From NCBI GenBank assembly GCA_011364965.1, contig RDOB01000007.1, positions 1 to 64,000 of the forward strand: a stretch of 64,000 bases of DNA, read 5' to 3'. Shown here one piece after another: positions 1-64,000 of this stretch. How positions within the stretch are numbered: position 1 is the first letter of the stretch; the number at the start of each line of letters is the position of its first letter. The notes under the pieces were generated by a model. It saw only the letters and a program-made list of their open reading frames with translations, was not told where the DNA came from and did not search any database. The position numbers and the translations under genes are program-made. Source of the stretch: Candidatus Heimdallarchaeota archaeon. Its GTDB lineage: Archaea; Asgardarchaeota; Heimdallarchaeia; Hodarchaeales; Hodarchaeaceae.

Positions 1-363
1 CTCGCCAATGAATGTGATAAAATTTTTGCCTATATAGTACCTCCCACCTGTAAACTCGCAGGAAAAGCATTAACATCTCTTTACCGTAATCGATTTATGA
101 TTGAAACCTATTACAGACAGATGCATCGATTTCAAATGTTTACTTGTTCTCAACACCCAGCAGTTCGATATATTATAGTTCTCATTGCATTTTGGCTGTG
201 TAATTTCTGGGCCTATTTTAAATCACCTCTTAATTCCTTGAAATCATCTAGTCGTAGATGTCGGGTAGATTTTGTTTATACAGCGAACGATTTTTGTGAA
301 TTCCTTCTCACTTCGTGGCATTGGGCGATTTTTCAAGGATGTAATGCGTTTTCGAGGAGGTGA
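1..363 (+). CDS. ISH3/IS4-type DDE transposase, C-terminal part (runs off the window start)
   Basis: Frame is open from base 1 (LANECDKIFAY...YRNRFMIETYYRQ); Y-x2-R-x3-E motif typical of IS4-superfamily/ISH3 transposases. Confidence 0.75.
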   Translation, partial: LANECDKIFAYIVPPTCKLAGKALTSLYRNRFMIETYYRQMHRFQMFTCSQHPAVRYIIVLIAFWLCNFWAYFKSPLNSLKSSSRRCRVDFVYTANDFCEFLLTSWHWAIFQGCNAFSRR

Positions 364-375
364 TACGAAGAACTG
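1..375 (+). mobile_element. Right end of an ISH3-like insertion sequence
   Basis: Transposase stop is followed by ...GATACGAAGAACTG; its reverse complement starts CAGT, as ISH3 terminal repeats do. Confidence 0.55.
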
Positions 376-461
376 CCGTGTTTGACGACTTCTAAAACGA
401 GAATGAAATTTATCTGTCCCTTCAAATTTTCTTTCTACTGAGATGAAAAAGTAATTTAGAA

Positions 462-1148
462 ATGGTGAAGCAACCAATGGCATTACAGAGTGATATATTT
501 CCTCCAATTATTGTTTCTGAATATGCTATACAATTAATGCAAAAAGCTTTTAGATTAAAGCTTGGATTTCGTCCTGGTTTATCGAAAAATGAGCTTGAAT
601 CCCTCTTTCGCGAAATGCAATCCTCAGTAAAGGCCCTGAAATATTCTTATTTACCTATTGAAGAAATAGCATATCTTCCTGAAGTAAAAAACCTTAAAGA
701 AGGTGCATTGAAGCTAAAAGAAGCTATAAAGCCTGCTAAGGAAACTAAATCATCAAACCAGTACACATTCTCTGTAATTAGATGGGGAATAGGTATAATG
801 CAAGGAATGCAACGTAGAATAATGAATATGACTGTAGATATCGGATCAGGAATAGATGTAATTATTGTTCATGTAAGGAATGTGCAAATTCAGGAAAGAT
901 TGGTTCATACAAGAGCTTATGATTCTCAAAGAGATTATACAATCATGACCAACCTATTCACAATCAAGCCCAATATTAATCTTGTAGCAGCACTCCTTCC
1001 TCCTGCAGAGATAGGTGGATATATATCTGAAGCTATGTATTTAGGGCTAGAAGAACGGACTGAAGCAGCTGGAACTATACTACTACCACATCAGATTAAT
1101 TATAAAGAAGTTAATGCTGTCCTTCATCAGATTATAAGTCGAAGATGA
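462..1148 (+). CDS. Archaeal RNA-binding protein with C-terminal EMAP/Trbp OB fold (COG2517-like)
   Basis: Helical N-terminus; C-terminal IMTNL...VAALLPPAEIGGYISEAMYLG tRNA-binding OB motif. Confidence 0.7.
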   Translation: MVKQPMALQSDIFPPIIVSEYAIQLMQKAFRLKLGFRPGLSKNELESLFREMQSSVKALKYSYLPIEEIAYLPEVKNLKEGALKLKEAIKPAKETKSSNQYTFSVIRWGIGIMQGMQRRIMNMTVDIGSGIDVIIVHVRNVQIQERLVHTRAYDSQRDYTIMTNLFTIKPNINLVAALLPPAEIGGYISEAMYLGLEERTEAAGTILLPHQINYKEVNAVLHQIISRR

Positions 1149-1166
1149 ATTTTTGTGAAAATTAAA

Positions 1167-1832
1167 TTATTTAAAAAGCTCAATCAATTCTTTTAGGTCA
1201 TTTGTTTCGCAAACATAATCAACAGCTCTCGCTACTCGATCATTTGAGGGATTTATAGCGATGGAAAATCCTGCTTCCTCAAACATCTCTATATCTGCTG
1301 TTGCATCTCCAATTGCTATAGACTTATTTGATGAAATATCAAATTTTTGCAGAACCTCTTTAAAAATAAGACCTTTTTTTCTCCAATTTACGTTAATCTT
1401 AACTTCACCTGTTAATATTCCACCATTTCGAATAATTTCATTACCTATCCAATAATCAAATTCATATTCTTTTCCAATTTTATCTACAATCTCTATTAGA
1501 CCCATAGAGATGATCGCAAGTTTACAACCCTTGGTTTTTAGAAATTTCATCAATTCATGAAAGCCTTCTCTTAATTTAATAGAGTCGATAGCCTTCAAAT
1601 ATTCGTGTTCCGATTTTCCAATCCAAACTTCTGCATCTGCCTTATCAAATTCCTCATAAGTGAGTTTTCCTAATAAGAATTGTTCTAAAATTTGTTTTCC
1701 GTGGGTTTCCCATGTCCCAAAGTACTTATGAACATCTTCCCAAGAAGATCTGCTAGGTGTAAGCGTACCATCAAAATCAAACGCGATCAATGTTTCGTTT
1801 GAAAGCTGTGGAATTTTGGAGGGTTTTTTCAT
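1167..1832 (-). CDS. HAD-IB phosphatase (SerB-like)
   Basis: FDFDGTL, IISMG and GDATADIEM motifs. Confidence 0.85.
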   Translation of the reverse strand: MKKPSKIPQLSNETLIAFDFDGTLTPSRSSWEDVHKYFGTWETHGKQILEQFLLGKLTYEEFDKADAEVWIGKSEHEYLKAIDSIKLREGFHELMKFLKTKGCKLAIISMGLIEIVDKIGKEYEFDYWIGNEIIRNGGILTGEVKINVNWRKKGLIFKEVLQKFDISSNKSIAIGDATADIEMFEEAGFSIAINPSNDRVARAVDYVCETNDLKELIELFK

Positions 1833-1983
1833 GAAAAGGGCACAAAATTTCTCACTAAAAATGCTTTTCTCTCGGAAAAGCTTATTTAAGATTATATCCT
1901 AAATTGCTGAAAGAAGGTAAACAATTAAGAGCTTGAAAAATTATTGTATTAAGATTATTAGAAATCATCATAGGTGAGAAATT

Positions 1984-3012
1984 TTGCGAGTAATTGTGAG
2001 TGGGATCAGTGGCTCGGGAAGATCAGATGCTGTAAAAGATCTAGAGAAATATATTGAGAAAAATTACCCGAAAAAGAAATTAGTTGTTATGAATACTAAT
2101 CGAATGATGTTTGCTGCTGCTAAAGAAATGGGGATGGATGTAAAGCGCGAAAAAATGCTTGATCTCTCTCCTCCAACGTTACAAGCGTTAAGATCAACTG
2201 TTTTTGAAGGGATAATTCGAGAAGTTGAAGAATTAGAAAAATCCAAGCAAGATATCGCTATTATTATAAATACTCACGCAACTTTTAGATGGAGGGAGCA
2301 CCTCGTACAAGGATGGGATTTCTTTCATTTAACAAAATTGAAGCCTGATATTTTCATAACTGTAATTAATGTTATAAATGATATCTTTGAAACATTAGAA
2401 GCAAACCCGTTATGGGGAGGTATGAATAACCGCCTTCAATTAGGTATCTGGCAAGAAGAGGAAGCTTTTACAACAAAATTAATGGCAGAGATTCTGAAAA
2501 AACCTTTCTATATTGTTGCTCGTCGTCAACCTCCTGAGACGCTTTATCGCCTTATTTTTGAACACGAGGTAAGTGAGAAAGTCTATCTTTCATATCCCAT
2601 GACCCATATTAAGGATGATTCAAAAAAAAAAGAAATTGAGAATCTCGCAATCGAACTCCGGAACCTAGGGTTTGTTGTATTTGATCCTGGTACCATGGAG
2701 CTTGAAAAAGTGCATGTTGAGATTCCAGATGATATTCGTAAGTTCGATTTTTATCAAACGGTATACCGAGATTTTCAACTAATAGATCAAGGTACAATGG
2801 TGGTAGTATTCTATCCTGAAATAGTTCATTCATCTGGAGTAGTAAATGAGCAAGCATATGGCTTCAGAAACAACAAGTATGTATTTGCAGTATTTCCTGC
2901 GAAGAATTATAGTCCCTTTACGTCATTTTTCGCTGATAAAACATTCTACTCTGTTGATGAACTCATATCTTTTCTAAAAAATGAATTTATTCTATCTAAA
3001 AAGAATAAGTAA
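1984..3012 (+). CDS. Archaeal adenylate-kinase-like domain fused to a nucleoside 2-deoxyribosyltransferase/DNPH1-like domain
   Basis: N-terminal SGISGSGRS P-loop and INTHA motif; C-terminal VYLSYPM...VFDP...RDFQLI...SSGVVNE.AYG. Confidence 0.65.
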   Translation: MRVIVSGISGSGRSDAVKDLEKYIEKNYPKKKLVVMNTNRMMFAAAKEMGMDVKREKMLDLSPPTLQALRSTVFEGIIREVEELEKSKQDIAIIINTHATFRWREHLVQGWDFFHLTKLKPDIFITVINVINDIFETLEANPLWGGMNNRLQLGIWQEEEAFTTKLMAEILKKPFYIVARRQPPETLYRLIFEHEVSEKVYLSYPMTHIKDDSKKKEIENLAIELRNLGFVVFDPGTMELEKVHVEIPDDIRKFDFYQTVYRDFQLIDQGTMVVVFYPEIVHSSGVVNEQAYGFRNNKYVFAVFPAKNYSPFTSFFADKTFYSVDELISFLKNEFILSKKNK

Positions 3013-3046
3013 TGAATCTAAAAGGAAAAAATGAGAGAGGGATTAT

Positions 3047-4240
3047 TTAACCTCTCTTACGGAAGAAGATGATAGATACTCCAATAAAAGATAATAAGCT
3101 AAGCGGTAATTCGAAACTAGGTGAAGTTTGTCCTGTTGTTGTGGTTGTAGTCGTTGTCGATGTGAAAGGTTTCACTGGCAATGAAGGGTACCATAAAGTA
3201 TCATCTGAAGTCGTTGTCCATCCATTAGGAGGAGTAGTAGTTTCTAATTCTAATGATGCAAGAGTAGTGGAATTAATTTTATTTATTAAATCTGAGTCCA
3301 ACATAGCAGTATACCAAAGGTTTGCTGTTGTAACAGCTGCTAGATCTATCCTGCCGCTCCACATATCACCTATAACACTCCACATATTATCCGACCATGA
3401 TGAATTTAATTCAAACATATCGTCTGCATCTAGTATATCTGATACATTGGCTAAACCTGTTTCTATTGACGCTACTGTCTGATTAAATGGAGCTTCGATA
3501 TATGTTGCTGATTTATGAGAAAAAATTACCTCATCTAGATGTCCATATGTAGGATTTTCAGTCATAGTATTTTCTGTATATCCATGAATTCCAGAATGGC
3601 CTGAAAGCTGACCATCATAATCAGCTGTCCCGTGGAAGGGCATAGTTGCATCTGCTGCATAATGAGATACATAACACATTGTGATCATAACCAGTGTCCA
3701 TTTTGTATTATTTGTTGGATCAGAACCTAGATCTATCATATATTGAGTCAGATCACGTGTGTAGTTAAGTACTGCCCATTCAATCACTCCTTTCCGATAT
3801 TTATCAGAGCTATAGGAGACATTTATCGCTACAAAATCAATATCTTCATTTGTAAATACGCCATCTATTAAATGGGCGTTTGCGGGATCATGTTCATCAT
3901 ATACATCGCCACTAGATGTTTTCAAGTTGTGATCATCAAAATGCCTGGGCTCTTCCTTCATAAATAATACATTACTTCTATCTTCAACTACTGATCTATA
4001 ACCATCGGGGTCATTTCCATGAACATCAAAAAAAGTCGAATAATTTCTAAAGAAATCATTCCATGGTAATGGCAATGATTCGATTGCTTCAGTCGCAATT
4101 TTGCCATGAGTCTGAGTAGACCAAGCACGAACCCTCGAGATCGGTGATTGGACAGTTAAGGAAAAACCTATGGCAAATAGTACCAAGATGATAATTGAAT
4201 TTTTGGTTAGAGTTTTTTTCCTTGCATACAAGTTATTCAA
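3047..4240 (-). CDS. Surface-anchored S1/P1 nuclease or Zn-dependent phospholipase C family protein
   Basis: Signal peptide, mature N-terminus W-x4-H, PD, HFDD, SHYAADATMPFH, H-x3-E; Thr-rich linker, PSF, TM helix, RKRG tail. Confidence 0.85.
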   Translation of the reverse strand: MNNLYARKKTLTKNSIIILVLFAIGFSLTVQSPISRVRAWSTQTHGKIATEAIESLPLPWNDFFRNYSTFFDVHGNDPDGYRSVVEDRSNVLFMKEEPRHFDDHNLKTSSGDVYDEHDPANAHLIDGVFTNEDIDFVAINVSYSSDKYRKGVIEWAVLNYTRDLTQYMIDLGSDPTNNTKWTLVMITMCYVSHYAADATMPFHGTADYDGQLSGHSGIHGYTENTMTENPTYGHLDEVIFSHKSATYIEAPFNQTVASIETGLANVSDILDADDMFELNSSWSDNMWSVIGDMWSGRIDLAAVTTANLWYTAMLDSDLINKINSTTLASLELETTTPPNGWTTTSDDTLWYPSLPVKPFTSTTTTTTTTGQTSPSFELPLSLLSFIGVSIIFFRKRG

Positions 4241-4417
4241 ATCCTCTTCTATTTCTAAGTTCTTTTCTAATAATAGAATAAAACAAATCGAAGTCTGTAT
4301 CCGTAGTTGAATCTTTTTTCTATATAAATCATATTATCGATGAAACAATTGTTATTTAGGCTAAAATTTTCCTCTTAATAGATAAAAAAAAGGAGTAGAG
4401 GATTTGTACTACTCTTT

Positions 4418-6802
4418 TTATATACCTGTGAGAGCTTCTGACTGACTTTTCAGACCTACACTCGTAATGAGAATTGAAATGCTCTGAACGGTCATTAAAA
4501 TTAAACCTAATACTGCAGCTAGAGGTGCACCTTGCCCTATTAAACCTGAGTTATAAATATCGTAGATGGTCCATGTAGAAGTTGCAAAACGTCCAGGATC
4601 GGGAACAAAATCAACTAAAAGGATTGTGGTACTTACTTCGCTCATACAATAGACCAAAGAGATCAAAGACCCTGCAAACAGGCTTAATGCGACAATGGGA
4701 AGAGTTATCTTAGTTATTGTTTTTATACGACTTGCACCGAGATTTAAAGCGGCCTCTTCGAGGGCTATGTCTGTTTGACTCATCCCTGCATAAGCTGCCC
4801 GAACTGTGAAGGGGAACTTTCGTACAGTATATGCTAGTATTAGTAAAAGAACTGGAGAAATAGCAGGATTCATTGATAACTCAATCTTAGTGAATGAATA
4901 AAAGATTAAATTAAGTAACCACATTGGAAATGCCAAAATTTGAAGTAAATTTAAAATTGCATCAAGTATAGGGATGGTTCCCCCAAGTAAAATCGCTGGA
5001 TTTGCAATTACGCTTCCTAAATAATCTTGAAATGCATTGAAAGTCGTAGGTTCCATTAAATTCAATGGAAAAGGCAATGTTTCAGTGTAGAAAATATAGA
5101 GGTATCCAAAACCAATGACAATACCTGGAATAGCAAGAGGTAGTGTTACAATGGTATCTAACAATCCTTTTCCTGGAAAATCCTTCCGTGCTAATATATA
5201 TGCAATTATGGTTGCAATGATTATGATCAGGAACGTAGCAACCACAGAATACCAGAACATATTTATAATACTTGTGATGATTTTCTCTCTAATTGCTTCA
5301 CCTAGGTCACCACTAATACCTAAAATTGAGAGGAATGGATCTAAAGTAAATTCTCCTGTACCAGGTTTCGTAACAGCAAATAGGAAAGTTCCCACATGAG
5401 GTATTAGGGCAATAGGCATAAAGATTATGAAAAAAATATAGATAATTACTCTTTTAACAAGTGAAGCATCCTGTGCTCTTGGTTCCCCTACTCTTCCCTT
5501 GCTGATCATTGCATATCGTCTTAGAGAAACAAATTGTCGGATTATTAGAAATCCAATCATCGCAATTATTACCATAATAGCAGCTAAGGCTGCAGCTATA
5601 GGATTAATTATAAAATAACCTTGAAGAGAAGGAATTTGAAGGTTATTTAAGACATAAGTAGTCATATATTCAAAATCTAAGGCCTGTTGCAATCCTCTGA
5701 AAATTAAAGGCGTACCCAGATCCTCGAGAGAGAGTATAAACGTCAGAATTGCACCTGCTGCAATACCTGGAATCGCAAGAGGCATAGTAATTTTTCTAAG
5801 TAAAGTGAAATTATTTGCCCCCATATTTTCTGCTTGTTCTTCAAGAGAAGGATCAATATTGACCAATGATGAATAAGAGTTAAGATAGACGAGTGTATAA
5901 AAGTGCAAGGTCTGAACAATCATGATTCCTATATTTCCTCCAAATACCATCTTGATATTGAACATTGGAAATAGAAAATTATCGTTGATTATTCCATTGA
6001 TTCCAAGAAATTTATCAAACCCAATAGTTCCAACAAATGGAGGTATTATTAGTGGCAGTAGCATTATTGATCGTAAAAAGGTTTTTCCAGCAAATTTATA
6101 ACGTGCCATTACAAGAGCCAATCCAGCTCCAATTAATAAGGATAATATAGTAGTACCAGTTGCTACAAAGAGTGAATTTCCTATTGCCCCGAAATCAGGA
6201 CCCTGAATGATCCATTTTGTCCCAATTATTCCTGGAAAATTAGGATTTTGTTCAGATAGGGGCTCAGCAAGAAAAGCTTCGGAAAAACCTACATTAGAGG
6301 TTCCAAATGCTCTACCTCCCCATAGCTCTTCTCGTTGAAAAATTGTAAGGTATGCTTCTCCGAAAAAGGCTAGGAACATAATTATGAAACCGAAAATCCA
6401 TAAAGTTCCTATTAACCACTTAATCTTTTTTTCTGTAACAATCTTATAAATTGGTGATATGGTTTCTTGAGTTCTGCCTGTTCCAAGCAGTTCTAACTGT
6501 TCAGTTTTGTATCTCTGGACAATAATCCGATAAAAAACCGTTGGTATAATAATATAAAGGATTGTAATTAGTGATAATACTAAATTTAAAACATCTGTTC
6601 GAATTATCGTTCCCAAAACTGTATCTGATTCAATGCTATTGGCTAACGACGCATAAAGAATTAGAACAACTGGTAGAATCAGAAAAATTCCAAAGAATAA
6701 ATACGAAAATACCACAAAGCCTGCTGTAAGTTTATCAGCACGTGCAAATCGTTCTTTAAATGTTTCTTTTTTCACACTAACAGTTTCAGTAGCAGTAACC
6801 AT
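4418..6802 (-). CDS. ABC transporter permease, FbpB/AfuB type (two fused TM domains)
   Basis: Two EAA loops (SLEEQAENMGA; ALEEAALNLGAS); many TM helices. Confidence 0.9.
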   Translation of the reverse strand: MVTATETVSVKKETFKERFARADKLTAGFVVFSYLFFGIFLILPVVLILYASLANSIESDTVLGTIIRTDVLNLVLSLITILYIIIPTVFYRIIVQRYKTEQLELLGTGRTQETISPIYKIVTEKKIKWLIGTLWIFGFIIMFLAFFGEAYLTIFQREELWGGRAFGTSNVGFSEAFLAEPLSEQNPNFPGIIGTKWIIQGPDFGAIGNSLFVATGTTILSLLIGAGLALVMARYKFAGKTFLRSIMLLPLIIPPFVGTIGFDKFLGINGIINDNFLFPMFNIKMVFGGNIGIMIVQTLHFYTLVYLNSYSSLVNIDPSLEEQAENMGANNFTLLRKITMPLAIPGIAAGAILTFILSLEDLGTPLIFRGLQQALDFEYMTTYVLNNLQIPSLQGYFIINPIAAALAAIMVIIAMIGFLIIRQFVSLRRYAMISKGRVGEPRAQDASLVKRVIIYIFFIIFMPIALIPHVGTFLFAVTKPGTGEFTLDPFLSILGISGDLGEAIREKIITSIINMFWYSVVATFLIIIIATIIAYILARKDFPGKGLLDTIVTLPLAIPGIVIGFGYLYIFYTETLPFPLNLMEPTTFNAFQDYLGSVIANPAILLGGTIPILDAILNLLQILAFPMWLLNLIFYSFTKIELSMNPAISPVLLLILAYTVRKFPFTVRAAYAGMSQTDIALEEAALNLGASRIKTITKITLPIVALSLFAGSLISLVYCMSEVSTTILLVDFVPDPGRFATSTWTIYDIYNSGLIGQGAPLAAVLGLILMTVQSISILITSVGLKSQSEALTGI

Positions 6803-6918
6803 AGAATAACCTCATAGAATTAATATGCTAAAAAAAGTGAAATGAGCTTAAAATTTTTTTCTGAGTGAGAGAGATAAAAAAGAAAAAAGAGAAGGAAGAG
6901 GAAGTTTACTTTTATTAG

Positions 6919-9024
6919 CTATTTTTTCTTTCTCTTGTTAAAAATAACCAAGAGCATGAAAATAGGTATAACCGGAAGTAGGAAGAAACCTGGGGAGGGT
7001 TTAAATGGGGCACTAGTTGTTAATGGTTCATTATAAATCTCAATAGATGCATCAACGATAATCGAATTTCCTTCTTCATAAATGATGATAGCTAAAACAG
7101 AATGTTCACCATTAGGTAATTCAGTGGTGTTCACTGGAACAGAAAAGCTGTTTAAACTTGAAGCTTGAGTCGCAGTCCAAATTATTTTCCCTGTACTAGC
7201 AGATATAATGAACAGTTGAACCTCTGAAGGAGTAAATCCAGTTCCACTCGGGATAGTTCCTGTAATTGCCGTCACATTACCAACTACTCCAGTGGGAGGT
7301 GTGATCGTATAAGTTGGAGGAATAATTTCTGAATTTACATGGAAGTTTACCCAATCAATGTATGTTGTACCCATATGCTCTGTTGCAATTGTTAAAACGC
7401 TATGTGGCCCATCTGCTAATCCTGTTAATTCCACCAAGCATTCAAATGGAGCTTCCTCATCAGTAAGACTTTCTTCTCCATCTAAAATGAATTTAATGTC
7501 TTTTGTCCCATAAAGATAAGTATAATTTGCATAATCTTGTGGGATAATTGAAACATTTATATCAGTAGTGAGAACCTGACCGCTGGTTACGCCTGAAATG
7601 TCCGCAGAATAAGGATTGAAATATTCTCCGTTATCATTGTTATCATTTGATTCAGCAATCGCTTTCTCGGACGCAGATTTGTACCGAGCCTTTGCTGCTG
7701 CTTTCCAAGATGCAATATATGGTTCTATTGACGCGGGACTAGCTAGGTATTCAGCTTGAACAGTTTTACATTCCTCTGCGGTTATCGAAGGTTGTCCCAT
7801 CGTTCGTACAACCGATCGAAATTCAGCTGTAGAAAGGTTACCTCCACCATTAAGGTATAAATCTACTATTTGAGCCCATGTTTCTACAAGTTCATTGTGG
7901 GCATCAGTGATTGTTGCTCGGAAATAGTATGTAAACGCGTCATAGTTATTGACAGCTTCATCTTCATCGAATGGAATGCCAATATTATTAATAGCATTGT
8001 TATAAGCATTTTCCAAATCTGGACGTGCATTTCCTTGTTCACTTGAATAATCAAAAGCATCAGCTCGGATTGGAAGGCGATTAAATCGCCGATCTAGCCA
8101 GATAGCCTGCGCTTCCTTAGATAGGACAAATTTAATGAATTCTTGCGTAACTTCGGGATCATCACATGATGAAGCCATAGCAATCGGATCTCCATTAATA
8201 ATCGATTGCCCTGTAGGAATCACATATTCACACTCAGGGTTCTCATTCATTGCCTGATAACCATAAAAATCTATTGTCATTGCTGCTGCTTGAGGCCCTG
8301 TTATTACTGAATCACGTGTTGGACCTGATTCCCCAGTCATTTTGGAATTTCCTCCTATCATTGTCATGAGCTGCCAGCCCATTTCCCATCCAAAAGCTTG
8401 TGTAATAATCTGATAACATCTAGTATTACTCGTGGTTAAGGGAGCATCACCCATTGCTTCTGCAAATTGCGTTCTTCCGAGGAACCACTCTGGATCAGCG
8501 AGATCTTGCCATGTTTCAGGCATCTCTAAACCATATTTTTCTAGGTTTGCATGATTTATTGTATAACCAAAAGATGACAAAGCAGCTGCAACCCAAAGAT
8601 AATCCTCGTTCTCATCTTTAAGATTCATCGAAACACCTGCAACTTCAGCAGGGATTTCATTATCGATCATGTCAATCAAATCTGGATCATCCATAGGTGC
8701 AAGTAGGCCATAATTTGCCACAATGGAGAAAACTGTCGGGCCACCGCCCCAACAGAAATCAATGGTATGTGTTGTACTCTGAATTGCTTTTGCCCAAGCG
8801 GCATTAGTAGTTAATTCTAGCCAAGTGATTTCTACATCCAATTCGGGATGAGCGGCCTTGAATTCCGATTCAAATTCTTCATATATTGTACCATCGTGCC
8901 GAGTGATCGCGGTTAAAGTAACCGTTTGCTTAGTTTCCTTCGGATAAGCCGAAATAGAGGCAAGAGGCACTAATATGGATAAGATAATAAAAAATGATAT
9001 CAAAACTTTTTTCTTAATTCTCAT
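6919..9024 (-). CDS. ABC substrate-binding protein (AfuA/FbpA-like) with C-terminal Ig-like stalk and PGF-TM anchor
   Basis: DFCWGGG, PETWQDLADP, TTSNT, IDFYG motifs; beta-rich C-terminal domains; PSPGFF-TM-KRKKK. Confidence 0.85.
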   Translation of the reverse strand: MRIKKKVLISFFIILSILVPLASISAYPKETKQTVTLTAITRHDGTIYEEFESEFKAAHPELDVEITWLELTTNAAWAKAIQSTTHTIDFCWGGGPTVFSIVANYGLLAPMDDPDLIDMIDNEIPAEVAGVSMNLKDENEDYLWVAAALSSFGYTINHANLEKYGLEMPETWQDLADPEWFLGRTQFAEAMGDAPLTTSNTRCYQIITQAFGWEMGWQLMTMIGGNSKMTGESGPTRDSVITGPQAAAMTIDFYGYQAMNENPECEYVIPTGQSIINGDPIAMASSCDDPEVTQEFIKFVLSKEAQAIWLDRRFNRLPIRADAFDYSSEQGNARPDLENAYNNAINNIGIPFDEDEAVNNYDAFTYYFRATITDAHNELVETWAQIVDLYLNGGGNLSTAEFRSVVRTMGQPSITAEECKTVQAEYLASPASIEPYIASWKAAAKARYKSASEKAIAESNDNNDNGEYFNPYSADISGVTSGQVLTTDINVSIIPQDYANYTYLYGTKDIKFILDGEESLTDEEAPFECLVELTGLADGPHSVLTIATEHMGTTYIDWVNFHVNSEIIPPTYTITPPTGVVGNVTAITGTIPSGTGFTPSEVQLFIISASTGKIIWTATQASSLNSFSVPVNTTELPNGEHSVLAIIIYEEGNSIIVDASIEIYNEPLTTSAPFKPSPGFFLLPVIPIFMLLVIFNKRKKK

Positions 9025-9318
9025 AATGAAAGACCATCCAAATGGGATCTTCAGATATTATGTCCGCATTCAGATTTTAATAGTTTTTCCATGATATTTT
9101 TAGTATTCTGCTCTAGGTTAAAATTAACTAAATAAAAATTCTCTTTTACAAGCTTCTTTTAAATTATTGCTTTAAAAAGGACGAAAAATTGTTTCAATAA
9201 TATAAATAGGTGTTTCTTTAACTAAAAACTAGAGTGACAACCTGATTGTTAAGAAAAAGAAAATAAAAGGAAAAAACGAATGAAAAACTTTTCCTAATCA
9301 AGGGTTAAGTTTCTAATT

Positions 9319-10446
9319 TCAGAGATTTTCTGGACCAAACGTATAAACAAGTTTAGGATTAATATGTATGAAAATATTATCATTCAGCTCAATTGGAATA
9401 TCTTGATCAAATCTATGAATAACTACATCAGTTTGATCAGGTAAGACCGCAACAATCCTCTCAAATGTGCCAAAATACATGACTGACCTAACCTTTGCTT
9501 GAATCTGATTTAATGTCGGGTCCTTGGATTTGGAGACAAACATTAATTCTGGACGTATAACGACAGCAACTTTATCATTAAGATGAACTCCTTTCAAATA
9601 TTCGGATTTAAAAGTATGTGCTTTTCCACTCTCTGCATCTTTCAATTCTAAATGGGCCGAATTACCATCAATTGAGGTAGCAACCATATTAATAGTATTT
9701 GCTTCACCAATAAAAGTAGCCACAAACGCGTTCTCAGGATTTTCCCATACTTCACGTGGGGTTCCAATTTGCCTCAAATGGCCTCTATCTAGCACTGCGA
9801 TAATATCTGATATTGAAAGAGCTTCAGCTTGGTCATGAGTGACATAGATTGCCGTCAAGTTCATTTCTTTAACAAGGTCACGAATTTTTTGTCGTGATTC
9901 TATCCTTAATTTAGCATCTAAGTTACTAAGGGGTTCATCAAGGAGTAGAACATCAGGATTGACCACTAAAGCTCTAGCTAGAGCGACTCTTTGTTGCTGT
10001 CCTCCGCTCAATTCGTTAGGCATCCGTTCTCCATATTCCTCCATTCTAACCGATTCAAGAGCGTTTTTTACTCGTTTTTTTCTTTCTTTCTCCTCAATTT
10101 CCCGAATTTGGAGCCCAAACTCAATATTTTTAAAAACTGACATATGAGGCCAAATTGCGTAATTTTGAAAGCACATTCCTGTGTACCGATCTTGAGGTGG
10201 TAAATGAGTCACATCGCGATCTCCAAATAACACACGGCCTTTTTCTGGAATATTGAATCCTGCAATGGTACGTAATATCGTGGATTTCCCGCAGCCTGAT
10301 GGGCCTAATAAAGTCAAAATTTGTCTTTCTTCAACTTTAAAGGAGACGTCCTGTACGGCAATTACTTCTCCATCAAAAATTTTTGTTAAATTTTCTACTC
10401 TGACTTCTACCAATGTCGCTCGCCTATCCTGAAAAGTATATATCAA
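9319..10446 (-). CDS. ABC transporter ATPase (FbpC/PotA type, TOBE domain); probable TTG start at 10413
   Basis: GPSGCGKS, LSGGQQQR, LLLDEP, YVTHDQ. Confidence 0.95.
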   Translation of the reverse strand: MIYTFQDRRATLVEVRVENLTKIFDGEVIAVQDVSFKVEERQILTLLGPSGCGKSTILRTIAGFNIPEKGRVLFGDRDVTHLPPQDRYTGMCFQNYAIWPHMSVFKNIEFGLQIREIEEKERKKRVKNALESVRMEEYGERMPNELSGGQQQRVALARALVVNPDVLLLDEPLSNLDAKLRIESRQKIRDLVKEMNLTAIYVTHDQAEALSISDIIAVLDRGHLRQIGTPREVWENPENAFVATFIGEANTINMVATSIDGNSAHLELKDAESGKAHTFKSEYLKGVHLNDKVAVVIRPELMFVSKSKDPTLNQIQAKVRSVMYFGTFERIVAVLPDQTDVVIHRFDQDIPIELNDNIFIHINPKLVYTFGPENL

Positions 10447-10614
10447 TTACATTGAGCAGTGTTATTATAACATATTAAATATTATTCTGATAAATATTTT
10501 TTGAATAATTCTCGAATATTCTTCTTCAGTTAAGGAATTTAAGATTTTTTCGAAAAAGACTGCATTTCTTAACAAACCTAAGATTTTAAAAAATAAAAAA
10601 AAAGAAAAAGCGTT

Positions 10615-12570
10615 TTATCGTTTTTTCTTATGGATTACGGTTAAATAGGCAATTGCTAAAGCAATACCCATGACTGTGAAAGATGTTGCTCCTCCTGTCG
10701 TAGTTGTGGTAGTTGTAGTGGGTGCTTCAGTTGGAAGATACCAAATCGTGAAAGTATCACCAACGGAGGGAGTTAGCGGGTACCACCCTGCGCGATCACC
10801 ATTTTTAACATTTCCGATCTCATTTAGATGAAGGATGTTTGAATTAATGGATGCCATTTTCGGAGTAATGGTTGTTCCACCTGATGCAAACCAACTTACA
10901 GTGATATCAGTTTCATCATGTGCAAGGACATCAGCGAGAACGTTAACATAAGTAATTCCATCCTTGGTATATTGACTTTCAACAATTCCAACATCAGTTA
11001 TGTACGCGCCATTAGTACCTGGTGCCATTTTGAAAGTTATTTTAGCGTTAGAGAATGCATCATCGTGAGTATTTGTAATTGTTCCAATTAGGCTAGTTTG
11101 TGTTCCATCATTGGCTGCTGAGAATGAGGTACTTAGTGTTCCTAGGGGATAGACACTATCTTGTTGGGTAGCTGTTCCCCATGAAGAAAACGCGTTATTT
11201 TGGACATGGATTAAACTATATCCATAAGGAGCGGAAGTAACTGAAATATGTTGTATCCCTTGAAAAATAGAGGAATCAGTGATGCCAATTGAGGAATGGA
11301 CGTAATAAGCTACTCCATAATTTACCATGGCAGCTAAAATATCCGTACTCTCAGGTTCATTTCTCACACATTGCTCATACATTTGCTCAGGGATATGACT
11401 TGGAGCATCTGTAGGTGATTTGATTGGATCGTGTAAGAAAACGACTTTCAAATTTGCCGTGTCAGCAGATGCTAGGGAATTTTCAATAAAATCCGCTTCT
11501 ACTGCTGTTGGACGATGATCACCTGGGTAAATTGAGGTGAAAAAATGGTCTCCTACACTCCAGTCACGATTCCTCGGACCAATAATTCTTTCAAAAGCGG
11601 CGATTCCCATTCCCCAGTAAGGCCAATCACCTTCACCACCTTCGAATCTTTCTCTATGTCCTGTTGCCATGTACTGCGGAACACTGCAAAGCTCTTCTAA
11701 GTATGAAACATACATTCGGAATGTTGGTTCATCTCCATAAAGAGAAACAGATCCTAGATTAACTATGAATAAAGGATTAACTATCGAGAGTTCCTTTAAG
11801 GTGTCACTAATGTTATAGGTACCCCTTGTGCCATCCGGATATACTTCTTGATCCCCAAAAATGGCTATATAATAGTCTTCAGGGATTGTATCAAGAATAC
11901 GAAGAGAATTCGGTTCAAAATCTGAACGTGTCTTCCCACCAGCTGTTGCATAAAGAGTTAAATCATAAAGTCCTACTTCTAAGTCTCCTGGGATTGCAAA
12001 GGAAATATTCCAATCATTCCCAATGCTATTAGAACTACTTGAAATAATGGGATTTGTCGGATTATCTCCACATGTTAGATTCAGTTTCCATTCTGTTATA
12101 CTGCTTGGCCCAAGCGCTTGTACATCAAGAATAGTGCCAGCAGTTGTTATTCGGGGTGTACACAAATTTGGATCGATCATTTGAATACGGTAATCTCTAT
12201 ACTCTGGGAATATTTCCCAATAGTTTCGATCATTTCTATCAACGGTACTCCCTGATGTGAAAAGGAATTTTAAACCATCCGGAAGATCCGTGGCCCATAA
12301 AAGCTCTGCTTCCCAATAACCAGAACTATTTTTTGTCATAGGATATTGAATAAAACGACTTTGGAAACCTTGTTTACGACTGGAGGTAGACCATTGAGAA
12401 GTAACAGGAACTACCTCGAGATTTCCTTCAATATCTTGAGCTACCTCAACATTCAAACTTGTTACGTCAGTAGGGATGAATCCATCCGCTAACGGCGAGC
12501 TTGAGACGGGTATTGACAATAAAAACGTAAGATTTAGTAATAACAATAACAATAAGTTTTTTTTCTGCAA
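10615..12570 (-). CDS. Surface-anchored calcineurin-like phosphoesterase paralog with degenerate metal ligands
   Basis: Aligns by eye with 14230..15891; motifs read GDQE/GSVS/GHRE/HSSIG; signal peptide, Thr linker, TM-KKKR. Confidence 0.7.
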   Translation of the reverse strand: MQKKNLLLLLLLNLTFLLSIPVSSSPLADGFIPTDVTSLNVEVAQDIEGNLEVVPVTSQWSTSSRKQGFQSRFIQYPMTKNSSGYWEAELLWATDLPDGLKFLFTSGSTVDRNDRNYWEIFPEYRDYRIQMIDPNLCTPRITTAGTILDVQALGPSSITEWKLNLTCGDNPTNPIISSSSNSIGNDWNISFAIPGDLEVGLYDLTLYATAGGKTRSDFEPNSLRILDTIPEDYYIAIFGDQEVYPDGTRGTYNISDTLKELSIVNPLFIVNLGSVSLYGDEPTFRMYVSYLEELCSVPQYMATGHRERFEGGEGDWPYWGMGIAAFERIIGPRNRDWSVGDHFFTSIYPGDHRPTAVEADFIENSLASADTANLKVVFLHDPIKSPTDAPSHIPEQMYEQCVRNEPESTDILAAMVNYGVAYYVHSSIGITDSSIFQGIQHISVTSAPYGYSLIHVQNNAFSSWGTATQQDSVYPLGTLSTSFSAANDGTQTSLIGTITNTHDDAFSNAKITFKMAPGTNGAYITDVGIVESQYTKDGITYVNVLADVLAHDETDITVSWFASGGTTITPKMASINSNILHLNEIGNVKNGDRAGWYPLTPSVGDTFTIWYLPTEAPTTTTTTTTGGATSFTVMGIALAIAYLTVIHKKKR

Positions 12571-12826
12571 TTTTAGACCTCTAATTCTATAATTGTGTGT
12601 AAAGAAGTAAAGATTTCTTATCTATTATTAAATTTTTTTTATATCTTTATGACTTCTCTAAAATTGTGAACTCGTCACAGGGAGCTCTTATATTTAGATT
12701 TTTAATCAAAAATAGGATCCTTAGTTAATGCTACTGCTGTATGAATTATTCTAAAAAGTAGTCTAGAATAAGTAGATCAAGAAAATTAAGTATAAAAAAG
12801 GAAAAAAAGAAAAGAGTAGGAATAAC

Positions 12827-13843
12827 CTACTTACGTTTTCTGAGTACCAATGGTATGAGTGCTAACGCAATAAAACCTGTTAGGATCTCAAATCCTGGAG
12901 CTTTTGCGTCATATTTACCAACGGACCAATCAAGTAGTTGATAGAGTAACTCAATGTTTTGAAGTCCACCTACTTGATATCGCATCTCACTGCCGTACAT
13001 ATTTTTATAGTTTGAGAAGAAGGACTCACCCATGACTGCTAATTTGTTTTTACTGTCACCGAGATTCCATTCAATGGCAAGCATGGATTTAGAGGAGTTC
13101 TCACCAGTTGGATAGCCTTCCCATTTGTCATCGTCATCAAAATCTTGATCTTGAATCTCTGATGTAACTGAGGTGTTCACTACCCATTGACAATTTTCGA
13201 TGTCGTTATAGTTCGCGACAGTTCCAACGCCAGCGGTGGTTACTGATGAATATGGAACAACACAGGTTGGACCATGCCAAGAAGTATTTACTACGTCCTT
13301 AGTAATTTTATTGGCTGGGGAATCAATAGTGTTGTCTACATTACAAATTGGACGATATCCTGCACCGTCATTCATTCCAGCGTCAATGATTGCATCATCT
13401 TGTACAAAAATATGTCCCTCTATCTCTATAACGATATGATTAACACCAACAGGTTCTGCTGTTGTACCCCATGGATACCAATATCCACCATAATCAGAAT
13501 CAGAGGCGAGCCAAAGAGCACGGCCAGATGCTTCGTTGAACCAATCAACAATCACATCTAACTCACCCTTGGTGTCATTGATATAGTCAACACCGTTAAC
13601 AATTAGAACATCTATTCCCTCTAAAATAGAGGTGTTCATTTCACCTACACTGGTGACTACTTCATAACCATAATTGCTTGCGTTACCTTCGAAGCTCATT
13701 ACTTCCACATGCAATGCTCCATTGCCAGACCAAACTAAAACTTTATAGTCAGCTTGGGCAGATGTTGGATTGGTCAAACTGAGCATTCCAAGTGTAAGCA
13801 GAAAAAGAATCATGGTATTTAGTATGTATTTATTTTTTTTCAA
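12827..13843 (-). CDS. Surface-anchored GIFT/GldG-like protein with PGF-type C-terminal anchor
   Basis: Signal peptide; LEGIDVLIV...ELDVIVDWF...LWLASDSD; APGFE-TM-RKRK. Confidence 0.55.
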   Translation of the reverse strand: MKKNKYILNTMILFLLTLGMLSLTNPTSAQADYKVLVWSGNGALHVEVMSFEGNASNYGYEVVTSVGEMNTSILEGIDVLIVNGVDYINDTKGELDVIVDWFNEASGRALWLASDSDYGGYWYPWGTTAEPVGVNHIVIEIEGHIFVQDDAIIDAGMNDGAGYRPICNVDNTIDSPANKITKDVVNTSWHGPTCVVPYSSVTTAGVGTVANYNDIENCQWVVNTSVTSEIQDQDFDDDDKWEGYPTGENSSKSMLAIEWNLGDSKNKLAVMGESFFSNYKNMYGSEMRYQVGGLQNIELLYQLLDWSVGKYDAKAPGFEILTGFIALALIPLVLRKRK

Positions 13844-14229
13844 TACTCACACACATCCAAAATTAATATTTTTTAGTTGAAGTGCACTATTTTGCACTCG
13901 TCTCCCATTCTATGTTGTATGTTTAAAAATGTTATTCAGATAAATTAAAACTCTCTTATTAATAGCTTCCTTTTAAGTAATAAATATCTAAAATTTAGGC
14001 CATAAGCTTTAGAGGAAATTAAGATCCCTTTCTCTCGTAAGAACTGCATAATTTTTCCCATTTTTCACAAAATTTTGGTATTGACATCATCCTATATCTC
14101 AATTTTTTAATCAAATTAAGTTATTTTATAATTAATTATTTAAATCTCTCCACGGTTCAAAGTAAATCATTCCAATAATCTGTATTAGTTATCTATTTTT
14201 TAGAATAAAGACTTAAAGGAGAATACAAA

Positions 14230-15891
14230 GTGAGAAATGGTTTTATCAAAAATTTTTTCTTAATATTCAGTTTATTTCTTTTTTTCATTAGTTTTTCATC
14301 AGTTAATGCCAAAGTTTCGACTCAAGCTGCTGCAAATTGGACCCCAACAATACCAGATGTAGGAGATATGATTATTATAACCTATGATCCATCTCTTGGT
14401 ACTATACCTGAAACTGCTAGTAATATATGGTTAGTATGGGCTATGAACGTTTCTAGCAATAATGCTCATTTAATGCCAAGTCCAGCGATGTGGCCTGCTA
14501 ATACACACACCATTTTATCTGGCCGTTTTGTCGAAACTCCCATGATAAAAGATGGTTCAATTTGGGAAGTATCAATTACATTGAATGAAATGGCTGAGGA
14601 TTTCAAAATCGGATTTACAGATACTTCTGGAACTATAACAGATAACAATGATGGCAACTATTGGTACATTGAAACGAAAATGAAAACAGATAGAATTCTA
14701 GCACGATCTCCATCATTTGGATTACCATACTTCCTTCAACAGGGAGAATCGTTAGTTATAACAGCTCGTGGTCCAGCTTCAGCCACTAATTGGGCCGTTC
14801 AATTAATACATGAAGCAACAACTATAGATTTTACAGTAGCAGATGAGTCTTATGTTGATGGAATGTGGAGTTTAACAGCAACAAATAATACGAATATACC
14901 TGAAGCTCTTTACGATTTATCATTAAGCGCAACTGTGTCAGCAATTACCCGCATGAATATTCAAGAGCATTCTGTGCAAGTAATTTCAGAATTTAAGGAC
15001 GATTTTAATTTTATTCACATTTCTGACCCCCAGATTTTTCCAGACGGAAGTGGTGCAAAAAGTGGCCTTGGAAATATTACAGATGCATTTCAAGCACTCA
15101 ATGAAACCAATGCAGAATTTATAGTATGCACTGGTGACATTACAGAGTGGACTGACGAAATTTCGTATAGAAAATTCAAAGATTGGAAAATAATGTATTT
15201 AGATATTCCATTATTTTTGATTCCAGGAAATCATGATGAATTTGAAGGAACAGGGGAAACTAATTCGGATAAAATCTGGGGAGGTGGACAGGGAACGTAT
15301 GAGTTATTAATAGGGCCATCCCGAGGAAGCTGGACATATGGAGATGTCAGTTTTGTATATATCCATACTGATGACAGAAATGTTGCATCAGAAGATGTAG
15401 AGTGGGCTGAACAACAAATGGCAAAACCTGAATTTCAGAACAGCATCACGAAAATATTAATGGCACATCATCCTCTTGATAGCAGGTATGCATCTGAAAC
15501 TGTGGTAAATCCAGGGAAAAATGATATGCTTAGTGCTATTCAAACCTACAATGTTACTCATTATCTCCATGGACATCTTCATGACGGTTGGCACAGTATA
15601 TTAAATGGAGTACATCATATTGGCGCTCCGCAGACTTATCCATATGCTAATACCCAAAATAATGGTGGTTATATTGTACACACAGTTGAGAATGGAAATT
15701 TAACCAATTGGACGCAATATATTGATTTTTTGGAAGTTACTTTAGATGAACCCAATACTGATATTACTTCTGATAGTACAACTACAACTACTCTAACAAC
15801 TGGAACAACACCTGGCTTTATGATGTTTTCAGTAATTATCATTGCCTCTATGATTTCAGTTATGAGAAAACGCCAAAAACGTGTTAATTAG
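14230..15891 (+). CDS. Surface-anchored metallophosphoesterase with N-terminal CBM-like domain
   Basis: HISDPQ, TGDITE, PGNHDE, AHHP, HGHLH; N-terminal WTP..P..G...PMIK...W...DNNDGNYW; TPGF-TM-RKRQK. Confidence 0.85.
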   Translation: MRNGFIKNFFLIFSLFLFFISFSSVNAKVSTQAAANWTPTIPDVGDMIIITYDPSLGTIPETASNIWLVWAMNVSSNNAHLMPSPAMWPANTHTILSGRFVETPMIKDGSIWEVSITLNEMAEDFKIGFTDTSGTITDNNDGNYWYIETKMKTDRILARSPSFGLPYFLQQGESLVITARGPASATNWAVQLIHEATTIDFTVADESYVDGMWSLTATNNTNIPEALYDLSLSATVSAITRMNIQEHSVQVISEFKDDFNFIHISDPQIFPDGSGAKSGLGNITDAFQALNETNAEFIVCTGDITEWTDEISYRKFKDWKIMYLDIPLFLIPGNHDEFEGTGETNSDKIWGGGQGTYELLIGPSRGSWTYGDVSFVYIHTDDRNVASEDVEWAEQQMAKPEFQNSITKILMAHHPLDSRYASETVVNPGKNDMLSAIQTYNVTHYLHGHLHDGWHSILNGVHHIGAPQTYPYANTQNNGGYIVHTVENGNLTNWTQYIDFLEVTLDEPNTDITSDSTTTTTLTTGTTPGFMMFSVIIIASMISVMRKRQKRVN

Positions 15892-15943
15892 AGAAACTTC
15901 TTAATTTTTTTTATTTAAATTCTGAATCAATGAGAATAGAAAA

Positions 15944-17509
15944 ATGCCTCAAAGGATCACTCCAGTTTCAATAATCGTTATTGTCTGTATATCTGCTATA
16001 ATTGGAACCAGTCTCCCAATTGAGATAAAGCTACCTCCAAGGCAAATAAATGTTGAAATAAATGAGAATAACCAAATTTTAAGTCCAACTCTAGCCAATC
16101 CAGCCATATCTCAAGCTGGTGATAATGTTAGAGTAATTTACAAGACAAATATCTCAGATGATCCAAATGAAATATTCCTAAACAACGAATTTGCCAATTA
16201 TTTGGTTGAAGTTATTCAAATAACTGGAATTGACATTAATGGAGAAAGATCCATGATTATTTCAACTAATCTAGATATATTACCATTAATTTATTCCTTA
16301 ATTGTTACATTCCCAAACAGCTTGAAAATTTTCTCTTATAATTCAATTAAAATTACTGATGAAGACCTGTATCTGCTAGATAATTACTCTTTTGTTCATT
16401 TTACAGATACGCATATCTCCGGGTTACAAAATCGATATGAGCAAGTTTCAAGATTAATTTCGGAGATTAACTTGTTAAATCCAGATTTTTGCCTATTAAC
16501 TGGAGATATTGTTGAAGGTTTAACTACAGATAATCAGGGAAATATGATAACAGCAGAGATTCAATACCCGCAGGCACTAGCTCTTCTTAAGGAATTAAAT
16601 ATCCCAGTTTTCATAATTAGTGGAAATCATGATTTCCAAATTAATGATAAGCAGAATGGGAATGAGCTTTGGTCAAAATACTTTGGAAAAGTAGGGAACG
16701 TAATAAATTTCACATATTCTCAGGATCAATTTGTTGGAGTTTCTCTTTTTGATGAGAATGGATTAACATATGATCAGCTCCAGAAAATTGAAACTATTTA
16801 TACAAGCTCTTCTTCTAGTTCTTTTCTTAACGTTTTTTTTGCACATCATGATTATAAAAATCAATTTCCCTTAATATATCAGAACTATGGGATCAATCTT
16901 TCTCTATTAGGTCATGAGCATATCACAATTGAAAGAAATGTTTCAGGTACAGTTGAGAATGCCTTAGATAATAGTATTACGTTTACAGAAGCCGAAACTG
17001 GTCACTATCGGTTGTACACAATTAATTCTGAGAAAGAAATAGCGTATGAAGAATTAGAGGTAGAGCAATTGAGGGCATCTATTTCCACTGAATCGAATAA
17101 TGAAAGTTCAATAATGATTCATATTAATATTCAAAATTTTCATCCAATATCATTTTCAAACTTAAAAAAGGAAATAATTTTACTAGGAAACTGGAGGAGT
17201 AATCAAATAATTGAATCTTCAAACATTGACATGCATTTTAATGGCTCTCATACACTTATATATTTATTCATGGATATAGAGGCAAAAACTGAATATAATT
17301 CGGAAATTATCTTATCTTCAAGTTCCGGTTCATATTCTTGGATTATAAATTCTTCAATTATTGAAATTACTTTTCCTTTCTCTGATTCTTCAAGCCAAAG
17401 CTCTGAACAGGACAATGGTGTCAATTTTATCACCCTGAAATTGTTTGTTTTTAGTTTATTAGTATCTACTATCATATTAAGGAATAATAAAAGGAAAAAA
17501 AAGCAATAA
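15944..17509 (+). CDS. Surface-anchored metallophosphoesterase
   Basis: FTDTH, TGDIVE, SGNHDF, AHHD, GHEH; N-terminal signal and C-terminal TM-basic tail. Confidence 0.85.
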   Translation: MPQRITPVSIIVIVCISAIIGTSLPIEIKLPPRQINVEINENNQILSPTLANPAISQAGDNVRVIYKTNISDDPNEIFLNNEFANYLVEVIQITGIDINGERSMIISTNLDILPLIYSLIVTFPNSLKIFSYNSIKITDEDLYLLDNYSFVHFTDTHISGLQNRYEQVSRLISEINLLNPDFCLLTGDIVEGLTTDNQGNMITAEIQYPQALALLKELNIPVFIISGNHDFQINDKQNGNELWSKYFGKVGNVINFTYSQDQFVGVSLFDENGLTYDQLQKIETIYTSSSSSSFLNVFFAHHDYKNQFPLIYQNYGINLSLLGHEHITIERNVSGTVENALDNSITFTEAETGHYRLYTINSEKEIAYEELEVEQLRASISTESNNESSIMIHINIQNFHPISFSNLKKEIILLGNWRSNQIIESSNIDMHFNGSHTLIYLFMDIEAKTEYNSEIILSSSSGSYSWIINSSIIEITFPFSDSSSQSSEQDNGVNFITLKLFVFSLLVSTIILRNNKRKKKQ

Positions 17510-17644
17510 CTAAAAGTTCAAATCATATCTATGAATTAATATATTGCTTTTTGTTTTCGAGAATTGACAGTGAAAAAGAAATATTTCACTTCTGAAATAT
17601 GTTCTATTCAGAATCAAAGGGAGATGGCTTTAACAAGATAATTC

Positions 17645-17742
17645 AAGTCACCCCTTATGATGAAAAAGACGGTCTACGGAGGTCTTATGCCCAATTTTCA
17701 TTGGGTGCTGAGACTGATGACGAAAGTTGCACTTACTGACTT
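17645..17742 (+). ncRNA. Atypical box C/D sRNA with a structured insert
   Basis: C ATGATGA 17657-63, D' CTGA 17708-11, C' CTGATGA 17714-20, D CTGA 17736-39; two hairpins between C and D'. Confidence 0.7.
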
Positions 17743-17765
17743 TTAGCATCTAAATAGGGTTAGAT

Positions 17766-18680
17766 ATGCCTTTAACTATCTTAGAAATCTTTAAAAAATT
17801 AACTAAATTTGAGTTTAGGGTTCTTTCAGTTATTGAAATCCTAATGGCTAGACATGAATTTGTTCCTATTGAGGATATCGCCAAATATATGAATTATACT
17901 GAAAAGAGGATACGGGTCACTATAGATCGGATGAGAAAGGATAAGCTAGTAATTGTAGTTCAACGTCATTATTTGGGTATAGCTCTAACGTTCATTGGAT
18001 ACGATGCTTTAGCATTAAAAGCTCTTGTTGAGAAGGGTGTCATTGCTCAAGTTGGACCTGAAATTGGAGCTGGAAAAGAGAGCGATGTTCGTTTAGCATT
18101 AGATGATGACGGTAATGATCTTATCCTAAAATTTCATAGGTTGGGAAAGCTTGATTTTCGAGCTACACGGAAAGCCAGATCATTTCTTGCTGAAAAACGC
18201 CATTTATCGCCATTGTATGAGAGTAGGTTGTCCGCAGAGAGAGAATACTCAGCACTTAAAGCGTTATTTGACGCTGGAGTGAGTGTTCCTAAACCAATAA
18301 GTCAAAATCGTCATATTGTTGCAATGCACGTTGTCACTGGACAGGATCTCTTTAGAATGAAGAAAAATGAGTTCAAAAATCCTGAATCCGTTCGAGAACT
18401 GAGTGAGAATATTCTCAATGAAATAATAAAATCAGCCAAAGCAGGTTACATTCATGGTGATTTATCTGAGTATAATATACGGTTGAATGAAGAAGATTAT
18501 CCAGTTTTGTTTGATTGGCCTCAGTATATTTCGCTGGATTCAGGACACGCAAATTTGATTCTCTCAAGAGACATTGAAAATGTCCTTAATTATTTTACTA
18601 AGAAGTTTAAAATGAGTCCTCGGATCGAGATAAAGGAAATAATTGATAAAATTTTTGTGACAAGAGAAAATGCCAAGTGA
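17766..18680 (+). CDS. rio2: RIO2 kinase
   Basis: N-terminal wHTH with LTFIGYDALAL; IGAGKESDV, KFHRLG, IHGDLSEYNI, FDWPQ. Confidence 0.95.
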   Translation: MPLTILEIFKKLTKFEFRVLSVIEILMARHEFVPIEDIAKYMNYTEKRIRVTIDRMRKDKLVIVVQRHYLGIALTFIGYDALALKALVEKGVIAQVGPEIGAGKESDVRLALDDDGNDLILKFHRLGKLDFRATRKARSFLAEKRHLSPLYESRLSAEREYSALKALFDAGVSVPKPISQNRHIVAMHVVTGQDLFRMKKNEFKNPESVRELSENILNEIIKSAKAGYIHGDLSEYNIRLNEEDYPVLFDWPQYISLDSGHANLILSRDIENVLNYFTKKFKMSPRIEIKEIIDKIFVTRENAK

Positions 18681-20889
18681 AAGAGTTATGAACGATCAAC
18701 CCATCATATTCGGTCTTGATATATTTTCTCAAGCTAATAGGGGAAATAAAAAATCTTCCTTGTATTCTCTTGTTGTTTTAAAGGACAGCCATATAGATAA
18801 ATATCAAAAGTTGAACAAGAGATCAGTTTATCGTAAAATTAAAGATATTCAACCTGATTTCATTGCTCTCGATAATATCTTTGAACTTGCTCCAAATGCA
18901 CTTGGGGTCATTCGATTTTTAAGGATAATACCCCCTAGATCTCAACTTGTTCAAGTTACTGGAAATCCAAGAATAGGGATGGAAAAAATCCCAAATTTGG
19001 TGAAAAAACACCATTTAAAGTCATTATTATCTTTTAATTACAATTCTCAGAAGTTGAATGCCCTGGAAACCGCTGAAGTATGTGCTAGATTATGTCAGAT
19101 GCGTGTAGGGTATGAAGTCATTGCATTTGAAGAAGATATCAGGATTGTTATTTCAGCTAAAAGAAAACATGGTCGTGGAGGGTGGTCTGCTCCTCGGTAT
19201 GAAAGATTGAGTAAAAATGCTGTACAACAAGCAGCAAGTGAAGTAGGAAATATCTTACAGAATCAAGATATGAGTTGGGAATCATTTGAATATCCTAAAA
19301 GGCGTGTTTTTATATTAGGAGTTGAAAGAGAACAAATATCATTACTAAATTCAGCTTTAAAACCCCTTAACACTGATTCAGTCAAAGTTATCCTAGAGAG
19401 AATTTCAAAATCTTCACTTGACTTTCAACCTCTTGATGTTTCACTTGCTCCTTCCTCGCATTCATTACGAAATATAGTCTTGGGTATTGATCCTGGAACA
19501 ACTACAGGAATAGCTGTTGTAGATCTGACCCGGGGTAATGTTTTATATCTTGGTTCTAGACGGGAATGTGGATTATCTGAAATTATACGAATTGCATCAA
19601 AATTTGGAAAAATTACATGCGTGGCAGCTGATGTTATTCCAGTACCCTCCACTGTAGAGAAGATCGCAAAGATAACAGGCGCTAAAATTAAATCACCATC
19701 CTCTCTTGCTTCTGCAACAACAAAACGCGAATTTTTAAATAATTATAAAGATTTAACAATAGATTTTGGACATCTGAATTCCCATGAAAGAGATGCACTT
19801 TTTGGGGCCATCAAAGCGCATAATTCGCTAAAAGAGCAGACTAATAAGATAGAACGTGTTCTTCAATCTTCTTATCCCCATTTATTAACTCAAGCGTCCG
19901 AAATCCAAAGATTAGTACTTTCTGGTAACAGTATAACCAATGCAATTGAAGTTATTCAAGAGAAAACAAAATTAAGAGAAGAATTAGTAGTTGAAACTGA
20001 CCAAGATCAGTTAACAAGACCGTTTCAGAGAGAAATTGATGTTTTACATGTGAAAATAGACGTTTTATATGAAGAATTAGATAAGCTGGAAAAAGAAGTT
20101 AATTATTGGAGAAAAGATTCAAAGAAACAAGCAATTGAATCTAAAAATTGGAAAGATAGGTTTGAACAAGAACGGTTACGCTTCTCCCGGATTCAACATC
20201 AAAAAATAGATGAAGCTGTTCAACGAGAAGTTGATCGAATTATAGAAGAAAATCAGGCAATTCGACGTCAACTTCGGAAAAATGAAGAAGAAATGGAAAA
20301 ACTCAAGCAGATCAAAAATTTTTGGGTTCAAGGGAGAGAGATGCCATTAAAAGTACTCAAATCTTTTTCAAATGTAGCTATTCGCGAAACTGAAATGAAT
20401 TATGGCTTGAATGAGGGAGATATTGTATTAGTTTTAGATCCAAGCGGTGGGGGGTCTCAAACCGCTTTAAAGCTTATTGATTTAGGAGTTAGAGGCATTA
20501 TTGCCCCTAAAAATGCTCCCAATTTTAGTGATCAGGCTCTTCTACAGTTTACTACAAATTGTGTTCCATTTCTTCAGTTGCCAATGGAAGAGTTCTCAAC
20601 TATCAACCAAATTCACAGTTCAGATGAACTAAAAGTGTGGGTTTATGATGAACTTTATCTTACTGACATCTCGGTCAAGGAAGAAATAAGAAAACAGGAG
20701 TTAAAGCTACAAGAAGAATTACGTAGAAAAAAACGGATTGAACGCTCTATAGAGGAATCATTAAAGAATAAAAATATTGAAAATGTCGAGGATATAGAAA
20801 AAATTCTTGAAGAGTTTCGAGATGCATATATTATACAACACAGCGAGGATATTGAGCGATATCGGCCTTCAGTTGAAGAGGAAGAATAA
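18670..20889 (+). CDS. DUF460 protein (RNase H-like domains plus coiled coil, COG2433-like)
   Basis: IFGLDI, ALDNIFEL, GRGGWS, LGIDPGTTTGIA, HERDAL, DPSGGG. Confidence 0.85.
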   Translation: MPSERVMNDQPIIFGLDIFSQANRGNKKSSLYSLVVLKDSHIDKYQKLNKRSVYRKIKDIQPDFIALDNIFELAPNALGVIRFLRIIPPRSQLVQVTGNPRIGMEKIPNLVKKHHLKSLLSFNYNSQKLNALETAEVCARLCQMRVGYEVIAFEEDIRIVISAKRKHGRGGWSAPRYERLSKNAVQQAASEVGNILQNQDMSWESFEYPKRRVFILGVEREQISLLNSALKPLNTDSVKVILERISKSSLDFQPLDVSLAPSSHSLRNIVLGIDPGTTTGIAVVDLTRGNVLYLGSRRECGLSEIIRIASKFGKITCVAADVIPVPSTVEKIAKITGAKIKSPSSLASATTKREFLNNYKDLTIDFGHLNSHERDALFGAIKAHNSLKEQTNKIERVLQSSYPHLLTQASEIQRLVLSGNSITNAIEVIQEKTKLREELVVETDQDQLTRPFQREIDVLHVKIDVLYEELDKLEKEVNYWRKDSKKQAIESKNWKDRFEQERLRFSRIQHQKIDEAVQREVDRIIEENQAIRRQLRKNEEEMEKLKQIKNFWVQGREMPLKVLKSFSNVAIRETEMNYGLNEGDIVLVLDPSGGGSQTALKLIDLGVRGIIAPKNAPNFSDQALLQFTTNCVPFLQLPMEEFSTINQIHSSDELKVWVYDELYLTDISVKEEIRKQELKLQEELRRKKRIERSIEESLKNKNIENVEDIEKILEEFRDAYIIQHSEDIERYRPSVEEEE

Positions 20890-20979
20890 TAAAAAAGAAA
20901 GAAAGAAACCTTTTTAGAAAGACCGAGAAAAGGGTTCCTTCAAGCAGAATTCTATTCATCTACAATGAGGTAATGAAAG

Positions 20980-21201
20980 ATGTCACAGCCCCTACAAAGA
21001 CTTGAAAAATGTGTTGGAAAAATAATTCATGTCCGTTTAAAGAGTAACCAACAGTACACAGGCCGTCTTAGAATCACTGATCAATATATGAATTTAATTT
21101 TGGAAGATTGCTCCGAATTAAGTAAAGAAGGAAAAATTACAAAACGTTATGGGCAAGCATTTCTTCGGGGGAATAATATTTTATTCATAAAGGTCGATTA
21201 A
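20980..21201 (+). CDS. Sm-like (LSm) protein
   Basis: Sm1 GRLRITDQYMNLILED; Sm2 FLRGNNILFI. Confidence 0.95.
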   Translation: MSQPLQRLEKCVGKIIHVRLKSNQQYTGRLRITDQYMNLILEDCSELSKEGKITKRYGQAFLRGNNILFIKVD

Positions 21202-21285
21202 TACCAAAATCTGAGCATTCAAAGAATTATAGGGAGAATTTGAATTCCCGATATTCTTTTCAACAAGAGATGTAGGTAGGGATCT

Positions 21286-22008
21286 ATGGTAAACACAAAG
21301 CTAATACCAGTTGGAATTCCTGTAATAGACGAGCTAATAGTCGGTTTTCCCAGAGATGCACTGATTCTAGTTATTGGAGATCCAGGATCAGGTTTTTTAA
21401 CATTTCTCCATCAATTACTTGTTCAATGTTCGAATCGTGGAGGACTAGTTCTTTACACCTCCTTAGATCGAACAGCTCAAGAAATCAAATCAGACCTTGA
21501 AGCTTTTAACTGGGATCTAGATAAGCTAGGATGGAATTTTTTCGATATAAGCCCTTCTACGAGGAAAAAACAAACAAAAACACTCACTTGGGATTCAGAT
21601 GCAGTTAATGTAGTATCTCACGATCTTTTTCGTCGTATTAGTAGCATGAAAGAAAAACACCCAGGAGAGAGCGTGAATTCTATAATCAATTCATTAACAT
21701 ATATGCTTGTTCAATCAAACACAAGACCTGTTTTACGGTTTTTAAATGAATTTTCAGCATTAATCAAAGGTACAAATGGATGGCACTTTCTCACGATGGT
21801 TCGAGGTGTCCATGGAAAAGAGACAGAAAACCTATTTTCTCATTATAGCGATGTTGTATTAGAATTTGCAATGACTTTAAACACAGAAACGCGACTATAT
21901 GAACGAGTATTAGGGATAAAGAAGCTCCTAGGGGTAGATTCTCGCGTATTTCCGATTGAATATGATCGAACTGGAATTCGTCCAATAACAACCTCTAAAA
22001 TTCAATAA
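21286..22008 (+). CDS. KaiC/RAD55-like RecA-fold protein with degenerate Walker motifs
   Basis: IPVGIPVIDELI.GFP, GDPGSGFLT, IINSLT, RVLGIKKL.G. Confidence 0.8.
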   Translation: MVNTKLIPVGIPVIDELIVGFPRDALILVIGDPGSGFLTFLHQLLVQCSNRGGLVLYTSLDRTAQEIKSDLEAFNWDLDKLGWNFFDISPSTRKKQTKTLTWDSDAVNVVSHDLFRRISSMKEKHPGESVNSIINSLTYMLVQSNTRPVLRFLNEFSALIKGTNGWHFLTMVRGVHGKETENLFSHYSDVVLEFAMTLNTETRLYERVLGIKKLLGVDSRVFPIEYDRTGIRPITTSKIQ

Positions 22009-22987
22009 TCTCTTTCATTATTTCATTTTGTCTAGATTTAATGATTTCGGGATCAATTTCCCAACAAAATCTTCTCTGTTCCAAAAGTAATGAGGTGGCA
22101 GCAGTGGCAAATGAAATAGCTTCTTTTTCATTTTGATGGAATGTGAGATAAATAACATATAAATAAAGAAACATGTCACCTGCACCTGTTTCATCTAATA
22201 TTCGTCCTTTCGTATAAGCTGGTACTGATAATAACTCGACTTCTCCGTTGAGGCGCTTATATCCAAATATAACCCCTTTATTTCCTCGTGTAATTAATAT
22301 AGAATCTATAAAATCTTCTAATAAATTATATATTGTTTCAATAGAGTTTTCACCATTATCTAATAATTTTGATTCAAATTCAGAAACTTTAAGACAATTT
22401 ATCTGAGATAGGATATCAGGATTAAACCATTTTATATATTCTATTTCGTTTTTTGAGTTCAACCTTCGAAAACAACCCTGTGGATCAAAAGCCACATATG
22501 AACACTGCTCTCGAAGAAATTTGAAAATTGAGGGTGAGTTAAATTCATCAAAGACTGACCCGATGATAGCAATTGGTGAGACAGAAAAATCCCAGGAGAA
22601 GTCCTGAGGACTAAATTGAATTGGTGGATTAGTCATATACAATGTTCGTTCATGGTTTTCTAGATATTCAAGACGAAAATTAGGACATCTTTGACGAAGA
22701 ATGAGATTTTCTGAAATTTTAGAAAAGGATTCAATCTTTTTTACCATTGCTGTAGCCCTTGGACATATATATGAATACAATATTGGAATTGGAATCCATT
22801 GATATGCTTTAGCGAAAGTATATGCTACAGTACCCGAAAAAGAAGGAGGGCCTCCTAAAAGAATCTTATTGGAGACTGATGGTTTCTCAGATATAGGAAT
22901 TTCTTTGGTATTTTTGAGTATGACTTCATCTAAAACAACTTGTCCCAATATAACAGTATTTAGATTTGTATGCATCAATAATCCCAT
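21995..22987 (-). CDS. PfkB-family carbohydrate kinase
   Basis: LGGPP, FDPQG, LKVSEFE, ITRGNKG, DETGAGDMF. Confidence 0.85.
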   Translation of the reverse strand: MGLLMHTNLNTVILGQVVLDEVILKNTKEIPISEKPSVSNKILLGGPPSFSGTVAYTFAKAYQWIPIPILYSYICPRATAMVKKIESFSKISENLILRQRCPNFRLEYLENHERTLYMTNPPIQFSPQDFSWDFSVSPIAIIGSVFDEFNSPSIFKFLREQCSYVAFDPQGCFRRLNSKNEIEYIKWFNPDILSQINCLKVSEFESKLLDNGENSIETIYNLLEDFIDSILITRGNKGVIFGYKRLNGEVELLSVPAYTKGRILDETGAGDMFLYLYVIYLTFHQNEKEAISFATAATSLLLEQRRFCWEIDPEIIKSRQNEIMKEIIEF

Positions 22988-23258
22988 AAAAACGTGGTAG
23001 AAGATATTTTCTAGTTGTTTTTAAGTCTTTGATGTTCAGAAGGACTATGGTGGAATATTCTCATTCAGCTGTTTCACGTTGAATAATTGATGATTCAATA
23101 ATTCAAAATTTAGTAAGGTTAATAATGGAACCACTTGTTAGTTTTCTCATATAGATGTTATAAGCGAAACAAAGTACAAATCAAATATAGGTTAATTATA
23201 AGAAATAGAATGTTCAATAACTTGAAAATAAACATTCAATATATCTGAAGGTGAAAAA

Positions 23259-23693
23259 ATGGCTTTTGCGCTTACTGTGGAACAAAAGAAAAAACTTATT
23301 AAGCTATTACAGGAAATTGTGCGTTACGCTGATCTAGAAGCATTAGCACTTGTTACTAGAACTGGAATGAGCGTTGCTTTCTTCTCTGAAAAAGATGCTG
23401 ATCCTGATTTATTCTCTGCTTTATCAGCTGCAGTTTTATCAACAGGTGGGATGGTTGTGGATAGAATGGATCATGGGCATTTATGGGAAGTCTTAGTTCG
23501 TGGAGAAAAAGGTTATACCGTGCTTAGTTCCGCTGAAGATTTCATTCTTATAGGTGCTTCTAATGAAGCGCATTCCTTGGGATTAGCTATTAGGGTTTTG
23601 CGTCGTTACAGTCGAAAAATTCCCGAAATCTTTAAAGAAGAGGAGAAAGACATTTCAAGTCTTGTTTCCGAATTGAAAGATTTATTAAGTTAA
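23259..23693 (+). CDS. Roadblock/LC7 domain protein
   Basis: ALVTRTG...FSALSAAVLSTG...VLVRGEKGYTVL...SLGL pattern. Confidence 0.85.
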   Translation: MAFALTVEQKKKLIKLLQEIVRYADLEALALVTRTGMSVAFFSEKDADPDLFSALSAAVLSTGGMVVDRMDHGHLWEVLVRGEKGYTVLSSAEDFILIGASNEAHSLGLAIRVLRRYSRKIPEIFKEEEKDISSLVSELKDLLS

Positions 23694-23766
23694 GCTTGGA
23701 CGCAGAAACGTCCGAAATTTTTCCTTCTTTCTCTTTATATGGGCTAAGCGACCTCAAGTGTGAAAA

Positions 23767-24414
23767 ATGATCCCCAAATTTCTTTTTATTTTCTTAATCG
23801 ATATATTTTTTTTCCTAATATTGGGAACAACTAATGCCTTTTTGTTACTACTAAGTTTAATACCTTGGACTATTAGTCTATATGTTATCCTTTCATACCC
23901 TGGTTTTCGTTTTGGAGCAGATAACCAGTTACTTGAGCTAGCAGGTAAATTATTCTGGACAGGGAATGGAGTAGTTCAGGGAACGATATTAACCATATTG
24001 AACATAACAATTGGCATTATTCTGATTCCTGATTCAGCTTTACAGCAATTTGAATCAACTTTTGGATTATTTTCATCCACATTCATTTTCTTCATATTAC
24101 CTTTTCCTGCATTTATTATTTTAAATCTTCAAACTAAGAACCAAGAGTTTCTGTATACCTTGATCTATCAAGAGATAGTGAGAATGGATGAAACTCCTCC
24201 ATTCGTTGAATTAACCGCTCAACTGATTTCTTCAAAGCAAAAGTATACCGAGGAATATGCTCAACAGGTCGAGAAAGTCATCTCTGAAGCGTCTAATTAT
24301 CTTGAAAGAAATTTCCCTGAACTGGTAGCTTTTTATGACAGAACAAAAAGATTCAGTCTGAATATAGAAAATCTAGCTATCTTTATTACGAAACAAACTC
24401 TAGGTCTTCCTTAA
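23767..24414 (+). CDS. Hypothetical membrane protein
   Basis: About 4 hydrophobic segments followed by a soluble tail. Confidence 0.6.
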   Translation: MIPKFLFIFLIDIFFFLILGTTNAFLLLLSLIPWTISLYVILSYPGFRFGADNQLLELAGKLFWTGNGVVQGTILTILNITIGIILIPDSALQQFESTFGLFSSTFIFFILPFPAFIILNLQTKNQEFLYTLIYQEIVRMDETPPFVELTAQLISSKQKYTEEYAQQVEKVISEASNYLERNFPELVAFYDRTKRFSLNIENLAIFITKQTLGLP

Positions 24415-24575
24415 AGTTCTGAAAAGGAAAAAGAACAAGATTCATGAGGTATAATGAACAAATAATCTTAGAAGATAATATTTTAATAGACTCTAATTAA
24501 ACCTCATCGGGTAAGAAACTTCCCAAAAACGAGTAAATTATACTATTTTAGTTTGAATTTCATGGTGTGTACTCA

Positions 24576-24851
24576 ATGGCTAAAAAACGAAAATCTGGTG
24601 GCAGATCAAAGGGTGGTAAAGGTAATCTTGGTAAGGTACAATGTTCTTCATGCGGGAGATTAGTTCCCAGAGATAAAGCAAAACGAAAAACGAGTTACAA
24701 AACCCTTGTTGACTTTGCAATAGGTAAAGAATTGAGACAATCAGGAACGCATATAGCACGAGTCCCATTTGTCAAGTATTACTGTGTTTCATGTGCTATT
24801 CACAGACACCATGTCAAAATTCGTTCCGAAGATGATCGCAAATCACGATAA
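24576..24851 (+). CDS. rps26e: Ribosomal protein eS26
   Basis: MAKKRKSGGRSKG, VQCSSCGRLVPRDKA, YCVSCAIH. Confidence 0.97.
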   Translation: MAKKRKSGGRSKGGKGNLGKVQCSSCGRLVPRDKAKRKTSYKTLVDFAIGKELRQSGTHIARVPFVKYYCVSCAIHRHHVKIRSEDDRKSR

Positions 24852-24950
24852 TCAGTTCACTACTTTTTAACATCTCATAATCTCCTCAATGTTTGAAAGA
24901 CTGAGTTTCCATTGAATGAATCATATTAATTTATATGATGTATTAATGAG

Positions 24951-26045
24951 GTGAGGATTATGCTTTATTTCATATTCCTTACACGTCGATGCAATTTGGT
25001 ATGTACATATTGCGGTCAATCAAATACTCCTACTGATTCGATGGTTCAAGAGATCACGTACTCAATGCAAGATCTTCTGAAATTCTTAAAGCTCGACCCA
25101 GATCCAATTATTGCATTTTATGGAGGAGAACCGCTTCTTAATATTGAGAAATTACTTCAGATTATGAATAGACTTCCTCACGCTAAGTTTCTTATCCAAA
25201 CAAATGGTCTACATTTGAATAAAGTACCTTGGAACTTTTTGAATCAGGTGAATTCAATCCTAGTCAGTATAGATGGAACAGCAGCAACAACAGATTATTA
25301 TCGCGGGAGAAGCATTTATCGGAAAATTATCACAAATGTTAATGAAATCTCAAAACGTGGATTTTCCGGAGATCTAATTGCTCGTATGACAATATCAACT
25401 CATACTGATATTTTTAAAGATGTTACACATCTTTTATTATTAGAAAATCCCCATTTCGATCATATCCACTGGCAATTGGATATGATCTGGAGTGATAAAA
25501 CTCAGTATGGAGATCTAAATAACTGGATCAGGAATTATAATAAAGGAATAACCCAGTTAGTTGATTTGTGGATGGAAAAAATTCGAAATGAGCAATTTGT
25601 ATTTGGGATTGTCCCTTTTATTGGTATTACAAGCAGTCTTTTGAAAAAAACCAAATCTTCGTTACGATGTGGTGCAGGTCTTGATGCTTTTGCAATTCAA
25701 ACAGATGGAAGCATTTATGCCTGTCCAGTATGTCCTGAATTCAAGGATTTTAAAGTGGGATCTATCTACACATCTAAACCCTCAGAAATAGAAAATAGTA
25801 TGTCCATAAAACCTCCCTGTTTAGAATGTGAAGAATATCTTATTTGTGGAGGTCGATGTCTTTTCACAAATCACCATAACTTTTGGGGGGAGGATTTTCA
25901 TCTCGTTTGCAGTACTGTGAAACATCTAATAAATGAACTGAAAAGGATTGAGCCAGAAATCAGGCAAATGATCAAAGAGAAAATCTTGTTAGAAAAGCAG
26001 TTTAATTATCCTGAGTTCAATAATTCTTGTGAAATAATTCCTTAA
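24951..26045 (+). CDS. Radical SAM/SPASM protein (archaeal AF0577-like)
   Basis: CNLVCTYC, FYGGEPLL, RCGAG...CPVC, CLEC...CGGRC, C-terminal SCEIIP. Confidence 0.9.
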   Translation: MRIMLYFIFLTRRCNLVCTYCGQSNTPTDSMVQEITYSMQDLLKFLKLDPDPIIAFYGGEPLLNIEKLLQIMNRLPHAKFLIQTNGLHLNKVPWNFLNQVNSILVSIDGTAATTDYYRGRSIYRKIITNVNEISKRGFSGDLIARMTISTHTDIFKDVTHLLLLENPHFDHIHWQLDMIWSDKTQYGDLNNWIRNYNKGITQLVDLWMEKIRNEQFVFGIVPFIGITSSLLKKTKSSLRCGAGLDAFAIQTDGSIYACPVCPEFKDFKVGSIYTSKPSEIENSMSIKPPCLECEEYLICGGRCLFTNHHNFWGEDFHLVCSTVKHLINELKRIEPEIRQMIKEKILLEKQFNYPEFNNSCEIIP

Positions 26046-26131
26046 ATACTAAAATTCCCCACAAATATATAAAGGTAATATCATACGGATATAAATAAAC
26101 AGCAAGAGTTAGTAATTCATTTCAACATTTA

Positions 26132-26206
26132 GGATCCGTGGCTCAGCATGGATAGAGCGTCTGCCTTCGGAGCAGAATGTCGTGGGTTCAAATCCCTCCG
26201 GATCCG
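26132..26206 (+). tRNA. tRNA-Arg(TCG)
   Basis: Cloverleaf GGATCCG/CGGATCC; anticodon arm TCTGC-CTTCGGA-GCAGA; TTCAAAT T-loop. Confidence 0.95.
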
Positions 26207-26361
26207 TGTATTTTTTTCCTCAAATATAGCTAAAATTCCTCTAAAAGAATCTTAAAATAATTATTTCTGTCGAAAATGAATATTACCTTCATATAATGAC
26301 TTTAGGATCCCCATAGAAATATTTGGTTAAAAAAGGAAGAGGAAGTAAAACTTACGGTAAG

Positions 26362-28797
26362 TCAAAGCTTATCATAATATTCATCTGCTTGTGGAGGCAG
26401 TGGATTATGGAATCCTTTTCGCTTTCGCGTTTCTTCGACAAATTTTCTTGCCAATCCTCCACCTTGCTCTTCAGGTTTAGATGGATTTCCAGGTACTTTC
26501 TCCCAATGATTGAATACCATTTGTGAAAATGCAAATCCCGATGTTTCAGATCTAAGCTCAGTAGTAATCCCAAATGACTCCGTAACTGGCACTTCACCTA
26601 CTATAATATTAAGGGGGGTTCCTTCGCGTTTGGTTGTGTCTATGACTTTACCTCTTCGTTTCGTAATGACTTTATAGACATTACCAAGATAAGTTTCCGG
26701 TACTTGCACTTGAATTTTATAAATCGGTTCTAATAAAATTGGCTCTGCTAATAACATAGCACCAAAGCACGCTCGGCGAGAAACAGGCATAATTTGCCCT
26801 GCTCCCCTGTGAACTGGATCTTCATGGAGTTTCACATCTTCGATCATGAATTTAATGCCATAAAATGGTTCTCCACAGAGAGGACCTTCTTTTGCAGCCC
26901 AGCGGAATCCCTGCACAATATAATCCTTAACTTCACGTAGATATTGAACACCTTTTGTATAATCAACATAGAAGTTCGGATCATCCTCTTCAGGCCCAAG
27001 AGCCCAGACTTTCCTTCCAATTTTGGAATCCCAATTTGCAAATTCACTTAGGAGTCTTCCCATTTCTTTTCTATCAGTATATTGATTAATTTCTGCTTTT
27101 TCAACTAATTTAATAGCAGCGGGTTCAAGAGGTTCAGCTCTAATCCATAATCTGTTGTGTTTGTTTGGAGATTTAGCTAATGCCTGCTGAGAAGACGCAG
27201 CTTGAACTGATTCACGAAAAACGACGATTGGATCACTTTGTGTGACTTCAATGTTCTGAAGATCTTGTAAGTCCTTAACTGCAATTTCTAAGTGCAACTC
27301 TCCAGTTCCTGAAAGAAGAAATTCTCCAGTTTCTTCGTTGACTTTGGTTCTCAATGAAGGGTCAACAAGTTCCATTAGCTGCAATCCTTCTGCTAGCTTA
27401 GGCAAGTCACTTGGCGATTTTGCTTCTATTGCAATAGTTACAACTGGTTCTACTGCATAGGAGAGCGCGCTAAAAGGAATAGTGTCATCTAAAGTAGTTA
27501 TCGTACTACTTGCAGTTGCTCCTCGTAAACCTTGAAGTGCAACAATATTGCCTGCGGGGATGCCTTCTACTTTTTCAGTCTTCGCTCCCATCAGCATAGA
27601 TACTTGTTGTACATTGGTAACAAAGACTCTTTCTTTGCTTCCAGATTTGTAACCTGGTAGGAGAACTGTTATCCTTTGACCAGCTTTTATTGTTCCAGAA
27701 AAGACTCTCCCCATTCCAATGATTCTTTTTGCTCGTCCTGGTATCATTTTAGAAAGTGCAATCATTACCGGTCCATCTTTATCGCATTCTAGTAAAGCTT
27801 TCCCTATATTACTCTCCAGATCACCACGCCAGAAGCTTTTACATCTATATTTTTGTGCAATTAGAGGAGAAGGACAAAATTGAACAACCATGTCTAATAC
27901 TGCTTTTTCAACAGGAAGCCATTTTTCTAAAAGTGCTTTTGCAATTCTTTTTGGTGGTTCCAGCCATACAGATTCATCTAATCGTAATCCTAGTTGCGTT
28001 CCAACCTTTTTGAGGGAGTCAATATCTCCAGTTTCAGCTTTTTCGTAGATTTCATAAGCTGGTTTAAGGACTCCATTCACGAAATTGTTTTTGATCCAGA
28101 GATTTTTGATTAAAACATCAATTGGTTGACCAGTTTTTTCGTGCCAAATCTCTGCAAGAGCTGGTATAGTTAAACCAAATCTGTGAATAGCAGATCCAAA
28201 AGCCACCGTTCCTTGACGTGGATCCACTCGCCATTCTTGTTTGAATTCTTTAGGAGCATATGTTTCAATTAATGTATTGAATTCTTTTATGATTTTCTTG
28301 AATTGTTCATAGGCATCTTCTGGGTTCATTCGCATTTCAGTAATTAATCGGTCAACTTTATTGATAATTAAAACAGGTCGAACTCTTTCTGCAAGTGCTT
28401 GCTGAGTAACTACTTCTGTTTGAACCATAACTCCTTCAACAGCGTCAACAACAACTAGAGCACCATCTACAACACGTAAAGCAGAAGTTACTTCTCCAGA
28501 AAAATCTACGTGTCCTGGAGTATCTTGTAAGTTAATTAAGTATGTTTTATCTTTTAAATCATGAACTAAAGAAATTCCTGTTGTTTTAATAGTAATTCCT
28601 CGTTCCTGTTCGTCCTCTCTGGTATCAGTAGCTCTTGCTTCTCCTGCTACCTTTTCTGCTAGGAGACCACTTGCTGCAAGCAGGGAATCAGTAAGAGTGG
28701 ACTTCCCATGGTCGATGTGAGCAATTATTCCTAGGTTGCGGACTAAATCTCTATTATAAGTTAATTTCTGTGCTTCTTCTACTGTAAATTTTGTCAT
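26362..28797 (-). CDS. fusA: Elongation factor 2, eukaryote-like form
   Basis: AHIDHGKSTLTDSL, DTPGHVDF, NKVD, GELHLE; diphthamide loop HEDPVHRG. Confidence 0.97.
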   Translation of the reverse strand: MTKFTVEEAQKLTYNRDLVRNLGIIAHIDHGKSTLTDSLLAASGLLAEKVAGEARATDTREDEQERGITIKTTGISLVHDLKDKTYLINLQDTPGHVDFSGEVTSALRVVDGALVVVDAVEGVMVQTEVVTQQALAERVRPVLIINKVDRLITEMRMNPEDAYEQFKKIIKEFNTLIETYAPKEFKQEWRVDPRQGTVAFGSAIHRFGLTIPALAEIWHEKTGQPIDVLIKNLWIKNNFVNGVLKPAYEIYEKAETGDIDSLKKVGTQLGLRLDESVWLEPPKRIAKALLEKWLPVEKAVLDMVVQFCPSPLIAQKYRCKSFWRGDLESNIGKALLECDKDGPVMIALSKMIPGRAKRIIGMGRVFSGTIKAGQRITVLLPGYKSGSKERVFVTNVQQVSMLMGAKTEKVEGIPAGNIVALQGLRGATASSTITTLDDTIPFSALSYAVEPVVTIAIEAKSPSDLPKLAEGLQLMELVDPSLRTKVNEETGEFLLSGTGELHLEIAVKDLQDLQNIEVTQSDPIVVFRESVQAASSQQALAKSPNKHNRLWIRAEPLEPAAIKLVEKAEINQYTDRKEMGRLLSEFANWDSKIGRKVWALGPEEDDPNFYVDYTKGVQYLREVKDYIVQGFRWAAKEGPLCGEPFYGIKFMIEDVKLHEDPVHRGAGQIMPVSRRACFGAMLLAEPILLEPIYKIQVQVPETYLGNVYKVITKRRGKVIDTTKREGTPLNIIVGEVPVTESFGITTELRSETSGFAFSQMVFNHWEKVPGNPSKPEEQGGGLARKFVEETRKRKGFHNPLPPQADEYYDKL

Positions 28798-29167
28798 GTG
28801 GACACTCTCCAGAAAAAATAACCGTCAATTGTTACCATTAGCAATTTAATTCGTTCAGTTTCCATATATGGCTGAATAATTATGAAATTACATCTTGAAG
28901 GTCTCAATATCGTCAATCAAAGATTTTTAAGAATTAGATATTAGCACTTCTATGTATTGATAATCATGTCTAGTAGCTTTGCTAGGCAAATAGAATCGAA
29001 AAATATAATTAAATTAGAGAGGAATCAATTTAATTAACTATATTCCTGTTGCGTTCAAATTTAACATTATTCATACTCTATCAATTGCTTTCATTCTGAA
29101 TAGAGGAAAATATTATAGTTGGAAAATAGAGAGTCAGATTTTTGAAATTAGCATAATAAAGCGAAGA

Positions 29168-29416
29168 GTGATGGTTTGGAGAATGTCAATTGATAAGGAG
29201 AAAGTAAATCAAATTTTATTAGAATTTCAACAAATCTTAAAGGAATACCGTCCTAATACTTCAGAACTACAACTTATTAATAAAAAAATTACTCAAATGA
29301 CCGTTAGAAATGTTAATAAGACAGTTTCCAAGGGGTATCCAAATCAAAAACAAGTTTCTGAGGAAAGAAAAACCCCACAGTCCCCTAAAAAATGGCATAA
29401 AATCAAAGTTGAATAA
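29168..29416 (+). CDS. Small hypothetical protein
   Basis: Only ORF in the gap; no recognisable motif. Confidence 0.4.
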   Translation: MMVWRMSIDKEKVNQILLEFQQILKEYRPNTSELQLINKKITQMTVRNVNKTVSKGYPNQKQVSEERKTPQSPKKWHKIKVE

Positions 29417-29646
29417 TTTTAAGAGAAAAATAAGTTTGAAAAAAATCTAGCCATTTTTATTTGAATATACTTTATAATTTAAAAATTTGAGAAGAATAAG
29501 CCAAATTGGATAGGATTTCTTTTAATAGAATTCTATATTCCTGTCAGATTATAAGCACTTCATTCTACCTGAATCCTAAATAATAAAAAACACCATTAAA
29601 ATTGGAGCAAAACAATAATCGAATTATTTTTAGAAGGAATCAACAC

Positions 29647-30807
29647 ATGTCCAGATTTATTACCCCAGAAAAATTAGATTTATTATTTGAAAAATTAGAA
29701 AGTTTAGGTTTAGATCTCTTGTATCTCTCTGACTCCGAATCACACAGAGATGTCAACATGAAATACATCACTGGACATCCAGAAGATGCAAGTTTGTTTT
29801 TAGATGTGCGAAATCGACAGACAGTTCTGATACCTTGGGATTATCAGATTTCAAAGCAATATTCAGAAGTAAATCAACTTGTGAATATGTCTGATTTTGA
29901 AGGGGGAGTAATAGCTGCGACTATTGAGACACTAAAAGACCTATCAAGAAAAGAAAATCCCAAAATTGGGGTTCCCAAAGATATTCCATATTATTATGTG
30001 AGGCTAATAAATGATCAATTACCTGCTGGGGAAATAATATATGATCCCAATAATATTGATAACGTTCTTGATAAATTACGGGAAACTAAATCTCCATTTG
30101 AAATTAAATTAATACAGGAATCTTTTAAAATTAGTAATACTATTGTTGATAACCTAGAAGAAAAATTTCAAAATTCTAACAATATTAAAACTGAGATGGA
30201 TCTAGCTACATACGTTGAAAATCGGATGCGGCACCTCGGTGCAATGAGTGTTGGTTTTGAGACCTTAGTAGCTTCCAGTGCTCGATCATGGCAGATTCAT
30301 ACCTATCCTCGTGCCCATCCAACTCTTCAAATGAATCGTCCAGGTTTAGCTTTAATCGATTTTGGCGTTAATGCTAAAGGATTAACCTCTGATGTCACAT
30401 TACCTTTTGTGTTTGGAAAGATGAACGAAAAAATGAAGAAGATTGTTGAAACAGTGCAACAAGCACATGATGAATCGGTTGAAAAATTAAAAGAAGCTCT
30501 TTATCTTCATGAAGTAGCTGAGGTTGCATCCTCAATTATAGAACGCGCAGGATACAGTATGCCCCATTCTCTGGGCCATGGGATAGGTTTAACTGTTCAT
30601 GACTCCCCATTTGTACGAAAGAAACCTACTCATGAAGCTCTACTTAAATCATGGGAAGCAGTCAAAATTGAACAAGGAATGATTATAACTATTGAACCTG
30701 GAATCTATGAACAAGATGTAGGTGGTTTTCGTCTCGAGAATGACGTTGTAATAACTTCTAAAGGACCAGAGATTGTAACAAACTCCCGTCCGCTATTTAT
30801 AAATTAA
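29647..30807 (+). CDS. Xaa-Pro peptidase (M24B)
   Basis: IDFG...SDVT, HSLGHGIG, TIEPGIY, GFRLEND; start moved to the ATG of MSRFIT. Confidence 0.9.
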   Translation: MSRFITPEKLDLLFEKLESLGLDLLYLSDSESHRDVNMKYITGHPEDASLFLDVRNRQTVLIPWDYQISKQYSEVNQLVNMSDFEGGVIAATIETLKDLSRKENPKIGVPKDIPYYYVRLINDQLPAGEIIYDPNNIDNVLDKLRETKSPFEIKLIQESFKISNTIVDNLEEKFQNSNNIKTEMDLATYVENRMRHLGAMSVGFETLVASSARSWQIHTYPRAHPTLQMNRPGLALIDFGVNAKGLTSDVTLPFVFGKMNEKMKKIVETVQQAHDESVEKLKEALYLHEVAEVASSIIERAGYSMPHSLGHGIGLTVHDSPFVRKKPTHEALLKSWEAVKIEQGMIITIEPGIYEQDVGGFRLENDVVITSKGPEIVTNSRPLFIN

Positions 30808-30828
30808 TTCATTGACAAAATTTAACTC

Positions 30829-31368
30829 TCAAAAGAAAAATTCAGGTGTTAAAATTTTATGATTTTGATCAGAAAACACTATTGAGAGATTCCATTCATT
30901 CTCTAGGGTTACTCCACAAAGGATAACCTCTATCTTCAGTTTTTTACATTGTTCAAACATTTTAATTTGATTCGGGGAAAAAGAATAGATAAAAGGTGCC
31001 CATGCAGTACTTGAAGTTCTAGATTTTACTTCAATTGTGAATCCACGAAGTCTATCCCTTTTCTCCTGATACATAAATCTTGTTAAACCATCTTTTTGCC
31101 AAAAAAATTGGGTTATGATTTCTTCCGATGTAAGTTCTAAATTATTCTCAACTAAGGAAATTCCAAAGAAATCCATAGTTTGTTGATATTTGTCCAAGAA
31201 ATCAATCAAGTAACCTGTTATTCCCTCTTTTCTAATAATGTCAAGAATAAGCCGAGGCCGAAATATAAGAATCGGAAATTGATTTGTAAGTATATAGCGC
31301 GCGAATTCTTCTGCAATTAGTCCTCTCAAAGCAGTATTTTGTCCATTTTTCAAATTATATGTTATCAT
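30829..31368 (-). CDS. PD-(D/E)XK nuclease-like protein
   Basis: GLIAEE...MDFF...TIEVKSR motif. Confidence 0.5.
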   Translation of the reverse strand: MITYNLKNGQNTALRGLIAEEFARYILTNQFPILIFRPRLILDIIRKEGITGYLIDFLDKYQQTMDFFGISLVENNLELTSEEIITQFFWQKDGLTRFMYQEKRDRLRGFTIEVKSRTSSTAWAPFIYSFSPNQIKMFEQCKKLKIEVILCGVTLENEWNLSIVFSDQNHKILTPEFFF

Positions 31369-31390
31369 TTAATGACACTCAGCTTTCCAA

Positions 31391-32161
31391 TTAGCAAAGG
31401 GAGAGCGTTCCTGATGAAATCGTGACTTTTTTTTCACCGATTTCTAGGATCAACTGCCCATACTTGGTTATGTTAAAAGCTATTCCAGTATATTGTTTTT
31501 CAGGAGTTTGAACTTTGACTTTCATACCTAGAATATTATTTCGTGAACGCCATTTATCCAAGAGTGATTTTATTCCTTGCTCATCAATCATTTTACACAT
31601 TTCTTCAATTTTTAATATAATTTTTCTTGTTAAAATATCCAAGTCAATTTCAATATTTAGTTCTTCTGAAATAGTGGCAATTTGGGTTTGAAGAGAAGGG
31701 GAGTATTGATTTAGAGTGGTGTTAATGTTCAATCCAATACCAATTATTAAATAATTCAATTTCATTTGAGTTGTTTTTCCTTCTACTAATATTCCCCCTA
31801 TTTTTTTCTTATTTGATTTTAGTAGAATGTCATTAGGCCATTTCAAAACAGTATCTACATTATAATCATCTAAAACTTCTGCTACTGCAACAGCGGAGAG
31901 TATAGGAATTACACCAACTAATGGGATCTCAATCTTAGGGATAATTGCTAAAGAACACCACAATCCCCCTCTAGGAGATTCCCAAAATTTGTCCGCTGAC
32001 CCATATCCTGCTGTTTGTACTTCTGAAACTACTGTAAACCCAATATTGTTTTCCTCGATTAATTTTCGTGCGACATTATTGGTAGAACCGACTTCCTGAT
32101 ACTTAAAAATAAGTGGACAAAGTTTAGAGTCAATCCAATATTCATTAATCATAAACCACAC
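31391..32161 (-). CDS. birA: Biotin-protein ligase
   Basis: GSTN, QTAGYG...WESPRG, KWPND, KIGGILVE, GIGLN. Confidence 0.93.
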   Translation of the reverse strand: MWFMINEYWIDSKLCPLIFKYQEVGSTNNVARKLIEENNIGFTVVSEVQTAGYGSADKFWESPRGGLWCSLAIIPKIEIPLVGVIPILSAVAVAEVLDDYNVDTVLKWPNDILLKSNKKKIGGILVEGKTTQMKLNYLIIGIGLNINTTLNQYSPSLQTQIATISEELNIEIDLDILTRKIILKIEEMCKMIDEQGIKSLLDKWRSRNNILGMKVKVQTPEKQYTGIAFNITKYGQLILEIGEKKVTISSGTLSLC

Positions 32162-32325
32162 CTTGTGAAAATCCTGTTAAGCGCATTTGAATACTATAGA
32201 AATAAAAAGTTCCTCCCTCTATTCATAACTAAACTGAAACATTATTACTATTCGATCATTTACTAGAGCATATTATTGTTCAAAGATTCTAAGTAAATTG
32301 ATATGAGTCATCAAATAGGCTTCTT

Positions 32326-32787
32326 TTATCGAAGAAATTGCTTCAATTTATAATAGCTAAAAGTAACAATGGCAATGATTGTTAATGCAAGAAATATGGC
32401 ACCGAAATACCTTTGCTCTGGATTTAATCCACCACCTATAAATCCAAGCGGAATTAAATCCTCAATGATAATAAAAAATCCGAAAAAAGTAACCAAATAC
32501 AAGAGAATATAAATTGATGAGAATGATACTACTTTTTTCAGAGTTGGAATTTGAAATGGATCCCAATCTTCAGCAAGAGTACAGCTTAGTGTAGCTAAAA
32601 TAATTACGACTCCAATGATGGTGCCAATAACTCCGATAAAATATTCATTTAAATCCAAATTTAGAAGAATAATTCCCCAAAATACAACTGGTATTTGTGC
32701 AAGCAGTGACCATCCTAACGATGCTAGAATTAATCCTTTTCCCTCAATTCGTCTCCAATCAAATTGTACAGCAGTTGTCATATCCAA
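32326..32787 (-). CDS. Hypothetical 4-TM membrane protein
   Basis: Four hydrophobic helices; follows PDCD5 on the same strand. Confidence 0.6.
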   Translation of the reverse strand: MDMTTAVQFDWRRIEGKGLILASLGWSLLAQIPVVFWGIILLNLDLNEYFIGVIGTIIGVVIILATLSCTLAEDWDPFQIPTLKKVVSFSSIYILLYLVTFFGFFIIIEDLIPLGFIGGGLNPEQRYFGAIFLALTIIAIVTFSYYKLKQFLR

Positions 32788-32797
32788 GATCCTACTT

Positions 32798-33139
32798 TTA
32801 TCGTCTTTTGAATGTAATTTTTCCTTCTCTCTTTGTTTGAGTAAGTTGTGTAAGTAATTTTTTTAGTTGATTATCTGTTATTTTATTTGTTACACGTCCT
32901 GTGGAAGCAAGTTGTATCAACTGGTTTTCCAGTTTTGTTGCGTATTCAGGTTTAGCCAGTTTGATGTTTGCTAATCTCTCCCTAGCTTCGTTGGTCAAAA
33001 TTCCTTTTAAGATCATCTGGCGTTGATTTTCAATTTGACGCTGCTGCTCCTCTGCTTGTTGAGCTGCCAATTGTTCTTCCTGAAGTTGAGCGAGGCGTTT
33101 TTGTCGGATAGCTTCTAAATCTGAATCTTCTTCAGCCAT
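32798..33139 (-). CDS. PDCD5-like DNA-binding protein
   Basis: LEAIRQKRLAQL, ILTNEARERLANIKLAKPE, ITDNQLK. Confidence 0.95.
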   Translation of the reverse strand: MAEEDSDLEAIRQKRLAQLQEEQLAAQQAEEQQRQIENQRQMILKGILTNEARERLANIKLAKPEYATKLENQLIQLASTGRVTNKITDNQLKKLLTQLTQTKREGKITFKRR

Positions 33140-33273
33140 ATTATATAAACCTCCTCAATAATCGTTCTATTATACATATGAGGATACCTAATTAATTTAA
33201 TTAAGAATCCTAATAATTTATTATAAATTAGTTTCAATAAATAAATTTTACGAACGAAGTTTTATATTAGTAG

Positions 33274-33723
33274 TTAATATATACTTAATTCAGGTAATTC
33301 TTGTTTAATTTTGTAAGCTAAAGTATCTACAAATCTACGTCCTTCAGGAGTAATTATTCGTCCTTCATTACTTGAAGCAATGGTTATATATCCAGCTTTT
33401 TCCAACTGGTGAACTGCCAATCGAATTACAGCCCCAGATCCTAATCTCGCTCTTTCTGGTTTACTGCCTCTGTTTTTTCTACCTCCGTACATCTTTCTTA
33501 GATGAATGATCCCAATGGGTCCATAAATGTAAATTTTCCTTAAAACCGAAGCCACACGAGTGTACCACCAATCTTTCCGTTGCTCAGGAGCGTTTTCATT
33601 TGATACACCAAGTTTAACGTAATCAGCCCATTTTGGTGGAATGAAAATCTTCTCATTTTCCTTCAGTTCTTCAGAGATCGCTTCGATAAGAAGATTGCTT
33701 GGAACCATTTGTGCTGTAACCAT
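33274..33723 (-). CDS. rps19e: Ribosomal protein eS19
   Basis: PPKWADYVKLG, DWWYTRVASVLRK, YGGRKNRG. Confidence 0.97.
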   Translation of the reverse strand: MVTAQMVPSNLLIEAISEELKENEKIFIPPKWADYVKLGVSNENAPEQRKDWWYTRVASVLRKIYIYGPIGIIHLRKMYGGRKNRGSKPERARLGSGAVIRLAVHQLEKAGYITIASSNEGRIITPEGRRFVDTLAYKIKQELPELSIY

Positions 33724-33960
33724 TATTAATTCTCCGTATGAATAGTTAATTATTTGTGAATAATACTCTGAATTGTTTCCTAATTTAACTCTATTAGAGA
33801 TGATTTAATTGGTATTTTTAGTTGTTGTTATTTCTATAGCAAGATCGGAATAGAAGAAAACACACAAAAGATTAAGCCAATTTCCCTCTTTTTTGAAAAT
33901 TCTACTCAATCTGAGTGTTTTTCTTGCATTAAAAGACTAGTCATTGATGAGGATGATATT

Positions 33961-35097
33961 GTGTCATTAAAAGCTGATCAGATGCTACTTTGTATGTTTC
34001 TGTGTTTTTTGGTAAGCATCAATGCTGTATATGAGGGACAAGCATACACTTTACAAAACGAAGATCCAATTGTTGTTCTTTTTGATGAAGGACATGGCCA
34101 ATTTTTTAATCGTACACTCTATCAACAGGCAATTAGCGTTTTAATTGATAGTGGGAAAAAAGTCGTTTTCAGTACCGAAAAAGAATTCAATAGATCAAGC
34201 TTTGAGGGCATAGACATCTTTGTAAGTACAAATCCCAAGAATTCCTTCTCCTTTGAAGAGAGGTATTTCATTCGTGAATTCATTCAAGAAGGAAAGTCTA
34301 TATTACTTCTCGCAAATCCTCTTGTAGAAAATAATGAAACATTAAATGGCCGTGGGGATAAGCTAAATGATGTCTTAACTGACCCTGAAGTGGGTATTCT
34401 AGCGGAATTTTGGACCCGACCTGATGATGTTGGGAGCGTAAAATCCGCCAATGTCGTACAAAATGAATTTTATAATCTTGGTAGACCCGAATATATTAAA
34501 ATCGAAGTAAATAGCTCTGTACACGAGATTTTATCATTAAATGAAAATGTAACATCTATTGTCACTTACTCATGTTCAATTAAGTCCCCTTTGCAAGATG
34601 TATTAATTGCTCCTTCCTATGCTATCAGTAAAACCACTCATAATGAAATCTATGACTATGCTTCAGATATAACACTTATCAGTACAGCAGGGCGACAAAC
34701 TGAAGCAAAAATACTACTTGGTGGTTCTTCAATCATGTTCAGTGATCTTACTGATGCTTTATTGGGAAACAAGACTTGGTTCGAAAGCGAAAACAATTCA
34801 GTACTTTGGGAAAATATGTTTGATTGGTTGGCTGAAATAGAGGAAAGCGAGTCTGCCGACTTAAATACACTTGAAACAGCTTTCATTCCTCTGCTGACGC
34901 TTTCTGTAACCTCAATACTCTCTATAGCGTTTGGAAGCGTTATTTATTCATATGGTTCTGGTAAAAAAATAGTAATAACAAAAAGTATTGAATCCTCTGT
35001 CGAAGCAAGAGAAGCCACCGAGGAAAAACCTCAACTTTCAAGCAGAGAAAGACGCCTTCAACAGATCAAAAGACAGAGGAGAAACAGGAGAGAATAA
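33961..35097 (+). CDS. Secreted, membrane-anchored GIFT/GldG-like protein
   Basis: Signal peptide; VLFDEGHGQ, GIDIFV, FSFEE...IREFIQEGKSILL; C-terminal TM plus basic tail. Confidence 0.65.
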   Translation: MSLKADQMLLCMFLCFLVSINAVYEGQAYTLQNEDPIVVLFDEGHGQFFNRTLYQQAISVLIDSGKKVVFSTEKEFNRSSFEGIDIFVSTNPKNSFSFEERYFIREFIQEGKSILLLANPLVENNETLNGRGDKLNDVLTDPEVGILAEFWTRPDDVGSVKSANVVQNEFYNLGRPEYIKIEVNSSVHEILSLNENVTSIVTYSCSIKSPLQDVLIAPSYAISKTTHNEIYDYASDITLISTAGRQTEAKILLGGSSIMFSDLTDALLGNKTWFESENNSVLWENMFDWLAEIEESESADLNTLETAFIPLLTLSVTSILSIAFGSVIYSYGSGKKIVITKSIESSVEAREATEEKPQLSSRERRLQQIKRQRRNRRE

Positions 35098-35098
35098 A

Positions 35099-35383
35099 AT
35101 GGGCCGTAAACGCAAGCGAATCGTAAGAACAAAACCCATTCCAACATTACCCACAGTTTTTGATTGTCCAGTTTGTGGAACTTCAAATTCAGTGCATATC
35201 GATGTTAATCGTGACATTAGAACCGCTGTAATTTCCTGTGGAAAGTGCCGAATTCAGATTTCGCGTCCAATAAAGCCGATAGAAGAACGGGTTGACGTAT
35301 ATGGAGACTGGTTAGATCATCTTTTAGAGGATTCCAAGGCCGATGAGGCAAATAATTCAGATGAGATCGAATCAGCTGATTGA
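35099..35383 (+). CDS. elf1: Transcription elongation factor Elf1
   Basis: MGRKRK...LPTVFDCPVCG...CGKC...VDVYGDWLD. Confidence 0.9.
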   Translation: MGRKRKRIVRTKPIPTLPTVFDCPVCGTSNSVHIDVNRDIRTAVISCGKCRIQISRPIKPIEERVDVYGDWLDHLLEDSKADEANNSDEIESAD

Positions 35384-36054
35384 GAAAGTCACATTTTATG
35401 GGAAAGAACGGTATGGAACAAGAGACGAAAAGAAAGATCATCCATATTTCAATGGGATTTTTAGCTCTATTATTAATCATATTTCCAAGATGGCTTGCAT
35501 TAATATTTGTACTTATCGCGTTAGGTTTTATTCTTGTCATTGCTCGCCCTTCGGTATGGAAAAGCGGTTTTGATGCAATGGCTTCTAGGGAAGAAGATCA
35601 AAGGTCAGGTTTGCTACATGGACCAACCCTTTACATTATCATGGTTTTGATTTTGATTTTGTTCTTTGACATGCGAATTGCAGGAGCAGTATTTGCAATA
35701 ATGGCATTTGGTGATGGATTTGCTAATGTAATTGGAACACGATTTGGGAAGCATCGATACCCAACATTCGAAAATAAAAGTTTTGAGGGATTAATTGCAT
35801 TTATCTTTTTCGCGTTTATTAGTTCCTCTCTTGCCTTTCTTCTTATCTCAGTAAACCCTGATTACGCATCATGGATACAACTTCTAAATATTAAAGAACC
35901 TACAGAAATATCTTCCCTAAACGTATTTAGCATTTGTTTTATTGTCTCTACAATCGCAGGATTAATAGAACTTACTTCAAGTCGGATACTAAATGATAAT
36001 ATCACCGTTCCAATCATAAGTGGATTTCTCATGACCCTTCTTTTGAATTTTTGA
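35380..36054 (+). CDS. Dolichol/phytol kinase family membrane protein
   Basis: RKIIH, FGDGFANVIG, NKSFEG, NDNITVP. Confidence 0.85.
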   Translation: MRKSHFMGKNGMEQETKRKIIHISMGFLALLLIIFPRWLALIFVLIALGFILVIARPSVWKSGFDAMASREEDQRSGLLHGPTLYIIMVLILILFFDMRIAGAVFAIMAFGDGFANVIGTRFGKHRYPTFENKSFEGLIAFIFFAFISSSLAFLLISVNPDYASWIQLLNIKEPTEISSLNVFSICFIVSTIAGLIELTSSRILNDNITVPIISGFLMTLLLNF

Positions 36055-36644
36055 TAATTATGATACGCTATCTAATTCCTATAACTGGAAGGCCCAATGC
36101 AGGAAAAACCTCTCTTCTAAACTTTCTAGGAAGGATGAGTAGACCAGTTGGGAAACATGCAGGAACCACTCTTCAAATCGAGACCATTCCAATATATCGA
36201 AATCTGAGTTTTGTCGATTTTCCTGGTTTTGGACGAGCTGCAAAGAAATCTAAGCGGATCGAAGAGAAAATTAAAAATAATATCATCCAGTTTATCGATA
36301 ATCCAGAAAACAACTTTCTGTTTGGCTTACACATAATCGATGCGTCCACGTTTCCAATCGTGGTCCATTCACTTGAAAAAAAGGGAATAATACCCATTGA
36401 TATTGAAATGATCTCATTTGTTTCCGAAAATACAAAACACCCAATATTTATTATTTTTAATAAGATTGATAAAGTTAAAATCTCTTTTATGAAACAAAAT
36501 CTGGTAATCCTAAAAAGTTATGAGCTTCCAGAATATGAATTGTTTCAGGTTTCATTGAAATCGAAGGAAGGATGTAATAATCTACGTAATCGCGTCAAGA
36601 ATCAAATTATTAAAGAATTAGGCGTATCTTACCAACATTGGTAG
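36051..36644 (+). CDS. engB: EngB-like GTPase
   Basis: GRPNAGKTS, HAGTT, VDFPGFG, PIDIEM, NKIDK. Confidence 0.85.
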   Translation: MIIMIRYLIPITGRPNAGKTSLLNFLGRMSRPVGKHAGTTLQIETIPIYRNLSFVDFPGFGRAAKKSKRIEEKIKNNIIQFIDNPENNFLFGLHIIDASTFPIVVHSLEKKGIIPIDIEMISFVSENTKHPIFIIFNKIDKVKISFMKQNLVILKSYELPEYELFQVSLKSKEGCNNLRNRVKNQIIKELGVSYQHW

Positions 36645-36834
36645 AGAAATATCCAATTTTAAGGAAAATATGATGAATTAGGCTGCAGATACAAATTGAA
36701 TTATACCTAAAAGTAATCTTATTAATTTTCTTAAGTTTAAGGGATTTCCCAAATATGTAATTGTTTTGGAATATAAAAATAACACAAGTAATCAATAGAT
36801 GAGAATAAATGTATAAAACTAGTAATATTGTAAA

Positions 36835-39039
36835 GTGGTAATAAAGAAATCACTAGTAATAGCATCAGAATCCATCCAACGAGTATTTTATGTTATCTAT
36901 GAGGAATTGAACTTGAGTAATATTGAAGAACTCATTCTTAAAATCTCTGAGAAAACTGGCTTATCGAGAGGGCAGATAAAACAGAAAATTGAAGAAAAAA
37001 AAGAAGAATTGGGATTTTTTGTAAACGATATTGCAGCTGCGCATATCATTGCAAAAGATCTTGATGTAGCCTTAGGCCAATCCAAATTTAAAAAACCTAA
37101 ACTCACAATTAAAAGCTTAAAAAGCATGGAACCAGGCTTACCAGGAATCGAGTTGACTGGGGTGGTATATAGAATATATCATCCTATCGAATTTACCAAA
37201 GGAGAAGGTAAAAACATACTTGTACCTCTTCTACTACATGATGGGACTGATAGTATCCGATTATTGCTATGGGGAAACCAAGCGCGATTAATAACTGAAA
37301 ATCGCATTCAACGAGGATCAGTAATTCGAATAAAACAAGCTTACACAAAAATCGGAAGAACACAAGAGCTCGAGCTCCATATTGGAGATAAAGGTCTAGT
37401 AGAAATTGAAAAAGATTCTGAAACAGAATACCCAGATCCTGAAAATGATATTATGCAGCTCGATGTGATTGACGAAGAAATGCAGGAAATCGACATACAA
37501 GCTACCGTAGTAAGCGTGGGGAATATTGTAACATTCAATCGAACAGATGGGTCTGAAGGGAGAGTAACTAATCTACTTCTAAAAGGAGAAAGAGTGACAA
37601 GGCGAATGGTATTTTGGGATAAAAGGGTGGATGAAGCATTCAATTTTACTAGAGGTGATATCCTGTTAATTCAAGCAGCTAATGTGAAAATGGATCGTGA
37701 TGGCAATCCTGAACTACATGCCTCAGGCGCAACATACACCAAGAAAATTGGTCATAAAACCATGCTTTCTATTGAGGAGAAAAGAGCTGATGTCAGTACG
37801 TCTCAAGAAATTGTTGAAAGAAAGATAAAAGATCTTCAAACAAGTGATAACTTGGTGTCAGTAATAGTCCGAAAGGGGCCAGTAGGTAAGGTATCCAGTT
37901 TTACGAGGAAAGATGGCACTGATGGAGCAGTTCAAAGAGCTGTGATCTTTGATGAAACTGGTGAAATAACATTGGTTTTATGGAATAATTCAATTGATGC
38001 TTATGATGGATTAGAGGATAATGCGTTCAAAGCTTATCCATTAAGAGTTAATGTTTCACGGTACAAAACACTCGAGTTACATTCAACATTTGGGACAGAA
38101 TTTACACCTCTTGAGTCTTCTAAAATTTCAGAAGACCCTCCAATTCAAGATATTCAAGATATTAGTCCAAAACAAGGATTAATATCTATACAGGGTGTTA
38201 TTCAAGAGATATCAGAAACAAGAGAATTTATTCGAAATGATGGAAATAAAGGTCGTGTGTGCTCATTAACAATAGCTGACAACACTGGAGCTACGCGAAT
38301 AGTAGCTTGGGGAGATAATGTGGACAAAATTCACGATATTCAAGAGAAAGAAATGAAATATGTAAAAATATTTTTTGGAGGAGTACGTCAGCGCGATACT
38401 GATGAATTAGAAGTCCATTTAACCTCGCAAAGCCACATTAGACCTTCGTCTCGCGTTCCTGAAGCTTTGAGAGACATTTCAACAATAGAAAAATCTTCTA
38501 GTGTATCAAAACCTCAAGTAGAGTATAAAAAAATAAGACTTTCAGAGCTAAACGAGACTGAAGATGATAAACTAATAGAAGTTTTAGGGAAAATGACCCG
38601 TATCTTTCAGCAAACCCCTTATTATTATGCATGCCCAGAATGCCGGAAAAAAGTGGATGAATTAGAAACAGGATGGATATGTGCAGAACATGGAATTGTT
38701 GAACCAGATATTCGATTCCGATTATCAGGAGTAATTGATGACGGAACTGGAACCATTCGCACCACATTCTTTGGATTATCTGGAGAAATCCTTACAGGTA
38801 TGAGTGGAAAAGACATCAAAGCGTTGATTAAGAATGGATTGAGTGATGATGAAATTTTTACTTCTGTTCAACAAGAAGCAGAGGGAAAAACCGTTCTGAT
38901 TCAAGGTAGAGTGCAATTGCAAACACGTGAAGTACAAGGTGAAACCATGCAGAGCCAGACATTATTTGCAAATCGAGTCCGAATGCCGCATGCAAAAACC
39001 ATTGCAGAAGATTTAATTGCAGAACTAGAGGAGTCCTGA
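36835..39039 (+). CDS. rpa: Replication protein A, large subunit (multiple OB folds plus Zn finger); probable TTG start at 36913
   Basis: Repeated F.R.DG..G.V...D.TG...W OB motifs; YYACPECRKK...CAEHG. Confidence 0.9.
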   Translation: MVIKKSLVIASESIQRVFYVIYEELNLSNIEELILKISEKTGLSRGQIKQKIEEKKEELGFFVNDIAAAHIIAKDLDVALGQSKFKKPKLTIKSLKSMEPGLPGIELTGVVYRIYHPIEFTKGEGKNILVPLLLHDGTDSIRLLLWGNQARLITENRIQRGSVIRIKQAYTKIGRTQELELHIGDKGLVEIEKDSETEYPDPENDIMQLDVIDEEMQEIDIQATVVSVGNIVTFNRTDGSEGRVTNLLLKGERVTRRMVFWDKRVDEAFNFTRGDILLIQAANVKMDRDGNPELHASGATYTKKIGHKTMLSIEEKRADVSTSQEIVERKIKDLQTSDNLVSVIVRKGPVGKVSSFTRKDGTDGAVQRAVIFDETGEITLVLWNNSIDAYDGLEDNAFKAYPLRVNVSRYKTLELHSTFGTEFTPLESSKISEDPPIQDIQDISPKQGLISIQGVIQEISETREFIRNDGNKGRVCSLTIADNTGATRIVAWGDNVDKIHDIQEKEMKYVKIFFGGVRQRDTDELEVHLTSQSHIRPSSRVPEALRDISTIEKSSSVSKPQVEYKKIRLSELNETEDDKLIEVLGKMTRIFQQTPYYYACPECRKKVDELETGWICAEHGIVEPDIRFRLSGVIDDGTGTIRTTFFGLSGEILTGMSGKDIKALIKNGLSDDEIFTSVQQEAEGKTVLIQGRVQLQTREVQGETMQSQTLFANRVRMPHAKTIAEDLIAELEES

Positions 39040-39123
39040 ATGGTCATTTAATGATTTGAATAATAGCTTACAAGTCAATAATTATGAATCTTTTGATTAT
39101 CCCTGAAAGAAGATAAAAAGTGA

Positions 39124-39258
39124 TAGGAACGGAGGGAATTTCAGATCTTCTGAATTCAGAGGACCTTTTGAACCCCCGACCTCTTGGACCCAAACCAAGA
39201 ATCATCTAGCCCCTGACTTGCCTGAAGTACAGGTAAAACCAAGCTAGACTACGTTCCT
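39124..39258 (-). tRNA. tRNA-Pro(TGG) with two non-canonical introns (D-loop ~39206-39234, T-loop 39138-39166)
   Basis: Acceptor AGGAACG/CGTTCCT; anticodon arm CTTGG-TTTGGGT-CCAAG; bulge-helix-bulge (BHB) motifs at both insertions. Confidence 0.9.
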
Positions 39259-39343
39259 GACGCTTTTGATCTATTTCCTCATCTCTCAGGATACAATTTA
39301 CTATTTTCCTTTATCTAATATAATCTTTTGCGTGATTCCCTAA

Positions 39344-40546
39344 TTATACAATTTCCTTTAGTATTTTTAGTATCTGGAGTTCTTGGGCAGTTGTTTTTAT
39401 TGTACTTCCAGAATAGTGAGTTTTTCCGCTGTTATACTTCTTTTCTCTTAATTTTTCAATAATAATTTCCGTTGGAGGTATTCGGGTTCCTACTTTTTTT
39501 GCTAGAGCCTGTAGATCATACGACCAAGGTTGATCAATATTAACTTCTCCTTTCATGTTGTCTAACACTTTTAATAGGGTCTTTTTAGTTCCCAAATTTT
39601 CCATATGGGGGTCTAAAATGATCTTTTGAATAAGATTTTCATTTTGTAAATGCCCCAAATACAATGGTCCTACCCTTGCAATTTCTGTAGAAGAACATTT
39701 TGAACACTGGACATTCTTGTCTCCGATATGTGTCATAAATATTGTCTGGCATTTTCTACAACGATTTAGAAAACCTGTTTTATCAAGTACCCTAGCCACT
39801 CCCCGATAACGAAGAAAGAATGAACGAATGAAATGTCTATGATAGAAGGTCAAGATGGGTATTAATGATTGGTTAATAATCAATCCCACATGTTGAACTC
39901 CTGTTGTTAATGCTCTAGATGCCAGTTCATGGATATTCCCTATTCGTTCGTCAAATTGACTTAAACAATATTTAGAGAATAATGCTTTTGGATATATACC
40001 TGCCAAGCTTGCTAGATCAGTTGACGTGACCGCAATAAGTCCTTCAATTCCTACAATTTTTATACTATTTAATATAAATGGAATTGGGCTGCCAAATGGA
40101 TCAATATCAACGAAATCAAAGTTCTTATTGTTTTGATGGTGCATCTGAAGAAAATCATTTGCGTCTTGATTGAATACTCTAAAATATTTGGATTCTAATG
40201 ATAAATTCTTAATATTCCGAGTAGTATAAATTGTTGCAATAGTATTGCTGTCATTACAATATAAATCAGAAGTAGGTGTTTCTAATAAATAGCGCCCACT
40301 CCGTATCCCGACTCCGCATAAAGGTTCACACCCCCGAAGGGGAGTTTTATTCAGAAATATGCTATAAGCTCGTAAAACTAATACAGAAAGATCTCTATTG
40401 ATTTCTTGATATGGATTAAAAAACACATCATCTGTTTTTTTTGGGACTTTCTGCTCTCGAGTACTTGAAGGGATTTTAAATGAACCTAATCCTTCTTTGA
40501 TGGTTTTTAATTCTTGAGAATTCTCCATAAAGGACTCATCCCTCAT
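39344..40546 (-). CDS. trm1: tRNA (guanine-26-N2)-dimethyltransferase
   Basis: VFFNP...NRDLS, GVGIRSGRY, VDIDPFGSP, GPLYLG. Confidence 0.93.
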   Translation of the reverse strand: MRDESFMENSQELKTIKEGLGSFKIPSSTREQKVPKKTDDVFFNPYQEINRDLSVLVLRAYSIFLNKTPLRGCEPLCGVGIRSGRYLLETPTSDLYCNDSNTIATIYTTRNIKNLSLESKYFRVFNQDANDFLQMHHQNNKNFDFVDIDPFGSPIPFILNSIKIVGIEGLIAVTSTDLASLAGIYPKALFSKYCLSQFDERIGNIHELASRALTTGVQHVGLIINQSLIPILTFYHRHFIRSFFLRYRGVARVLDKTGFLNRCRKCQTIFMTHIGDKNVQCSKCSSTEIARVGPLYLGHLQNENLIQKIILDPHMENLGTKKTLLKVLDNMKGEVNIDQPWSYDLQALAKKVGTRIPPTEIIIEKLREKKYNSGKTHYSGSTIKTTAQELQILKILKEIV

Positions 40547-41192
40547 CAGCTAATAGCAAAAATGCTATATTATACTTTACTTTACCGCGACCTTTACCTT
40601 TCGTTGCTACAATATACGTTTCAGCACTGCTGGATCGGGATGTCGGAGGTTTGTGAACCTTAACGACTTCATAATACTCTTTAATCTTTGCTATTAGATC
40701 CTTAAAATATTCCCCATGAAAAACTTTCGTTAAAAAAGCTGATGCTAGAAAATAATTGGAAATCCCGAGAGAAACTTCAGCTAACCAAATTTGCCGTGCG
40801 TGATCTGTAACCCAATGCCCAGAGACATTTGGGGAGCAATCTGCAAGCACTATATGTTCTCGATGTTCCACACCGTGTTTAATAATGCTCTCTTGAAGGA
40901 GATGAATCGTATCGAGTTGTGTAATATCACCTTGAATAATCTCTGTGATTTTTGGAATAGGCCGGACTCTTGCCATGTCAACTAAAAAAATTGCTGCCTT
41001 GGATTGAGTTTGATCTCGTGCTATTTGAGAAAATCCTCCAGGTGCGCCACAGAGATCGATTATGGTTTGATTTTCTCTAAAAATATTGAACTTTTTATCA
41101 ATTTGAAGTAATTTATAAGCTGCTCGACTCCTGAATCCTTCTTGTTTTGCTTTTTTTGAATAAAAGTCTCGTTTTTTCCGCAGATAAAACAC
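40536..41192 (-). CDS. rlmE: 23S rRNA 2'-O-methyltransferase RlmE/FtsJ
   Basis: GFRSRAAYKL, DLCGAPGG, DCSPNVSG, KPPTSR..SAETY. Confidence 0.93.
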   Translation of the reverse strand: MFYLRKKRDFYSKKAKQEGFRSRAAYKLLQIDKKFNIFRENQTIIDLCGAPGGFSQIARDQTQSKAAIFLVDMARVRPIPKITEIIQGDITQLDTIHLLQESIIKHGVEHREHIVLADCSPNVSGHWVTDHARQIWLAEVSLGISNYFLASAFLTKVFHGEYFKDLIAKIKEYYEVVKVHKPPTSRSSSAETYIVATKGKGRGKVKYNIAFLLLADEG

Positions 41193-41217
41193 CCAATGAT
41201 ATAATTTAGTGATTGAT

Positions 41218-41628
41218 TTATTTCCTTCTTCTAGGTTTGAAATCTTTCCTCTCTTGTGTTTCCCCTCTTAATCGCTGGATTCTTTTTGGTCTCTTTTTCT
41301 TTGCTTCTTTAAGGAGCTCTTTCTTTTGTTTTTCTAAAGCTGGTCGAATGTAAGACCTTACCTGATTACTAAGATCCTTCAGTGTTTGTTGTTTACCTAT
41401 TTTTTTCTCAACAAGAATTATTCCATTTGGTTCCCACCAGTGGCGGGGATATGCAGCATCCTTTCGAGTTTCATAACTAAGACCAATTTTTTCCGCTGCT
41501 AAACGTAATTCTGTTAGTGATGGGTTTTCAATTGCTTCATTCAGCGGTAGTCTGCGCCCCTCCTTCCTTGTAAGGGATTTATCAAAATATTCAGGAAATA
41601 TAAAGTAATGAGTATTATCTAAACGCAA
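41218..41628 (-). CDS. srp19: Signal recognition particle protein SRP19
   Basis: IFPEYFD..LTRKEGRRLP...AIENP, AYPRHWW. Confidence 0.95.
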   Translation of the reverse strand: MRLDNTHYFIFPEYFDKSLTRKEGRRLPLNEAIENPSLTELRLAAEKIGLSYETRKDAAYPRHWWEPNGIILVEKKIGKQQTLKDLSNQVRSYIRPALEKQKKELLKEAKKKRPKRIQRLRGETQERKDFKPRRRK

Positions 41629-41912
41629 TTTTTTTCTCTACTCCGATTAACTTGGGCTAGTTTCAAAATTATATGTTTTTTCATGATACTGTAATCATTA
41701 CAATAGGTAATTCAACATTTGGTCGTTTTGCGTGTAATAGAGAAAAACCAATAATATAACAGCATATGGTTCATTCAAGGACTTTATGTATCGTAATAAG
41801 GTCAATTCCCCTCACTTTCATTGTACAGAAAGATTTAATCTAAATAAATTAAAATCAAATGTTGAGAAAGGTTTTACTTTGGATTTACGGACATTTAATG
41901 AGATGAGAGAAA

Positions 41913-43706
41913 ATGGTAACCAATCCAGAAAAATCTCCTTTAATGAGGAGTCCTATTACAGTAATTTTAGGTCATGTGGATTCTGGAAAAACCAGTTTAT
42001 TGGATAAAGTTCGCGGAACTGCTGTACAATCGAGAGAATCAGGTGGAATAACGCAGCATATTGGCGCCAGTTTTTTTCCCATTGAAACTGTTAATTCATT
42101 ATGTGGTTCTTTACTTGCACCTGGAAAGAGAACATTACAAATTCCAGGGATTTTGATAATCGACACTCCTGGGCACAGTTCCTTTATGAATTTAAGACAA
42201 AGAGGAGCAAGTGCAGCCAATTTTGCTATCCTTGTTGTAGATGTTCGACGGGGAATACAACCACAAACTGTTGAATCTTTACGTATATTGGTAAAACAAA
42301 AAGTTCCATTCTTAATTGCAGCAAATAAAGTAGATCGTCTTCCTGGATGGAAGAGTAATCTAAATATATCAATGGCTAAATCTTTAAGGGATCAACCGCC
42401 ATCCGCTTTGGAGGCACTTGATGCAATAATTTATGATATAATGGCAGAACTTAGTCATTTTAATATTGAACCAGAGCGATTTGATAAAATCAAGAACTTT
42501 GCAAAGAAAGTAGCTATCATCCCTACATCTGCTATAACTGGCGAGGGAATCCCCGAATTATTTCTGGTATTGGCAACACTAACTGAGCAATATCTTCGAA
42601 CTCAACTTGAATTACACTTAAATAAAGGTCGAGGAGTAGTTTTAGAAGTAAAAAAAGAAGTGGGCCTTGGAACAACACTTGATGTGATTCTTTTTGATGG
42701 CGTAATCAAACAAAATTCACAAATAGTGATCGCTGGAGTCAATGGGCCGATCTCTACATATATTCGGGCAATATTATTACCAAAGGATTTAGATGAAATA
42801 AGGGATCCTCGGAATAAATTTGAGAATGTAGATCAAGCTGTCGCCGCTATCGGAGTAAAACTTGTTGCACCCAACATTGATGATGCCATAGCCGGTTCTT
42901 CACTTTATGTAGTCGATGATTACGAGAAAGCTGAGGCTGTTCATCGGATTGAGGAGGAGCTAGCTAATATTCTTGTAGAAACCGATGAGGCAGGAGTTAT
43001 TGTGAAAGCTGACACCTTGGGTTCATTAGAAGCTCTTGTGAATTATCTAAGAGACAATAATATTCACATAAGATTTGCATCAGTAGGTGATGTGACCAAA
43101 AAGGATGTATACCAAGCATCTTTATCAAAAGATGAAAATAAGCTCTATGGTGTTATTCTAAGTTTCAGAACAAATTCCACTTTAGAAGCAATAGATGAAG
43201 CTGAGAAACATCAGATTCCAATTATTGGAAGTGACATTATATATCGATTGGGAGAGGAATATCAAAATTACGAGTATGAAGTCCAGAAACAGCTGGAGCA
43301 AGAAGCACTTAAAGGCATTGTGAGACCTGGGAAAATTAAGGTTCTCCCATACGTCTTTCGGCAGTGTAAACCATGTATTGTTGGTGTTGAGGTTTTATCG
43401 GGGACACTTACACCTCAAGTGGATCTAATAAATCGAGAAAACAAAAAGATAGGGACTTTAATTCAAATTCAAGATAAAGGGGAAAACTTATCAGAAGCTA
43501 AGGTTAATGAACAAGTCGCAGTTGCTATCAAAGGTCCTACTCACGGACGACAGATAGAAGAAGGAGATGAGCTCTGGGTAGATGTTCCTGAATCTCATTC
43601 TCGAAGAATCTTGAAAGAAAAACTCCTCTCCCCGACTGAAATGGATGCTCTTAATGAGCTAGTCGAAATTAAACGAAGGACTGCGAACAAGTATTGGGCA
43701 CTGTAA
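41913..43706 (+). CDS. infB: Translation initiation factor aIF5B/IF-2
   Basis: RSPITVILGHVDSGKT, GGITQHIGAS, IDTPGH, KADTLGSLEAL. Confidence 0.97.
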   Translation: MVTNPEKSPLMRSPITVILGHVDSGKTSLLDKVRGTAVQSRESGGITQHIGASFFPIETVNSLCGSLLAPGKRTLQIPGILIIDTPGHSSFMNLRQRGASAANFAILVVDVRRGIQPQTVESLRILVKQKVPFLIAANKVDRLPGWKSNLNISMAKSLRDQPPSALEALDAIIYDIMAELSHFNIEPERFDKIKNFAKKVAIIPTSAITGEGIPELFLVLATLTEQYLRTQLELHLNKGRGVVLEVKKEVGLGTTLDVILFDGVIKQNSQIVIAGVNGPISTYIRAILLPKDLDEIRDPRNKFENVDQAVAAIGVKLVAPNIDDAIAGSSLYVVDDYEKAEAVHRIEEELANILVETDEAGVIVKADTLGSLEALVNYLRDNNIHIRFASVGDVTKKDVYQASLSKDENKLYGVILSFRTNSTLEAIDEAEKHQIPIIGSDIIYRLGEEYQNYEYEVQKQLEQEALKGIVRPGKIKVLPYVFRQCKPCIVGVEVLSGTLTPQVDLINRENKKIGTLIQIQDKGENLSEAKVNEQVAVAIKGPTHGRQIEEGDELWVDVPESHSRRILKEKLLSPTEMDALNELVEIKRRTANKYWAL

Positions 43707-43846
43707 GAAAAAAATTACTACAACAACAATTAAGAATCTCAAACTTCCGCACATCTAATGACACCTATACATCTATAATCTGATGTATTTTTATCCCCAA
43801 CATTATTCGGTTACTTGATATTATTAAAAAGATAAGAGATGAGTTT

Positions 43847-44227
43847 ATGGTAAGATTTCAACTTAATATAGCAGATGGGAAACAAAGTTACAAGAAGGAA
43901 ATCGATGCGGATGCCATGACCCGTCAACTCATAGGAAAATCGCTTGGTGATGAGCTTGAAGGAGAGGTAATCGGTTTTGATGGTTATCACTTCAGAATTA
44001 CAGGAGGAAGTGATCATGCAGGCTTTCCAATGGCACCAGGTATCGAAGGAGCGATGCCTAAACGAATTTTAATTGGTCATAGGGGAGTAGGATATAAACC
44101 TACACGAGCTGGAAAACGAAGACGGAAGCGAGTTCGTGGGGCAATGATAAGCGAAGATATATATCAAATAAATCTAAAGATTCTAAAAAGAGAAAACAAA
44201 GCAAAATCAATAGAAGAATTACTTTAA
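43847..44227 (+). CDS. rps6e: Ribosomal protein eS6
   Basis: ITGGSDHAGFPM, RRRKRVRG, QINLKI. Confidence 0.96.
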   Translation: MVRFQLNIADGKQSYKKEIDADAMTRQLIGKSLGDELEGEVIGFDGYHFRITGGSDHAGFPMAPGIEGAMPKRILIGHRGVGYKPTRAGKRRRKRVRGAMISEDIYQINLKILKRENKAKSIEELL

Positions 44228-44246
44228 GAGATTTTCGAGGCTTGAT

Positions 44247-45563
44247 ATGCCAGTTAAGAAGAGAAAAAGCACCCGAAAAAGGAAAACACCAGCTGCAGTT
44301 GCGGCTATAAGTGTACAGGAAATTCCAAACCAAGCCGAGATTTCCATAGGCATGATTGGACATGTAGATCATGGTAAATCCACTTTAACAAAAGCATTAA
44401 CTGGAAAATTCCCTGATACTCATAGTGAGGAAATTCGGAGAGGGATCTCAATTCGCTTGGGGTACGCAGAAGTAGAATTTCGTGCATGCCCTGAATGTGC
44501 AAGCCCCGAAAAATATACCACACAAAAGATTTGTCAAATCTGTGGCAAAGAAACAACTCTTCTAAGGCGAGTAGCATTTGTAGATGCCCCTGGCCACGAA
44601 GTCCTTATGGCAACAATGTTATCTGGCGCAAGTATCATGGATGCTGCGATTCTAGTAGTCGCAGCTAATGAACGTGTCCCCATGCCTCAAACAAGAGAGC
44701 ATCTTGCTGCTATGGATATTATTGGAATGGAAAATATCATTATTTGTCAAAATAAAATTGAACTAATAAGCGAGAAAGCTGCAATACAAAATTATAAAGA
44801 TTTAAAGTCTTTTATCTCGACTACATCCGCTAAAAAAGCTCCAATTATCCCAATAAGCGCAGTACATAATACAAACTTGGATATTCTCATTCAAAATATA
44901 GAAGAAAATCTCCCTACTCCAGAACGAGATGATACTCTTTCTCCCAGAATGCTGGTTGCTAGATCTTTTGATATAAATAAACCTGGACAACCACCCATGG
45001 GTTTAAGAGGAGGGGTTGTCGGTGGAAGCATTATTCAAGGTAAATTTAGTGTTGGAGATGATGTGGAAATCCACCCAGGTATCCGAAAAGGAAATAAATG
45101 GGAATTTCTTCGAACTGAGATATCTAGTTTAAGAAGTGGATTTGGAGAGCTTGAAACTGCTCTCCCAGGAGGATTGATTGGTCTTGGAACTAATCTAGAT
45201 CCTGCATTGACGAAGAGTGACTCCCTTGTTGGACAAATCGTTGGTTATCCTGACGAATTACCTCCCTCGTGGGATATTCTACATTTTGATCAACACTTAA
45301 TGGAAAGGGTTGTTGGTAGTGAAATTCAATCTGCAGTAACAAATATTGAACTGAATGAGAATTTAATGTTGAGTGTTGGGACTGCAAAAACTGTCGGAAA
45401 GGTAGAGCAATTAAGTAAAAAAGGTATTCAACTTTCTCTTCGAATTCCTGTTTGTGCAGAGATTGGTACTCGAATAGCTATCAGTAGACAGATTGATCGT
45501 CGGTGGCGGTTAATCGGCTGGGGAGTAATAAAGGGGGGAACTGAGTTACGAACCCGCAATTAA
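44247..45563 (+). CDS. eif2g: Translation initiation factor aIF2 gamma subunit
   Basis: GHVDHGKS, RRGISIRLGYA, Zn knuckle, DAPGHE, RWRLIGWG. Confidence 0.97.
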   Translation: MPVKKRKSTRKRKTPAAVAAISVQEIPNQAEISIGMIGHVDHGKSTLTKALTGKFPDTHSEEIRRGISIRLGYAEVEFRACPECASPEKYTTQKICQICGKETTLLRRVAFVDAPGHEVLMATMLSGASIMDAAILVVAANERVPMPQTREHLAAMDIIGMENIIICQNKIELISEKAAIQNYKDLKSFISTTSAKKAPIIPISAVHNTNLDILIQNIEENLPTPERDDTLSPRMLVARSFDINKPGQPPMGLRGGVVGGSIIQGKFSVGDDVEIHPGIRKGNKWEFLRTEISSLRSGFGELETALPGGLIGLGTNLDPALTKSDSLVGQIVGYPDELPPSWDILHFDQHLMERVVGSEIQSAVTNIELNENLMLSVGTAKTVGKVEQLSKKGIQLSLRIPVCAEIGTRIAISRQIDRRWRLIGWGVIKGGTELRTRN

Positions 45564-45976
45564 ATTCCGATTCAAATCTTAATTCAGCAATCCATATTAT
45601 TCTGGATTCAAATTTTGTAATGGCAATCACTCAGATGAAAGGTTTGAGCATAAACGATGAACTTGATCGTGTTGTTCCTAGATTACGGAAACTAATTGCA
45701 CTGAGTCCAATAAAAGAAGAACTAATCAAATTATCCCAAACAGGAAATTCTAAGACCCGAATGCAAGCTAAAATTGGTCTAAAATTCATAGAAAAGTATG
45801 CTAATACTCAAGAAGTCACTTATTTTCATAAAAACATAGACTTTATTCTTTTAGACTACGCAGAGAAACAGAAGGGAATAATTGCTACCAATGATCGAAA
45901 ATTACGGAAATTTGCAGGGAAAAAAGGAATAAAAACACTTTATATTAGAAATCGCCAGTTTTTAGAATTGAAGTAA
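45545..45976 (+). CDS. PIN-domain protein (Fcf1/Utp24-like); true start uncertain and upstream of the first ATG at 45620
   Basis: In-frame IILDSNFVM ahead of the ATG; EEL, IDFILL, IATNDRKLR; conserved position after eif2g. Confidence 0.8.
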   Translation, partial: VTNPQLNSDSNLNSAIHIILDSNFVMAITQMKGLSINDELDRVVPRLRKLIALSPIKEELIKLSQTGNSKTRMQAKIGLKFIEKYANTQEVTYFHKNIDFILLDYAEKQKGIIATNDRKLRKFAGKKGIKTLYIRNRQFLELK

Positions 45977-46110
45977 ACGAAATTTAATGTATTTTAAATT
46001 CAACTTCTATAGGGAGATTCATAAATACACATATATTTGAGGTTTTACGGCATTTCTGAAGATTAAAAGTAAATTAATCCCTAAACATTTTAATGGAAAT
46101 ATTATAAATA

Positions 46111-46183
46111 GCCGCTGTGGCTTAGTTGGTAGAGCGACAGACTTGTAATCTGTTGGTCGAGGGTTCAAGTCCCTCCAGCGGCT
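46111..46183 (+). tRNA. tRNA-Thr(TGT)
   Basis: GCCGCTG/CAGCGGC acceptor; ACAGA-CTTGTAA-TCTGT anticodon arm. Confidence 0.95.
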
Positions 46184-46468
46184 TTAGACTCATTTTTTTA
46201 TTCTTTACGTTTTTAATCTGTTAACAAATTTGATTTATCAATATAGACACCATAATTTGCTAGATTCATTTTGTTTTGAGAGAAATTTCTTATGTATGAA
46301 GGGAATATCAATTTTATATAGCTTGAAAAAGGAGGCATCTCTGAGTTTAATAAATATGAAAACTTCCTCCTAGAGCAATTATGCACGCGAGGATACTTGT
46401 AGATATTAGGAAAATCTTCCTTAGGGAATTTTAAATTCTAAAATAATTCAAATATTGCGTGAATTAAA

Positions 46469-46882
46469 ATGAATTCGTCTGATTTAACAATTTCATGGAA
46501 CTATCTAGATACGGGTCATTGTGCATTCAAAACCAAGTCAACAAAACCTGGAAAAATTCGATGTAGCCATTTGTTTACTGTTACTGGTGCTCATAAATTT
46601 ACTGATTGCCCATTAATTCAACCAACCTATGTTTCCTTTCAACGCCAAGAAGAACTTGTTTATCTAATAGAGAAACATCCAAAAGAAGCTCCTGCTTCAA
46701 TGTGGGGGTTTACTGAACTTCCAGCAGATAGAGAGAAAGCGAGGAAAATAGTAGAGAAAGCTGTTAAAAATCTTAACCACGATTTAAAACAAACCATCTG
46801 GAACCGCTTTGAACAACAATTTGATGTTGCTGAAGTAGTAAAAGCCAGTGAAGAATTGAAGGAAGAAGAAGAGGAAGATTAG
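46469..46882 (+). CDS. mak16: Mak16/eL28-family protein
   Basis: SD..W....GHCAFK....C....VTG.H....CPL....Y.....VYL.EK...P..MW....L....A, collinear with the eukaryotic Mak16 N-domain; acidic tail. Confidence 0.8.
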   Translation: MNSSDLTISWNYLDTGHCAFKTKSTKPGKIRCSHLFTVTGAHKFTDCPLIQPTYVSFQRQEELVYLIEKHPKEAPASMWGFTELPADREKARKIVEKAVKNLNHDLKQTIWNRFEQQFDVAEVVKASEELKEEEEED

Positions 46883-46910
46883 CTTCCTCAGAGAATATTG
46901 TTATAATATT

Positions 46911-46987
46911 AAACGAGCGCCTATGATGAAACCTGACAAGCATGAGAAATTCGATGAAATATTATAGTTACTCTGAGCTGCTCGTTT
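46911..46987 (+). ncRNA. Dual-guide box C/D sRNA predicted to target LSU rRNA H69 and H71
   Basis: Terminal stem AAACGAGC/GCTCGTTT; C 46923-29, D' ATGA 46942-45, C' TCGATGA 46951-57, D CTGA 46973-76; guides complementary to conserved AGUAACUAUAA and CUUGUC(A)GGU. Confidence 0.9.
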
Positions 46988-47072
46988 TTTTCATTCTATT
47001 CCATTTATGGGCTTTTATCTTGTTGATGAACAATGATGAACAATCTAGCAAACTCTGGAAGTTCATATTGAT

Positions 47073-48188
47073 TTGATATCTTCCAATGAATTTAATTTTC
47101 TAATAGGAAAAAATGTTATTTTATTACGCTTGGGAGGCGAATTGGGAGTAAAAAGTAGACGTACTCGTTCTAGAATGGTCAGGCAATTAAGTTACAATAT
47201 AGAACAAACTCAATCTTTTCAAGCCTGTAGTTCATGTAAAATTACCTCTTATAGAAATCGTTTGGTGATTTGGTCAGAAAATGTAACAGATTGGGCTCCT
47301 TTGGCGAAAGAGATTTCAGAAACGGTCAGTGGGGTCTCTTCGCTTAGTCTCGCTATTGTTCTTGATTCAAATAAAGAAACTATAATATGTAAAGCATATA
47401 ATTCAATAAAAGATGAATTGAGACCCGAAATAAGTTTTGCAGTGAGAGTACGACGAGAAGGAAAACATTCTTACTCGTCAAGAGACATCGCAAGAGAACT
47501 TGGATCGAAAATATTGGAATCTAACATCTTGAATTTAAGAGTTGATCTAGAAAGACCTGATTTAGAAATTTTTCTTGACATTCGAGGCTCTCTTGCCTTT
47601 ATTTATACGCGAATATTGTCCGCAATGGATGGAATTCCTTCTAAAGTTCAGGGTAAAGCGATTATGATTCTTAAACCACATTATAATTCACTTCTTGCTG
47701 CATTTTTAATGAAAAAAAGAGGAGTTGAAATAATTCCTGTTTTTTTTGAAACAGGCCACGAATTAGAGAAGATATTTCAAGATTATACACAAAAACTATT
47801 CTTCCAAAAAATGAGAAAAAGGTCAATTCAATCTAGTTTGGAGAGATTTAAAGATAGTAAATCACTATGTTTTCTCTGTCAGGCTTTTTGTGAGGCCTAT
47901 TGCCAAGAAATCGCTATTAATGAGAATATAGGTACAATAATATCCCCCACCTGCTTCAAATTTAATAAAGAAACTATTTCATTGCCAGCTCTCGAATTCC
48001 TTGAATCTACTTCTAAATTACCTGTGCTTCGTCCAATTCAATTCGGTTATTTTGGTGAAAGTTTAAAACTTGAAGTCCCTGATAGTGGCACATGTTGTAG
48101 ATATCGGTCCACACTAGAAATCCTTATCTCAAATGATATTAAGGAAGCTACAAAGAAATTCTTTGATTTTTCTAGAAAACAAGATTAA
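47073..48188 (+). CDS. ThiI-like THUMP-domain protein with degenerate PP-loop
   Basis: LRLGGELGVKS, SFAVRVRREGKH, VDLERPD, DGIP...QGK; LKPHYNS in place of LSGGIDS. Confidence 0.75.
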   Translation: MISSNEFNFLIGKNVILLRLGGELGVKSRRTRSRMVRQLSYNIEQTQSFQACSSCKITSYRNRLVIWSENVTDWAPLAKEISETVSGVSSLSLAIVLDSNKETIICKAYNSIKDELRPEISFAVRVRREGKHSYSSRDIARELGSKILESNILNLRVDLERPDLEIFLDIRGSLAFIYTRILSAMDGIPSKVQGKAIMILKPHYNSLLAAFLMKKRGVEIIPVFFETGHELEKIFQDYTQKLFFQKMRKRSIQSSLERFKDSKSLCFLCQAFCEAYCQEIAINENIGTIISPTCFKFNKETISLPALEFLESTSKLPVLRPIQFGYFGESLKLEVPDSGTCCRYRSTLEILISNDIKEATKKFFDFSRKQD

Positions 48189-48189
48189 A

Positions 48190-48798
48190 TTATTCCACAA
48201 TTCTCTTAATGATCTCACCATTTGGTGTAGTCTCAGAATAAATAATTCCTTCAAAAATAGAAATTTTTGTATCGAGATTTCGCCATATGTTTGGCGGAAG
48301 ATTAGCTTTCATGCAGACATAATCAAGGTAACTTTCTAAATCCCATCTTTGTTCTACAGCTACTTGAGGAAGTAATAAACCTCTAAAGTGCCCCCGTTCC
48401 GCAATAAGTCCGTGTTTTCCGATTTTAATCAAATTAAAATAGTCTTTAGGATCATTTATTTCTAGTAACTGAGGTACCGTTAAGATGGTAACTTCCACAA
48501 TTACGTTTTTCATTTCATTTAAGGTGACCGAAGGAAACCTTGGGTCGTTGATAGCTGCATCTATTGCAGAATCTATAGTCGATTGGATTAATGTGCTTCT
48601 CGGACTTTCAATTCGTCCAATACATCCCCTTAATTTTTCTCTCGACCCTTCGATAGTGTGTAATGTAACAAATACGCCTGATTGGTCAAAAAGATCCTTG
48701 GGGGCATCATCAGGAATTTTCAGTTTGCTATGAGTCACCAAATATGTTTCTATTGTATTCCTTGCCAATTTGACTAGATATTCTCCAGAATAGGACAC
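48190..48798 (-). CDS. AMMECR1/AmmeMemoRadiSam protein A
   Basis: GVFVTL, LRGCIG, DPRFP, GLLLPQV, CMKA. Confidence 0.93.
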   Translation of the reverse strand: MSYSGEYLVKLARNTIETYLVTHSKLKIPDDAPKDLFDQSGVFVTLHTIEGSREKLRGCIGRIESPRSTLIQSTIDSAIDAAINDPRFPSVTLNEMKNVIVEVTILTVPQLLEINDPKDYFNLIKIGKHGLIAERGHFRGLLLPQVAVEQRWDLESYLDYVCMKANLPPNIWRNLDTKISIFEGIIYSETTPNGEIIKRIVE

Positions 48799-48955
48799 TC
48801 TAAGGACTCCATCAATGATTGGATATACATTAAAACTCTATACTTAATCTGAAAAATATCTAGTCCTTTTTAAAAAGGGTTATTATTATAATTCAAAACT
48901 CGTACAAATGAGAGCTAACAACCTAAAGTTAAATTGAAAAGGATGAGGACTGAAA

Positions 48956-49363
48956 TTGAGTAAAGAACGTCGCGATTTAAGCCAACGGAAGATTCGGCGT
49001 ATTCAAACTGCTACTGATGAGCCTTCTGCAGACACTGATTCAATAACAGTATCCTCAATGGCTGATAGATTTAACGCGTTATCTCCAAATACAAAATTGT
49101 ACTACTCCAAAGTTGTTTTTAGCATTATTTGGGGAATAATAGCTGGTCTTTCTTTTATTTTCTTTGATATTTCTCCTGGTTTATGGTTCTTATTTCCCAT
49201 AGTGGGGTTGATATCATGTAACGCTTTTGTACGCTTTTACTTAGAGCTACCGGGTGATGAGGTGGACACAAAGCGCCTTTGGCTCTCAGGAACGTTTACA
49301 TTTATAGTTTTATTCGTTGTTGTATCATCATTAATATGGATGTTACCAGGACCCCGTCTTTAA
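48956..49363 (+). CDS. EMC6/Rab5ip(OPTI)-like 3-TM membrane protein
   Basis: LYYSKVVFSIIWGIIAG...LWLSGTFTFIVLFVVVSSLIW pattern. Confidence 0.6.
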   Translation: MSKERRDLSQRKIRRIQTATDEPSADTDSITVSSMADRFNALSPNTKLYYSKVVFSIIWGIIAGLSFIFFDISPGLWFLFPIVGLISCNAFVRFYLELPGDEVDTKRLWLSGTFTFIVLFVVVSSLIWMLPGPRL

Positions 49364-50115
49364 ATAGACCAATCATCTCCAGCAGTAAAAGTCCGACTGA
49401 GATGAGCTGCTAGAAGTTCCATTCCATCTCCAGTTAAGGAACTTATCGGAAGAATTGGAATATCAGATAAGGTTTCTACGATTTGCCCTATTCCAAATGA
49501 AAATTCTCTATTCATCCCATGAAGTTCTTCAATGGCAACATATGGATCCTCTCTCCAAGATAATATTGTTTCAATTTGATGTGCCTTAATTAAATCGCTT
49601 TTTGTCAAAACATGAATCATAGGTAAATTCAGTCTTATCTGGACTGAAGTAGCGAGTAGGTTAATCGAAAGAAAACCAGAGATATTAGATACAAGGGCAG
49701 AATCAAATAAAAAGGCTAATGTTGAGGTATCAGCTGGAAAACTCTGAATTATTTTTAAACTAGCAGTTCGATATGCAAAAAGCTCAATTTGCCCCGGAGT
49801 ATCAATAAGAACAACCTCTGAACTTTCCCCGAGGTCAGTTATTTGTTCCTGAATCTCATGAATATAATCAGCAATCAAATCAGCAGCTGCAATCATTGCA
49901 CCATTTGGACCAAGCTGATATTCATCAACCAGCTGTTCAAAGTTAATGAACTCCCTAATATCAATGTCGGCCTGATAAGGAACATGTTGGACTGCTGGGT
50001 CAAGATTAATTGTAGTTATTGACGCACCTCTTGTTATCAAATATCTCTGAAGAGATGATGTAAGCATTGTCTTCCCAGAGCCTGCTGTACCTACAATATA
50101 ACAAATATTTGGCAT
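49360..50115 (-). CDS. GPN-loop GTPase
   Basis: GTAGSGKT, NLDPA, LGPNGA, DTPGQIELF, TKSD. Confidence 0.95.
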   Translation of the reverse strand: MPNICYIVGTAGSGKTMLTSSLQRYLITRGASITTINLDPAVQHVPYQADIDIREFINFEQLVDEYQLGPNGAMIAAADLIADYIHEIQEQITDLGESSEVVLIDTPGQIELFAYRTASLKIIQSFPADTSTLAFLFDSALVSNISGFLSINLLATSVQIRLNLPMIHVLTKSDLIKAHQIETILSWREDPYVAIEELHGMNREFSFGIGQIVETLSDIPILPISSLTGDGMELLAAHLSRTFTAGDDWSI

Positions 50116-50119
50116 CTAA

Positions 50120-51262
50120 TCAGCCACCAGTTCCTAACAATAACTTGAAATCTATAATTTGAGTAGGAGAAGCCAAGAGACCTCTTGAGTAAATTTCTAG
50201 TGTTATGGAAGCACTATAAACTCCTAAATCACTCAGATAAGCGATCACAGCTCCCTCAATAACTTTCTTTCCAATGAAATTGTATACCACGCTCCATCGA
50301 TACAATCCCTGAGTCTCATTTACTTTAATTTCAAAATAATCAATATTATTGAAAAGCCCTCCTGAAGTGATTTCAATTTTTACGGGAAAAAAGTACACAT
50401 CTTGAGTCCCTTCCTTCCAAGAGTAGTTATTTGTCAAATTAAAAGGAGTTGATTTGTCTTCTAGGGGATTAGCCAATGAATTATCACTCATAGCATAGAT
50501 ATTAACATCTGGGGACGATAAAAGTGCTCCTAATATATTAAATCCAAGAAAAGAGAAAATTATTAAAAAAATGATAGCTGTATAGAATAGAGTTTGTTTA
50601 GAGGCAATATTTCTCTCGAATATGATTCCTTTCTGAATTATATTTAGATTATTCACCAAATTCTGATTTTCACTAGATTTATTTTGAATACAAGACTCAT
50701 CTTTTCCTTGTTTTACCTTTTCTTTTTCATCTCCTCCAAGAAAAAGCAAGATAATCGCAAAAGATAATACAACTAACCTACCAAGTGTTGTTTGAATAAC
50801 TAGTAAGAACCATCCAACATGCGGAACTCGAAATACAACCACTCCATGGATTATGTCATCTTCTCCTATAACGTACCAGCTATCAGGATCCACTCGATTA
50901 TCTCCATTAGTTTTGAAACGAATCGTACCATTTTCTTCCCACTTCGCCACAACACGGTGAACAACTGGATCATTTACGTAAGGAGTGTCGAAAATAATAA
51001 CATCGCCAACTTTGATCTCATTGATTGGGACTCTTCTTATTAAAAGGATATCACCTCTAAATGGATACATCTCAGAATACTCATAATCTTGAAATCCGTT
51101 GTAAATTGGAAGCATACTTCCAGTTGTAACAGAAACAATTGGATGTTTAGGATTTGCTAAATAAGAGTTGATTCCAGAAGAAACAGCAACTGCTAAGACA
51201 ATTGCAATTCCTAAAAGCAAAACTCCCTCAATAATACCTTTATATTTTCTGATAGCCTTCAA
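50120..51262 (-). CDS. sec11: Signal peptidase I (Sec11 type) with extended C-terminus
   Basis: VTTGSMLP, RGDIL, PVVHRVV, FKTNGDN, VPHVGW. Confidence 0.85.
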   Translation of the reverse strand: MKAIRKYKGIIEGVLLLGIAIVLAVAVSSGINSYLANPKHPIVSVTTGSMLPIYNGFQDYEYSEMYPFRGDILLIRRVPINEIKVGDVIIFDTPYVNDPVVHRVVAKWEENGTIRFKTNGDNRVDPDSWYVIGEDDIIHGVVVFRVPHVGWFLLVIQTTLGRLVVLSFAIILLFLGGDEKEKVKQGKDESCIQNKSSENQNLVNNLNIIQKGIIFERNIASKQTLFYTAIIFLIIFSFLGFNILGALLSSPDVNIYAMSDNSLANPLEDKSTPFNLTNNYSWKEGTQDVYFFPVKIEITSGGLFNNIDYFEIKVNETQGLYRWSVVYNFIGKKVIEGAVIAYLSDLGVYSASITLEIYSRGLLASPTQIIDFKLLLGTGG

Positions 51263-51645
51263 TATATATCAATTCAAGGAGAGAATGGAGACATTTTTTA
51301 GCTTACTGATCCAAACTATAATTGAATATAATATGTCCCCTATTCAAATAATCAGGTCAAGGATTGCTCATATTAAATTTTTTCATCTCTAATAGAAAAC
51401 ATAAGAATTTAGTGGACGTAGAGGCTAATAGATTGTACCATTTAGTAATTGGTTACATTTTTTTAGCAAATAATCCCTCTCATTTGAATTATTTAGCAAA
51501 AATATAAAATCTAGAACCATTATTTTCTATTATAATCATCTTAACCATCAAGCAACTTTTAACGTTAAAGTAGAAATGATGTAAATGACATAAAGCAGAA
51601 AATAAATGCCAAATATGTCAACATTTTATATGGAGTTTACCTAAG

Positions 51646-51948
51646 ATGAAAATTCCCGCTAAAATGCGTACTTACTGCCCCAATTGCAAGAAACATACTT
51701 TCCAAGACGTGAAGATTGAGAAAGCGAGGCAGAGAGGAGGCGGAATGGGCCATGGAAGTCGGAGATCGGAAAGATGGACAAGTAGGATTGGAAATCACGG
51801 TCGTTATTCTCGAAGGCCAATTGCTTCACGTAATATGACATCTAAAACTACCAAAAAAGTGGATTTACGAACTACATGTACAGAATGCGGAAAGAAATGG
51901 ATTCGAAGTAGACCCAGAGCAAGACGAACTGAGTTAAAACGAGTATAG
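51646..51948 (+). CDS. rpl44e: Ribosomal protein eL42 (L44e)
   Basis: MKIP..MRTYCPNCKKHT, KTTKKVDLR..CTECGK. Confidence 0.95.
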   Translation: MKIPAKMRTYCPNCKKHTFQDVKIEKARQRGGGMGHGSRRSERWTSRIGNHGRYSRRPIASRNMTSKTTKKVDLRTTCTECGKKWIRSRPRARRTELKRV

Positions 51949-51954
51949 AGTCAT

Positions 51955-52350
51955 TTGTATAAATTAGGAAGTATTCACCAAATGGATGAGAAAGAATCAC
52001 CATCTGAGACAGATTCTAACTCCCCAAATCAACCGTCAACACAAGACTCTTCTGCCAAGACTACGATCGATGAACCACAAACTATCATTGAACAGCTCGG
52101 CCGAACTAAAAAAAGAATATTGATTGAATTATATCGAGATTCGGTTGGATATAAACGATTAAGTAAAATGATAGGTGTTGGACTTGATACAGTTAGGAGT
52201 CATATCCGAACTGGTAAATATAGTCGCTCATTACTTGAATTAGGGCTTGTAGAACGAGGTGAACAAGGATGGCAATTAACACCTCTAGGATTACAAGTAA
52301 CGGAGCTTTTACAACAAGACAGTGAATTCAAAGCCTTTTTTTTCGAGTAA
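51955..52350 (+). CDS. Winged-helix DNA-binding protein
   Basis: KKRILIEL...LSKMIGV..DTVRSHI...LLELGLVE....WQLTPLG. Confidence 0.75.
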   Translation: MYKLGSIHQMDEKESPSETDSNSPNQPSTQDSSAKTTIDEPQTIIEQLGRTKKRILIELYRDSVGYKRLSKMIGVGLDTVRSHIRTGKYSRSLLELGLVERGEQGWQLTPLGLQVTELLQQDSEFKAFFFE

Positions 52351-52554
52351 TAACTCCTCTTCAGAGTCATCTTAATTAAATGATGATTTTAGTTTTCTTT
52401 AAGCGTCAAAAGAACTCTAAAAAATCATGGGAAAGAATTTAAAAACAAGCTTGGGTTCAATTAGTGCGGATATCACTTCTCTAAAGCACTTCATTGATAA
52501 TCTATAGCCTGTAAATGATTGTTATAAAAAAGATCGATGATTAATCCATGAGAA

Positions 52555-52653
52555 AGCGGCTTAGGGTAGCTAGGTTATCCCGCGGGGCTCATATTACGTT
52601 CATATGCGTATGAGAGACCCCGAGATCGGATGGTTCAAATCCTCCAGCCGCTA
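52555..52653 (+). tRNA. Initiator tRNA-Met(CAT) with canonical 37/38 intron (52594-52616)
   Basis: A1-U72 acceptor AGCGGCT/AGCCGCT; G-C-rich anticodon stem CGGGG/CCCCG; BHB with helix CTCA/TGAG and bulges TAT and AGA. Confidence 0.92.
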
Positions 52654-52921
52654 TTACTCTTCTTTAATTCTTAAAGTAACTCGAACAGAGGGTTTGAGAA
52701 ATGATCAATTACCGAAATTAGCTAAAGAGATATCTTAAACCAAATTTTTGATGTCTGAGACATGATTTTTTCTGAAAAAAAAATTATTAGTGATCGTTTA
52801 TTGATCATAGATAAATAAAGGCACACTAGATAAAAAACCTAAGAGATTTCACATTCCTAGTTCTACTATAGGAACTTTTTTTAACAAGATAATTAGTAGG
52901 TAAACATGGGAATCAAGGATA

Positions 52922-53170
52922 GTGGTGAAGCAAATATCTGATATTAATGGTTCTATAAATCAAAGAAAAAAGAAGAAAAAATCATTTTGGTTCGAATATG
53001 CGGAAGAAAAAGGATTAGATCCTCATAAATCTGCATGGGCTGAATTTGACAAAAAAGAAAAGGAACTTTTGACTGCAGAGAAGGTCAGATTTTGTAGTAC
53101 ATGTGGAGCTTCATTAAAAATGGATTCACGTTTTTGTCAGAGATGTGGATCAAAAATACACAGAATTTAA
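52922..53170 (+). CDS. Zinc-ribbon protein
   Basis: FCSTCGA.L...SRFCQRCGSKI. Confidence 0.7.
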   Translation: MVKQISDINGSINQRKKKKKSFWFEYAEEKGLDPHKSAWAEFDKKEKELLTAEKVRFCSTCGASLKMDSRFCQRCGSKIHRI

Positions 53171-53197
53171 TATCTTAATTCTCTATATTTTTAAGAT

Positions 53198-53374
53198 TTA
53201 TCGTTCCCGTTGAAATTCAGGTTGACCTACAGGAATCTCGCGCTCAATACGCTTGACATAATTCTTTTTATTCCGTAAGATTGGTGTTAAGCCTTTTTTT
53301 GTACGTGCTTCAACCTTAGGTGTTTGATTTCTGACTTTCCCAGCTTTTGTAAGTGAACCGTGACTACCTGCCAT
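53198..53374 (-). CDS. rps30e: Ribosomal protein eS30
   Basis: [21 protein letters not shown]. Confidence 0.95.
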
Positions 53375-53628
53375 AATAATGATCCTTCTTGATTCAAATA
53401 ATACAGGTACAGTCACCTTACTTTGGATTTTTAACCTTTATACAAAAAGATTGAATTTCTTTGGAAAATTCATAATTTTTAAGGGAAGATAGATTTATGA
53501 GTAAGATGCAGTTTTATTCTTGAACTAACGCAATATGTAGCCATAGAACATAAAAAATGCCTGAAATTTCTAAACTATAGTTTTAAAGAGATTTTGATTT
53601 ATAATAATAAAGGAGATGTTGCAACTTC

Positions 53629-54498
53629 ATGGAAATTGATTATAAAGCTTTCAAGCTTAAAGTTACTCCACAAGAGATAGCACAATTAATTGATCATACA
53701 AAATTAAGTGCGTGGGAGGGACCTGGGAGCATAATAAATTTATGTAAAGAGGCACAGCAGCATAATTTTTTCTCTGTTTGTGTCAATTCAAGTTATGTCT
53801 CCTTGGCAGCTCAATCTCTAGAAAATTCGGATGTTAAGGTCTGTTCTGTCGTTGGGTTTCCCCTTGGAATGATGGATAGCGAATCAAAGGCATTTGAAAC
53901 TAAAAAAGCTGTGAAGGACGGAGCAGATGAAATTGATATGGTTATAAATGTTGGAAGATTGAAAGATGGCGACACTGATTTTGTTAGATCGGATATTGAA
54001 TCCGTGGTTACAGCTGCTAGTAATGCACTTGTGAAAGTTATCATTGAAACCTGTTATTTGACAGATAAAGAAAAAATTGAAGCTTGTACAATATCAAAGG
54101 ACGCTGGAGCTCATTTTGTAAAAACCTCCACAGGTTTTGGAGTATATGGGGCATTTCCATATGATATAAAATTAATGCGAAAAACTGTCGGCCCAAATAT
54201 TGGAGTGAAGGCTGCAGGGGGCATCCGAAATTTCTCTGATGCAGCAAGAGCAATAATTGCAGGAGGTAATACTTTAGATCCATTGAAATTCCGACTTGGT
54301 GCTAGTGCTGGGATTAATATCATGAACAATCTGAAATGGATGGCGTTAAGTGACCACTGGATAATCGATGAGATTCCTTGTCACCTATGCCCCACAAGGT
54401 CTGCTACATTCGGAAAAATGTCTGAAGCACATTATTCGTACCATAAAGAGAAATGTCAAACATGTGAATTCATTGAATATAACTTATTTTATGATTAG
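53629..54498 (+). CDS. deoC: Deoxyribose-phosphate aldolase with Cys-rich C-terminal extension
   Basis: IDHTKL, VVGFPLG, EIDMV, KVIIET, FVKTSTGF, VKAAGGIR, RLGAS. Confidence 0.95.
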   Translation: MEIDYKAFKLKVTPQEIAQLIDHTKLSAWEGPGSIINLCKEAQQHNFFSVCVNSSYVSLAAQSLENSDVKVCSVVGFPLGMMDSESKAFETKKAVKDGADEIDMVINVGRLKDGDTDFVRSDIESVVTAASNALVKVIIETCYLTDKEKIEACTISKDAGAHFVKTSTGFGVYGAFPYDIKLMRKTVGPNIGVKAAGGIRNFSDAARAIIAGGNTLDPLKFRLGASAGINIMNNLKWMALSDHWIIDEIPCHLCPTRSATFGKMSEAHYSYHKEKCQTCEFIEYNLFYD

Positions 54499-54514
54499 GA
54501 AAGGAAAGTTAAAA

Positions 54515-56281
54515 ATGAAGAATTATAATCTATTACGCTGCAATTTAACTGATAGAACAGTAAAGCCCGAAAAGATCTCTGAAGAGATTCTAAAATTGTA
54601 CATTGGAGGCAGAGGTCTTGGTGTGAAAATCCTGTGGGATGAAGTACCTCCAAAAACTGATGCTTTAAGTGAAAATAACAAATTAATTTTTTCAGTTGGC
54701 CCACTTACTGCAACTTCCGCTCCGACGTCAGGACGTTTTTCTTGTGTGTCAAAGTCTCCTTTAACAGGAACGATATTTGATGCTAATTCAGGTGGACGAT
54801 TTGGATTTGAGCTAAGAGGATTAGATATTTTAGCACTTATAATTGAAGGAAAAGCTTCAGAATTAAGTTATTTATACCTAAATGCAGAATCAGGTATATA
54901 CGAATTACGCTCTGCATTAGAATTTAGTAAAAAGGACACTTGGATAACAACAGATCAATTGATTGAACAAACAGACTCACAAGCAAAAATTGCTTGTATA
55001 GGTCCAGCTGGAGAAAATAAAGTTTTAACTGCTTGTATAATAAACGATAAAGGACATGCTCTAGGTCGAGGAGGATTAGGTGCCGTTATGGGCTCAAAGA
55101 ATTTGAAAGCAATCGCCATAAGAGGTAATAAACTAGAAAAAAACGATGAACTTAAAGATGTTTCAGATGAATTGCACTTGGCCTTAAGAAAAAATCCCGT
55201 AACAAAATCTGCATTGCCTGTTTTCGGTACCCCAGTATTGGTTAATGTAATTAACGAATTAGGAATGTTTCCAACCAAAAATTTCCAAGAGGGAGTGTTC
55301 GATGATGCTCCTGGTATTTCAGGAGAGAAATTACAGGAATTATATGTTGTCCGAAAACACGCTTGTGCGGGGTGCACTATAGCATGTGGAAGAATCACAA
55401 AGTTAACTGAGGAAAAACAAGGAAAAGGACCCGAGTTTGAGACAATATGGGCATTTGGCTCTCAAATAGCGAATAACAACTTGGCGTTAATATGTGAGTT
55501 GAACTATTTATGTAATCAGGTCGGATTGGATACAATTTCAACTGGAAATACCATCGGTTGTGCAATGGAATTAGCTGAGGCCGGATTACTCCCCGATTTT
55601 CCAAAATTTGGAGAAACTGATAAACTTATGGACATAATCAAGGAAATAGCATTTAAGAGAGGAATGGGTTTAGATTTAGGTGAAGGTTCGAAACGTTTTG
55701 CTGAAAGATATGGTAAACCAGAATTATCAATGAGCGTTAAATCACTTGAAATACCTGCTTATGATCCAAGAGGAGCACAAGGGCAAGGATTGGCCTATGC
55801 AACCTCAAATCGTGGCGGTTGCCACTTAAGGGCATATATGATTAGTACAGAAATACTTGGAAACCCAATTCCAATGGATCGTTTCACTCCTCAAGGAAAA
55901 GCGGGGATTGTTCGCGTTTTTGAAGATTTATCTGCGTTCGTAGATTCCTTAGTTCTCTGTAGATTCTCATCTTTTGCACTATCAGCAATCGATTATGCTC
56001 GATTATTATCTGTCATATATAAAATAAAATATACAGAATCCGATGTGATGCGTATAGGGGAACGGATCTGGAATTTAGAACGCCTTTATAACGTGAAAGC
56101 TGGATTCGGTGCGAAAGATGATCAATTACCTCCTCGATTATTGACAGAAGTACATAAAATCGGGGGTTCAAGAAATAAAACTGTAATGTTAAATCAATTA
56201 CTCCCCGAATATTATAAATTAAGAGGTTGGAATGCAGAAGGAATTCCTGAACCATCAACTTTAGAATCTTTGAGTTTATGA
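54515..56281 (+). CDS. aor: Tungsten-containing aldehyde:ferredoxin oxidoreductase
   Basis: YIGGRGLG, KSPLTG, GRGGLGAVMGSKNLKA, CAGCTIAC, GPEFET, GLDTIS, NRGGCH; start at the ATG of MKNYNL. Confidence 0.95.
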   Translation: MKNYNLLRCNLTDRTVKPEKISEEILKLYIGGRGLGVKILWDEVPPKTDALSENNKLIFSVGPLTATSAPTSGRFSCVSKSPLTGTIFDANSGGRFGFELRGLDILALIIEGKASELSYLYLNAESGIYELRSALEFSKKDTWITTDQLIEQTDSQAKIACIGPAGENKVLTACIINDKGHALGRGGLGAVMGSKNLKAIAIRGNKLEKNDELKDVSDELHLALRKNPVTKSALPVFGTPVLVNVINELGMFPTKNFQEGVFDDAPGISGEKLQELYVVRKHACAGCTIACGRITKLTEEKQGKGPEFETIWAFGSQIANNNLALICELNYLCNQVGLDTISTGNTIGCAMELAEAGLLPDFPKFGETDKLMDIIKEIAFKRGMGLDLGEGSKRFAERYGKPELSMSVKSLEIPAYDPRGAQGQGLAYATSNRGGCHLRAYMISTEILGNPIPMDRFTPQGKAGIVRVFEDLSAFVDSLVLCRFSSFALSAIDYARLLSVIYKIKYTESDVMRIGERIWNLERLYNVKAGFGAKDDQLPPRLLTEVHKIGGSRNKTVMLNQLLPEYYKLRGWNAEGIPEPSTLESLSL

Positions 56282-56325
56282 AAACTAATCCTTTTACTAA
56301 TACAAATTTTCGATGATGCATAGCA

Positions 56326-57282
56326 ATGAAAGTAATTAGAGGATTTTCTAAGAAATCTGGGTATGACTGCTCAATTTGCCATCATAAATGCTGTGCAACG
56401 GAGTTTGACCTTCCCTTACTACCCCATGAAAATGATAAAATTCGCCAAGTATATCCTCATTGGGCAAAATTGATTAAAAAAGAAAATAATTATCATAAGT
56501 TAATGCGAGGAGATAGTTGCCCTTTTTTAAGAGTAAATGGCCATTGTGAACTTCATTCAACTAATTTAAAACCCCTAATATGCCGTATATATCCGTTGAT
56601 TATTTCTCGTATCGACAATAACTCTGTATTGATCTGGATTGACCCTTGTAGGGGAAATGGTTTCAACTGGGTAGCGGGTGTGTCCCATCAGATAAAGAAT
56701 GACGAGATAGTAAAATTATTGCAGGAACTCATACCTTATTTTACAGATTACATAGGAGATGAGTATAACAATGATAATCCTTATGCTGATGTTCGAAACG
56801 CACGGATAAAAGAAGAAGAAGTGTTTTTCGAAAAAACAAGGCCTACAACTAATTACTCGTTATTAACATCAGGATTAAAACAATGCAAGTCTTATCTAGA
56901 TACAGAGACTGAAATGCTCACCCAGCTTAATTCTCAACTCAATAAAAAGGATCGCTTAATCGAGATACTCGAATCTGTTTTTCATTGGTTATCTTGGAGT
57001 CCAGTGGGATTAAATTTGTCATTCCCTAATTCGAAAGTGATATTCAGCATAGCTGCAGCATGGGTCTATTCATGGAGTAGAGAATTAGGAGAGACTTATG
57101 TTAAGCACAAAGAAAAACAGGATATTTACAACAAAATGGGATCAATATTAGCAACTGCTATTCTTCCGTCATTCTGGTACCAATTTTCAATTGCAAGTGA
57201 TGATAAATATCTTAAGACATTTTCAGGGAAGATTATTCAGGTTTTGAAAGGAAATCTGCCTCAAGATAACCTATTAGGCTAG
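56326..57282 (+). CDS. YkgJ-family (CxxCxxCC) cysteine-cluster protein
   Basis: CSICHHKCC, CPFL...C.LH..KPLICRIYP, CRG. Confidence 0.85.
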   Translation: MKVIRGFSKKSGYDCSICHHKCCATEFDLPLLPHENDKIRQVYPHWAKLIKKENNYHKLMRGDSCPFLRVNGHCELHSTNLKPLICRIYPLIISRIDNNSVLIWIDPCRGNGFNWVAGVSHQIKNDEIVKLLQELIPYFTDYIGDEYNNDNPYADVRNARIKEEEVFFEKTRPTTNYSLLTSGLKQCKSYLDTETEMLTQLNSQLNKKDRLIEILESVFHWLSWSPVGLNLSFPNSKVIFSIAAAWVYSWSRELGETYVKHKEKQDIYNKMGSILATAILPSFWYQFSIASDDKYLKTFSGKIIQVLKGNLPQDNLLG

Positions 57283-57288
57283 GAATTA

Positions 57289-58422
57289 CTAATTATCGTC
57301 AAAATCAGAGGGTAAGCCGATCTGTTTGATCAGAATATCACTAAGTTTATCTGTACGTGGTTTTGACTCTAAAAGGAAGTCCTCTAAATTTGTCTCAACC
57401 TGTTTAAGGACAATTCTCTCTTCAGGATCGAGGTTTTGGAAATCAATATGGTACTCAAAGAATTTACAAGCGAGTTGAGGCATCCTGGTCAGCTTGTGAA
57501 TTTCCTCATCCGTTAATAAACGAATTCGATGTAAAGTTTCCAGCACCCTTTGATCAAAAATATTTGTACTAGGATGAATAATCGCTGTTAGATAGCTTCT
57601 TCCTTGGGTGATATCATCTTCATCCATCCAAATATCTGAACCAAGTGACCACATTTCATAATCTATTCCCCAAATATGTTTAGTTTTATTCTTGTCATCT
57701 GTTTGCACAAGATAATTACCTGCATTGCGATCAGGATCATTCAGCCATATATCAAATGGTAATAGGGTAAAACCATCGTTAATTTCTCGAATAGAAATGA
57801 AAGCAGAGTCTAAATCCCCATTAAAAGAGTCTAAATATTCGTCTAAGTTCATAGAATTGGATATTTTTTCAGTTAGCAATCCCAGAACTGTACTTGGATC
57901 ATTATCTTTACTTCTCTGAGCAAGTTGGGATTCAAAGCGCTTAGATGTTTTTAAAATAAAACTCTCACGTGAGCAAAGTTCGTAATATTCATCCGCTGTC
58001 TCTGGCCCCCCATCTTCATCAAGAATCACTACATTCCCCAAACTAAGCCTAGTTGATGGTTTTAAGACAATATCACTAATCTTTTGAGAACAGATTAGAA
58101 TAACTTCAGGGACATTAAGTTTTAATTTTTCACCTAATCTCGCTGCAGTTAATTCATTAAAAACCCGCCAGAGATGCATCCGAGATTGACTATCCTCGGG
58201 GGATGCCTTAATATCAACCTCTAAGTCGAGAATTTTCTCCATTTCAAAATCGATAATATTAGAAAAAGTTTTTAGAAGCCAATCTTTCCCATGTTCATCG
58301 GTTAAAATGATAGCTTTTCCATGTTGTCCTGCAGCAGCTAAGGTTTTCTCAGTAATGCAGAAACGATTTATAACCTGACCTGCCTTTTCTGAATCATAAA
58401 TAACTAAATCCCAGTCTTTCAA
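57289..58422 (-). CDS. HipA/PI3-4-kinase-like atypical kinase
   Basis: GQHG...WLLK, FNELTAARLG..L.LNVP, FDIWLNDPDRNAGNYLV, WGIDYE. Confidence 0.75.
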   Translation of the reverse strand: MKDWDLVIYDSEKAGQVINRFCITEKTLAAAGQHGKAIILTDEHGKDWLLKTFSNIIDFEMEKILDLEVDIKASPEDSQSRMHLWRVFNELTAARLGEKLKLNVPEVILICSQKISDIVLKPSTRLSLGNVVILDEDGGPETADEYYELCSRESFILKTSKRFESQLAQRSKDNDPSTVLGLLTEKISNSMNLDEYLDSFNGDLDSAFISIREINDGFTLLPFDIWLNDPDRNAGNYLVQTDDKNKTKHIWGIDYEMWSLGSDIWMDEDDITQGRSYLTAIIHPSTNIFDQRVLETLHRIRLLTDEEIHKLTRMPQLACKFFEYHIDFQNLDPEERIVLKQVETNLEDFLLESKPRTDKLSDILIKQIGLPSDFDDN

Positions 58423-58482
58423 AACTTACCACTCACACATTTAGGTGAATGGAAATATAAAGAGCAAATGAAATTAAAAAAG

Positions 58483-60600
58483 TTAACTGATCGGTGTTCC
58501 ATTTGAAACATCGATATCTGGAACTAATAATCCCAAATTCTCTCCATCAACAGCAGCGAGTAACATACCTTCAGACCGAACCCCACGAATAGTTGCAGGT
58601 TCTAAATTGACAACCACAACAATTCGTTGGCCAACTAGCTTTTCAGGGACTCTATGGGTTGCTATACCAGCGACAAGCTGTCTTATTCCGATCTCTGGAC
58701 CAAGATTAACCTCTAGTTTCAATAATTTCGTTGCTTTCGGAATTAGTTCTGCTTTTACAATAGTACCTACTCTCAAATCAAGCTTTTGAAAATCTTCAAA
58801 GGGAATAGTTTGAGTTTTATCTTTCATTTTGATCTTTCCTTTAAATTCTTTATTCTTTTGAGGTTTATTGAGTTGTACGAGTTGTTTTTGTAATTCATTA
58901 ATATCTATCTTGGCAAAGAATGGTTTAGTCTTTTTTACTTGTTGTCCAGGTTTTAAAATTAATTTTCCTGCTTCACTAAGTTGCTGGGATGCTGCAGTTC
59001 CCTCTAAATTAAGGGCGTTCCAGAGCTTTTCAACTGTTTCAGGAATGATGGGAGAAAAAATAATGGCTAAAGTCCGTAAAGACTGAGCGCACAAAGAGAG
59101 AGTCGTGTCAACAGCAGTGGGATCAGTATCAATTAATTTCCAAGGTTCTTTTGCACTAAGATAGGCATTTGCCGTGCGTGCGAAATCCAACATGGCCCCA
59201 ACCGCTTTTTTATATTCAAAATGATCAAACTGGTCAGCAACAAGATCAGGGACCTTATGGATAGAATCAACAAAGTCACGATCTAACTCATCAAGTCGAT
59301 GGCATTCAGGAATCTTACCTTGATAGAATTTTCGTAGTAAAACAAAGATTCGATGAATATAATTACCTAGGACATCATTCAGGTCAATATTAACTCTTTG
59401 TTCAAAATCCTCCCAAGTAAACGTTGAATCACGAATTTCAGGCCTTGTAGCTGCTAGGTAATACCGCCAGTAATCTGTAGGTAATAATTTGGCTGCATCA
59501 TCGATCCAGATCCCGATGCCCCGAGATTTACTAAATTTATCCTCTTCAAATAATAAAAATTCAGTTGTACTGACATTATATGGCAATACAAAGGGCTTAC
59601 CATACGAATCTTCGACCCCTAAAAGAAGCGCAGGGAAGAGCAAAGTATGGAAAAATATATTATCTTTACCAATGAAAAAAATAGTTTTTGTATTTTGATT
59701 AAGCCAATAATCCTTCCAAAAATCAGGATTCAAGTGATCTTGTTCACCAAGAGCAGCAGAAGCAGATACATAGCCCAGAACAGCTTCTAACCATACATAA
59801 ATGGATTTTCCTTCTGCTCCTGGAATCGCCTTTCCTGCAGGAATACCCCAATCAAGGTCTCGAGTTAATGCTCTTGGGGCTAAACCTTCATTCAGGATGT
59901 TTTCTGAAAATTTACGAGCATTCTCAGGAAGTTGTTTATTATTTTGAATATAGCTTGAAAGCTGATCTTGGAAAGCACTGAAATTATAATACCATTGATT
60001 GCTTTTTTTCACAATAGGCGTATTTCCACAGATTTTACACACAGGATTAATTAATTCGACAGGATTAAGAGGTTTTCCACAAGCAGGAGCATCACACTGG
60101 TCACCACGTGCACCGCTAACCCCACAGTGAGGACAAACACCTTCAACAAATCGATCAGGTAAATATCTTTGATCCTGAAGACAATAAAGCTGTTCTACCT
60201 CTTCAGAATAGATATAACCATTTTTAAAACATCTATTGTAAAAATCTTGAACCCAAGAGTAATGGAAAGGGTCAGCAGTTGTTCTATAATTCAATCGGAC
60301 ATTCCATTGATCAAGTAGATCGAGAATTCGCGAATGATTCCGCGCAACTAATTCTTGAGGTGGAATTCCTTCACGAATTGCCGAAACCTCGATAGGAGTC
60401 CCATGACAATCAGATCCCGTTGCAGAAATAACATCTGCGCCACGTAATGTGAGGTAACGGACATAGATGTCGGCACTAAGAAGATGCAAAACAGTTCCTA
60501 GATGAGGAATTGCATTTACATAGGGCCATGCAGGGCAAATAACAAATTTTTGGGCTTTTAGATCTTCCAAACTAGTCACATCCTTCGTGTTGAATATCAA
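58483..60600 (-). CDS. metG: Methionyl-tRNA synthetase with C-terminal tRNA-binding domain
   Basis: AWPYVNAIPHLG, Zn knuckles, YVWLEA, GKDNIFFH, KFSKS, LDLRVG. Confidence 0.97.
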   Translation of the reverse strand: MIFNTKDVTSLEDLKAQKFVICPAWPYVNAIPHLGTVLHLLSADIYVRYLTLRGADVISATGSDCHGTPIEVSAIREGIPPQELVARNHSRILDLLDQWNVRLNYRTTADPFHYSWVQDFYNRCFKNGYIYSEEVEQLYCLQDQRYLPDRFVEGVCPHCGVSGARGDQCDAPACGKPLNPVELINPVCKICGNTPIVKKSNQWYYNFSAFQDQLSSYIQNNKQLPENARKFSENILNEGLAPRALTRDLDWGIPAGKAIPGAEGKSIYVWLEAVLGYVSASAALGEQDHLNPDFWKDYWLNQNTKTIFFIGKDNIFFHTLLFPALLLGVEDSYGKPFVLPYNVSTTEFLLFEEDKFSKSRGIGIWIDDAAKLLPTDYWRYYLAATRPEIRDSTFTWEDFEQRVNIDLNDVLGNYIHRIFVLLRKFYQGKIPECHRLDELDRDFVDSIHKVPDLVADQFDHFEYKKAVGAMLDFARTANAYLSAKEPWKLIDTDPTAVDTTLSLCAQSLRTLAIIFSPIIPETVEKLWNALNLEGTAASQQLSEAGKLILKPGQQVKKTKPFFAKIDINELQKQLVQLNKPQKNKEFKGKIKMKDKTQTIPFEDFQKLDLRVGTIVKAELIPKATKLLKLEVNLGPEIGIRQLVAGIATHRVPEKLVGQRIVVVVNLEPATIRGVRSEGMLLAAVDGENLGLLVPDIDVSNGTPIS

Positions 60601-60809
60601 TCGTTAATCCCAGGCACCATTGAACCTGAATCCGTTGCTCGCGAAGAAAAAAAGGTTTTATCAGTGCAATCTGAGACAACTGACGACAACATAGAGGGAT
60701 GCGTGAAATTAGAAGAGAGAAACTAATTTGAGTAAAGCATTTGGCAATCCCACACTGGTTATCGCCTCCAGTATCCTTTTAATAATGTCAATATAAATGA
60801 CTTTCGATT

Positions 60810-61574
60810 ATGCCCAATATTGAAGTAATTTCATTTGATCTGTGGAATACACTTTGTTACGCCAAACGGCCAGTAAAGTGGGACATAGAAGCAGAAATAC
60901 AGGCACTCTGGAGAATGTTGCCAACAGCTCCCCGAGCAATAACAGTAGAGACATTTATAGAGGCATATAAAGCAAGATCAACAAGAATACAACCAGTAGG
61001 ATTAAAAACGAGTTACAAAGAGCAAAGGACTGATCAAATAGTATTAGATGTATTGAGGAAACTGGGACTTCTAGATACAGAGAAATTGGAAAAATTTGCA
61101 CAAGATTTGATCTCCGAGTACTTTAAGAGGCAATTAAAGTGGATCTACATCTATCCTGGAGTACATGACTTACTAACAAGATTAAAACAGAAAAATTACA
61201 CACTAATCTTGATCTCGGATCATCAGTGGCCTTCAGATGGAAATGCTGTTCTTCAAAAACATGATCTGAAGAAATATTTTACAAATGTAGTTTTTTCTGG
61301 GGAAATTGGATATCACAAGCCAAGTCCTCAAATTTTTCAAGCAGGAGTGAAAGGAATTAACCTTTCTAATCCAACAAAACTACTGCATGTAGGAGACGAT
61401 TACTATCGGGACATTGAGGGCATTATCAAGTTTGGTGGAAAAGCTGTATGGATAGACTCCTGGACGGACTCAGATTATCAACGAATGAAGGATAGAAGAC
61501 CAAAAATCACAAAGGAAAGATCAGAGGAAATAATTGCTATTATAAGGGATTTAAGGGAGTTTCCAGATGTATGA
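60810..61574 (+). CDS. HAD-IA hydrolase
   Basis: SFDLWNTL, HKPSPQIF, LHVGDDYYRDIEG. Confidence 0.9.
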   Translation: MPNIEVISFDLWNTLCYAKRPVKWDIEAEIQALWRMLPTAPRAITVETFIEAYKARSTRIQPVGLKTSYKEQRTDQIVLDVLRKLGLLDTEKLEKFAQDLISEYFKRQLKWIYIYPGVHDLLTRLKQKNYTLILISDHQWPSDGNAVLQKHDLKKYFTNVVFSGEIGYHKPSPQIFQAGVKGINLSNPTKLLHVGDDYYRDIEGIIKFGGKAVWIDSWTDSDYQRMKDRRPKITKERSEEIIAIIRDLREFPDV

Positions 61575-62585
61575 AAATCAAATCAGACAGAAAACATAAA
61601 AATGGTATGAAAGACCAGAATAAACAGAAATCCACCTCCCCTCAGGAAGAGAAATACAAGTAAAAACAAAGAAAAGCAATGGAATATACATACCAACACA
61701 TTATCTAAAAAATCTGTTGGAAAGAATTTATGATTAAGGGTTTCTTAAGATAGGAATAAGGAATAATAAAAGGGTAAACTTATCTTAAAAAAATGGTAAA
61801 AATTCCAATAAAATTTGTGAAAATTGAATAAATGAAAGCAAAAGGAACCGAACATAGAGAAATCATAAAAAATTAAAGAAAAATGTTTTAAAGGAGAAGA
61901 AAAGAAAGCATACATGAGAGTGGAAAGACACGCTCACTCAACAAGATGATGAAACGAGTCTTGTAAAAGAAAAGTGGAGCCTTGGAGGAATAAAAACTCC
62001 CAAAAGGAGCTAAAATATCCAGAAAAATCCTTCCAAGAACCCCGACATGCAAACCATGGAGTCCTGGCTCGTAGAAAATTCCTTTTCTAATCAAGAGTCA
62101 GGATTCCCTCCCTCCCCCCTCCTTGTGCATTTTTAACCTTTCTTTTCTACATTAAAAACAATTTCGATTTTTTTTACTGTTTCAGTCCCCTAATATAACC
62201 CTATCTCCCTATTCGGCCCGTTCAGTGCCTTTTTCTCTTTAATTCCGCCTTTTTTCGAGAGTTTATAATATTACATTCCTCTAATTTTCCAGAAGTAAAA
62301 AAAAGGTTTTTTTTCCCCTTTTGGGCTTGACGCCGCATAACCACAATCCACCAACCTGTACCGCCATTATATGAGTCATTAGTATCGTAGAACCGACGTG
62401 ATGATAACTAGAATGCTGATTTCTACCTTTTAACTAAAATGATTCAGAGGATTATGCAACATTGCGTGATATGTATTTATCATAGTAAAAAAAGTTAAGG
62501 AGTACTGACCCTGTCTTGTTAGAACAATAACAGTGAAAATTAGATCAAATAGTCTCTAAACCAATTATTGTCAATCAGCTTCCCA

Positions 62586-63419
62586 TCAGTACTTAGGTGA
62601 AATTGGGTAATTACTGATTAGCAATTCAGTATTGCGTTGAACTGTATTTTTCATATTACTGGAAATTATGTAACTATAAACATAATATTCTGAGAAGAAG
62701 TCTTGTATAGTTGGAGAATCTCGATTCGAGAGAATCCATAAATTAGTTATGTCATCAAGATATGATTTTAAAGTTCTCCAGTCAATATTATTCATCCCTT
62801 TTCCATATAAATTCCCTTTTTTCGATGTGTCAAAATAAGGAGGATCAAGATACCACATTACTTCTTGATCAGTTAAAATTGAAGCACTTCGTTTAAAAAC
62901 TTCCGAATAGTCCAGATTGGTAATTTCAACTGGATAACGATTAAGTATCTTATGAATGGATCTCATTTTATCAGGTTTATTAATCTGCCAATTAGAATGA
63001 GCTTTTTTAATGCTATATCCCCCTCCAGCTCCATTAGGAGAACAGCTCAGAATTATTAACTTTTTTATTGCCCGTTCCAAAAGTGAAGTGGGTCTTTTTT
63101 GTTTCCACTGGAAATAATCTTCGCGGGTTATCAGGGGAAGTATTCGAATGTATTCGTTTAATTCCTCTAAAAGGTCAGCATCTTGAATACACTTGAGTAG
63201 TGCAAATATTTCAGGGTCTTTATCATTCAACCAAGCTTCTTTAGCTTTAGGTGAAACTTGGATGAAAAAATTGGCCAAACCTGTGAATGGTTCAATTAAA
63301 AAGGGGATTTCAGGTGGAATTGAACCAAATAAAGCCCAATATTTTTTTGTATTGCTTTTAGCACCAGGATAACTAGCAATAGTTAGTTTTGAAGGGATTT
63401 GCATATTGAAAGCCATCAT
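62586..63419 (-). CDS. Dam/D12-class N6-adenine DNA methyltransferase
   Basis: SYPGAKS, IEPFTG, LNDKD, YLDPPY, ELLISNY. Confidence 0.88.
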   Translation of the reverse strand: MMAFNMQIPSKLTIASYPGAKSNTKKYWALFGSIPPEIPFLIEPFTGLANFFIQVSPKAKEAWLNDKDPEIFALLKCIQDADLLEELNEYIRILPLITREDYFQWKQKRPTSLLERAIKKLIILSCSPNGAGGGYSIKKAHSNWQINKPDKMRSIHKILNRYPVEITNLDYSEVFKRSASILTDQEVMWYLDPPYFDTSKKGNLYGKGMNNIDWRTLKSYLDDITNLWILSNRDSPTIQDFFSEYYVYSYIISSNMKNTVQRNTELLISNYPISPKY

Positions 63420-63810
63420 ACGTTGCTTCTTTATTGTTCTTAAAACAATTGCGTTAGAGTAAAGATATCTTTTTTATATTCAAGGTCACTAAATCTTCCC
63501 CAGCTTTTAATTTATTTTCTATGACATACCCTGAATTGTTCCTTGAATTAATTTTTATTACCAAATCATATAGCCTTAAAAAAATATATCTGAGGAATAT
63601 TCAGCTGGAACATTACTGAAAGACCCTTTTGCCTAGGAATAAGCCCATTTGGAAATAAATGGGTATTTTTGATGTATTTAATTTAGATCAAGCAAATCAA
63701 AAATTAAAGCAGTAGGGTGAAGAGGAATGGTTCCCCTTAACGATTCCTACCTTTTACCTATGATAATGTTCATTCATAACAAATAAAACCTAATCATCTT
63801 TTTTGGATTA

Positions 63811-64000
63811 CTAAGTCTTTTCTGCAATAAAGAGAGCATATCCAATTCCCTTTTTTCTTACAAATTTCATGATCTCTTGGAATTTTTCTTCGTCTTCCAT
63901 CTCTATTGCACGAACTACTATTAATTTATTTAATAGATTTCGATATTCATCTGAAAAATCGATTACTTGGACGTTTACAAAACCTGCTTCTTTCATTATC
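63811..64000 (-). CDS. C-terminal end of a probable class I SAM methyltransferase (runs off the window end)
   Basis: MKEAGFVNVQVID...GYALFIAEK is a typical methyltransferase C-terminus. Confidence 0.55.
   Translation of the reverse strand, partial: IMKEAGFVNVQVIDFSDEYRNLLNKLIVVRAIEMEDEEKFQEIMKFVRKKGIGYALFIAEKT

What the first reader, a model, noticed from the sequence alone, without database searches (positions are those of the whole stretch)
46911..46987. Single C/D sRNA behind mak16 predicted to guide two eukaryote-type LSU methylations
Seen: a clean C/D RNA 28 nt after mak16. The D guide TTATAGTTACT pairs with helix-69 AGUAACUAUAA, and the N+5 rule selects the second A of GUAAC. The D' guide AACCTGACAAG pairs with CUUGUCAGGUU, matching the conserved CCUUGUC of helix 71, and N+5 selects the G. 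Established: the homologous yeast 25S positions are Am2256 (snR63) and Gm2288 (snR75). Inference: one Asgard dual guide does the work of two separate eukaryotic snoRNAs and is co-located with a 60S assembly factor, suggesting an ancestral large-subunit maturation cassette. The organism's 23S is not in the window, so pairing is inferred from conserved rRNA sequence.
Basis: partly seen in the sequence, partly recalled or inferred. Interest (0 to 1): 0.75.

Follow-up and report, generated by a model that had tools for sequence, protein, structure and literature searches.

The report
Asgard dual-guide rRNA methylation RNA
This is a real small guide RNA of an Asgard archaeon, built to direct sugar methylation at two nearby large-subunit rRNA positions that yeast also methylates, but the same two-target guide is already catalogued in a crenarchaeon and its place behind the mak16-like gene is a local arrangement, not an ancient cassette.

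Summary
Observation confirmed. 46911-46987(+) is a box C/D sRNA 28 nt behind a Mak16-like gene, kept there in all 21 same-genus genomes with both flanks assembled or downstream DNA. This genome lacks the target part of 23S; in same-genus 23S the D guide pairs 11 bp (selects E. coli A1913 = yeast Am2256) and the D' guide 10 bp (G1945 = Gm2288), 32 nt apart; both guides track 23S changes across Asgard families. Ignicoccus hospitalis sR91 (Dennis 2015, RNA-seq detected) has the same layout and target pair. The family also occurs in Sulfolobales and Desulfurococcales metagenome contigs and in most Asgard families searched, so the sites are not eukaryote-type. Other Mak16-bearing Asgard genomes keep the two genes apart; the widest-spread neighbour is rpl35ae (eL33). 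Methylation itself is untested. Residual interest: an unusually old guide family, a candidate forerunner of the SNORD46/snR63 and U15/snR75 clans (unproven; guides are forced by targets). This scan reported the same RNA before in at least five other genomes.

The parts
46911..46987 (+). Box C/D sRNA gene including terminal stem (mature ends not determined)
   Evidence: model R1 match E 1e-14, by construction
46911..46918 (+). 5' arm of terminal stem
   Evidence: across the genus own arms pair at -11.5 kcal/mol against -7.6 for swapped and -4.4 for shuffled arms
46923..46929 (+). Box C (ATGATGA)
46931..46940 (+). D' guide, 10 bp to 23S helix 71; selects G1945 (E. coli) = yeast G2288
46942..46945 (+). 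Box D' (ATGA, degenerate; GAAA in two relatives)
46953..46959 (+). Box C'-like motif (degenerate)
46962..46972 (+). D guide, 11 bp to 23S helix 69 loop; selects A1913 (E. coli) = yeast A2256
46973..46976 (+). Box D (CTGA)
46980..46991 (+). 3' arm of terminal stem running into a T7 tract (possible terminator; inference)
46469..46882 (+). Mak16-like gene (PF01778 eL28/Mak16 domain only, 137 aa, Cys-Cys-His-Cys at the Mak16 cysteine positions); neighbour, not shown to be a functional partner
47073..48188 (+). THUMP/ThiI-like gene, the usual downstream neighbour in this genus

Best explanation
An ordinary archaeal dual-guide box C/D sRNA, member of an old family shared by Asgard archaea and Thermoprotei (the family of Ignicoccus sR91). 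It is probably cut out of the 3' end of the mak16-like transcript (inferred). L7Ae binds the C/D kink-turn and the weaker C'/D' motif, Nop5 and fibrillarin assemble on it, the D guide pairs with the helix 69 loop and the D' guide with helix 71 of pre-23S, and fibrillarin 2'-O-methylates A1913 and G1945 (E. coli numbering). Shown: anatomy, conservation, complementarity, guide/target covariation, presence of the three protein genes. Inferred from established family biochemistry: expression here, RNP assembly, methylation. The place behind mak16 is a lineage-specific relocation; the gene only needs a transcribed context.
For: Anatomy. Both guides invariant in the genus while spacer and stem vary. 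11 and 10 bp duplexes with genus 23S, 32 nt apart, best sites in all rRNA and tRNA tested; 0 of 200,000 shuffles. Within single genomes the D guide follows the TATAAC/TATGAC change and the D' guide follows TGTCAGG/TGTCGGA/TGCCGGA/TGCCGGG, with G-U or single mismatches in some. Fibrillarin, Nop5 and L7Ae-family genes in this genome. Ignicoccus sR91: same order of guides, same targets A2179/G2211 in an alignment where A2178 = E. coli A1912, RNA-seq coverage 770 (PMC4644070). 21 of 62 metagenome hits carry the crenarchaeal loop variant; neighbours named Acidianus, Stygiolobus, Sulfolobus sp., Ignisphaera, Desulfurococcales. Archaeal sRNA genes are mobile and mostly co-transcribed with neighbours (PMC7994747).
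Against: This genome's own 23S target region is unassembled; pairing rests on three same-genus genomes. The D' box is degenerate and is GAAA in two relatives, and the D' guide has decayed or shifted in several Asgard families, so G1945 methylation may be partial. No methylation map of an Asgard rRNA was found in the library searched, and the Ignicoccus targets are predictions too.
Confidence: 0.85

Rival explanations
1. Only the D guide methylates (A1913). The D' guide acts as an extra base-pairing or chaperone arm that holds helix 69 and helix 71 open during assembly, without efficient methylation of G1945.
For: D' and C' boxes are degenerate throughout the family; D' guide lost in some Loki-type families while the D guide stays; the chaperone role of linked guides is proposed in PMC4644070.
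Against: The C opposite G1945 is invariant and sits at exactly D'+5 across Asgard and Thermoprotei; Thermoproteus sR130 has the same guide before a perfect CTGA.
Confidence: 0.1
2. One reading: an ancestral mak16-sRNA large-subunit maturation cassette inherited on the line to eukaryotes.
For: Linkage in 21 of 21 genus genomes with downstream DNA and in one more Hodarchaeales lineage from metagenomes (L124, L138), downstream of an aIF5B-eS6-aIF2gamma-PIN-tRNA cluster.
Against: Unlinked in G022 (same order), about 52 kb apart in G295 and G296, on different contigs in G285, G290, G291, G397, G398. Most Asgard families carry the sRNA but no PF01778 match (33 of 400 genomes have one). The neighbour shared by distant lineages is eL33. 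No evidence that Mak16 acts on helix 69-71 or with this RNP.
Confidence: 0.04
3. Chance motif cluster in an AT-rich intergenic region, or a guide for another RNA.
For: No Rfam hit at gathering score; weak folding z-score; the D' guide resembles SNORD27's 18S guide.
Against: Conservation, covariation and shuffle control; the matching 16S site gives only 7 bp with a G-U pair.
Confidence: 0.01

Closest known systems
Ignicoccus hospitalis C/D sRNA sR91 (Dennis et al. 2015, PMC4644070, Additional file 1)
   Same: Same order (C, helix 71 guide, D', C', helix 69 guide, D); same predicted targets A1913 by D and G1945 by D'; similar length.
   Different: Guides fit Hodarchaeales 23S variants; A+T-rich degenerate D'/C'; longer terminal stem; gene behind a Mak16-like gene. 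sR91 was detected by RNA-seq; this one was not tested.
Thermoproteus tenax sR30/130 and Pyrobaculum calidifontis sR54
   Same: D' guide predicted to target G1945 (alignment G2211).
   Different: Their D guide targets alignment U2233, not A1913.
Eukaryotic SNORD46/U46, yeast snR63, Giardia GlsR7, Dictyostelium DdR4, snoR442
   Same: Same site (yeast Am2256, human Am3739). In the four Rfam models seen, the near-identical guide lies directly before box D, as here.
   Different: All scores are far below gathering cut-offs; similarity is confined to boxes and the target-dictated guide; none carries the helix 71 guide.
Eukaryotic U15/snR75 clan (Rfam CL00045)
   Same: Guides the G1945 equivalent (yeast Gm2288, Arabidopsis Gm2278); placed in LECA.
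   Different: Plant U15 couples this site with the Am2281 equivalent, not with A1913. No Rfam match to my sequences. That U15 uses its D' guide for this site is from memory, not tested.

Membership tests
Archaeal box C/D sRNA | Terminal box C (RUGAUGA) and box D (CUGA) closed by a stem | tested here: met
Archaeal box C/D sRNA | Internal D' and C' boxes with 10-12 nt guides, 50-70 nt body | tested here: met
   54 nt from C to D; D' ATGA and C' GATGAAA degenerate but positionally conserved
Archaeal box C/D sRNA | Guides complementary to rRNA or tRNA with a Watson-Crick pair at N+5 | tested here: met
   11 and 10 bp on same-genus 23S; covariation; own 23S region unassembled
Archaeal box C/D sRNA | Fibrillarin, Nop5 and L7Ae encoded by the host | tested here: met
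Archaeal box C/D sRNA | Expressed as a small RNA | tested here: inconclusive
   no RNA run holding this organism was listed; the Ignicoccus counterpart is expressed
Archaeal box C/D sRNA | 2'-O-methylation of the targets | not testable with these tools
   needs RiboMeth-seq, mass spectrometry or in vitro assay
Ignicoccus sR91 family (A1913 + G1945 dual guide) | D guide to A1913 and D' guide to G1945 on one RNA | tested here: met
Ignicoccus sR91 family (A1913 + G1945 dual guide) | Common descent rather than convergence | tested here: inconclusive
   supported by same guide order, broad distribution and a shared eL33 neighbour in Asgard and Ignisphaera-type contigs; orientation to eL33 differs, and no tree is possible on so short an RNA
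Eukaryotic SNORD46/snR63 or U15/snR75 clans | Rfam score above gathering cut-off | tested here: not met
   SNORD46 14-17 bits against 40; GlsR7 15-19 against 75; no U15 or snR75 match
Mak16 (upstream protein) | eL28-like N-terminal domain closer to Mak16 than to eL28 | tested here: met
   PF01778; only Mak16 chains found in the PDB
Mak16 (upstream protein) | Four cluster-binding cysteines and the C-terminal Mak16 domain | tested here: not met
   third Cys is His here (His in 12, Cys in 9 of 21 genus sequences); 137 aa against about 300 aa, no C-terminal domain match
Mak16 (upstream protein) | Role in large-subunit assembly | not testable with these tools
   inferred from eukaryotic homologues only

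The most novel reading that the evidence does not exclude
[quoted passage not shown] It would be one of very few individual guide RNAs traceable across the archaea-eukaryote divide; Hoeppner and Poole 2012 (PMC3511168) could not place any firmly.
Probability: 0.25. Interest if true: 0.55.

Novelty: new member of a known kind. Interest (0 to 1): 0.3.

Why it matters
As a single RNA it is an annotation gain: Rfam has no model for it. The useful point is depth. Archaeal methylation sites are usually not conserved beyond a genus (PMC6009581), yet this guide pair persists in most Asgard families searched and in Sulfolobales and Desulfurococcales, and both sites are methylated in yeast and other eukaryotes. 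That suggests Am1913 and Gm1945 at the subunit interface are old modifications and gives a concrete test case for whether any eukaryotic snoRNA descends from an archaeal sRNA. It gives no support for a Mak16-based maturation cassette.

Tried and rejected
Own-genome 23S and 16S: only the 23S 3' end is assembled. The full 23S on G001:C57 was left out: it is about 65% identical to the other genus copies and looks like a contaminant. Rfam at gathering score: nothing for the window or nine related loci. Expression: no RNA holder listed, and the four RNA runs laid only on the tRNA, from other organisms; no evidence either way. A second box-C-like motif at 47033 is not conserved in relatives and gave no rRNA guide: rejected. 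A 16S target for the D' guide (likeness to SNORD27) gives only 7 bp: rejected. The L006 D' row is a script mis-pick; the true guide is. Many D-guide-only pattern hits are chance (reverse-pattern control about as frequent in the large families) and were dropped after inspection. R1 hits weaker than about E 1e-5 were counted only where read by eye. Paper searches found no catalogue of Asgard C/D sRNAs and no source for which U15 guide serves Gm2288. Euryarchaeal and DPANN genomes could not be searched systematically.

Full report
1. Observation. The 137-aa ORF 46469-46882 ends 28 nt before an 8-bp stem arm (46911-46918). Box C (46923-46929), a 10-nt guide (46931-46940), box D' ATGA (46942-46945), a C'-like motif (46953-46959), an 11-nt guide (46962-46972), box D (46973-46976), the second stem arm (46980-46987) and a T7 tract follow. 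Rfam has no match at gathering score; the weak matches are nearly all C/D families.

2. Host. The genome is an Asgard archaeon, most likely Hodarchaeales (inference): PF01778 is reported only from Hodarchaeales, Njordarchaeia and Wukongarchaeia, and a related protein cluster is named Hodarchaeales. It encodes fibrillarin, Nop5 and L7Ae-family proteins.

3. Conservation. All 21 other genomes of the genus carry the Mak16-like gene with the sRNA directly behind it, usually followed by the THUMP/ThiI gene. Both guides are invariant; spacer, the base before D' and the stem vary. Own stem arms pair better (-11.5 kcal/mol) than swapped (-7.6) or shuffled arms (-4.4); kin are not independent, so this is descriptive.

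4. Targets. This assembly holds only the 3' end of 23S. Three same-genus genomes supply helix 69-71. The D guide forms 11 Watson-Crick pairs and N+5 selects the second A of GUAAC. The sites are 32 nt apart and are the best in 16S, 23S and 20 tRNAs by at least 3 pairs; 0 of 200,000 shuffled guide pairs did as well. They equal E. coli A1913 and G1945 and yeast Am2256/snR63 and Gm2288/snR75 (the yeast to E. coli offset is from my own knowledge). In genomes holding both sRNA and 23S, the guides change with the rRNA: G065 and G296 have the TATGAC loop and the matching D guide; G062, G065, G296 and G397 have different helix 71 sequences and matching D' guides; a few keep G-U pairs or one mismatch.

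5. Distribution. Pattern and model searches show both guides in families f1, f2, f4, f8-f11, f13-f15, f18, f20, f22, f24-f26, f28, f29, f32 of the phylum; eight of these were not needed to build the model's two-guide signal. In f19 and f27 the D' guide has decayed, in f3 it has slid about five bases, in f31 it differs. A metagenome scan gave 62 hits, about 5 expected by my rough estimate; 21 have the crenarchaeal loop variant. Their neighbours are DNA ligase with dCTP deaminase or eL33, named Acidianus, Stygiolobus, Sulfolobus sp., Ignisphaera and Desulfurococcales.

6. Prior knowledge. Dennis et al. 2015 list Ignicoccus hospitalis sR91 with targets 23S A2179 and G2211 in an alignment where A2178 is E. 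coli A1912. Its sequence has the same layout and was seen by RNA-seq. Thermoproteus sR30/130 and Pyrobaculum sR54 also target G2211. Helices 68, 69 and 71 are known archaeal hotspots, and two close targets per sRNA are common. So the RNA works like, and by every feature testable here belongs to, the archaeal C/D sRNAs and the sR91 type.

7. The mak16 link. The protein matches only Mak16 chains in the PDB but is the N-terminal domain alone, with His for the third cysteine in 12 of 21 genus sequences. PF01778 is found in 33 of 400 genomes. Outside the genus the linkage appears only in one metagenomic Hodarchaeales lineage (L124, L138). It is absent in G022 of the same order, the genes are about 52 kb apart in G295 and G296, and on separate contigs with no sRNA behind mak16 in the others inspected. 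The recurring neighbour is rpl35ae (eL33): within about 200 nt in f9, f15, f28, f29, f31, f32, f33 and in Ignisphaera-type contigs, in varying orientation. eL33 was not found with PF01247 in 24 genomes of this order, while 4 of 5 controls rang. The simplest reading (inference) is that the gene once sat by rpl35ae and moved behind mak16 in part of the Hodarchaeales. Archaeal sRNA genes mature from whatever transcript holds them.

8. Mechanism. Shown: anatomy, conservation, complementarity, covariation, host machinery. Inferred: co-transcription with the mak16-like gene, trimming, RNP assembly, and methylation of A1913 and G1945 at the subunit interface (0.85). Main rival: a D' arm that pairs but does not methylate well (0.10).

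9. Relation to eukaryotes. SNORD46, GlsR7, DdR4 and snoR442 carry the same guide before box D, but scores are far below cut-off and the guide is dictated by the target. The U15/snR75 clan is placed in LECA, and no LECA snoRNA has been firmly tied to an archaeal sRNA. Descent from this family is possible, not shown (0.25).

10. Verdict. Real; targets correctly predicted; new member of a known kind; cassette claim not supported. Interest 0.3. Earlier agents of this scan reached the same reading on other genomes; I saw those notes only, and they are not independent evidence.

Noticed in passing
genomes of this order (G000-G023): Ribosomal protein eL33 (PF01247) was not found in any of 24 genomes of the order, and gave only five weak hits in long frames among 83 of the class, while 4 of 5 controls rang. 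Not found with this query; may be lost or too divergent.
   Followed up: partly
window 46469-46882; L003-L024, L124, L202-L229: The third Mak16 cysteine switches between His and Cys within one genus (12 against 9) and is His in G397 too; metal ligation may differ.
   Followed up: partly
window 17657-17739 (+): Second candidate C/D sRNA in this window with a 10-nt match to genus 23S before box D.
   Followed up: no
G000 C11:135025-135104 (+) and C8:1077-1122 (+): Two more intergenic C/D-like candidates with a 10-nt match to genus 16S or 23S.
   Followed up: no
G000 C12:515019-515329 (L001) and genus relatives: The last roughly 250 nt of 23S are found apart from the rest in many genus genomes, in two copies in some; possibly a split 23S gene, or an assembly effect.
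   Followed up: no
G001:C57 (L028): A full archaeal 23S only about 65% identical to the other genus copies: probably a contaminant contig.
   Followed up: partly
L276, L277 (family f3): The D' guide has slid about five bases along helix 70-71 while the D guide still points at A1913: a clear case of guide drift.
   Followed up: no
window 39344-46183: Cluster of translation and RNA-modification genes: Trm1-like, FtsJ/RlmE, SRP19, aIF5B, eS6, aIF2-gamma, PIN protein, tRNA-Thr.
   Followed up: no
L026, L027 record titles: Two near-identical loci of this genus are deposited as 'Heimdallarchaeota' and 'Thorarchaeota'; the second label looks wrong.
   Followed up: no
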